DNA of 41,765 bases from an uncultured delta proteobacterium. GTDB taxonomy: Bacteria > Myxococcota > Myxococcia > Myxococcales > Myxococcaceae. Of this stretch, positions 1 to 41,765 are shown piece by piece (positions within the stretch are counted from its first letter, which is position 1; every line of letters begins with the position of its first letter). Location: positions 1 to 41,765 of the forward strand of contig CAVYSY010000019.1 of the NCBI GenBank assembly GCA_963771175.1, read 5' to 3'. The notes below the pieces were generated by a model. It worked only from the letters and a program-made list of their open reading frames with translations. It searched no databases and was not told the origin of the DNA. Position numbers and translations under genes: made by a program.

Positions 1-69
1 CCGTGCGTCCTCGCTGATGCCCATCAACCAGCCGGTCCAAATCTCCATCAACAAGCGTGCGCGGTAACA
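1..69. mobile_element. Probable insertion-sequence terminus (IS21-like), rest of element outside window
   Basis: The segment ends ...CGGTAACA at 69 (TGTTACCG on minus, a TG...CA-type end). A 12-mer CCATCAAC[C/A]AGC repeats at 21-32 and 45-56, 24 bp apart. LanC-like homology stops exactly at the 70|69 junction. Confidence 0.45.
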
Positions 70-312
70 GTCCACCCACGTCAGCGTGTCCTCCGCTCCC
101 CGGCTCCAGGCCGCGTAGCCGCCAATGCCCTGGCCCGGCGTCTTCAGCGCCAGCGTGCGCTCCAGCCGGGTGTGCGCCGCGTCCGCGAACACGGCCTCGC
201 CCGTGGCCTGGAAGAATCGGTTGAAAATGTTCAGCAGCGCCGCCGAGCCGTGGCACAGCCCCGCGTCCACTGCGCCCGAGCCCTCCACCGGGCGCCGGGC
301 CGCCTCTCGGAA
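70..312 (-). pseudogene. C-terminal fragment of a lanthionine synthetase C (LanC)-like protein
   Basis: My minus-strand translation is [69 protein letters not shown]...TWVD. It contains the LanC Zn-ligand motif GLCHG. There is an in-frame stop just upstream (331-333), and the usual final GxLxG helix is missing. Confidence 0.7.
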
Positions 313-709
313 CATTAGGAGAAATTGGAGCTACTGCATCGTCCCCTCCGGCTGCCTCCGCCGGTACGCCCACCCGCGCTCCTCCACCCGCCCCTCCCCA
401 GCCACACCTCGCCAGGGCACAGCGCTACCGTCCGCCTCCCACGGGCCTCCGGGGAGCCCCCTGCCTGCTGGTGGGGTTGGGGGCCTACGGACAGTAGGAT
501 GCGGAGGAGGGTCGCAGCCCACGCAGGATTGCCCTCTTCCAAGGCTTCCAGTGCCGCTGTGACGTACCTTGCTACATTGCTACAGCAGACCCGCGCTGGA
601 GCGCTCTCAACACAGCTCGGCATAGGGCAGGGGACGGTATAAGCGGCTGGAACTCTTACGAAAACCGCTCTCGACCGTGCTGGAGCGCTCTCGTTGGAAG
701 CCTCTGGCG

Positions 710-737
710 GCGGGTTCGATTCTCGCCGCCTCCACGA
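710..737 (+). ncRNA. ssrA: Displaced 3' fragment of tmRNA (T-arm + acceptor strand), att-like site; not a complete gene
   Basis: GCGGG-TTCGATT-CTCGC forms a T-stem/loop, followed by CGCCTCCACGA, matching the tmRNA 3' end ...CGCCTCCACCA. The antisense reads WRRRESNP. No GGGGGCG 5' end is seen ~350 nt upstream. Confidence 0.7.
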
Positions 738-771
738 GCAGCAATCCGTCGGCCCATGCCCCTCCACGCCT

Positions 772-1473
772 TCAACAGGCGATGCGCACTCCGCCATCTT
801 CTTTTCTTCCTTCGCGTGGGATGGCGCCGTTCAGGCGCGCGCGAAGTACCGCCCCGAGCGCGTTCGCGGTCTCCTCGGGCAGGCGGGCGAGGTGTGCGTA
901 GAGCGTCTCCTCGAGTTGGGCGAGGAGCTCGGGCGCCGCCCCGGCCTCCCTCATGCCGGCGAGGACGGTATAGGCCGCCATGCCGAGCGGCTCGACGAAG
1001 CCGCTCGACTCCTCCCAGAACTCCTCGAAACAGGGCACTGCTTCTCCGGAGACGACGCGGGCCAGACGCCCCAGGTTGGCCTCCCAGTACGCCCGGTGCG
1101 CTTCCTTTGTTTCGGGGCTCGAGAACGGGCCCTGGTGAAGCTCGATGCGCGTGCCGCCGTCGGCGGGGCGGAGGAGGAGCGAGACGCGGGTCGTCTCGCG
1201 ACCGAGGTCCCCGCCATCCCAGGCCAGCTCCATCAAGAGTCCTTCGTCCGGGGACACGGCGAGGATGCGGCCGGTCTGCGCGAAGGGCGCGCCCTTCGCA
1301 TCGAGCAGATTCACCCGGAACGGCTCGCCCTCGTCCTCTCCGCCCTCCTCCCCCAGGCGGACGCCGCCCGGCGGGGCCCCGTACCAGCGCCGCAACTGGG
1401 AAGGGTCCTCGATGGCCTTGAACACTTGCTTCGGGCTCTGGGCTACCCACCGCTCCATTTCCAACGCGCTCAT
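772..1473 (-). CDS. SRPBCC/AHSA1 (START-like) domain protein
   Basis: MSALEMERWVAQSPKQVFKAIEDPSQLRRWY...TRVSLLLRPADGGTRIELHQG...W matches the AHSA1 pattern. The start overlaps the upstream stop (ATGA). Confidence 0.8.
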   Translation of the reverse strand: MSALEMERWVAQSPKQVFKAIEDPSQLRRWYGAPPGGVRLGEEGGEDEGEPFRVNLLDAKGAPFAQTGRILAVSPDEGLLMELAWDGGDLGRETTRVSLLLRPADGGTRIELHQGPFSSPETKEAHRAYWEANLGRLARVVSGEAVPCFEEFWEESSGFVEPLGMAAYTVLAGMREAGAAPELLAQLEETLYAHLARLPEETANALGAVLRARLNGAIPREGRKEDGGVRIAC

Positions 1474-2120
1474 GCTTGCGCTCCCGTCTGGGTCCGCAGT
1501 TCGAGAGCTGGCACCCTCGCCATCAGGGATTCCGGCACGCGGTACTGCTCGACCACCAGGCTGATGCGCGCCGCCGAGAGCTCCGGGGCCCCGGCCTCGA
1601 CCGCCACGACTTCGTGCATGAGGTCTCCCCGGAACCTCACCAGCGAGCGCGGCATGGGCGTCAGCGCCGCCACCCGCTGGCCACGGTGATACAGCCGCAG
1701 CTCTCCTCCCGCGAGGTGTTCCGGCACCTGGACGTAGAGCACGCTCACGGCGACCGGGCAGCCGATGCCGGCCACGTAGAACTCCAGGCTGCGATCCATG
1801 TGGGCTTCCACCCCGCGCCCATTTTGAACCAGGAGCGGGTTGAGCAGGAACGCGTTGCAGTCCGGCAGAAGCGCGGCCTCGAGGAAGGGGGCGAAGGCGG
1901 GAAAACGGGCCGTCACCTCGGACAGGGTGTCGCGCCGGAACGTCATCGAGAAGCCATAGGTGCCCGAGAACTGTTCCGTCAGGTTGCTCTCGCCGAGCAG
2001 GGAGGAGCTCAGGATGGCGGCCCGGATGGCCTCGGTGGCGTCGACGGGCAAGGCGTCGGGCGTGCGGTGAACGAAGGTATGGAGGCGAAAGGCCCCGCCC
2101 CAGGGCGGCTGGAAGCGCAT
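1470..2120 (-). CDS. 2OG-Fe(II) oxygenase superfamily protein
   Basis: HxD (AHMD), GGELRL, FRGDLMHEV and a distal R (ARISLV). Confidence 0.85.
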   Translation of the reverse strand: MRFQPPWGGAFRLHTFVHRTPDALPVDATEAIRAAILSSSLLGESNLTEQFSGTYGFSMTFRRDTLSEVTARFPAFAPFLEAALLPDCNAFLLNPLLVQNGRGVEAHMDRSLEFYVAGIGCPVAVSVLYVQVPEHLAGGELRLYHRGQRVAALTPMPRSLVRFRGDLMHEVVAVEAGAPELSAARISLVVEQYRVPESLMARVPALELRTQTGAQA

Positions 2121-2215
2121 GGGGGGCTACGTTGACAGATGTGGCGGGGACACGGGAAGACGTCCTCTTCCTGCCGGATCGCATGACGCGTCCGGCGAAA
2201 AGAGCGGGGGAGTCC

Positions 2216-3517
2216 ATGCGTCGTGTCTTGCTCGTGGTGTCGAGCCTGGTCGCGGGAGTGCTTGGCTGTGACGGTGACTCGGACCCGTGTCCCACGGGAG
2301 GCTCGGGCTCGCTTCAGCTCGAGGTCTCCGGCCTGCCGGCATCCACGAACGCCTTGGTAACGGTCTCTCGCGGGTCCGAGTCCAGGCCGGTGACGAGCTC
2401 GACCCAGCTCGATGGACTCGGTTCGGGGCTCTGGACCGTCTCCGCCGCTCCCGTCGCCTCGAGTGGTGGGCTCGTCCGCGCGGCCTACGACGCGCCGGCG
2501 ACACAGGAGGTGTGCGTTCGAGACGGCGAGACGGCGAGTGGCTCCGTCGCCTACGCGCTCATCCCGAGCAGCCAGAAGCTCTGGCTGTCGACCAGCAACG
2601 GGAGCGCCGAGGTGGAGGCCTTCGCGGAGACGAGCCTCGTCGCGACCGGGACGCAGTCGGCCACCGTGCTGCTGAGCTCCTCCCCGGGAATTCCGCGCGC
2701 CTCGGGCGTGGCGTTCGACCGTCGCGGGAACCTGTGGATCGCGCTCGGTTCGGGCGAGCTGCGTCGCTATTCGGCCAGGGCGCTCGGCACGAGCGGGGTG
2801 AAGACGCCGGATGTCACCCTGACAGGCGCGTCGCTGCGCACCGGGACACCGGGTCCGATTGGCATCGCGTTCGATGAGGCGGGGAACCTCTGGACGAGCG
2901 TTGGCTGGAGCAAGAAGGTGCTCCGGTTCGGGGCCGCGCAGCTCACCGCCAGCGGCTCGCCCACCCCCGAGGTGGAGCTCTCCGGGCTGGGAGAACCGCA
3001 CGCACTTGCCTTCGACGCGGCGGGCAACCTGTGGGTGGGCGATTACACCTCCGGCGCTCCTCGGGTTCACAAGGTGGCCGCCACGGAGCTGGGCGCTTCC
3101 GGGACGGTCACCCCGGCGCGGAGCATCGACTCGAAGGACACCTCACCGGTGAGCAGCTTCACCAGTCCCGCGGGGCTGGCGTTCGATGCCTCGGGGAACC
3201 TCTGGGTTGCCTACGGTACCCAGGGCGTCGTCGTCCGCCTGACCCCGACCGAGCTCGCCGGTTCCGGGACGGCGACCGTCACCCCGTCGGTGCAGATCGA
3301 CGCCGGTGGGCCCAAGGGGCTCACCTTCGATGAGGCGGGGAATCTCTGGATGGCCTACAACGCCGGCAAGATCTCCCGGCTGAGCCCGGCGCAGCTCGCT
3401 GTGTCCGGCGCGCCCACGCCGGAGGTAGTCATTACCAGCCCGGATCTCGGAGCGACCGACGGCGTCGCCATCTATCCCGCGCCCGCCAACCTGCCGCTCC
3501 ACCACCGGCTGCCGTAG
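2216..3517 (+). CDS. NHL-repeat / beta-propeller lipoprotein
   Basis: Lipobox VLGC after MRR and a hydrophobic stretch; GGGGAG RBS before ATG 2216; five xxAFDxxGNLW repeats. Confidence 0.8.
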   Translation: MRRVLLVVSSLVAGVLGCDGDSDPCPTGGSGSLQLEVSGLPASTNALVTVSRGSESRPVTSSTQLDGLGSGLWTVSAAPVASSGGLVRAAYDAPATQEVCVRDGETASGSVAYALIPSSQKLWLSTSNGSAEVEAFAETSLVATGTQSATVLLSSSPGIPRASGVAFDRRGNLWIALGSGELRRYSARALGTSGVKTPDVTLTGASLRTGTPGPIGIAFDEAGNLWTSVGWSKKVLRFGAAQLTASGSPTPEVELSGLGEPHALAFDAAGNLWVGDYTSGAPRVHKVAATELGASGTVTPARSIDSKDTSPVSSFTSPAGLAFDASGNLWVAYGTQGVVVRLTPTELAGSGTATVTPSVQIDAGGPKGLTFDEAGNLWMAYNAGKISRLSPAQLAVSGAPTPEVVITSPDLGATDGVAIYPAPANLPLHHRLP

Positions 3518-3587
3518 CGCATGCGTCCGTATTGGTAGGCCAGGGGAGAGGGGAGGGGATGATGTCTTCCCTCTCCGAGTACCGCAC

Positions 3588-4250
3588 TCAGTACTCCATG
3601 TCATTGAGCTCGTTGTAGGGCTCACCCTCGCTAATGCGGTAACCATTGGCGGCCACGCGCTCCACCGTGGCGATGGACCAGCAGTCCGGCGTGGGATCAT
3701 CGTCGATGTTGGCCACCGCCGCGCCGATGAAGACGCCCGGGTCGGTGTTCCCCCGGGAGGTGACGCCCAGGCCCGCGCGAGTGCCATCCGGAAGGATCGC
3801 CAGCGTGAGCGGGCACGTCGTCTGCGCGAAGGTCGTGAAGGAGCCCCGGAACTTCCGGGCCTCCGGATCCGCGGCCACGATCTGGTAGGACGGCCTGGGA
3901 GCTCCCGCCGGGAAGCTCGAGCTCCGGCGCTCCTTGACGCTCAGCACGTGCCCACTCATGGCCGTGAAGTAGGTGTACCGGTTGCGCAACTCCGGCTCGA
4001 ATCCGATCCGACTCATGTCCTCCGAGTAGGCATCCTTCTCTTGGAGAAAGGCCCGCTCGGTGACGTACAGGGCCTTCAGGTTCGCCTTCGCCTCGTGCAC
4101 GGGGGCACAACAGGAGCGCGCGGCGAACCGCCGTTGCACGTACCGCAGCCCCATGAAGCCCGTGATGAAGACGAGCGCCCCCACGCCGACAACCATCAGC
4201 ACCCATTCCGAGTATCGAGGCATCCTCGAGAGGGGGCGGTCAGGCGGCAC
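3588..4250 (-). CDS. PilA-like (type IV pilin globular domain) protein with non-canonical N-terminus
   Basis: EAKANLKALY...EKDAYS...IGFEPELRNRYTY and ANIDDDPTPDCWSI resemble myxobacterial PilA. There is one N-terminal TM segment but no G|FTLIE motif. Confidence 0.75.
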   Translation of the reverse strand: MPPDRPLSRMPRYSEWVLMVVGVGALVFITGFMGLRYVQRRFAARSCCAPVHEAKANLKALYVTERAFLQEKDAYSEDMSRIGFEPELRNRYTYFTAMSGHVLSVKERRSSSFPAGAPRPSYQIVAADPEARKFRGSFTTFAQTTCPLTLAILPDGTRAGLGVTSRGNTDPGVFIGAAVANIDDDPTPDCWSIATVERVAANGYRISEGEPYNELNDMEY

Positions 4251-5314
4251 GGCGGGCGGCCGGCGTCGGGCGGATGTCCCCGTGGTTCGGGGCGGGCAGG
4301 GTGATGGTGGGCGAGAGTCCCGGCGCCACCAGCGAGCCCGTCAGCAGCGACGAAGGGTGGAAGTTCACGAATGCCCCCTCCACTCGCGACGGGCCCGCGA
4401 ACACCTTCTCGACAATCATTGACGAGTACTGCTCCAGCGAGCTCTCGCGGGTGTTGCCGTTGAGGACCACCTCCCAGCCCATCTGCTCGGCGTAGGCGCG
4501 TACCCCGGGGATTCGCGATTGCAGCGGCGTGTAGCTCTCGGAGGCCACACCGTTCTCGCTCACCACGAACACCTCTTTGTTCGTGGCCACCGCGAGCGAC
4601 ATGTTCCCCATCGTGTGTCCTGGCGTCGATAGGAGCGCCGCGCCCCGGCCCAGCCACACGTCGCCGTCCAGCAGCACCACCTGCTCCTCCGGCACCCCGT
4701 CCGTTCCGCCCGGCACGTACCAGACCTTCTCCAGCGGGTGCGGGTTCTTCACCGACTCCCACTCGGCCCGCTGCACCAGCAGCTTCGCCCGGGGGAAGTA
4801 CGCCGGCTCCCCATCGCCGCCCAGCCACCGCCGCACGTCCTGCACGTGCAGGTGGTCGAACGCGATGTAGTCCACGTTCTCCGGCAGCAGCCCCAGTGAC
4901 GCCAGGTGGCTCTGCACCGTGCCGTGCGGCCGGCTCATCAGCTTGTTCGGAGATGAAGTCGCCGTACTTCTCCTGCAGGGCCTTGTAGAAGGGCGCCGCC
5001 TTCCCCCGCTCGTAGTCGCTCGGGTTGAAGAGCAGGGTGCGCGTCACCCCGTCCTCCAGGAACTGCACCACCTGCATCCGGTTCGTCATCATCACGTAGG
5101 GCGCCGGAGACAGCGCCCCTCCGCTGAAGGCGAACAGCGACGGGTAGGGGAACGTGACGAGGTCGCGGGTGACCACCGCCGCCACCGAGCCATCCGCCGT
5201 GAAGGTGTCGCGCGCCTCCTGGGCGGCACGGCGGAGCTTCTGCAGGCGCAGTGCGGACACCGGCTCGGCACGGGCTTCGGACAGGAAGGGGAGGGGACGG
5301 AAGGCGGCGTTCAT
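4240..5314 (-). pseudogene. Metallo-beta-lactamase-fold hydrolase, one frameshift (~4948)
   Basis: Motifs DHLHVQD and TPGHT. ORFs 4196..5314 and 4240..4938 join as ...DFIS-NKLMSRPHG if one extra base is removed. Probably a sequencing error. Confidence 0.75.
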
Positions 5315-5442
5315 GGGTTCCCCAAGAAGGCGAGCAGCTCCAGACAGCTCCCACGCCCATGGTGCGGCTTCGGGTACACCCCCCCAATTCCCTTGGCGAG
5401 GACGTACTTGGGGATGGAGAGTTCGAAGACGAGTCCCTTCAC
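5311..5442 (-). CDS. Unlisted 43-aa ORF, possibly a deletion remnant of a Zn-dependent dehydrogenase gene
   Basis: GTG at 5442 has a GGAG RBS. It translates to [43 protein letters not shown], and the stop overlaps the ATG of the MBL gene (ATGA). Confidence 0.45.
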
Positions 5443-5559
5443 GGGGGCATGCTCCCTGGGCAGACGGGCTGGCGTCGGGCGCTCGGGAGTCTAGCGCCGC
5501 GAGAGGGCCCTCGACACCGGGGCTGTTCTGGTAGGGTGTCGGCAGAGGAACATCAGGTC

Positions 5560-6591
5560 ATGGCGAAGCGGAAGTCCGACGACACACTCTCGGGAGAGGC
5601 GCTCAACGACGAGGTCCGGGTGGAGGCCTCCCTCCGTCCGCGCGCCTTCGACGAGTACGTGGGCCAGGGAGCCGTCGTCGAGAAGCTCAAGGTGTACGTG
5701 CAGGCGGCCAAGAGCCGCGGGGAGTCGCTCGACCACTGCCTCTTCTCCGGGCCTCCGGGTCTGGGCAAGACGTCGCTCGCCTACATCATGGCCAACGAGC
5801 TGGGCGTGGGCATCCACGTCACCAGCGGCCCCGCGCTCGAGCGCAAGGGGGACCTGGCCGGTCTCCTCACCAACCTCAACGAGCGCGACATCCTCTTCAT
5901 CGACGAGGTCCACCGCCTCAACGCCGCCATCGAGGAGTACCTCTACCCGGCCATGGAGGACTTCCGGCTGGACATCACCATCGACACCGGCCCCGCCGCC
6001 CGGGCGATGAAGATCGACCTGCCGCCCTTCACCCTCATCGGCGCCACCACCCGCACCGGCCTGCTCACCTCGCCGCTGCGCGACCGCTTCCAGATTCAAG
6101 AGCGGCTCGAGTACTACGAGCCCAAGCACCTGGAGATGATCCTCAACCGCTCGGCCCGCATCCTCGGGGTGAAGCTGGAGCGCGACGGCGCGAGGGAGAT
6201 CTCCACCCGCGCCCGCGGCACTCCCCGTATCGCCAACCGGCTGCTGCGCCGGCTGCGCGACTTCGCCCAGGTGGAGGGGGACGGCCGCATCACCCAGGAG
6301 CTGGCCTCCGATGCGCTGACCCGGCTCGGCGTGGACGCCTCCGGCCTGGATGCGATGGACCGCAAGATCCTGCTCACCATCCTCGAGAAGTTCGGCGGGG
6401 GTCCGGTGGGCGTGGAGACAATCGCCGCCAGCGTGGGCGAGCAGCGCGATACCATCGAGGACGTGTACGAGCCCTACCTGCTCCAGGAAGGCTTCCTCCA
6501 GCGCACTCCGCGGGGCCGGGTGGCCACGCATCATGCGTACGCGTATTTCAACAAGAAGGCGCCCCCCACGGCGCAGGGGTCCCTCTGGTGA
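5560..6591 (+). CDS. ruvB: Holliday junction branch migration DNA helicase RuvB
   Basis: LRP..FDEYVGQ, Walker [56 protein letters not shown] before ATG 5560. Confidence 0.98.
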
Positions 6592-8075
6592 GCACCTCCG
6601 TGACGGCCGTCCAGCCGCCTCGCATGTCCCGCGTCCCCCGTGATTTCTACGAGGACCTCGTCCGCGCCTCGCAGGGCACCCGCGCCGGCTTCCTCACCGA
6701 GCGCGAGCGCTGGCTGCGCGTCCTGCCCGTGGAGGCCCGCGAGGAGCTCCTCTTCGAGTTCGAGATGCTGCTGCGCGGCGTGGAGCGCTACGTCCACCTG
6801 CACGAGAACGGCGTCCTCGACCAGGAGCAGCCGCTCGTCACCCGCGACTTCCGCGAGGAGCTCAAGGACGTCCGCGCCACGCTCAGCCAGGCCATCCGCC
6901 TCGCGCGCCACCTGTTGGACCCGGACTCGGACCAGAAGCTCCAGTTCCGCCGCTACGTGGAGACGCATCTCGCCGATGACCGGATGCGCCGCTCGCGCAT
7001 CGAGGGCGAGCAGTCCCAGGAGACTCCCCAGGAGAGTCTCTTCGTCCTGCGCCAGTCCTTCGAGTCGCTGCGCAACCTGATCGATCACCTGCTGCAGCTC
7101 CCGGTGTGCGGGCTGAACCTCTTCAACGACGTGGGCAACCTCGTCCTGCGGGAGATCGTCCTCAACCGCTACTTCCGGCCCTTCCGCCTCACCGAGTTCC
7201 GTCTGGAGTACGACCGGCTGCGCTCCGTGCGCCTGCTGACGCTGCTCGCCACGGTGCCGGCGGAGACCCGGCCCCTCTACACCACCACCTACCTGGCCCT
7301 GTTCCGCCTCCTGCACTACCTGGCCTACGTGAGCCAGGACGCGCAGGGCGCCATCCCCCGTCGCGTGCGCGTGCTGCTCGTCCTGGTGCGCAACGAGGCG
7401 CTGAGCCTCGTGGGCTACGTTCGCAACGAGCTCGCTCCCAAGGCCGGTCCCAAGCCCCTCCAGGCCGCGTGCCTGCGCATCGCGCGTGACATCGCCCGCG
7501 AGACGGCACGCATCTCGCGCGACATCCTCGTGGAGCTGGACCGGGACCGGGCCGCCGCCGCCCGCGCCTCCTACGCCTTCACCCAGCTCTTCCAGGCCCA
7601 GGTGGTGGCCCTCACCGAGGCGCTCGCTCCCGGCTCCGCCTCCGGCGAGGCCCCCTTCGAGCAGCTCACCGCCCCCATGGAGTCCGCCGAGCGGCTGCGC
7701 AAGGACCTCTGGGTCTTCTCCCAGCTCTGCCGCGCCGCCGAGGGCCACCTGCGCAACGACGACGTGGCCTCCGCCGAGGCCGTCATCTCCAGCATCGTGG
7801 CCTTCCTCGGCTACTTCCAGGACGGCAGCTACCAGCTCCTGCGCTACGTGGACTACGAGGCCTTCGACCGGTTCTCGGCGCTCCTCACCGAGCTGCCCTG
7901 GCCTCCCGAGGGCCCCGCCGTCCGCACCCGCCTCATCGAGGATCTGCGCGCCTTCTCCATGGTGCTGGAGAACACCTTCGCGGCCGTCAGCCGGCGGGCC
8001 CAGCTCCGGGGCTTCACCTTCGACCGGGCCGAGGCCGAGCTGCTGCGAGACCGCTTCCTCGCGGCGACGCGCTGA
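6588..8075 (+). CDS. Hypothetical, predicted mostly alpha-helical protein coupled to ruvB
   Basis: 495-aa ORF with strong GC3 bias; its GTG overlaps the ruvB TGA; no catalytic motif recognised. Confidence 0.85.
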
Positions 8076-8215
8076 CTCCACTGTCGGATTCCTGTCGCCG
8101 TAACTCCTCCATGTGTCACGGTTTCGTCAGGCAACCGTTTGATTCCGGGCGTCCGCTTGCGTTATTGGGACGCGGCATGACGCGCCAGGACGCTGCGGGT
8201 TGCGTGTGGATGTTC

Positions 8216-8229
8216 TGACACAAGTGTCA
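8216..8229. promoter_or_regulatory. Palindrome, candidate enhancer-binding-protein site (UAS)
   Basis: TGACAC-AA-GTGTCA lies ~150 bp upstream of the sigma54 motif. GTGTCACGGT also occurs at 8113-8122. Confidence 0.45.
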
Positions 8230-8379
8230 CGGTGACGGGGTAGGTACACAGCGAGTCGAGGGGGAAAGGGGCGCCGGAGGCTTCGGTTCCCCCGGTGAGC
8301 CAACGAGAAAACCCAGTGAGTTCAAGCACTTGGGTTCGAAGGGGACCCCCGCGCGTCCCCCTCCACCACGAGGGTTTCG

Positions 8380-8395
8380 TGGCGTGTGGCTTGCA
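8380..8395 (+). promoter_or_regulatory. Sigma54 (-24/-12) promoter of lpxC
   Basis: TGGCGTGTGGCTTGCA fits TGGC-N7-TTGC, ~70 bp before the lpxC start. Confidence 0.6.
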
Positions 8396-8462
8396 TCGAT
8401 ACGCGGCGCGTCAGATGGGCAGTGAACATTGCAGCACCCGTATCGAAGAGGCGACACCGACC

Positions 8463-9392
8463 ATGCCCTCCACCCCGTACAACCAGCGCACCCTCTCCCA
8501 TCCCGTCCGTTGCCAGGGCGTGGGCCTGCACTCCGGTGCGCCGGTGAACCTCTCGCTCGTGCCGGCACCGGTGAACCACGGCATCGTCTTCGTGCGCACG
8601 GACACCGCGCGCCCGGTGGCCATCCCCGCGCTCACCGAGTACGTGGTGGACACCTCGCTGGCCACCACCCTGGGCAAGGAGGGGGTGAAGGTGAGCACGA
8701 TCGAGCACCTGATGGCGGCGCTGGCCGGCATGGGGCTCGACAACGTGCGCGTGGAGCTGGACGGCCCCGAGGTGCCCATCATGGATGGCAGCGCCGCGCC
8801 CTTCGCCGCCCTCATCGCCGACGCGGGCGTGCGCGAGCAGGAGGAGCCCCGCCGCCTGCTCGTCATGAAGAAGACGGTCTCCGTGGTGGATGGTGACAAG
8901 GAGGCCAGCCTGTCTCCCGCCAGCCACTTCCGCATCTCCTGCTCCATCGACTTCAAGCACCCGCTCATCACCGAGCAGGCCTATGAGCTGGAGTTCTCCG
9001 ACCGGTGCTTCCACCGGGAGATCTCCCGCGCGCGCACCTTCGGCTTCCTCCGGGACGTGGAGATGCTCAAGAAGATGGGCCTGGCCCGCGGCGGCTCGCT
9101 GGACAACGCCATCGTGGTGGACGAGTTCTCCATCCTCAACCCGGACGGCCTGCGCTTCCCGGACGAGTTCGTGCGGCACAAGATTCTCGACGCCGTGGGC
9201 GACATCTCGCTCTTCGGCCGGCCGGTGGTGGGCCACCTCAAGGCCTTCAAGACGGGACACGCGCTCAACCAGAAGCTGGTGAAGGCGGTGCTGGCCGATC
9301 CCAGCAGCTATGAGGTCGTCCCGGCGCGCAAGCACCTGGAGCTGCCCGATCTGCGCCTGCCGGAGCTCGCTCTCGAGCCCCTGGTGGCCTGA
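8463..9392 (+). CDS. lpxC: UDP-3-O-acyl-N-acetylglucosamine deacetylase
   Basis: QRTL..GVGLHSG, STIEHLMAAL, EVPIMDGSA, SRARTFGF, RHKILDAVGD, GHALN. Confidence 0.98.
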   Translation: MPSTPYNQRTLSHPVRCQGVGLHSGAPVNLSLVPAPVNHGIVFVRTDTARPVAIPALTEYVVDTSLATTLGKEGVKVSTIEHLMAALAGMGLDNVRVELDGPEVPIMDGSAAPFAALIADAGVREQEEPRRLLVMKKTVSVVDGDKEASLSPASHFRISCSIDFKHPLITEQAYELEFSDRCFHREISRARTFGFLRDVEMLKKMGLARGGSLDNAIVVDEFSILNPDGLRFPDEFVRHKILDAVGDISLFGRPVVGHLKAFKTGHALNQKLVKAVLADPSSYEVVPARKHLELPDLRLPELALEPLVA

Positions 9393-9464
9393 AAACAGCT
9401 TCGCGCTCCGCACCAAGAAATTTCTTTGCGGGTCCCGGGTTTTCTCGACTAAGGACTCCTATCC

Positions 9465-10544
9465 ATGCTCATTCGCTCTACTTCCACCCTTCTGGCCGCG
9501 CTCCTGGCGGCCTCCCTCTTCTCCGGCTGCAACAAGGAGAAGGCTCCGGCGACCGCCCCCACCCCGACGACTACCTCGGCGGAGCCCTCGCCCGACACGG
9601 TCGTGGCCACCTTTGGTGATGGCCAGAAGATCACCTTCGGTGAGCTCAACGAGCGCATCAAGGAGCCGCTGGCCAACCTGGAGAAGCAGAAGTTCCAGCT
9701 TCGCAAGCAGGGCCTCGATGGCTTCGTGGTGGAGAAGCTGGTGCAGGCCGAGGCCAAGAAGCGGAACATGACCGAGGAGCAGCTCGTCAAGGCCGAGGTC
9801 GACGACAAGATTCCGCAGCCGCCCGAGGAGGAGATCAAGAAGCTGTACGACGAGGCCAAGGAGCGGCTGCCCCCGGGCACCACCTATGAGCAGGTGAAGC
9901 CGCAGATCGTCGAATTCCTCTCCGGCTCCAAGAAGCAGGAGCGCGCGCGTGAGTTCTTCGCCGAGCTGAAGAAGAACAACAACGTGACGATCACCCTGCC
10001 CGAGCCGCCGAAGCCGCCGGTGGAGCGCAAGGAAGTGGCGGCCACCGGCCCGTCGAAGGGTCCCGAGGACGCGCCCATCACCATCGTGGAGTTCAGCGAC
10101 TTCCAGTGCCCGTTCTGCAGCCGCGCCATCGGCACGGTGGAAGAGGTGCTGAAGGCGTACCCCAACCAGGTGCGCCTGGTGTTCCGCCAGTTCCCGCTGG
10201 ACTTCCACCAGCAGGCGCCCAAGGCCTCCGAGGCCGCGCTGTGCGCTCATGACCAGGGCAAGTTCTGGGAGATGCACGACAAGCTCTTCGCCAACCAGAA
10301 GGCGCTCGAGGTGCAGGCGCTCAAGGGCTACGCGAAGGAGCTGGGCCTGGACACCGCGAAGTTCGACAAGTGCCTGGACTCCGGCGAGAAGGACGCGATC
10401 GTGAAGGCGGACCTGGAGGCCGGTAAGAAGGTGGGCGTCAACGGCACGCCGGCCTTCTTCATCAACGGCATCCTCCTGTCGGGCGCCCAGCCCTTCGAGG
10501 AGTTCAAGAGCGTCATCGACGCCGAGCTGCAGGGCAAGAAGTAA
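9465..10544 (+). CDS. DsbA/thioredoxin-fold lipoprotein with SurA-like N-terminal helical region
   Basis: Lipobox FSGC; EFSDFQCPFC active site; GVNGTPAFFING cis-Pro motif. Confidence 0.9.
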   Translation: MLIRSTSTLLAALLAASLFSGCNKEKAPATAPTPTTTSAEPSPDTVVATFGDGQKITFGELNERIKEPLANLEKQKFQLRKQGLDGFVVEKLVQAEAKKRNMTEEQLVKAEVDDKIPQPPEEEIKKLYDEAKERLPPGTTYEQVKPQIVEFLSGSKKQERAREFFAELKKNNNVTITLPEPPKPPVERKEVAATGPSKGPEDAPITIVEFSDFQCPFCSRAIGTVEEVLKAYPNQVRLVFRQFPLDFHQQAPKASEAALCAHDQGKFWEMHDKLFANQKALEVQALKGYAKELGLDTAKFDKCLDSGEKDAIVKADLEAGKKVGVNGTPAFFINGILLSGAQPFEEFKSVIDAELQGKK

Positions 10545-10556
10545 GGACTCCCGCGC

Positions 10557-11805
10557 GTGGCGACACGGCCCAAGGCCACGCCTCGCCGGGGCTGAGCGGT
10601 GAGCCGACCGCGCTCGAGTTGGAGCGCCCGCTCGCCGCCAGTCTCTCTCCCGGCCGTCCCCTCGCGGCGCACTTCCACGCTCCCGAGGGGATGGTGCTGT
10701 TGCGGGAGCCCGCCGCCCTCACCGGCTTCTTCGCCGGCAGCCTGGGCTCGCTGTCCATGGAGGAGGTGTTCGACCACGTCCTCTCGGGCATCCGCAGCGG
10801 TCAGCTCGTCGTCCAGCACGGCGAAGTGCAGCGCTCCGTTACCTTCCGCGACGGGCAGCCCGTCTTCGCCGTCTCCAGCGTGCGCCATGAGCGGCTCGGC
10901 GCCGTGGTGGTGCAGCTCGGCCTCATCACCCCCGAGCAGCTCCACCGCGCGCTCGCCAAGGTGACGCCCACCCAGCGCATCGGCGCGGTGCTCACCCGCG
11001 AGGGTTTCCTCTCCGAGGCCAACCTCTACAGCGCCATGACGTACCTGGTGCGCGAGGTGGTGCTCAATCTCTTCGAGATGACGGAGGGCAGCTTCCTCTT
11101 CCTCGAGGGGCGCCCGGCTGATGCCGACTCGGTGAAGCTCCAGGAGCGCATCAAGGATCTCGTCCTTCAGGGGATGAAGCGCGGCGAGGTGGTGTCGCGG
11201 TTGCGCCGGCGCTTCCCGGATGACACGCCCGTGGTGGCCGGCCCCGAGGCCCCGCCCCCCGGCGAGGAGGCCCTCTTCGCCCGGGCCGCCACCGACACCA
11301 CCGTGGGCGCGCTGCGCTCCGCCTGCGAGGGCAGCCTCTTCGCCTTCCTCACCTGGGTGGAGGAGCGCTCGCGCGATGGCTGCTCCTGCTCCACCCGAAG
11401 TCCAACGCGCCCCGGCGGCCCTCCGGCTCCTTCGTGGTGCCTCCGCCGCCCGTGGCGCCCCTCAGCCCCGAGGAGCGCTTCAACGTGCTGCTCGCGCAGA
11501 TCCACACCGCGCTGCGCCTCGCGGGCGCCAACCCGGACCTGATGCGCGGCTTCCTCGAGTCGCCCCAGCCCGGCCTGGAGACGGCCTACGAGGGGGTGGA
11601 GCTCGGCCCGGACGGCCGGGTGGACGTGGAGCGCATCCGCCGCAACGTCTCCAGCGGAGGCGAGGCGCTGGCGCGCGCCATGACGCTCGAGGCGCTCGAC
11701 GCCTTCGTCTCCTACGCGCTCTTCTCCGCGCGCAACGTGCTGCCGGGCGAGATGTCCGAGCGGCTCTCCCGCAGCTATCGAGACCTTCAGGAGGGACTCT
11801 CGTGA
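10557..11805 (+). pseudogene. DUF4388-domain protein, frameshifted (~11380, probably also ~10586)
   Basis: GSLGSLSMEEVF...RSGQL...FRDGQPVFA...ERLG...EGSFLF matches the DUF4388/PATAN pattern. The C-terminal part continues in ORF 11434..11805. Likely start is GTG 10557 (VATRPKATPR). Confidence 0.7.
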
Positions 11806-12527
11806 CGGACATCTCCCAGGCGCGGGCCCGGCTCGCGCTCGCCGCCGATCTGCCGCTCGACGAGGGCCTGCGCCTCTACCAGCAGGTGGCTCCCCACGTG
11901 GGCTACGCCAAGGTGGGCCTCTCCCTCTTCGTCGAGCACGGTCCGGCCGCCGTGGTCGCCTTCCAGGAGCTGGGCGCCCGGGTGTTCCTCGACCTGAAGC
12001 TGCACGACATCCCCAACACCGTGGAGCTGGCGGCCGCGCGCGCTGGGGCGCTCGGCGTGTCCCTGCTCACCGTGCACGCCGCCGGCGGTGAGGCCATGCT
12101 GAAGGCCGCCGTGAAGGGCGTGCGCGAGGGGGCTCTCTCGAAGGGCCACGCGGCCCCCAAGGTGCTCGCGGTGACGGTGCTTACCTCCATGTCCGCCGAG
12201 GACGTGGCCTCGGTGGGCCTCTCCGGCGCTCCGGAGGAGGCGGCGCTGCGGCTGGCGCGGCTGGCCGTGCGCGCCGGTGTGGACGGGCTGGTGTGCTCGC
12301 CCCGTGAGGCCGAGGCCTTCCGCCGCGAGCTCGGGCCCGCTCCCTTCCTCTGCACTCCAGGCATCCGCCCCGCGGGCGCCGCCAAGGGGGATCAGAGCCG
12401 CGCCGAGACGCCGGCCTTCGCGGTGCGGGCGGGGGCGGATCTGCTCGTGGTGGGTCGGCCCATCCACACCGCCGCGGATCCGTTGGCCGCCGCGCGCTCC
12501 ATCGCCGACGAAGTTTCCGCCGCCTGA
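11802..12527 (+). CDS. pyrF: Orotidine-5'-phosphate decarboxylase
   Basis: [38 protein letters not shown]. The GTG overlaps the upstream TGA. Confidence 0.97.
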
Positions 12528-12622
12528 CAGTCGCCCCCCGCTCGCACTCGGGGACCCCTGGCCGCTCGTCTCCCCCGTCCCCAGGTTGCGCCCACAAGGC
12601 CTTCTGGTCGGGGGAGAACACA

Positions 12623-13231
12623 ATGGACGCAAGGCGGTTGTTGGGGTGGGGCTTGCTCGTGCTGTGCACCGCCGCGTGCAGCGCGTCGAAGCAGGCGGTG
12701 AGGGACTCGTCCCCCGAGGGCACGGGTGGCTCCGGTCTCGAGGCGCGGGAGCAGCCCCTGGCGTCCGGTGAGTCCGGTCCCCGACGCTACGTGGATCAGG
12801 CCCTCGGCTTCGAGCTCACCCAGCCCGGCGGTGAATGGATGCTGGACGAGTCGGGCGAGCAGACCCCCGAGGGGCTCGCCATCCCCGTCGTCCTCCGTCA
12901 CCGCACCACCGGGGCCCAGGTGGTGATGCAGGTGGCTCCGGCGGTGGCCTCGCCCGCCCAGTTCGCCGAGCGCCTCACCGTTGGCCTGCGCAGCCAGCCC
13001 GGCTTCGTCACCAGCGAGCCCGAGCCGCTGTCGATGTCCGACAGCGCGGTGGGCTTCCACTTCGCCGTGGGCGACAGCGTGCGCGGCCGGGTGATGGTGC
13101 GCGATGGCAGCCCCGGCCGCGTCTTCATGATGCTCGCCACCTGGCCGGCCTCCGCGCCGGACGAGGTGCCGGAGACGGTGAACGCCCTCTTCGAGAGCGT
13201 TCACCCGCTGGTCATACCCGAGCAGACCTGA
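12623..13231 (+). CDS. Hypothetical lipoprotein
   Basis: GGGGAG RBS; signal peptide with lipobox TAAC; coding-like GC3 bias. Confidence 0.75.
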   Translation: MDARRLLGWGLLVLCTAACSASKQAVRDSSPEGTGGSGLEAREQPLASGESGPRRYVDQALGFELTQPGGEWMLDESGEQTPEGLAIPVVLRHRTTGAQVVMQVAPAVASPAQFAERLTVGLRSQPGFVTSEPEPLSMSDSAVGFHFAVGDSVRGRVMVRDGSPGRVFMMLATWPASAPDEVPETVNALFESVHPLVIPEQT

Positions 13232-13236
13232 GGGCG

Positions 13237-14818
13237 CTAACCCTTCGACCGGCCGCCACGCGACGGCTTGGGGGAGGGCGTCTCGGTGGCCCCGGCACCC
13301 TCGAGCTGGGTGGCGCGGCGCTGCACGTACTCCACCAGCGTGCGCACGCCCACGCCCGTGCCGCCCTTGCCCAGGTAGCCGCGCTCCTTGGGGCTCTGGA
13401 CGGGCCGGCGATGTCCAGGTGGACCCACGGCGTCTCGCCGACGAACTCCTTGAGGAAGAGGGCGGCGTTGATGGCTCCGCCCCAGCGCTCGCCGGAGTTC
13501 TTCATGTCCGCCACTTCCGAGCGCAGCGCGTCCTTCTGCAGGTCGCTCACGGGCAGGCGCCACATCTCCTCGCCCGCCATGCGCGCTGCCTCCAGCACCT
13601 CGTTCACCGACGCGTCGTGGTCACCGAAGGCGCCCACGATGTAGTGGCCCAGGGCGACGATGCACGCGCCGGTGAGCGTGGCCAGGTCGATGACCACCGC
13701 GGGCTTGTGCTCGCACGCCCAGGTGAGCACGTCCCCGAGCACCAGGCGCCCCTCGGCGTCCGTGTTGGTGATCTCCACCGTCTTGCCCGAGCGCGAGGTG
13801 AGGATGTCGCCCGGCCGGTACGCGGTGCCCGAGGGCATGTTCTCGCAGGCGCCGATGAAGGCGTGCACCGGGAAGGGCGGCTTGAGCGAGGCAATCACCT
13901 GCATGGCGCCCAGCACCGCGGCCGAGCCGGCCATGTCCGTCTTCATGTCCACCATGCCGTCGGTGGGCTTGAGCGACAGGCCGCCCGAGTCGAAGGTGAT
14001 GGCCTTGCCCACCAGCGCCACCGGGGGCTGCTTCGCGTGCCGGGCGTTCTTCGGCGTGTACTCGACGTGGATGAGCTTGGGCTCCTTCGCGCTGCCCTGC
14101 GCCACCCCGAGGAACATCCCCATCTTCAGCCGCTCGATCTCCTTGCGGCCCACCACGGTGGCCTTGAGCCGGCCTCGCGCGCCATCTCCTGCGCGGCCCT
14201 GGCGAGCCGCTCGGGGTTGACGACGTTGGGGGGCTCGTTGACCAGGTCGCGCGCCCAGTTGGTGGCGTCGGCCACCCGCTGCCCGAGCGCCACCGCCTGC
14301 TCGTGTTCCTTCGTCTTCTCCACGCCGGCGGGGAGGGCCAGCCGCACCGTGGTCAGCTTCGGCGCGTTCTTCTCCTCCTTGGCCGAGGACTTGTAGCGCT
14401 CGAAGCGGTAGGCGCCCAGCACCAGGCCCTCCACCACGGCGCGCAGGGCGGCGAGCACGTCCGGCGTCTCGGGCACGGCGAACACCACCGTGCGCACCTT
14501 GAGGCGCTGGGCCGTCTTCGCGGCGCGGCCCGCGGTCAGGCGCAGGGCTTCAGGGGTGTAGCGGCCCCGCGAGCCCAGGCCGAGCAGCACCAGGCGCTCC
14601 GTCTCGAGCCGTCCCAGCGTGTGCATCACGAAGGACTGCTCGCCCTTGCCCTTGAAGCCCTCCTGGGTGGCGGCGGGGAGCAGCTTGCCGTCCAGGGCCG
14701 AGTTGGCTCCGGCCAGCGGCGCGGGCGGCTTGTCCCCGACCTCGCCTTCGAAGAGGGGGATGACGAGCAGCTCACCGTTCGCGCGTGCGGCCTCACCGGA
14801 GATGAAGCTGAAGTTCAT
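13237..14818 (-). pseudogene. pepA: Leucyl aminopeptidase (M17), two single-base frameshifts (~14168, ~13399)
   Basis: VGKAITFDSGG, MKTDMAG, NTDAEGRL, DLATLTGA, WVHLDIAG and GTGVGVRTL are spread over three frames that join by restoring one base at each break. Confidence 0.9.
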
Positions 14819-14936
14819 GGGGGAAACGGACTCCTGGCTGTAGGGGCCGAGCAATGTAGCGCCAGGAATGTTTCAGGCAAGAACGGTCGAGCATTCCCGC
14901 GTTGCAATGGCACGTGGGGGTGACTACGTCCGGGAC

Positions 14937-15830
14937 ATGCCTTCGTTGCTGCTACACCTCACGGCCATCGAGCGACTGGCCGCCAATCCCGGAGAGCTGC
15001 CCGAGGACTTCGTGCGCGCGCTGTCCGAGGACCTGGCCTACGCGCGCTTCGGTGCGGCGCTGCCGGATCTCCCCCTGTGCGAGGGCTTGCGCGGCGGGCT
15101 CAACGCGTGCTTCGCCGGGAAGGATTGGCCCCTCTTCGCGCGGCTGTACCATGAGAAGGCGCCGGTGGGCATGGGCCTCAAGATGGCCGAGCTGGTGGCC
15201 GCCGGCGCGCTGGTGGGCACCGAGGCCGGGCTCGCGCTGCTGGCGGGCTACTTCACCCACCTCTCGCTGGATCGCACGCTCCATCCTCACGTGGACAGGC
15301 TCGTCATCCGCCACCGGCGCCAGGGCGAGCACGCGCTCGTCGCGCACCGGAAGATCGAGTGGACGCAGACGCTCTTCTACCTGCGCGAGCTGCACGGGGT
15401 GGAGCTGCTGGGCAACCCCCGGCTGCGCTCGAAGTTCGAGGTCACCAAGAGCGCGGGCTTCCCGGTGAAGGGCATCGGCCGGGGCATCTACGAGCTGGTG
15501 CGGCTGGCCTCGCAAGAGACGGTGCAGCAGGCGCCCACCAAGCAACAGGTGGACGGGTGGGCGCGAGGTCTGTACCTGGGCGGGCTGTACCTCTCCAGCC
15601 CGGTGGGGCGGATGCGAGGGCTGCCCGCCTACTCACAGCTCAGCTTCCAGGAGCTCTACCGCAACGACACCTTCGACTTCGCCTCCGAGGTGGAGCATGC
15701 GGTGGAGCAGACTCGCGGGGTGTTGCGGCGTCTGCTGGCGTACATGGCGCGGGGCATCTTCACCCCGCGGGCCCGGGCGCGTTTCCTCGAGGAGTTCCCC
15801 GAGGGCACCATCGGTGCGTGCGCCGCGTAG
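14937..15830 (+). CDS. Zinc-dependent phospholipase C-like family protein
   Basis: N-terminal MP...H, GAALPDL, GYFTHLSLDRTLHP and H..IE metal-ligand pattern. Confidence 0.7.
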   Translation: MPSLLLHLTAIERLAANPGELPEDFVRALSEDLAYARFGAALPDLPLCEGLRGGLNACFAGKDWPLFARLYHEKAPVGMGLKMAELVAAGALVGTEAGLALLAGYFTHLSLDRTLHPHVDRLVIRHRRQGEHALVAHRKIEWTQTLFYLRELHGVELLGNPRLRSKFEVTKSAGFPVKGIGRGIYELVRLASQETVQQAPTKQQVDGWARGLYLGGLYLSSPVGRMRGLPAYSQLSFQELYRNDTFDFASEVEHAVEQTRGVLRRLLAYMARGIFTPRARARFLEEFPEGTIGACAA

Positions 15831-15951
15831 GCGCGTGTCGGGTGGTGGAAAGAGGCATGCGCGGAGAGGGGCGGCCGACCGGGCGAGCCAGAATCCTCCC
15901 GGGGAATGCCGCTATCCGATCGGAAAGGCGACCCCTATCCTCTTCGTGGGT

Positions 15952-16728
15952 ATGACGCTACTCCTCCTCATTTCAGCGGGTGTCCTCGCGGGCGCGACCG
16001 GGGCGCTGCTGGGTGTAGGAGGAGGGGTCATCCTCGTTCCGGCGTTGGTGCTGGGCTTCAAGGTGCCGCTGGAGGATGCCGTCCCCGCGAGCCTCATGTG
16101 CGTGGTGGCCAGCTCCTGCGGAGCGGCGGCCAGCTACGTGGAGCGTCGGCTCAGTGACATCCGCCTCGGCCTGACGCTGGAGCTGGCCACGGTGCTGGGC
16201 GCCATCGTCGGCGGGCTGGTGGCGGGCCTGGTGGCTCCGGCATGGGTGGCGATGGTGTTCGGCCTCTTCACCCTCTATGTGTCGGCGCAGATGCTGCTGG
16301 TGCGCGCGCCGCCGGAGCAGGCGGTGGCGGACTACGTGCCCCACAACTACCCGCTGGGCATCTCCGGCTCCTTCGTGGCCGGGAGCCTGTCGGCGTTGCT
16401 CGGCGTGGGAGGCGGTCCACTCAAGGTGCCCCTGATGAGCTACGGCATGGGGGTGCCCTTCAAGGTGGCCAGCGCCACCAGCAACCTCATGATCGGCGTG
16501 ACGGGGGCGGCGAGCGTGGCCGCCTACGCCTGGCGCGGGCACGTGAAGCTCGCGCTGGTGGCGCCGCTGGTGGTGGGCGTGTTGGCGGGCACGTCCGTGG
16601 GCTGCCGGCTGATGCCGCGCGTGTCCACGGCGGTGCTGCGGCGGTTGTTCGCTCTGGTGCTGCTGCTGGTGGCGGTCCAGATGCTGTGGAAGGGCGGGGA
16701 GGGTCTATGGCCGAGTCTGCGGAAGTGA
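15952..16728 (+). CDS. Sulfite exporter TauE/SafE family membrane protein
   Basis: Two GVGGG repeats (GALLGVGGGVILVP, SALLGVGGGPLKVP), ASATS and multiple TM helices. Confidence 0.9.
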   Translation: MTLLLLISAGVLAGATGALLGVGGGVILVPALVLGFKVPLEDAVPASLMCVVASSCGAAASYVERRLSDIRLGLTLELATVLGAIVGGLVAGLVAPAWVAMVFGLFTLYVSAQMLLVRAPPEQAVADYVPHNYPLGISGSFVAGSLSALLGVGGGPLKVPLMSYGMGVPFKVASATSNLMIGVTGAASVAAYAWRGHVKLALVAPLVVGVLAGTSVGCRLMPRVSTAVLRRLFALVLLLVAVQMLWKGGEGLWPSLRK

Positions 16729-17168
16729 CGAGTGCGGCGGCTCCCGTCGTGGTGACGACCGGTGCGGCTCCCGTGGAGATGACGAATCCGGTCCAGGTGG
16801 AGGCGACCCATCCACCCCCCGACGTCGCCCCAGCGGCCTCCGAGGTGGCGAGCACCCCCGCGCACGTCAAGCGCGCGGAGGCGGGGGAGCAGTGGATCTC
16901 CCGACTCCTCCGGGTGGGCGCCACGTGCAGCGGAGGGCTCTTCCTCGCCTCCCTGGCGCTGGAGGCGCTGCCCGAGTCCGAGACCGTGCACGTGACCATC
17001 GACGTGCTGCGCAAGGGCGCGGCCTCGGCGCTGCTGGTGACGCCCGTGGTGCGGCTGGTGGTGGCCGGCACCACGTTGGGCATCCGCGGCGAGTGGAAGT
17101 ACGCGCTCTACGCGGCCGGCGTGCTGGGACTGCTCGCGCTGGCCGTGGGCGCGGGGCTCCACGCCTGA
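16707..17168 (+). CDS. DUF1634-like small membrane protein
   Basis: ISRLLRVG...LLVTPVVRLV pattern; the usual downstream partner of TauE; overlaps its end. Confidence 0.7.
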   Translation: MAESAEVTSAAAPVVVTTGAAPVEMTNPVQVEATHPPPDVAPAASEVASTPAHVKRAEAGEQWISRLLRVGATCSGGLFLASLALEALPESETVHVTIDVLRKGAASALLVTPVVRLVVAGTTLGIRGEWKYALYAAGVLGLLALAVGAGLHA

Positions 17169-17169
17169 C

Positions 17170-18039
17170 TCACACCCCGCGCGCGTCGAAGTGGGCGAGG
17201 ACCTTCCGGGCCTTCGCCACGTCGTCGTGACGGCCCTGCTCCTCGAAGAGGGGAATGACCGCCTCGAGCTCGCCGCGCGCCAGCTTCCAGTCCTGCGTGA
17301 AGGTGTACGCGATGCTCAGGTCCCACCGGGCCCGCGCCTCGTACGCGTGGTCGTGCAGCTCCTCGTAGAGGTCCGCCGCCGCCTGCAGGAGCGGACGCGC
17401 CGAGGCGTGGTTTCCCAGCAGGCCCTCGGCCTCGCCCAGCAGCAGCCGGCACAGCGCCAGTGGCTCGGGGTCTCCCTCCTGCTCCAGCAGCGGCATCGCC
17501 TCGGCGAAGCGCTTGCGCGCCGCCTCGTACTCGCCCGCCTCCATGCGGATGTCACCGATGTCCAGCAGCAGCTGGGCGATGCGCGGCCCGTTCTTCGCCT
17601 GCCGGTACAGCAGCAGCGCCTCCTGGTACTTCTCCTCGGCGGCCTTCGCCTGGCCCAGCGAGCGCAGCGACTCGCCGATGGCCGCGCGGCACAGCGCCTC
17701 GTTCTCCTGATCCTTCAGCTCGTTGAAGAGGAGCGTGGCCTTGGCGATGTGCTCGATGGCGCCCCGGTGATCCTCGAAGTTGGCGCGCGTCACCCCCAGG
17801 CCGAAGAGCACCTGCGCCTGGCCGTGCTTGTCTCCGGCCGTCTGGAAGCAGCCCAGCGCCTCCTCGTAGTGGCGGCGGCTCTCGGCGTGCTCCTCCAGCA
17901 TGCCGTGCAGCTCGGCGAGGTAGACCAGCCCGCGGCCGATCTCCCCCGGCTCGCCGGTGATGCGCGTCGTGGCGAGCGCGGTGCGCTGGTTCTTCAGGGC
18001 TTCGTGGATGTGGGCGCGTTCGGTGTCGGTCAGGCTCAT
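17170..18039 (-). CDS. Tetratricopeptide-repeat protein
   Basis: Repeated A...Y.EAL..F...G...A..L..LG helical units of ~40 aa. Confidence 0.85.
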   Translation of the reverse strand: MSLTDTERAHIHEALKNQRTALATTRITGEPGEIGRGLVYLAELHGMLEEHAESRRHYEEALGCFQTAGDKHGQAQVLFGLGVTRANFEDHRGAIEHIAKATLLFNELKDQENEALCRAAIGESLRSLGQAKAAEEKYQEALLLYRQAKNGPRIAQLLLDIGDIRMEAGEYEAARKRFAEAMPLLEQEGDPEPLALCRLLLGEAEGLLGNHASARPLLQAAADLYEELHDHAYEARARWDLSIAYTFTQDWKLARGELEAVIPLFEEQGRHDDVAKARKVLAHFDARGV

Positions 18040-18049
18040 GGTGTGCGAC

Positions 18050-19636
18050 TCAGTGCTCCTCGCCCTTGTTACGGCGACGGGCCGACTTGTCCAGCGATTC
18101 CATGCGGTGCTCGCCGTGGCCGTGGCCGTTGCGGTGCTCACCACCACGGCCGGCCTCGTGGACCAGGAGCGGGGAGAAGAAGCAGTCCTTCTTGGTGTAC
18201 TCGTCGAAGGAGAAGGCGAAGCGGTAGCTGGCCGCCGCGCGCTGGTTGCAGTCGGTGCGCTCGCAGAAGCGGCAGGAGATGCCGCTGGGCACCGCGTCCT
18301 TGCGCAGATCGTTGGTGGGCAGCCCGTACGCCAGGTACTTGGCGTTCTCCGCGTGCGTCCCCAGGCCGATGGAGTAGGCCGTGCCGCGCACGATGGAGCC
18401 CTCGATCGGCTGGAGCTGCACCTTGGCGAAGCAGAAGTACGAGGTGCCGTCCGGCATCATCGAGTACTGCCGGGTGAGCTGCGACGGGTTGAGGAAGGCC
18501 AGGTGCACGGCCCACTTGCCGCACGAGCCGCCACCGCTGGCGAACTTGATGCCGGTGCCGCTGTAGCGCTTGGAGATGTTGCCGGCGATGTCCGAGCGCA
18601 GGAAGTGGAAGGGCAGGCCCCGGCGCTTCGGGTCCGACAGGTTGCACAGCCGGTGCGCCACCGTCTCGTACGTGGTGCCGAAGATGTTGGAGAGCAGCTC
18701 CACGTCGTAGCGGGTGCGCTCCACCTCCTTGAAGAAGTCCCCGTAGGGCAGCATCAGCGCGCCGGCGAAGTAGTTGGCCAGGTTCACCTTGATGAGCCGC
18801 TGCGTCTCCGCGTGCCGCGTGCGCATCGCGCCGACGATCCGCTCCACCAGCTTCTCCCGGTCCAGCACCAGCAGGCCGATGGACGCGGCGATCTGGAACT
18901 TGAGCGGCTGCTCGGTGAGATCCGGCGAGAGGATGAGCTCCTGGGTCTCGGGCTCCAACCGGCGCACCACCGAGGAGCCGCTGGCCGCCGACTCGAAGCG
19001 CACCCGGTAGCCGAAGCGCTCCTCCAGCAGGGGCACGAGCTGCGGGCTGTTGAGCAGGCGCCCCAGCTTGAAGTCGCGCCGCAGCGCCTCGGCCTGCTCC
19101 TCCAGCTCGGGGAAGTAGTTGTGGTGGGACTGCAGGAAGTCGCTCACCTCGTCGAAGGGCGAGTAGTCGAAGCGCAGGCCCGGTCCCGCCGAGGAGCCCG
19201 GCACCGACTGCGTGCGCGCCCGCTCCTCCGCGTTGAGCTGCGCCAGCACGTTCTCCAGCTGCGTGCGCGTGTTCTTGTAGAGGTTGAAGAGCGCGGCCAC
19301 CGTGCCCGCCAGCTTCGGCTCGGCCGACAGGCTCTGCAGGGACTCGGGATCGATGTCGAGGCTCTTGAGGAGCGGCTCGTCCAGCAGCTTCGCCAGCGCC
19401 TCGTCCACCCGGCCCTCGCCGAGCGTGGACATGAACTGCTCGGGGTCCTGGTCGAAGTAGCGCAGCGCCTTCCACAGCAGCGGGAAGGGCATGACGCGTT
19501 TGCCCTTCTCGATGAGGTTCAGATACGCCGGGGAGACCCCCAGGTCCTTCGCCGCGTCCGTCTGCTTGATGTTCCGCGCGAGCCTCAGGCTGCGCAGCTT
19601 CAGGCCCACGTTCGCGTTGAGTGCGTTCTCGTTCAT
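18050..19636 (-). CDS. XRE-family regulator of the ScfR/RamB/PrpR type (HTH + IrrE-like + DUF2083)
   Basis: N-terminal HTH (LGVSPAYLNLIEKGKR), ANYFAGALMLPY, ETVAHRL, D.AGNISKR, and a C-terminal CRFCERTDCNQRA Cys cluster. Confidence 0.9.
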   Translation of the reverse strand: MNENALNANVGLKLRSLRLARNIKQTDAAKDLGVSPAYLNLIEKGKRVMPFPLLWKALRYFDQDPEQFMSTLGEGRVDEALAKLLDEPLLKSLDIDPESLQSLSAEPKLAGTVAALFNLYKNTRTQLENVLAQLNAEERARTQSVPGSSAGPGLRFDYSPFDEVSDFLQSHHNYFPELEEQAEALRRDFKLGRLLNSPQLVPLLEERFGYRVRFESAASGSSVVRRLEPETQELILSPDLTEQPLKFQIAASIGLLVLDREKLVERIVGAMRTRHAETQRLIKVNLANYFAGALMLPYGDFFKEVERTRYDVELLSNIFGTTYETVAHRLCNLSDPKRRGLPFHFLRSDIAGNISKRYSGTGIKFASGGGSCGKWAVHLAFLNPSQLTRQYSMMPDGTSYFCFAKVQLQPIEGSIVRGTAYSIGLGTHAENAKYLAYGLPTNDLRKDAVPSGISCRFCERTDCNQRAAASYRFAFSFDEYTKKDCFFSPLLVHEAGRGGEHRNGHGHGEHRMESLDKSARRRNKGEEH

Positions 19637-19809
19637 TCCTGCCTGTCCCGGGCGGGTGCTTGTGTTTCACAAGTACCCGCTGCCTCTGACACGCGCACTG
19701 TGCGGAGGCTTTTACCGATTTGCAACGAGCGTTTTCGGGCGGGTCCACCCCTGTCCGCAAAGGAACGGCGAGGGGCTCCAGACATTCTCCCGAGCTGTTT
19801 TTAAGTGCT

Positions 19810-19822
19810 TAACCTGTTGATT
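19810..19822 (-). promoter_or_regulatory. IHF-binding consensus site
   Basis: Minus-strand AATCAACAGGTTA matches WATCAANNNNTTR, within an AT-rich divergent intergenic region. Confidence 0.5.
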
Positions 19823-20026
19823 TTACTGGGTCTGGTAGGCTGCCCTGCGACCTGTTGGGCGAGGCATCCGGAGCGCTGTCAAAGGTTTACCCAAGCGCTT
19901 TCCGCATGCTCGCGGGTAAATGGAGGAGCCGGCGGGTAGGTCGGTGGCCGGGAGACCTCACGAGGCGCTCGCTGGCCACCGGGGAGGTGCGCGAGGCTGG
20001 ACGCGCCTCCCCCTCCCTCACCTGGA

Positions 20027-21436
20027 GTGCTTGTCGTGGCCCCTCTCCCCCTGCTCGTCCTGGTGCTGGCGCTCTGCGCCTGCCACCCGGAGGCGCTGCG
20101 TCCTCCCCGTCCCTCGGAGGAGCCGGAGGCGCTGCGCTACCACGTCACCTATGTCCGGGAGCCCGAGCCCTCGCTGGACGTGGAGATCACCCGTACCCGC
20201 GGCGACTCGCCGCTCGATTTCCTCTTCAGCCAGCCCGGCGGAGTCTCACGGGTGCGCGCCGTGGACCCGAAGGGGCCGGTCCACGCGCTGACGGTGTCCG
20301 CGGAGGGCCGCGTCATTGCCCCGCCGGGCACGCGCTTCCTGCGCTACCGCTACCCGCTGGATGCGCGTGCCAGCAGGGGGGGATGGGGCTTCTCCGCCGG
20401 CATGGGCGAGGGCGACGCGTGGCACGTCGCGGGCCGGGCGTGGTTGCTGCGCCCGCGCACGGTGATGCCGTCGATGCGCGCGGCGCTCGTGGTGGAGGGA
20501 GTGGACGCGCTGCTGCCCTGGGAACCAGACTCGGGGGGCGTCTACGCGCTGCGGGGCGAGGATCTGGTGGACTCGGGGCTCCACGGCTTCGGCGGACGGC
20601 GGTGCACGGCGCGGCTGCGGGGCTCGGTGTTGGAGGTGGCGCTGCTCGGGCGCTTCTCCCTCATGGATGACGCGGCCCTCTGCGAGTGGCTCCGCCAGTC
20701 CGCCGAGGTGGTGCTCACGGTGCGGCACACCTTCCCGTATCCGCGCATCACCGTGCGCCTCGTCTCCGTGCCGGGCCGCGAGTCCTCCGCGCTCTTCGGC
20801 ACGGTGCAGTGGAGCTCGCCGCCGAGCATCTCCATCCTCGTGGGCCAGGACTCGTCGCCCGAGTCCTTCAAGGAGGACTGGGTGGCCGTCCACGAGCTCC
20901 TCCACCTGGCGCACCCGCCCATCCTCCCGCGCGTGCCGTGGCTGACCGAGGGACTGGCCACCTACTACACGGAGGTGGGGCGGGCGCGCTCGGGATTGCT
21001 CTCGCCCCAGCAGGCGTGGGCGGGGCTGCTCGCCGGTTTCGCTCGGGGTCACGCCGCCGCGGCGGGGCGGACGATGCGGGACGTCGTCGACTCCGGTGAC
21101 TCCTATATGGGGACGTACTGGACGGGCGCGCTCTTCTCCCTGCACCTCGACGTGGAGCTGCGCCGCGCCACCGACAACCGCCACGGCCTGGACGAGGTGC
21201 TCGAGCGGCTCGCCGCTTCTGGCTTCACTGCAACTTTCGACGCTTTCGGTGCCGAGGTGGATGCCGTGGCCGGCCGGCCGCTCTTCCGTTCGCTGCTGTC
21301 GCGCCACCTGGACTCGCCTGCTTTTGCCGAGCAGGGGGCTTTGCTAGAAGCCCTGGGTGTGGAGGGCGGGCCGGACGGCGTCAGGCTCGGAGCGGCGCGT
21401 GACAGCTCGTTGCGCGAAGCCCTGGAGGGCCGGTGA
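20027..21436 (+). CDS. M61 glycyl-aminopeptidase-like (gluzincin) metallopeptidase, probable lipoprotein
   Basis: HELLH, WLTEGLATYY, Y..GAL..L.LDVELR; N-terminal hydrophobic stretch ending LCAC. Confidence 0.8.
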   Translation: MLVVAPLPLLVLVLALCACHPEALRPPRPSEEPEALRYHVTYVREPEPSLDVEITRTRGDSPLDFLFSQPGGVSRVRAVDPKGPVHALTVSAEGRVIAPPGTRFLRYRYPLDARASRGGWGFSAGMGEGDAWHVAGRAWLLRPRTVMPSMRAALVVEGVDALLPWEPDSGGVYALRGEDLVDSGLHGFGGRRCTARLRGSVLEVALLGRFSLMDDAALCEWLRQSAEVVLTVRHTFPYPRITVRLVSVPGRESSALFGTVQWSSPPSISILVGQDSSPESFKEDWVAVHELLHLAHPPILPRVPWLTEGLATYYTEVGRARSGLLSPQQAWAGLLAGFARGHAAAAGRTMRDVVDSGDSYMGTYWTGALFSLHLDVELRRATDNRHGLDEVLERLAASGFTATFDAFGAEVDAVAGRPLFRSLLSRHLDSPAFAEQGALLEALGVEGGPDGVRLGAARDSSLREALEGR

Positions 21437-21446
21437 TGGAGCGTCT

Positions 21447-21471
21447 GTAACCGGATATTTCCTGGCGCGTA
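21447..21471 (+). promoter_or_regulatory. ECF sigma-type promoter for the MNIO cluster
   Basis: GTAACC-N15-CGTA, ~65 bp before the precursor ATG, resembling SigF/EcfF-type GTAAC...CG[AT]A promoters. Confidence 0.55.
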
Positions 21472-21537
21472 TTTCGGACCGCGAATCCCATTCGCAGTCA
21501 GCACCTCACAACCCACGCAGCACGAAAGGAAGCTCCC

Positions 21538-21801
21538 ATGAACGTCAAGGCCATGGCCGCCATCGTCGGTACCCTCTCCCTCGGCGCGCTCGCCACCGGC
21601 TGTGCGACCGCGAAGCCCGCGACCGCCGCCGCCACCGAGGAGAAGGGCAGCGAGGCGGCCTGCAAGGGTGAGGCTGCCGCCACCTCCGAGAAGGGCGCCG
21701 AGCAGAGCTGCAAGGGCGACGCGGCCGCCACCACCGAGAAGGCCGCCGAGCACTCCTGCGGCGCCAGCGGCTGCGGCGGCGCTGCTCCCAAGAAGGAGTA
21801 A
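21538..21801 (+). CDS. Putative MNIO RiPP precursor: small lipoprotein with Cys-containing repeats
   Basis: AAGGA RBS; lipobox LATG-C22; repeats with E-x-x-C-[KG]; terminal GCGG; directly upstream of DUF692. Confidence 0.85.
   Translation: MNVKAMAAIVGTLSLGALATGCATAKPATAAATEEKGSEAACKGEAAATSEKGAEQSCKGDAAATTEKAAEHSCGASGCGGAAPKKE
21625..21768 (+). repeat. Three tandem 48-nt (16-aa) repeats in the precursor
   Basis: AAATEEKGSEAACKGE / AAATSEKGAEQSCKGD / AAATTEKAAEHSCGAS. Confidence 0.9.
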
Positions 21802-21825
21802 TCGCCAGTTCGCGGTGGTTTCTTC

Positions 21826-21868
21826 CGGGCGGCGGGGAGGGCTCCTTCCTGCCGCCCGTGTTGTTTTT
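21826..21868 (+). terminator. Intrinsic terminator-like hairpin between precursor and MNIO gene
   Basis: CGGGCGGCGGGGAGG-GCT-CCTTCCTGCCGCCCG forms a 15-bp stem with 2 G-U pairs, followed by TGTTGTTTTT. Confidence 0.75.
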
Positions 21869-21882
21869 CCGAGGGAGTCGAC

Positions 21883-22731
21883 GTGCCGGTGAGCTACGCG
21901 CAGAGACACGGGTTGAAGCCACTGGGGGCGGGCATCGGGTTGCGGCGCGAGTTCTACGCGCAGCTCCCGGAGACCTCCCGCCAGTTGGACTGGGTGGAGA
22001 TCATCCCCGAGAACTTCCTCACGCTCGGCGGCCGTCCGCAGCGAGCGCTGGATGCGTGCGTGGAGCGCTGGTCGGTGCTGCCCCACGGCGTCGCGCTGAA
22101 CATCGGAGGGCCGGAGCCGCTGGACGAGGACTACCTCTCGCGGCTGAAGGCGCTGGTGGAGCGGGTGGACGCGCCCTTCTTCTCGGACCACCTCTGCTAC
22201 ACGCGGCTGGGCGGGGCATACCTCTATGACCTGCTGCCGCTGCCCTTCTCGGAGGAGGCGGTGGAGCACGTGGTGCCGCGGGTGCGCGAGGTGAAGGCGC
22301 GGGTGGAGCGGCCCTTCCTGCTGGAGAACCCGAGCTACTACGCGCGCATGCCCGGGGGCACGCTCGGAGAGGCGGCTTTCCTGCGGCACGTGGCCGAGGA
22401 GGCGGACTGCGGCCTCCTGCTGGACGTCAACAACGTGTACGTGAACGCCCAGAACCACGGGTATGACCCGAGGGCCTTCGTGGACGCGCTGCCGCTGGAG
22501 CGGGTGGTGCAGATCCACCTGGCGGGACACGAACGACAGCCGGACGTCCTCATCGACACGCACGGCGCGCCGGTCTGCGACGACGTCTGGTCGCTGTACC
22601 GCTACGTGCTGGAGCGGATGGGCCCGGTGTCGACGCTGATTGAGTGGGACCAGGACATCCCCTCGCTGGACGCGGTGCTGGACGAGGCGGACCGGGCGCG
22701 CGCGGTGCTGGCGAAGGTGGGGACGCGATGA
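21883..22731 (+). CDS. DUF692 family multinuclear non-heme iron oxidative enzyme (MNIO; BufB/HvfB-like)
   Basis: GIGLR, EIIPENF, HGVALNIGG, FSDHL, YDLLPLP, LLENPS, LLLDVNNVYVN, QIHLAGH, IDTHG, LIEWD. Confidence 0.95.
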   Translation: MPVSYAQRHGLKPLGAGIGLRREFYAQLPETSRQLDWVEIIPENFLTLGGRPQRALDACVERWSVLPHGVALNIGGPEPLDEDYLSRLKALVERVDAPFFSDHLCYTRLGGAYLYDLLPLPFSEEAVEHVVPRVREVKARVERPFLLENPSYYARMPGGTLGEAAFLRHVAEEADCGLLLDVNNVYVNAQNHGYDPRAFVDALPLERVVQIHLAGHERQPDVLIDTHGAPVCDDVWSLYRYVLERMGPVSTLIEWDQDIPSLDAVLDEADRARAVLAKVGTR

Positions 22732-23444
22732 AACCCGGGCTGCGCGGCTTCTTCGATTCGATGACGGAGTACTTCGCGGCTCCGGGCCCGGAGGCGCTGG
22801 AGCGGCTGTACTCGGCGCATCCGGGCTGGGACGCACCGCGCACGCGGGTGGCTCTCTACGGCCGCCTGGTGGGGCACCACGTGAAGGCCACGCTGGAGAA
22901 GCTCTATCCGCTGGCGTGGGCGAGCGTGGGCGAGGAGCGGTGGGTGGAGTTGGTGCGCGCGTACGAGGCCTCGAGGCCCGTGCGGCCCTTCGAGCTCAAC
23001 CACGTGGGCGAGGGCTTCCCGGCCTTCCTCGCGGACGAGGTGGAACGGCGCGGGCTTCCCGCGTTCCTGCCCGCGCTGGCGCGCTTCGAGTGGACGGACT
23101 TCGCGGTGTACACGTCGCCCGAGCCGGTGTCCGACAAGGTGGAGCGGCTCACGGTGAACCCGACACTGGTGGTGCTGGAGCACCCCTTCCACCTCTGCGC
23201 CTACGTGCGGGCGAAGGGGCAGGGGACGCCGACGCCGGGGCAGGAGATGGCGCTGATGTGGCGGCACCCGGAGCGGCTCGTGACGATGTTCCTGGCCGCG
23301 AATGATCGGTCGCTGCTGGCGGTGAAGATGGCGCTGGAGGGGCTGACGCCGGCCCAGGTGGCCGCGGCGACGGGCGTGGCCGAGGCCGACATCCGCACCG
23401 CGGTGGACGCGTGCGTGCAGGAAGGCCTCGTCCTGTCACCGTGA
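22728..23444 (+). CDS. DUF2063 family MNIO partner protein (BufC/HvfC-like)
   Basis: ATGA overlap with DUF692; R..LY..LV......L...YP, GE..W..LV..Y, GEGFPAFL and LARFEW pattern. Confidence 0.85.
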   Translation: MKPGLRGFFDSMTEYFAAPGPEALERLYSAHPGWDAPRTRVALYGRLVGHHVKATLEKLYPLAWASVGEERWVELVRAYEASRPVRPFELNHVGEGFPAFLADEVERRGLPAFLPALARFEWTDFAVYTSPEPVSDKVERLTVNPTLVVLEHPFHLCAYVRAKGQGTPTPGQEMALMWRHPERLVTMFLAANDRSLLAVKMALEGLTPAQVAAATGVAEADIRTAVDACVQEGLVLSP

Positions 23445-23481
23445 GGCTCTCGCCGGGCGGCGGATGACTCCCGCCCGGGGG

Positions 23482-23510
23482 GGCGGCTCCGGCACGAGAC
23501 CGGAGCCGCC
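23482..23510. terminator. GC-rich hairpin between convergent genes
   Basis: GGCGGCTCCGG-CACGAGA-CCGGAGCCGCC, a perfect 11-bp stem; a second hairpin lies just upstream. Confidence 0.6.
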
Positions 23511-23522
23511 GGGGGCATGATG

Positions 23523-25901
23523 CTAGTTGATGACGATCTGGCAGACGTTGCCCGCCGCCGTGTTGCACCTCAGACCCTCGCAGCACGCGCTGCCGCCGGC
23601 GCAGGACTGACCCGCTCCGGAGCACGGCGGCCGGCAGGTGCAGTCCCCGCCCTGGCAGTCGGCGCCCGCCGCATCCAGGCAGCGGTTGCCATCGCAGCAG
23701 GGCGCGGCGGCAGAGCACTTCTCGAACGCCGGAGCGCACTGGGGGATGGGCTTGCACACGCAGGCGCCATCCACGGAGCAGGGGATGGGCGGATCCTGGT
23801 TGAGCTGCACGCACTGCAGACCGTTGCAGCAGGTGGCGCCGCCCGAGCCGCAGCCCTCCTCGACGGTGGCGCACCCGTTGCTCACGAAGTACTCGGCCCA
23901 CTGGGCGATGTGGTTGGACGTGGTGAGGTCCTGGAAGGGCAGCGCGAAGGCCGGGTAGGAGGGATCCTCTCCCGCGGCCAGCTTCTCCGGGTCCACCGCC
24001 GCCATCCACAGCAGGGTGCCCTTGGTGGTCTCCGAGGAGCCATTGACCTGGATGGTCTTGCGCAGGCCGTACATGCGGCTGGAGGAGAACGTCACCCACA
24101 TCAGCCGGCTGCTGTCCGAGCTGGTGCCCCGCGTCACGAAGGGGCTCCACTTCGGGTAGCTGTTGGTCAGGTTCGTCTCCCCCTGGTCCAGGAGGCCGGG
24201 GGCGTTGGCGCGCGTCAGCTTCACCGGGGTCGCGTTGGCCTGCAGCTTCGCGGCCCACAGCGTCGCGCTCGGATCCGTGTCCGCGTTGCAGTGCGTGTCG
24301 ACGTCCTTGCCAGCCGGGCAGGTGGACTCGTTGTACACGAGGAAGGACGAGTCGGGCGCGATGGCCGGGTAGTAGCGGTGATTGCCGGACTTCGCTGGGA
24401 CCACCGTCACCGGGGCGCTCCAGCTGCCATCCGTCTGCGCCGTCACCATCTTGATGGCGCCCTTGTAGTTGCGCTGGTTCGTATTGCGGACACCCACGGA
24501 CGTATAGGCGATCGTCTTCCCATCCGCGCTCCAGTCCGGGTGACTGGTGGGGTTGGTGGAGTCACCGGTACCGGCGATCTCGCCTTCCTTGAGGCCGGTG
24601 GTGCCGTTGAAGAGGAGCAGGTTGTAGGTCGAGGCACCGCTGTCGCTATAGACGCCGACGAACTTGCTGCCGTCCGGGTTCCATGACTCGAAGGTGCTCA
24701 GCCTGGCGCCGCTGTTCACCAGGTTCGTCTTGCTGGTGGGGGTGAAGGTGCTCAAGTCCACCAGGGCGAGCCGGCCGTCGTTCTGGCCGTTGACCTCGGC
24801 CACCAGCTTCTTGCCGTTGCGGCTCAGCGCATGGCAGCCCACGCAGCTGACGCTGGTGTTGATGTTGCTGGCGTTCAGCACGGGAGAGGCCTTGTCCGTT
24901 GCCGGGCCAGCGAAGTCGTAGCGCACGATGCCGGTGGGGGTGGTGGTGGTCCAGTAGTAGAGCGCGCCCTTGAGCTCGGAGCGGGCGAACTGGAGGGCGA
25001 TGGGCTGGGAGACGCTCACCGGGCCACCCGCGTCATCCGTGGCGCGCAGGGTGAGCTGCAGGGGCTGGCCGCCGCGGTTGCTCTCGGCCACGAAGTTCCA
25101 CACGTCCTTGGCGGGCGTGTAGATGCAGGCGCGGGTCTCGCCCGCCGGTATCTCGACGCTGCTCGGCTTGTAGCAGCGCAGGTAGACGCGCACGTCGGTG
25201 ATGGCGTTGGTGAAGGCCAGCTCGAAGAGGGTGTTGCTGTCGAGCCCGGGCAGGAAGTGGATCTCCAGCTGCCCGAGGTTGGGTGGCACCATGACGCCGT
25301 GGTTGGGGTAGACGATCCGCGGCTTCTTGTGCGTGGGGTCCGTGTCCAACGGGCCGTCGAACTTCGTCTCCGGCTGCGAGGGCAGGGGCGTGGCGCCGGA
25401 AGCGCCCGAGGCGCTGTCCGAGGTGGTGTCCGGCACCTTCTGCTCGAGCTTCACCGTGAGCGGGGTGGAGGTGGACGTGGTGCCCAGCCGGGCGCGCACG
25501 ATGGTGGCGCCGCCCACCGTGGTCGTCGAGGTGAAGGTGGTGCCGCCGAAGGTGCCCACCCGCGTGTCGTCCACGCTGAAGCTGGCCTGCGACGTCACGT
25601 CCTCCGAGTGACCGTCGGAGAAGAGGCCGGTGACGGTGTACTTCTGGGAGACCGGCGTGCTGCCCTTGACGACGAGTGTGACGTTCGCGGGAGAGAGGGT
25701 GAGTGAGGTGACCGTGACGCCACCGTCGCCGGGGTCGACGTTTCCGCCGTCTCCTCCGTCGGTGTTCGTGCCGTCCCCGCCGTCCTGCCCGCCGTCCGCC
25801 ACGTTACCGCTGTCGGGCCTTCCGGGCGTGGTGCCACAGGAACAACCCGACAGCGCGGTCGCTGCCATGAGGATGCCGATGAGCCAGGTTTTCTTCCACA
25901 T
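23523..25901 (-). CDS. Lipoprotein with Ig-like domain, TolB/PD40-like propeller, CxxCH motif and Cys-rich C-terminal repeats
   Basis: MWKK...LSGC lipobox; DGG linker; VTSLTLSP..EDVT Ig-like segment; CVGCH; HPDWSADG, YPAIAPD and YPKWSP PD40-type repeats; three C-x6-C-x5/6-CC-x4-C units. Confidence 0.8.
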   Translation of the reverse strand: MWKKTWLIGILMAATALSGCSCGTTPGRPDSGNVADGGQDGGDGTNTDGGDGGNVDPGDGGVTVTSLTLSPANVTLVVKGSTPVSQKYTVTGLFSDGHSEDVTSQASFSVDDTRVGTFGGTTFTSTTTVGGATIVRARLGTTSTSTPLTVKLEQKVPDTTSDSASGASGATPLPSQPETKFDGPLDTDPTHKKPRIVYPNHGVMVPPNLGQLEIHFLPGLDSNTLFELAFTNAITDVRVYLRCYKPSSVEIPAGETRACIYTPAKDVWNFVAESNRGGQPLQLTLRATDDAGGPVSVSQPIALQFARSELKGALYYWTTTTPTGIVRYDFAGPATDKASPVLNASNINTSVSCVGCHALSRNGKKLVAEVNGQNDGRLALVDLSTFTPTSKTNLVNSGARLSTFESWNPDGSKFVGVYSDSGASTYNLLLFNGTTGLKEGEIAGTGDSTNPTSHPDWSADGKTIAYTSVGVRNTNQRNYKGAIKMVTAQTDGSWSAPVTVVPAKSGNHRYYPAIAPDSSFLVYNESTCPAGKDVDTHCNADTDPSATLWAAKLQANATPVKLTRANAPGLLDQGETNLTNSYPKWSPFVTRGTSSDSSRLMWVTFSSSRMYGLRKTIQVNGSSETTKGTLLWMAAVDPEKLAAGEDPSYPAFALPFQDLTTSNHIAQWAEYFVSNGCATVEEGCGSGGATCCNGLQCVQLNQDPPIPCSVDGACVCKPIPQCAPAFEKCSAAAPCCDGNRCLDAAGADCQGGDCTCRPPCSGAGQSCAGGSACCEGLRCNTAAGNVCQIVIN

Positions 25902-26063
25902 GGCTGGCCAAGCTAGCGCCATTTTCGACACCGTGCTCACGGTGGCCACGTCTGTTCGCTGGGTTCTCCACTCGCGTCACAAGCTTGAAGCGTCGTGGCA
26001 ACGCAAGTGGATGCAATCGCGAGTTTTCCCAAATTCTCAGGGAGCGACTCACGTCTGGCGAAG

Positions 26064-28817
26064 TCAGGGGCCCGCGTAGGTGGCGAGCCCCGTCGCGGTC
26101 CCGATGTACCGGATGCCCTGCGGTCCCACCCCGAGCGCGCGGATGTCCTCGCTCGGCAGCCCATCCTCGAGGCCGAAGCAGGTCGCGATGTCGAGCCCGA
26201 GGTCGTAGCGGATGAGTCCGCGCCGGGTCCCGGCCCACAGCAGATTCCGGACCTGCCCGTTCTCCGTGCGGCGCTCGTAGAGGAGGGTCTGCACCTGCTC
26301 GTCGAGGAAGTTCCAGGGCGGGGACTTCAGCACGGGACCCGGCTGCCCGAGCGCGCCCCAGCCCTTGGTGGTGCCGACGTAGGGGAGGCCCTCGGGGCTC
26401 ACGGCGACGGCGAGCATGTCCTTGTCCGGCAGGGCAGGGGGGCCGTGGAGGACGGAGGAGACCAGGGCGACGGCGGGCTCGAAGGGCAGCTCCACCGTGA
26501 GGGTCAGCTCGGCGAGTCCCTCGGCGGTGGCGGCCCAGAGCTTCAGCGCACGCGCGCTGGAGGCCGGAGACACCAGCACCTGTCGCACCGGCACGCCCTC
26601 CAGGACGCGGCGGCCCACGACGGTGCCGGGCGGGCCTCCCGCGGAGGGATTGCTCGCGCGGGTGAGCACGAGACCCTCGTTGGTGCCGAGCAGGAGCAGG
26701 TCGGGGGACTCCAGCGCGAGCAGGGTGCGCACGGCCTCGCCGGAGGCGGAGAGCGCCCCGCCGCGGTAGCGGGTACAGGTGGTGCCGGTACACCGCTCCA
26801 CGCCGTCGTTGGTGCCCACGAAGAGGACAGGGCCGTCGGAGGACTCCAGCAGGGAGACGGCGAGCCCGCTGCTCCCCAGGGCCACGGTGGGAGTGCTGGA
26901 GAGCGACGGGGGCGGCGCGCGGAGGACGGACGAGGACTTCCCGTCCACGTACAGCACCTCTCCGGACGCCATGATGAGCGAGGTGATGGGCTCACCGTCG
27001 GTCACCAGGGGATCGACGAGGTGGCTGCGGCCGGAGGGCAGCACGGAGAAGGACACGGCGGTACGGCCCACGGCTCCGCGGGAATCCGTGGCGCGCAGCA
27101 CGAGCGTGTGCTTGCCCGCGATGGGCGAGGGCAGGGTCGCGGAGGCCTCGGTGCCGAAGCCCCCGGCGAGGCTGTCCAGCCACTCCAGACCGGCGAGGCC
27201 CTCGGGCATGTCGGAGGCCGAGCCGGTGGCGACGAGGGCGGCACCTTCGAGACACGGAGCGTCCAGGCAGCTCGTGTCGCCCTGGTCCACCTTGGCGATG
27301 TCCACCGACGGAGCGCCGTTCACCACGAGGGCGATGGTGGCCGAGCAGGTGAGGCCCCACGGATCGGAGACGGTGAGGTTGAGGGTGTGGTTGCCCGCCG
27401 TGGTGAGCCGGCGCGTGGTGGTGCTGGCCCCCTGGGCGAGCACGCCGTCGCGGTTGGAGCTCCACTTGTAGCTCAGGGTGAGCTGCGGGTCCTCGGTGTC
27501 GGTGGCGGTGCCCTGGAGCACGAGGTCCACGCCCGCGTTCACCTCTCCGCGAGCCAGGGGAGAGAGGATGGCGCAGTCCTGGGGCGGGGAGTTGGTGACG
27601 ACGCGCACCGGGCGCCAGGCGCAGCCCTCGAGGGTCGGGTCCTCCGGGTCCCTCGCGCACGCGGAGAGTGCCTGCGCGCCGGCCGCGGAGAGGACGACGT
27701 CGAGCTCCTCCGCCTCGCCGAGGACCGCGGAGGCGGCGGTGGTGCGCCAGGAGGGAAGCAACTCCTCCCCGGTCTCGGGGTCCACGCAGCGGGTCTTCAG
27801 CTCGGTGGGGCCTCCCTGGAGGAGTCGCGCGCCGTCCTCGCGGGGCTGGAGGATCTCACACCGAGGGGGGAGGTTGGTGACGAGGTGGACACGCACCGAG
27901 TCCTGGGCCTGGTTGCCGAGGCTGTCGGTGGCGGTGGCCACCACGGTGTAGTCGCCCGGCGTGGTGAAGGTGAACGTCATCGCCGCGCCCGTACCGAGCC
28001 GCGTGCCCCCGGGCTCGAGCGTCCACTCGACGGCCTCGGACAGGGCGTCTCCGCCGTTCGGGACGTTGAAGTCGAGCGCGGTGGCGCGGAAGAGGACGCT
28101 GGGCGAGTACGGCGCCGGCTGGCCGGCCTTCACGTACAGCTCGGCCTCGGGACGGAGGATCTGCACCGCGGGGGCCTGGGTGGACTTCACCGTCACGGGC
28201 ACGCGGGCGGTGGTGCTCTCCCCGGTGCTCGGGTCCGTGGCGGTGCAGGTGAGGGTGTCCTCACCCGCCACCCCGAGCGCGGCCTGGGCCCGAGCCCCCG
28301 AGGACAGGGGGCCGGAGAGCTCTGACACCCACTGGATGGCCGTCTCGGGGAGGGGTGCGCCGGTGACGGAGAGGGCCTCGCAGTGGAGCGGCATCAACTG
28401 CCCGCGGTTCCACGCGCTGCCGGAGGCCGGCTCGCGGATGACGACGCTGGGGGCGTGGGCGGCGAGCACCTGGAGGACGACGGAGGCGCTGGCCACCAGC
28501 CCACCGGAGTCGATGACGGTGGCGGTGAGCGTCTGCTCCCCCGGCTCGGAGAAGGTGACGGTGGGGGAGCCTCCGCGGGCGAGCTGGCCGGACCCGGAGG
28601 CCACCCACACCACCTGCTCGTCGAGCTTCGCGCCGTCCTCGACATCCTCGACGCGGGCGATGAGCTGGAGCGCCTGCCCCATGCGCACCACCTGTCCACG
28701 GGAGGGGCTCTCCAGGGTGATGCCGGGCGGGGTGTTGGTCGGCGGCGGAGGTGGCTGGCGCTCACAACCACCGAGCCCCAGCGCACACAGGAGCGCGAGC
28801 AGGGAGCGCGTGTTCAT
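26064..28817 (-). CDS. Lipoprotein with ~6 PKD/Ig-like repeats and a C-terminal beta-propeller
   Basis: Lipobox LGGC; repeated P...I..P...W.S...G.L..G...G...L...ATD units; propeller motifs LFVGT, LWAGT, DGLPS. Confidence 0.8.
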   Translation of the reverse strand: MNTRSLLALLCALGLGGCERQPPPPPTNTPPGITLESPSRGQVVRMGQALQLIARVEDVEDGAKLDEQVVWVASGSGQLARGGSPTVTFSEPGEQTLTATVIDSGGLVASASVVLQVLAAHAPSVVIREPASGSAWNRGQLMPLHCEALSVTGAPLPETAIQWVSELSGPLSSGARAQAALGVAGEDTLTCTATDPSTGESTTARVPVTVKSTQAPAVQILRPEAELYVKAGQPAPYSPSVLFRATALDFNVPNGGDALSEAVEWTLEPGGTRLGTGAAMTFTFTTPGDYTVVATATDSLGNQAQDSVRVHLVTNLPPRCEILQPREDGARLLQGGPTELKTRCVDPETGEELLPSWRTTAASAVLGEAEELDVVLSAAGAQALSACARDPEDPTLEGCAWRPVRVVTNSPPQDCAILSPLARGEVNAGVDLVLQGTATDTEDPQLTLSYKWSSNRDGVLAQGASTTTRRLTTAGNHTLNLTVSDPWGLTCSATIALVVNGAPSVDIAKVDQGDTSCLDAPCLEGAALVATGSASDMPEGLAGLEWLDSLAGGFGTEASATLPSPIAGKHTLVLRATDSRGAVGRTAVSFSVLPSGRSHLVDPLVTDGEPITSLIMASGEVLYVDGKSSSVLRAPPPSLSSTPTVALGSSGLAVSLLESSDGPVLFVGTNDGVERCTGTTCTRYRGGALSASGEAVRTLLALESPDLLLLGTNEGLVLTRASNPSAGGPPGTVVGRRVLEGVPVRQVLVSPASSARALKLWAATAEGLAELTLTVELPFEPAVALVSSVLHGPPALPDKDMLAVAVSPEGLPYVGTTKGWGALGQPGPVLKSPPWNFLDEQVQTLLYERRTENGQVRNLLWAGTRRGLIRYDLGLDIATCFGLEDGLPSEDIRALGVGPQGIRYIGTATGLATYAGP

Positions 28818-28850
28818 CGGCCGGTGTCCCAAGGTGTCCCCCTTCGTCCC

Positions 28851-29927
28851 TCAGCCCCGAGGCCGGCAGATGGTGCCGGTAGCCGATTCGTCGCAGGCGA
28901 AGGATTCTGGGCACTCGGCGTCCGTGGTGCAGCGGAAGGTGCAGGCGCCCTCGATGCACAGGCCCTGGGTGATGCCCCGGCCCCGGCAGCGCTCGTCGCC
29001 ATCGCAGGGCGTGCCCACCTGACGGTAGGCGAAACAACCCGCGAGCTGGGCCGGCTCGGGCAGGCAGCGGCCGTCCTGGCAGTTGAAGCCCTGGGCGCAC
29101 TGGCTGGTGCTGTCGCACTCCGCCACGCAGGCCTTGCCGCCTTCGGGGATATCCTCGCAGCTCGTGCCGGACGCGCACTTCCAGTCCCCATCGCAGGGAG
29201 CGCACTGCGCGCCGGGGCCCTCGCACCGCTCGTTCCGGCAGGAGAGGCCCGCGGCGCACTGGGCATCCGACTCGCACTCCACGCACCGGCCATCCGTGGC
29301 GCAGTGGTTGCCGCCCTCGCAGCCGGTGACGGTGCAGCCGCGGTTGACGAAGTCGTCGTCCGGCGCGGAGAGCTGCACCTTCACGTCCTTGTGCTCGCCC
29401 TCGCCCACGCACGCGTCCGACTGCTTCAGCGGGAAGCCGGGGACGGACACCTCCAGGCCGTAGCAGCCCTCCGGCAGCGGGCCCACGCGCAGGCTCCCGT
29501 TCTCATCGAGTTGCAGCCGCTGGAAGGGCGTGCCCACCACGGACACCTGCCCGTCTCCCACCCGCTGGCTCGCGGGCGCTCGCACCTTCAACTCCAGGAA
29601 GCCGGCCGTGTGGGGCACCACGTCCGGCACCTGCGTGGAGCTGCCTCCCTGCACCACCACCGGCAGGCGCACCGCCTTGTCCGCCGAGGCCACGATGAAC
29701 AGCTCCCCCGCGCCGGCCGGCACGCGCTCCAGCACGAAGGCGCCGTCCTCGGCCACGGTGCTGCGCAGGCCCGGGTTGCCCACCAGGGACACCAGGGCCA
29801 CCGACGGGTTGGCCTCGGTGAGGCGGCCCCTCACGGTGCCCGTCCGGAAGGGGGTGTTGTCGAAACCTCCGCACGCGCTCGCCACGAGGGCGAGGGCCAT
29901 CATCAGGCTGTAGGCGGTCTGGCGCAT
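28851..29927 (-). CDS. Lipoprotein with carboxypeptidase-regulatory-like (beta-sandwich) domains and Cys-rich EGF/Dickkopf-like tail
   Basis: Lipobox ASAC; GTVRGRL..DGAFVLERVPAG; repeated C..D..C..G..C..GRC. The ATG overlaps the upstream stop (TGATG). Confidence 0.8.
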   Translation of the reverse strand: MRQTAYSLMMALALVASACGGFDNTPFRTGTVRGRLTEANPSVALVSLVGNPGLRSTVAEDGAFVLERVPAGAGELFIVASADKAVRLPVVVQGGSSTQVPDVVPHTAGFLELKVRAPASQRVGDGQVSVVGTPFQRLQLDENGSLRVGPLPEGCYGLEVSVPGFPLKQSDACVGEGEHKDVKVQLSAPDDDFVNRGCTVTGCEGGNHCATDGRCVECESDAQCAAGLSCRNERCEGPGAQCAPCDGDWKCASGTSCEDIPEGGKACVAECDSTSQCAQGFNCQDGRCLPEPAQLAGCFAYRQVGTPCDGDERCRGRGITQGLCIEGACTFRCTTDAECPESFACDESATGTICRPRG

Positions 29928-31582
29928 CAGAAGCGGTACCCCACGCCGGCCCATCCGCCGGAGAAACCAACGGCCTGTCCCTGTCCGTCCACCACCACGT
30001 ACGTCACCATCGTCTGGACCTGGGACATCAGCTCCATCCGCTCGTTCAGCCGCCACACCACGCCACCCACCACTCCCGGGCTGACAGTGAAGTACTGCTG
30101 GTTGCCGGTGAAGGCCTCCGTCTGGAAGGACCGCTGGAGGAGCAGAGCGGCCACACGCGGGCCCGCGTAGAGCGACAGTCGCTCCCAGCGCCACGTGTAG
30201 GGCACCGAGGCCCCCAGGGAGAACGAGGTGTAGGTGAAGGGCACGGAGCTGCCGGGCACCAGGTCGAGGCTGTGCCGGCCCCGGCTGCCGCTCACGTCGA
30301 AGACGAGGCTCAGGTCCGGCAGCGGGCGCTCCTCCAGCCGAAGCACCACCGCCACCTCCGGCGAGGCGGGCAGCAGCTCGTTGCGGCTGCGCGCATCCAC
30401 GAAGGAGAACATGCCGCCCACCAGCGCCAGCGAGCGGCGCGGGAAGGCCTGGGACAGCAGTCGCTCCAGCGGCAGCCGCTCGCCCGCGGCGATGTCCACC
30501 ACCTCACGAAAGAGGAGGTCGTCCCCCTTGGTGAGCTCCACCGTGCGGCGCCCGGGCTTCACGGCGGTGCCGCCGGGCAGCTCCGTGCGCTCCTCGCCGT
30601 CCACCTTCAGGGTGAAGCCGTCCAGCCGGGGGTTGTACGGAGAAGAGCTCCGGCCGGCCCGTCCGGTTGATGCGGCCGGAGAGCACCACCGGATCCGCGC
30701 CCACCTCCAGAATCTCCGCCGAGGGCCGCTGCCGCCCCTCGGTGAAGCGCGTAGGTGCGGCGGCGCGCGTAGTCGTGCGCCTCGGTGGCGGTGACGGCGC
30801 CGTCGATGTTGCGATCCGCCGAGCCATTCAGCCCCTCGATGAGGAAGTGGGTGTAGATGTCGTTCTTCAGCCCCTCGTCCTCGCGGGCCGTCTCGCCCCA
30901 GTCGCAGGCGGCGAACACCATGGAGGCGCGGCTCGACTCCTCGAGGGGGCGTGCGTAGAAGCCGGCCTTGATGCCGGCCAGCTCGGCCTCCAGCTCGCTG
31001 GGGCAGCAGCGACTTGCCGCTGCCGCTGTGGCAGGTGGCCAGCACCATCAGCCGGCGGCGCGAGGGGAGCTGGTCGAACTCGGTCTTCAGCGCGTCCATG
31101 GACAGCGCCGTCTGGGCGATGGACCGGTACGAGGCGTCGCGGGTGACCAGGTAGCGCTTGCAGCTCGCCCTTGCCGTCGCGCGCCAGCGTGCCGTGCGCG
31201 GAGACGTACACCACCACCACGTCGTCGGGCCGCGTGGCCTCCTGCCGCAGCTGTCGCAGCGCGGCGAGGATGGACGGCCCGGGTCGTCTCCTCGGGACGG
31301 GAGAGGACGCGCACCTGGTCGAAGTGGCCGCGCGTCGGGTCCTTCAGCGCCGAGCCCAGGTCCTCCGCGTCCTTGGCGGCGTAGCGCAGGTCACGCCACT
31401 GCGCGTCCTGGAACTGGGACACGCCCACCAGCAGCGCGAGGCGTCGCGGCGCGTAGGCATCGCGAGAGCTTCGTCTCGTCCACCTTCACGGACACGAGCC
31501 CGCCCTTGCCGCCCTTCTCGAGCGGGCCAGGGCTCGCGCAGGCCGCGAGTACCGCCAGGAGAATGAAGAGAAGGCGCCTCAC
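29927..31582 (-). pseudogene. Caspase-family (peptidase C14) lipoprotein with C-terminal beta-barrel-like region; about six frameshifts, probably sequencing errors
   Basis: Pieces across frames: lipobox LAAC; RLALLVGVSQF; LRYAAKDAE; VVVYVSAHG (His); LMVLATCHSG (Cys); ETARED...IYTHFLIEGL; DRNIDGAVT; C-terminal amphipathic strands ending GVGYRF. Confidence 0.8.
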
Positions 31583-31602
31583 CGTGGGCCTGGATTGTGC
31601 CC

Positions 31603-32388
31603 TTAATGGCCCTGGACGTGGAGGTCGAACCGGTTGATGGCCAGGGCGGAGCGCTCGTCCATGTCGCCACGGGTGAGAGATTCACGCACCTCCTCGGGAG
31701 GGGGCATCTGTCCCGAGGGGAAGCCCACCAGCCACAAGGTGAGGGCTCCGGACTCTCCCTCCAGGCTGATGCCCACCAGCCCCTGGGGTCCTTCCAGCTC
31801 GTGCGTGCCGGCCTGGAGCGGGAAGCGGCCGAGCAGCTCGGGGGCCGCGTCCCCGCGCTGCTGGAAGAGGAGGGCCTCGCCGGCCTCGGTGGCATGGTAG
31901 CGCAGCACCAGCACCTCCTCGTCCGAGGCGGTGGTGCCTGGATCCATCCGCCGCAGGCTGTCGCCGGGCCCGTGGGCGACCACGGACATCTCCAGGGCCA
32001 GCCGGCCCACGCCCTTCACCCCGTCCCAGACGTCCGTCTCCTGCTGGGGAGGCTGTACCTGAGCGCGGGTGAGGACGACGAGCCCCGCCAGTCCCGCCGC
32101 CAGCGCCACGCCCACCGCCGCCCGGCGCCACACCGGCCCGGGGCCTCGCAGGGCGCGACGGATGCGCGCATCTCCCACCTCGTCCAGCCGGGGCTCCTCC
32201 TGCCAGGCCGGCGCGAGGTGGAGCAACAGGGCGTCCACCTGGCCGTCGAGCAGCCCCGGGCCCGGGTGCCTCGCCAGGACCTCCATGCACTCCTCGCAGG
32301 GGTGCGCCAGGTGCTCGCGAAAGTACTCCACCGCCTCCGGCTCACCGGCGGTCAGGGCGCGCAGGGCTTCGGCATCCAGGTGTCTCAT
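31603..32388 (-). CDS. Putative membrane anti-sigma factor (ZAS-like N-terminus, one TM, extracytoplasmic domain)
   Basis: MRHL...EHLAHPCEEC zinc-binding-like motif; TM AAVGVALAAGLAGLVVL; starts 2 bp downstream of the ECF sigma gene. Confidence 0.75.
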   Translation of the reverse strand: MRHLDAEALRALTAGEPEAVEYFREHLAHPCEECMEVLARHPGPGLLDGQVDALLLHLAPAWQEEPRLDEVGDARIRRALRGPGPVWRRAAVGVALAAGLAGLVVLTRAQVQPPQQETDVWDGVKGVGRLALEMSVVAHGPGDSLRRMDPGTTASDEEVLVLRYHATEAGEALLFQQRGDAAPELLGRFPLQAGTHELEGPQGLVGISLEGESGALTLWLVGFPSGQMPPPEEVRESLTRGDMDERSALAINRFDLHVQGH

Positions 32389-32390
32389 CT

Positions 32391-32975
32391 TTACTCCCAC
32401 CGTCCGGCCAGCACGCGCCGGAGCAGCTCCTGCTTGATTCGGGCCCGGAACCGCTCCAGGCGCATCGTCACGGCGCTCTTTCCCACCCCGAGCTTCTCGG
32501 CGATCTCCCGGGCGGAGAGCTGTCCCTCCACGTAGAAGAGGTGGACCGTCTTCTTCTCCTCGCCCTCGGGCAGCTCGTCGATGAGCTGGCGCACCACGGC
32601 CATGTCCCGCTCGAGCTGGAGGGCCTCGGGTACCAGGGCGACCGTCTCTGGCTGCGGATCCGAGCTCTCCTCGTCCAGCCGGCGCGTCTGGCCCTTGCGC
32701 TCCAGGCGGGTGCGGGCCCGGTTGCGGGCGATGGACAGGAGCCATGCCTCGAAGGCCGCCGGCTCCTTGAGCCGGGGGAGGGCCTTGAAGGCGCGTACGT
32801 AGGTCTCCTGGATCACGTCTTCCACCTCGTCCGGGTCCAGCGGTGCGAAACTGGCCGTCAGCCGAGCCACCAGGGGCCTCGTCCGCCGGTACAGCTCACT
32901 GAAGGCAGGCGTCTCCCCCCGCGCGGCCCGCACGACCCACTCCGTCAACTCCCGTGAGGAACCCACCCGGGTCAT
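32391..32975 (-). CDS. ECF RNA polymerase sigma factor
   Basis: [29 protein letters not shown] (region 2); [20 protein letters not shown] (region 4). Alternative start at 33002. Confidence 0.93.
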
Positions 32976-33100
32976 GGACCCCCCGGCTTTCGCAACGGCC
33001 ACGCGCTGGCGGGTGGACGGACGCCGCGCTTCCTGCTTCCCCCCAGGAAGGGGTGGGGCACAATGGCCGCGCGGTTGTTCACTTTCCCGAGGATACAGCC

Positions 33101-34189
33101 ATGCGCGTCATCAACTTCAACGCCGGTCCGGCCGGCCTGCCCCTGCCCGCGCTCGAGCGCGCGCGGGACGAACTGCTCGATTTCCAGGGCTCCGGCATGT
33201 CCATCATGGAACACAGCCACCGGGGCAAGGAGTACGACGCCGTCCACAACGAGGCCATCGCCCTGCTCACCGAGCTGCTGGGCATCCCGGACACCCACCA
33301 GGTGCTCTTCCTCACCGGCGGGGCCTCGCAGCAGTTCGCCCAGGTGCCGATGAACTTCCTGCCCCCGGGCGCCAGCGCGGACTACATCCTCACCGGCGTC
33401 TGGAGCGAGAAGGCCTACGAGGAGGCGCTCACCGTGGGCAAGGCCCGGGTGGCCGCCAGCACGGCGCTGCCGGACAAGCGCCACGTGCGGATTCCCCGCC
33501 AGGACGAGCTCCAGCTGGACCCGAAGGCGGCCTACGTCCACCTGACGAGCAACAACACCATCTACGGCACCCAGTGGCACTACTGGCCCGAGGTGGGCAA
33601 CGTCCCGCTGGTGGCGGACATGAGCTCGGACTTCCTGTGGAAGCCGACGGACGTGAGCCGCTTCGCCTTCCTCTACGCGGGCGCGCAGAAGAACCTGGGT
33701 CCCTCGGGCGTGCTGATCGCCGTGGCCCGCAAGGACTTCATCGCCCGCGGCCGCAAGGACATCCCGAAGATCTTCCGCTACTCGACGCACGCGGAGAACA
33801 ACTCGCTCTACAACACGCCGCCCACCTTGGCCATCTACCTGTGCCGCAATGTGCTGGCGTGGGTGAAGCAGGTGGGGGGCCTCGGGCAGCTCGAGCAGTG
33901 GAACCGGCAGAAGGGCGAGCTGCTCTACGGGACCATCGACAAGCACGCGGGCTTCTACCGGGCGCCGGTGGAGCGCGAGTCCCGCTCGTACATGAACGTG
34001 GTCTTCACGCTGCCCACGGCGGAGCTGGACGACAGGTTCGTGGCCGAGGCGAAGAAGGCGGGGATGGTGGGCCTCAAGGGCTACCGCTCGGTGGGTGGCA
34101 TCCGGGTGTCCACCTACAACGCGGTGACGGTGGACGACGTGAAGACGCTGGTGTCCTTCATGGAGGAGTTCGTCCGCAAGAACGGGTAG
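33101..34189 (+). CDS. serC: Phosphoserine aminotransferase
   Basis: [58 protein letters not shown]. Confidence 0.97.
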
Positions 34190-34285
34190 CGGGGCGCGGG
34201 TGACGCACGGCGCCATCCGCGATGACATCGACGGCGGGGCGTTCGATTGACTAGACCTGGGGTGTCGTACCTTCCAGGAGGGGTC

Positions 34286-34846
34286 ATGAAGAACGCCACG
34301 CTGTGTGCTGTCGTGATGGCCGTTGTCCTCGCGCTACCCGCCGCCGCCAAGGATGTGGCGGGCGTGCAGTTCCCCGAGACGCTGACGGTCGAGGGGAAGG
34401 AGCTGAAGCTGAATGGCGCGGGCCTGCGCACGAAGGTCGTGTTCAAGGTGTACGCGGCCGGCCTGTACCTGCAGAACCCGACGCCGAGCGCCCAGCAGGT
34501 CATCGGGTCGGACCAGGTGAAGCGCGTGCGGATGTCCATGCTGCGCGACCTGGAGAAGAAGACCGATCGTCGATGCCATCGTGGATGGCTTCAAGAAGAA
34601 CGCGGGGGACAAGCTGCCGGCGCTGCAGCAGCGGCTGGACACCTTCACCGCGGCCATCCCGGACCTGAAGAAGGGCGACGAGCTGGTGCTGACGTACGTG
34701 CCGGGCAAGGGCACCACCATCGAGAGCAAGGCGGACAGACGATCTCGGTGGAGGGCAAGGACTTCGCGGACGCGCTCTTCTCGGTGTGGCTGGGGAAGAA
34801 CCCGGTCGACGGGAGCCTCAAGGACGGGATGCTGGGCAAGGACTAG
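34286..34846 (+). pseudogene. Chalcone-isomerase-fold periplasmic protein, two compensating frameshifts (~34564, ~34733)
   Basis: L.LNGAGLR...FKVY.AGLYL and F..ALF..WLG.NP.D..LK..MLG motifs. The true middle (DGFKKN...LKKGDEL) lies in another frame. Confidence 0.8.
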
Positions 34847-34898
34847 CGCGTCACCGCCCCGCTCCCTGGGGAAGAGGGACGGAGTGAAGGCGCGGAAA

Positions 34899-34940
34899 GC
34901 GGAGGGGGCCGCCGGGCAGCAACCCGACGGCCCCCTTCGT
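34899..34940. repeat. Intergenic inverted repeat (terminator- or REP-like hairpin)
   Basis: GCGGAGGGGGCCGCCGGG-CAGCAA-CCCGACGGCCCCCTTCGT, an 18-bp imperfect stem. Confidence 0.55.
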
Positions 34941-35031
34941 GTGTCAGCGGGACTCCTCTGGAACATTGCAGGGCGCTGGCCACGAAGTAGGGTGCGGCCC
35001 GCTCTTCCTTCCCGTACGGAGAAACACTGAG

Positions 35032-37144
35032 ATGAGAAAGGCATTGCTTGCCGCCTGCTGTCTCCTCGCGTCCGCCTGCAAGACGGTGGAGCCCGCTCCC
35101 ACTTCGCCCCAGCCCCCACCTCTCGCACAGCAGCCGGTGGCCGAGGTGAAGCCGCTGCCGCCCGGTCTCGATGGCGCGGCGCTGAACGAGCAGGCCAATC
35201 CCTGCGAGGACTTCTACGAGTACGCCTGCGGCAACTGGGTGAAGTCCGTGGAGATTCCGGCGGATCGCCCCCGCTGGTCGCGCGGCTTCGACTCCATCTC
35301 GGCGCGCAACGAGGAGATCCTCCGGGAGATCCTGGACGCCGCCTCCACGGGCAAGGCCCCCGAGGGCACGCCCTACGCGCAGAAGCTGGGTGACTTCTAC
35401 GGCGCCTGCATGGACGAGGCGCAGCTCGAGAGCGTCGCTGCCCGCGCTGAAGGCGGAGCTGGCGAAGCTGACGGCGGCGAAGAGCGTCGAAGGACCTGGC
35501 CCAGGTGGTGGGCACGCTGCACGCGCGCCGCGTGTTCCGGCCGCTCTTCACGTTCGCCTCCAGCAGGACCTCAAGGACGCCACCCTGGTCATCGGCGAGG
35601 TGGACCAGGGAGGGCTCGGGCTGCCGGACCGGGACTACTACCTGAAGGATGATGAGAAATCGAAGTCGCTGCGCGCCGCCTACTCGGAGCACATGAAGAA
35701 CATCTTCGTGCTGCTGGGCGAGACGCCCGAGGTGGCGACGAAGAGCGCGGCGACGGTGTTGGAGCTGGAGACGGCGCTGGCCAAGGCCTCCATGACGCGC
35801 GTGGAGCGCCGCGAGCCGAAGAACCTCTACCACCGGCTGGAGCGCAAGGGCCTGAAGGCCGCGGCGCCCGCCTTCCCGTGGGACGTGTACTTCACCGCCG
35901 CGGGCGCCAGGGACGTGCAGGCGCTCAACGTCACGCACCCGCCCTTCTTCCAGGAGGTGGAGCGGCTGGTGAAGACGACGACGCCGGCGGCGTGGAGGCC
36001 CTACCTGACCTGGCACGTACGTGCGCGACGTCGATCCCGGCGCTGCCCAAGGCCTTCCAGGAGGAGCGCTTCGCGCTTCACCGCGCAGAACCTGACGCGG
36101 CGCCAAGGAGGACCTGCCGCGCTGGAAGAAGTGCGTGCGCTTCACCGACGGCGCGCTGGGCGAGGCGCTGGGGCAGCCCTTCGTCACGCCAGACGTTCGG
36201 CGCCGAGGGCAAGACGACCACGCTGCAGATGGTCGAGGAGATCGAGCAGTCCTTCGAGCGCAACCTGGACACGCTGGCGTGGATGGACGCGGCCACGCGC
36301 GAGCAGGCGCTGGTGAAGGTGCGGCAAGATCATCAACAAGATCGGCTACCCGGACAGCGTGGCGCAACTACGACGCGCTGAAGATGGAGCGCGGCTCGTT
36401 CCTGGGCTCGATGCGAGAGCGCATCGGCCTTCGAGCAGGCGCGGCGAGCTCGCGAAGATCGGCAAGCCGGTGGACCGCGAGCGAGTGGCTCATGTCGCCG
36501 CCCACGGTGAACGCCTACTACAACCCGCCGCTTCAACGAGATCGTCTTCCCGGCGGGCATCCTCCAGCCGCCGTTCTTCAACCGCGAGGCCACCGCCGCG
36601 GTGAACTTCGGCGCCATGGGCATGGTGGTGGGGCACGAGATCACCCACGGCTTCGACGACGAGGGCCGCCAGTTCGACGCGGAGGGCAACCTGCGCGACT
36701 GGTGGACGCCGGCCTCGGACAAGGCCTTCCGCGAGCGCGTGGCGTGCGTGAAGAAGCAGTACGACGAGCTACACCGGCGGTCGACGAGCTGAAGGTGAAC
36801 GGGGCGCTGACGCTCGGCGAGAACGTGGCGGACCTGGGCGGCCTGAAGCTGGCGCACGCGGCGATGGATGCGATGGCTGGCCAAGGACGCCGAGGCGGCG
36901 AAGCAGGCCAACAGCTATCGCTTCTCGCCGAGCCAGCAGTTCTTCCTCGGCTACGCGCAGTCGTGGTGCTCGAAGTACCGCACCCCGTTCGCGCGGCAGA
37001 TGGCGATGGTGGACTCCGCACTCGCCGCCGTACTGGCGGGTGAACGGGCCGGTGGTGAACCTGCCGGCGTTCCAGAAGGCCTTCCAGTGCCAGGAGGGCG
37101 CGAAGATGGTGCGTCCGGCCGCGCAGCGCTGCGAGGTCTGGTAG
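35032..37144 (+). pseudogene. M13 (neprilysin/PepO-like) metallopeptidase lipoprotein, many frameshifts
   Basis: Lipobox [66 protein letters not shown] and terminal RCEVW are spread over many frames. Confidence 0.9.
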
Positions 37145-37216
37145 CACCTCGTCGCGGAGCTGTGTGACGGCTCGGCCGCGGGAGCGCTGGAAGGTGCTCC
37201 CGCGGCCCGCTCACCT

Positions 37217-40200
37217 TCAGTCGATGATGTCTTCGCCGAAGAGCTGTCGGGCCGGACGGCGCTCCCACCGGGGCACCACGTCGCGTGACACCTCTCCCTG
37301 GGCGGGAAGCTCCAGCTCCTCGCGGTACAGTTCGGCGTCCTGGCCGGCGCGACGTAGCAGGAGGAGGGTGTACGTCCCCGCCGGGATGAATCGGAAGGTG
37401 TAGGGGCCCTTTTCACTCTCGAGATACGGCGGGTAGGACGACCCCCCCATCCGCAAAAGGGCTTCGAACGAGTCCGGCGCAGGGTGGCTTCCGGGAACGA
37501 GGATGACGCCCAGGTCCGATTTCGTCTCCCCGACCAGCCGCAGCCGCAGCGTGGCGCCAGTCCGGGCTTCCTCCAGATCGAGTGTCACCACGCTCCGGGC
37601 GGGCAGCTCCACGCGCTGGGGGTGGATCGTGTGCGCCCCCTCGCGGCGCATGCCGAGGACCCGCACGACATAGCTGCCCGCGGGCAGGCCACGCAGCTCG
37701 TAGGTGCTCCCGGACATGCTCGCCACCTTCTGGAAGGAGCCGTCCAGGGCCTGGATGAAGACACTGGGCGTGCCCTTCTCCTCGGTGTGCACCGTGCCTC
37801 GGAGGGTTGCACCCATGTCGAGCGCCACCGTCACCTCCGTCTGATTGGGCTCGAGCGCCATCCGCCCCTGCATGTACTCCGGATGTGCCACGACGAGCGT
37901 AAGGGGACGCTCCTCCACGTTGGGAAGGGTGAAGGTGCCATCCCGCTGGGTCCGCACCGCGCCCCGCCGCTCGTTGACGTAGATGCCCAGGTCCGAATCC
38001 ACCGGCTCCGTGCGCATGTCCAACACCGCTCCGGACAGGGGGGCGCCCGTGGCCACGTCCACCACCTTGCCTCGGATCGTGCGCCCGGTGTCGAGCACCA
38101 CCTCGCCGAGCTCGGTGTCCACTCCCTTCTCCACCTGGAGCTCGCGAGACGTACTCGCCAGGCGCGGAGCGCTGAAGACGAGCGTCACCTTGCCGCTCTG
38201 GCCGATGGGATGGGTGAAGGCTCCCCGAGGGTCCTTCACCTCGACGCCATTGAGCTGGAAGCGCGTGACGGGTGTGCCGTCGGCGCGCACCACGCGTCCA
38301 CGGATGGTGCTGAGCTGCGAGAGGACGAGACGCACCTGGGTGTTGCCCGCCTGGACGTCGAGACCCGATTCGTTGCTCTCGCCTTCCGAGAGGGTGGCTC
38401 CGCTCGCCTTCGCGTCGAAGAGATAGCCCTCCTTCAACGCGTTCACCGTGTAACGCCCGGCCGCGAGGTGTCGGATTTGGAAGTGTCCGTTGGCTTCCGC
38501 GACCTGTCGCGCGGCCCCGCGCCGGTAGACAGGCCCGTCGTCCGTCTCATCCTGTTCCAGCTCCCCCGGGCGGGCGATGACGCGGGCCTCCGGAACCGGT
38601 TTCCCCGTCCCATCGACGACGACGCCCGCCAGCGTCAGCCCCGAGGGCAACTGGAGCCGCACCTGGACCGACCCCGTTCCCCGCACCTCGACGGGTCGCG
38701 AGGTCCTCAGCATCCCCACCTCGGCGGAGATGACGTACTTGCCGGCCGCCACCCCCTTGAGTGTGAAGTGGCCCTGTTTGTTCGGGATGGTCTGTTTCTC
38801 CTTCCATGACTCGGCGTCCTGCTCGGGCACGAGTGAGACCTCTGCCTCTGGCGCGGGCGCTCCTGTCTCGTCCACCACGTCTCCCACCACCTGCGCTCCG
38901 GCCGACAGCACCACCTGGATTCCACTCGACGGCGCTGGGACGGGCTGGGTGGCGGGAGTGAAGTCGCCATGGACGGCCAGGAGCTGGTAGCTGCCCGGCT
39001 TCGGGGCCTCGAGCACGAACGTGCCATCCGTCTTGCTGGCCACCTGGCTGTCCACCTCGTCGGTCTCCTCGTTGGCGGGGTTTCTCAGCATGAGCGTCAC
39101 GCCCTCGAGCGGCTCGCCGTTGTCCCCCACTACCCGGCCCTCGACCATGACGGCGTCCTCGAGGACGAAGTCCAGCGTGAGGTTCCCCTTCACCTGCTTC
39201 TCCTGGGACTCCGGGCTCACGTACCGCGGCGCTTCCGCCTGGAAGCGGTACTTCCCGGGCTCGAGGGGTCCGAGTTCATAGGTGCCATCCGGGGCCGTCC
39301 GGGTCTTCTTCCCCTTGCTCCTGTACTCGGCCGAGAGGAACCATGCCGAGACGTCGGCCTCGGCAATGGGGCGGCCGGCCGAGTCGCGCACCGTCCCCGT
39401 CACCCGCACGCCAGTGCCGAGCTCCAGCAGGAGCTCCGAGGCGTCCACGCCAGGCTGGAGCACCGCCTGTCCGGTCGCATCCAGTCCCGAGTGGGTGGCG
39501 TCCACCTCGTACCTTCCGGGCCGCAGGCCCTCGAAGGAGAAGTGGCCCTGCGCGTCCGTGGTGGTGTCGAGCTTGCGGTGCTCGCCCTCGGCGTGCACCC
39601 GGGCGCCCGAAACGGGACGCTCTTCCCACACCACCTGGCCCGCCAGCCGTTGCGGCCGGTGGAGCGTTACCTCCTGCTTGCGATCGGTGGCATCGCGCAC
39701 CTTCGCGTGCTCGGGAAGGAGTCCCTCCCTGGCGAAGACGAGGTTGTAGTCGCCCTCTGGAAGCGGCCCGAGGCGCCAGCGGCCCTCCGCGTCGGAGAGC
39801 GTATCGAAGAAGCGGCTGTGCTCGACGAAGAGCGCGGTGACGAGCGCCCCGGCGACGGGCCGTCCATCATCGTCGGTGAGGTGGCCCGAGAGCGTCACTC
39901 CCTGGGCGACCCGCAGCTCGACGCCCTCCGTGCCCGTCTCGACGTTCTGCTGGAGGGCTGTGCCCAGGGGGCCATCGGCCCAGAGGGCATAGCGGCCCGC
40001 CTCCAGTCCTTCGAGGGAGAAGAGGCCCTGTGCGTCCGAGGTGGTGCGCGCGAGCGGAGGGGCCTCCCCGCGTCGTTCCGCCACCAACTCCACCAGTTGC
40101 ATGGCCGCCATGCCGCAACCGCACTGGAGCAGCTTCATCCCGCAGTGGTTGTCGCACTGGCAGGGCAGCTCGGAGAGCGTCTCGTGCGGGCTGGGGGCGG

Positions 40201-40471
40201 TGGCCACCACCACCGCGCCGGGGACGGGCTCGCCCGTGGGCCCCACCACGGTGCCACGGATGTAGAGGCTTCCTCGAGGGGCGGGGAGGGGCGCACTGAG
40301 GAGCGCATTCACCGGAAGGAGTCGTTGAGCGGAGGTCCGCCCGCCCTCGTGCTGCCCCGTCTCCTCCGCCGTCGGGTCGCTCGCGGGGCCCTCCGTGTCC
40401 AAGCCGCTCGCGTACCAGAGCGCGGCCGCCAGCATGGCCAGCGCGACCCCGACTCCCAGCCACCGACGCAT
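37217..40471 (-). CDS. Membrane-anchored protein with tandem carboxypeptidase-regulatory-like domains
   Basis: N-terminal TM; about nine G.V.D..G.PV.GA.V...TD..G.F.L..L..G.Y repeats. Confidence 0.85.
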   Translation of the reverse strand: MRRWLGVGVALAMLAAALWYASGLDTEGPASDPTAEETGQHEGGRTSAQRLLPVNALLSAPLPAPRGSLYIRGTVVGPTGEPVPGAVVVATAPSPHETLSELPCQCDNHCGMKLLQCGCGMAAMQLVELVAERRGEAPPLARTTSDAQGLFSLEGLEAGRYALWADGPLGTALQQNVETGTEGVELRVAQGVTLSGHLTDDDGRPVAGALVTALFVEHSRFFDTLSDAEGRWRLGPLPEGDYNLVFAREGLLPEHAKVRDATDRKQEVTLHRPQRLAGQVVWEERPVSGARVHAEGEHRKLDTTTDAQGHFSFEGLRPGRYEVDATHSGLDATGQAVLQPGVDASELLLELGTGVRVTGTVRDSAGRPIAEADVSAWFLSAEYRSKGKKTRTAPDGTYELGPLEPGKYRFQAEAPRYVSPESQEKQVKGNLTLDFVLEDAVMVEGRVVGDNGEPLEGVTLMLRNPANEETDEVDSQVASKTDGTFVLEAPKPGSYQLLAVHGDFTPATQPVPAPSSGIQVVLSAGAQVVGDVVDETGAPAPEAEVSLVPEQDAESWKEKQTIPNKQGHFTLKGVAAGKYVISAEVGMLRTSRPVEVRGTGSVQVRLQLPSGLTLAGVVVDGTGKPVPEARVIARPGELEQDETDDGPVYRRGAARQVAEANGHFQIRHLAAGRYTVNALKEGYLFDAKASGATLSEGESNESGLDVQAGNTQVRLVLSQLSTIRGRVVRADGTPVTRFQLNGVEVKDPRGAFTHPIGQSGKVTLVFSAPRLASTSRELQVEKGVDTELGEVVLDTGRTIRGKVVDVATGAPLSGAVLDMRTEPVDSDLGIYVNERRGAVRTQRDGTFTLPNVEERPLTLVVAHPEYMQGRMALEPNQTEVTVALDMGATLRGTVHTEEKGTPSVFIQALDGSFQKVASMSGSTYELRGLPAGSYVVRVLGMRREGAHTIHPQRVELPARSVVTLDLEEARTGATLRLRLVGETKSDLGVILVPGSHPAPDSFEALLRMGGSSYPPYLESEKGPYTFRFIPAGTYTLLLLRRAGQDAELYREELELPAQGEVSRDVVPRWERRPARQLFGEDIID

Positions 40472-40571
40472 CCCTTCCCCCTCTCCGGCGCGAAGCTCCG
40501 CCGCGTGAAACGCACCTCCCGGAGCGTACGACTGGCGGGGCCTTCCGCGTCAATCAGGGACGCGCTGGGAG

Positions 40572-40660
40572 TCAGAAGAAGCTGAGCTGCGTGCCCGGCT
40601 TCATGGGGCGGCGGAAGGGCTCTCTTTCGACTCCCTCGTGGTGTTCAGCCCCACGCGGTA
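40572..40660 (-). pseudogene. Orphan gene 3' end ending in a beta-clamp-like motif (possibly PA0069-type radical SAM)
   Basis: Minus strand reads RVGLNTTRESKES/PFRRPMKPGTQLSFF* with a one-base shift; no upstream gene body. Confidence 0.4.
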
Positions 40661-40683
40661 CATGGGGTGATGGCGTTGGAAGC

Positions 40684-40727
40684 AAAAAAGGGGCGGGAAG
40701 GCTTACGCAGCATCTTCCCGCCCCTTT
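40684..40727 (-). terminator. Intrinsic terminator of the last ORF
   Basis: Minus strand: AAAGGGGCGGGAAG-loop-CTTCCCGCCCCTTTTTT. Confidence 0.8.
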
Positions 40728-40769
40728 AGGCAGAGGGCCGAGTCAGGCCCTTCGAGAACGATGTCGAGG

Positions 40770-41765
40770 CTAGTAGTTGTAGCGGTAGACGTAGACGTTC
40801 GACACCGAGCCGTCGGACTCATACCACGCGACGAGGGGCTGGCCGTTCTTATCGAGGCCCAGGGCAGGCCGGAAGCCGGAGGTCGTGGCGCCCAAGGCCG
40901 CGCTGAGAGGCGTTCCTATCTCCTGCCAGTTGCTTCCATCCCATCGGCTTACTCGGATGGAGGTCTCGGGGGAGGCGTAGGCGCTCCAGGCAACCATGGG
41001 CCGACCGTCGTTACCCATGACCAATGTGGGCTGAGTGTTGCTCGAAGCAGTGCTGGTATTGATTGAACTCCCGAGCAGATTCCATGACGAATCGCTCCAG
41101 ATGGCAGCGTGGACGTTGCTTGCTGGCGCATTGCCTTCTTGCCAGGCGATGACAGGCTGGCCGTTGCCATCCACCGCCAGGGATGCTGGATCTGAACCGC
41201 TACCGTTCTTGGCGGGGCTGGTGACGGGAGCGCCGAGTTGGCTCCAACTCGTGTAGGTGCCCTTCTTCAGCACGGCGTGGGCGCGGTACTCCTTCGTCCC
41301 ATCCCAATCGAGGAAATTGATGGCGATGAACCAGTTACCGGATGCGTCGGTGGCCAGACGGGAGGCGTGCGGCGCCGTGTAGCCTCCAGGCATGCCACTG
41401 GACACTGATTCCCAGACAGTGGAAGAGAGCCCCAGGCGGTAGACTCCAATCTGCTGGACTCCTCCATCAACCTCGTAGGCAGAGACGAGAAGGTTGCCTG
41501 CGTTGTCGAGTGCTGTGGTTGGTTTATAGCGGGTTTGAACAGTACCCAGGTTGAGGGTTGGCAGGCTTTCCCAGGCAGTGCCGGTCCACTTGCTTCCATG
41601 GACATTGTAATCGGAGGATCCACTGGCCACCAATTCATCCCACACCACGATAGGGTGGTTCTCGGCATCGAGGACAAGGACCGGCTTGTTTGCATGGGTG
41701 CCCTCGCCCGTAACCGCGCTTAGCGCGTCCCCGAGGGGCTCCCAACTCATCCCATTCCAGCCCCA
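40770..41765 (-). CDS. C-terminal part of a beta-propeller-like repeat protein (5' end outside window)
   Basis: The frame is open to the window edge; repeats P.L.LD..G.P.VAW.E...V..W.G..W..LG; visibly more AT-rich codons than its neighbours. Confidence 0.8.
   Translation of the reverse strand, partial: WGWNGMSWEPLGDALSAVTGEGTHANKPVLVLDAENHPIVVWDELVASGSSDYNVHGSKWTGTAWESLPTLNLGTVQTRYKPTTALDNAGNLLVSAYEVDGGVQQIGVYRLGLSSTVWESVSSGMPGGYTAPHASRLATDASGNWFIAINFLDWDGTKEYRAHAVLKKGTYTSWSQLGAPVTSPAKNGSGSDPASLAVDGNGQPVIAWQEGNAPASNVHAAIWSDSSWNLLGSSINTSTASSNTQPTLVMGNDGRPMVAWSAYASPETSIRVSRWDGSNWQEIGTPLSAALGATTSGFRPALGLDKNGQPLVAWYESDGSVSNVYVYRYNY

Follow-up and report, generated by a model that had tools for sequence, protein, structure and literature searches.

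MNIO enzymes that act with a DUF2063 partner are described as installing 5-thiooxazole in all characterised systems, and the products, termed captophorins, generally bind Cu (10.1101/2025.11.18.689057); the rings of oxazolin have been reassigned as 5-thiooxazoles (10.64898/2026.06.05.730506). The FonBC pair tolerates Ala, Arg or Thr at the position preceding the Cys, requires a small residue at the one that follows, and does not process NACKG (10.1101/2025.11.18.689057). Two MNIO-modified products, DybA and NedA, are triacylated and the class has been named DAG-RiPPs (PMC13056109, 2026). NedA belongs to the EGKCG oxazolins, and its biosynthesis uses an MNIO together with a partner; subsets of bufferins and oxazolins carry SPII signals (PMC13056109); lipoprotein signals have been predicted in ~16% of Buf2 precursors (PMC12452194). 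From myxobacteria, ArlA/ArlH of Archangium have been co-expressed and represent the ChrH subfamily with a different chemistry (PMC13056109). A literature search, with supplementary lists that may include the precursors treated here outside its scope, returned no paper on a characterised myxobacterial member of the thiooxazole type. An earlier reading of the locus from sequence alone (the sequence-only reading) had known of neither a characterised lipidated MNIO product nor a characterised myxobacterial member; the first point is overturned by DybA and NedA, and the second stands, within this search, for the thiooxazole type, while ArlA of the other subfamily is published (PMC13056109).

Here, we analysed a locus in a 41,765-nucleotide stretch of DNA (the window) from an uncultured member of the Myxococcaceae. 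We consider it likely that this locus makes a lipid-anchored captophorin of the oxazolin lineage, i.e. a DAG-RiPP, under SigF/NrsF-type control. We base this on the genes, their families, their conservation and the co-occurrence of a promoter motif with a sigma factor, all of which were observed.

Gene layout and precursor conservation

The locus comprises the following features:
20027..21436 (start codon approximate), + strand: M61-like (HEXXH...E) metallopeptidase with a lipoprotein-type signal, a cluster-associated accessory gene
21447..21471, + strand: SigF/ECF-type promoter motif GTAAC-N16-CGTA (GTAACC-N15-CGTA), resembling the Caulobacter SigF consensus
21524..21532, + strand: ribosome-binding site GAAAGGAAG of the precursor gene, from the sequence
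21538..21801, + strand: precursor peptide ORF, 87 aa, with Cys22/42/58/74/79
21538..21603, + strand: lipoprotein-type signal peptide and lipobox ATG-C22 with invariant Gly21/Cys22; predicted diacylglyceryl-cysteine
21757..21774, + strand: Cys74-x4-Cys79 pair (EHSCG-ASGCG) in invariant columns, the best 5-thiooxazole candidates
21826..21868, + strand: 15-bp hairpin with a U-rich tail, located in the spacer that separates the precursor and MNIO genes, from folding against shuffles
21883..22731, + strand: MNIO (DUF692) enzyme, 282 aa, BufB-class by family models and metal-site motifs
22728..23444, + strand: DUF2063 (PME1) partner, 238 aa, matching PF09836 and overlapping the MNIO gene at ATGA

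The coordinates, the ATGA overlap and the family matches confirmed the layout of an 87-residue ORF, a DUF692 gene and a coupled DUF2063 gene that had been proposed for this locus. Third-position GC is high in each of the three genes (0.92-0.94), and an element similar to GAAAGGAAG is also present 5' of the precursor orthologues. For the related L097 stretch, a 2,501-nt contig assembled from one RNA run spans the three genes; the other three runs gave longer contigs over the whole region, and these assemblies are no proof of transcription. The hairpin has a stability z of -2.94, was matched in stability by 1/200 shuffles and has a comparable counterpart in 16/18 folded loci, the remaining 2 having no spacer. 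It is probably a leaky terminator or an mRNA stabiliser that keeps the precursor in excess over the enzyme. The window genes that were scanned included none for copper handling, and no DoxX gene lies 3' of the DUF2063 partner in the window. The genome holds two more MNIO genes (contigs C24 and C50) in unrelated contexts.

The precursor consists of a 21-aa signal, Cys22, a disordered Ala/Glu/Lys linker, three EKx-xE-xx-C repeats and a terminal CxxxxC pair, and in its AlphaFold model (mean pLDDT 47) the signal helix alone is ordered. A contig scan for relatives, of which the best 80 of 223 were kept, gave Archangium and Vitiosangium as the closest named relatives (93%) and 60 loci with an enzyme identity of at least 67%. 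Three of these 60 lack upstream DNA and the precursor of L099 is frameshifted; all of the 56 intact loci have, 5' of the MNIO gene, a precursor that begins with a hydrophobic segment and contains Gly-Cys, the filter having been a hydrophobic start and one Cys, with the lipobox no part of it. Conservation of the precursor beside DUF692 in related genomes, which the sequence-only reading had named as a check, is thus borne out. Throughout, the relatives counted are non-independent, and loci from separate analyses overlap.

We aligned the 56 close precursors, that of L111 and the window peptide (58 rows, 56 unique). Gly21, Cys22, Cys74 and Cys79 are invariant (58/58 rows), and the final two Cys are five apart in 54/56 unique precursors. 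Cys42 and Cys58 lie in repeats of varying number, there being 2 to 10 core Cys per precursor. Among 213 core Cys, the following residue is Gly in 140, Ser in 48 and Lys in 14, the preceding residue is Ser in 138 and Lys in 17, and Glu occupies -3 in 121; EGSCG is the commonest core motif (35/213). EGKCG is present in just 4/56 orthologues, and the window precursor has no Lys-Cys. Its core motifs are EAACK (Cys42), EQSCK (Cys58), EHSCG (Cys74) and ASGCG (Cys79). The last two fit the FonBC rules; the first two are doubtful substrates, because their columns vary and FonBC does not process Cys-Lys motifs. Thus, the proposal that all four core Cys are modified fits Cys74 and Cys79, which are invariant and followed by a small residue, and is doubtful for Cys42 and Cys58.

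A profile of the precursor matched 58/121 family genomes, 53 of them strongly; the unpublished G211 is counted in this survey. The 20 remoter loci among the best 80 of 223 relatives (enzyme identity 49-59%) divide into nine whose precursors combine a plain Sec-type signal with EKSC repeats, four with lipobox precursors to which an extra domain is fused, L111, two with bufferin-2-like precursors, one with KCG repeats and three without a candidate. Finally, G006, G014 and G229 contain orphan precursors that have the promoter motif and no MNIO gene within 3.5 kb.

The enzyme pair and its place in the oxazolin lineage

The MNIO scores 353 bits against PF05114 and passes the NF050167 BufB model (327.1 against a cut-off of 310); it remains under the NF003818 HvfB cut-off (299.1 against 360) and is by that model not an HvfB equivalog. 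Its motifs PHG (His68), SDH (His103), LEN (Glu148), LDVNN (Asp181, Asn184), IHLAG (His212), DTH (Asp225, His227) and IEWD (Glu254, Asp256) align with the metal-site motifs of 3BWW, TglH and MbnB, are kept in 31-36/36 MNIO orthologues under a strict pattern, and contain the His, Glu, Asp and Asn residues that we take to be iron ligands. For HvfB, an iron-ligand role of the corresponding motifs is given in part (10.64898/2026.07.17.739211). The GLRR substrate-gating arginines (Arg21 and Arg22 here) are kept in 36/36 orthologues. Gln257 occupies the site of FonB Phe250 (position assigned by motif through 3BWW); together with the missed HvfB cut-off, this suggests that the substrate rules of the enzyme may differ.

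The partner matches PF09836 (47.4 bits; cut-off 27.2), and such a partner is present in 56/57 loci. Its match to PDB 3DEE is weak both by sequence (E 0.023) and by fold (E 0.74, probability 1.00, rmsd of 2.6 over 90 columns); the partner model (3-row alignment, pLDDT 55) had no Foldseek match at E<=0.001.

The window precursor matched no Pfam or NCBIfam model, including NF050137 and NF050188, and is by this measure neither a DUF2282 nor a BufA2 (6/12-Cys) precursor, while the control precursors of L038 and L204 pass NF050166. Even at E<=1, no more than nine of the 58 aligned precursors match NF050137 and 17 match NF050188. The syntenic L194 and L197 precursors pass NF050137 (19.7 and 19.9 against 19.5), as do those of L052 and L111 (22.8 and 27.3). 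Hence the comparison with BufA/HvfA models that had been suggested for the precursor came out negative for the window peptide itself and positive for four relatives. Moreover, L093, L194 and L197 share the gene order of the window and their precursors terminate in EGKCGEGKCG repeats, although that of L093 fails NF050137. The precursor profile returned 46 proteins from 1.84 billion representatives, among them canonical EGKCGEGKCG proteins at E<1e-3 (near 1e-4). An Atlas search with the precursor matched unnamed Myxococcota clusters only. A tblastn search of plasmids with an EGKCG protein gave no match; an NF050137 scan of 151 genomes of the phylum gave zero matches, and there the controls were silent too.

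In quick trees, the enzymes of the lipobox clusters form one branch (35/36 rows, SH-aLRT 97; 15/16 rows, SH-aLRT 88, in a second tree without L028, L032, L041 and 20 near-identical lipobox rows), which adjoins the EKSC group and is separate from the Buf1/Buf2 enzymes (SH-aLRT 99). The grouping with HvfB is weak and involves a single HvfB reference on a long branch. The assignment to MNIO-DUF2063 RiPPs of the bufferin/oxazolin kind is upheld by the BufB match, the adjacent partner and the conserved precursor. Because EGKCG repeats occur in syntenic orthologues that pass the HvfA-family model, and canonical proteins are among the profile matches, we conclude that the locus belongs to a myxobacterial branch of the oxazolin-type captophorins, with the window peptide a degenerate member by descent.

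The lipoprotein signal and the neighbouring peptidase

A PS00013-type pattern, in the form that we take to define a lipobox, fits 56/56 unique precursor orthologues, two of which are named 'Lipoprotein' in UniRef, and the window's genome contains Lgt and LspA genes. These observations, the invariance of Gly-Cys and the precedent of NedA argue for a lipid anchor. The lipoprotein signal read from the sequence is therefore supported; its four residues are A19-T20-G21-C22, with Ala instead of the canonical Leu at -3. The proposal of an envelope-anchored metal binder is likely to be correct. In Myxococcus xanthus lipoproteins, Lys at +2 is a mark of the inner membrane and Ala at +7 of the matrix (PMC3222651); here, +2 is Ala in 51/56 and +7 is Ala in 44/56 precursors, against an Ala background of 30% over residues +2 to +20. 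An outer-membrane lipoprotein signal is enough for TraAB exchange (PMC3325183). TraA turned up in 5/5 relatives but not in the genome of the window, which is 82% complete.

The gene upstream of the promoter encodes a protein that scores slightly below the cut-off of PF05299 (21.3 bits against 22), has a HELLH motif at 289 and has Atlas neighbours of which 14-52% of members contain Peptidase_M61. It adjoins the cluster in 47/57 loci, being dispensable in genus g120 (0/7). Across 121 family genomes, peptidase and a strong precursor match occur together in 45, the precursor alone in 8, the peptidase alone (with no MNIO nearby) in 3 and neither in 65. In six Sec-type clusters (L110, L122, L124, L125, L226, L227), a homologue with 29-33% identity lies downstream of the partner, and in L115 one of the same identity range is divergent and upstream; at four other Sec-type loci no homologue was seen. 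The peptidase carries a lipobox pattern in 45/48 lipobox clusters and in 0/7 Sec-type clusters, the 3 exceptions still having a Cys after the hydrophobic stretch. This match between peptidase and precursor is one evolutionary contrast, not many. Nonetheless, the peptidase has been kept in three arrangements and its export signal matches that of the precursor, which suggests that it acts on the peptide. Proteolysis is left unsettled for EGKCG products (10.1101/2025.11.18.689057), no protease lies near one studied cluster (PMC12538549), and the word 'peptidase' is absent from the main texts of PMC12452194, PMC13097082 and PMC12538549. A wider proposal, to which we assign a rather low probability, is a four-gene system in which the metallopeptidase would trim, shed or turn over the thiooxazole peptide and the product would be a lipid-anchored metal buffer of surface or matrix that kin share through TraAB; if true, this would be the first maturation protease of the class and would give its products a part in social behaviour.

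Control, proposed function and known systems

GTAAC-N16-CGTA occurs once in the whole window. In 40/57 orthologous loci it lies no more than 1,200 nt 5' of the precursor and nowhere else in those loci; in loci with an inserted YceI gene, which is within the operon in 21/57, it is shifted to about -750. The Caulobacter SigF consensus is GTAACC-N16-CGAA, and the SigF regulon there includes both bufferin operons (PMC3511200, PMC11626156). On contig C11 of the window's genome, an NrsF-family (PF06532) anti-sigma gene follows an ECF sigma gene; the pair is unlinked to the operon. In L038, a homologous pair forms part of a bufferin-2 operon that has the motif, and in L179 the motif lies 5' of the sigma gene itself. 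We examined 41 loci, of which 40 were scorable (G229 counted twice): the motif is present in 24/32 loci of genomes with the SigF/NrsF-like pair versus 1/8 of those without, and 6 of these 8 come from a single lineage of genus g32; in two single-contig genomes of this lineage, the pair is cleanly missing between its usual neighbours. In the nearest relative, G011, a deletion of ~34 nt takes out the motif and no sigma match was found, the whole sigma region being absent from the fragmented assembly. Genome-wide, 22 sites with spacers of 15-17 compare with 4-17 in six other spacer bins, which is weak on its own. In total, the tracking of promoter and sigma factor and the L038 pair would fit SigF-like regulation. 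The motif also lies 5' of lgt in the window's genome; co-regulation of lgt was rejected, since 4/13 loci with the start found (22 fetched) have the full motif and two of these 4 are in genomes without the sigma factor.

By analogy to characterised homologues, regulation, chemistry, lipidation and copper binding would proceed as follows. Thiol or heavy-metal stress in the envelope would free the SigF-like factor from the NrsF-like anti-sigma factor encoded elsewhere in the genome, and the freed factor would transcribe the operon, with the hairpin raising the output of precursor relative to enzyme. The MNIO-DUF2063 pair would, in the cytoplasm, use iron and oxygen to convert core Cys to 5-thiooxazoles (-4 Da each), most surely at Cys74 and Cys79 and perhaps at Cys42 and Cys58. 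Sec export, diacylglycerylation of Cys22 and cleavage by signal peptidase II would follow, and the lipopeptide, with no Asp or Lys at +2 and Ala at +7, would be sent outward to bind surplus copper. The captophorin assignment is supported by the BufB match, the intact metal-site motifs and the common product of characterised MNIO-DUF2063 systems. Against it stand the lack of a model match and of Lys-Cys in the precursor, the missed HvfB cut-off, Gln257, a signal peptidase I-compatible site, the absence of a copper-handling gene among the scanned window genes and the 8/32 sigma-bearing loci without the motif.

If signal peptidase I cut after Ala19, the product would be a soluble, unlipidated periplasmic captophorin of the same chemistry, with Cys22 a site of modification or disulfide formation. 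We hold this to be improbable. The compatible site, [AVSTG]-x-Ala, does end three residues before the Cys22 position in 53/56 precursors, the lipobox has a non-canonical Ala at -3, and sister clades have plain Sec signals. However, Gly-Cys 21-22 follows directly on the hydrophobic stretch and never varies, in contrast to most core Cys; Cys22 is without the Glu at -3 found in 121/213 core Cys; it is precisely in these clusters that the peptidase next door carries a lipobox; and the lipobox Cys is lipidated in DybA and NedA (PMC13056109).

The lipidated and modified peptide could instead scavenge thiols or oxidants (redox, reactive chlorine) or bind another soft metal within an envelope redox regulon. 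The motif also precedes DsbD-type genes (G000, G006, G184) and YceI, VTT and DUF3641 protein genes, which points towards redox stress no less than towards copper; moreover, YceI lies inside the operon at 21 loci, and Caulobacter SigF responds to chromium and cadmium (PMC3511200, PMC11626156). Nevertheless, characterised captophorins bind Cu, and Cu induces the SigF-controlled buf operons of Caulobacter (PMC3511200, PMC11626156), and we give this alternative as small a chance as the soluble one. Least probable is a different Cys chemistry on the terminal CxxxxC, e.g. a cross-link or macrocycle, in which case the product would be no captophorin: the nearly constant spacing (54/56) and an enzyme clade apart from Buf1/Buf2, weakly placed with a single HvfB reference, would be compatible with it, but EGKCG tandem repeats have identical spacing, the enzyme scores 42 against a ChrH cut-off of 600 with CPxCG absent, and a DUF2063 partner is present. 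We therefore favour the lipid-anchored captophorin.

As a lipidated MNIO product is already known, the locus opens no new class. New are the myxobacterial branch, its own neighbouring peptidase and the candidate SigF-like stress promoter. A probable lipid-anchored captophorin is thereby placed in a genetically tractable group, with loci in Myxococcus, Corallococcus, Archangium, Cystobacter and Hyalangium, in which the destination of the lipidated product, its proteolysis and the inducing stress are approachable in the native host. The peptidase, with an export signal that matches the one in the precursor, is a specific candidate for the processing step that the class still lacks, and natural co-loss of sigma factor and promoter provides ready-made comparisons. 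The degenerate motif, the co-travelling peptidase and this co-loss make the variant worth testing in myxobacteria.

Among described systems, ArlA of Archangium (PMC13056109) shares the bacterial group and modification by an MNIO, predicted here, but has a CPACGM motif, macrocycle/hydantoin chemistry and an enzyme of the ChrH subfamily. Bufferins 1 and 2 of Caulobacter vibrioides (PMC11626156, PMC3511200) resemble the locus in the BufB model, a near-identical promoter motif and a SigF/NrsF-like pair; here, the precursor is neither DUF2282 nor BufA2, the enzyme branch is separate and the sigma pair is unlinked. With the EGKCG captophorins oxazolin (HvfABC), fontiphorin (FonABC), gonophorin and bulbicupramide (PMC11252979; 10.1101/2025.11.18.689057; 10.64898/2026.06.05.730506; PMC12538549), the locus has in common the order precursor-MNIO-DUF2063, a disordered repeat precursor, the GLRR arginines and orthologues that pass NF050137; it differs in its degenerate motif, an enzyme under the HvfB cut-off, the lack of DoxX after the partner and, relative to HvfA, a lipobox in place of the plain secretion signal. 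Lipo-NedABC of Neisseria dentiae (PMC13056109) has Lys before most Cys, where the window precursor has Ser or Gly and two Cys-Lys sites, and the enzyme here is of a myxobacterial clade, with Gln at the FonB-Phe250 site and an M61-like peptidase as neighbour. Both systems combine an MNIO and partner with a lipoprotein-signal precursor of repeated E-x-x-C-G, and MNIO modification followed by Lgt/LspA processing, as in Lipo-NedABC, is what the genes predict here.

Neighbours of the cluster and a possible regulon member

The following genes flank the three-gene cluster in the window:

18050-19636, minus strand: short-chain fatty acyl-CoA regulator of the ScfR/RamB type, oriented divergently to the M61-like peptidase gene
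23523-25949, minus strand: large lipoprotein-like protein with a TolB-like propeller and a Cys-rich tail, downstream of the cluster
26064-28832, minus strand: large lipoprotein-like protein with PKD/Ig repeats, downstream of the cluster

In the flanking DNA examined, the regulator is present in 20 of the 57 orthologous loci, and it is probably a conserved neighbour only. Only 8 of the 57 have the propeller protein close to the cluster. Elsewhere in the same genome, the SigF/ECF-type promoter motif (GTAAC-N16-CGTA) was found between two genes that possibly belong to the same regulon as the cluster:

Contig C49, 42534-44789: methyltransferase and DUF3641 radical-SAM-type genes

Orphan, broken and second-copy precursors

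Precursor genes in other genomes (L, locus) include orphan copies, each with its own promoter motif, and a frameshifted copy:

L192, 3302-3589: orphan
L193, 3440-3697: orphan
L195, 3185-3415: orphan
L099, 3636-3895: frameshifted inside the signal peptide in this assembly

No MNIO gene was detected within 3.5 kb of the orphans, which are probably modified in trans. The L099 frameshift reflects either a sequencing error or a pseudogene.

A paralogous second three-gene copy, with precursors containing GEASCGEGSCS repeats and 7-11 Cys, is present at L072, L076, L098, L034, L037, L198 and L200-L202. These copies are without the hairpin spacer, the motif and the peptidase; their surroundings vary, and several adjoin T6SS vgrG-like genes.

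Fused precursors and other MNIO genes

At L112, L117, L120 and L121, lipobox precursors of 205-220 aa upstream of MNIO genes combine GCPA repeats with a fused C-terminal domain, which carries a CxxCH motif and gave no Pfam match. Their MNIOs form a single branch in the tree, and the precursors may represent a captophorin-cytochrome fusion.

The window's genome also encodes two additional, distant DUF692 genes:

Contig C24, 21023-21853: downstream of a methyltransferase-like gene
Contig C50, 143438-144175

At L028 and L029, long membrane proteins with Gly/Ser/Cys-rich tail ends, which we take to be TIGR04222-like, are encoded upstream of MNIO genes. At L186 (Pseudoalteromonas), the protein encoded before the MNIO is very long and has a bufferin-2-like Cys region at its end.
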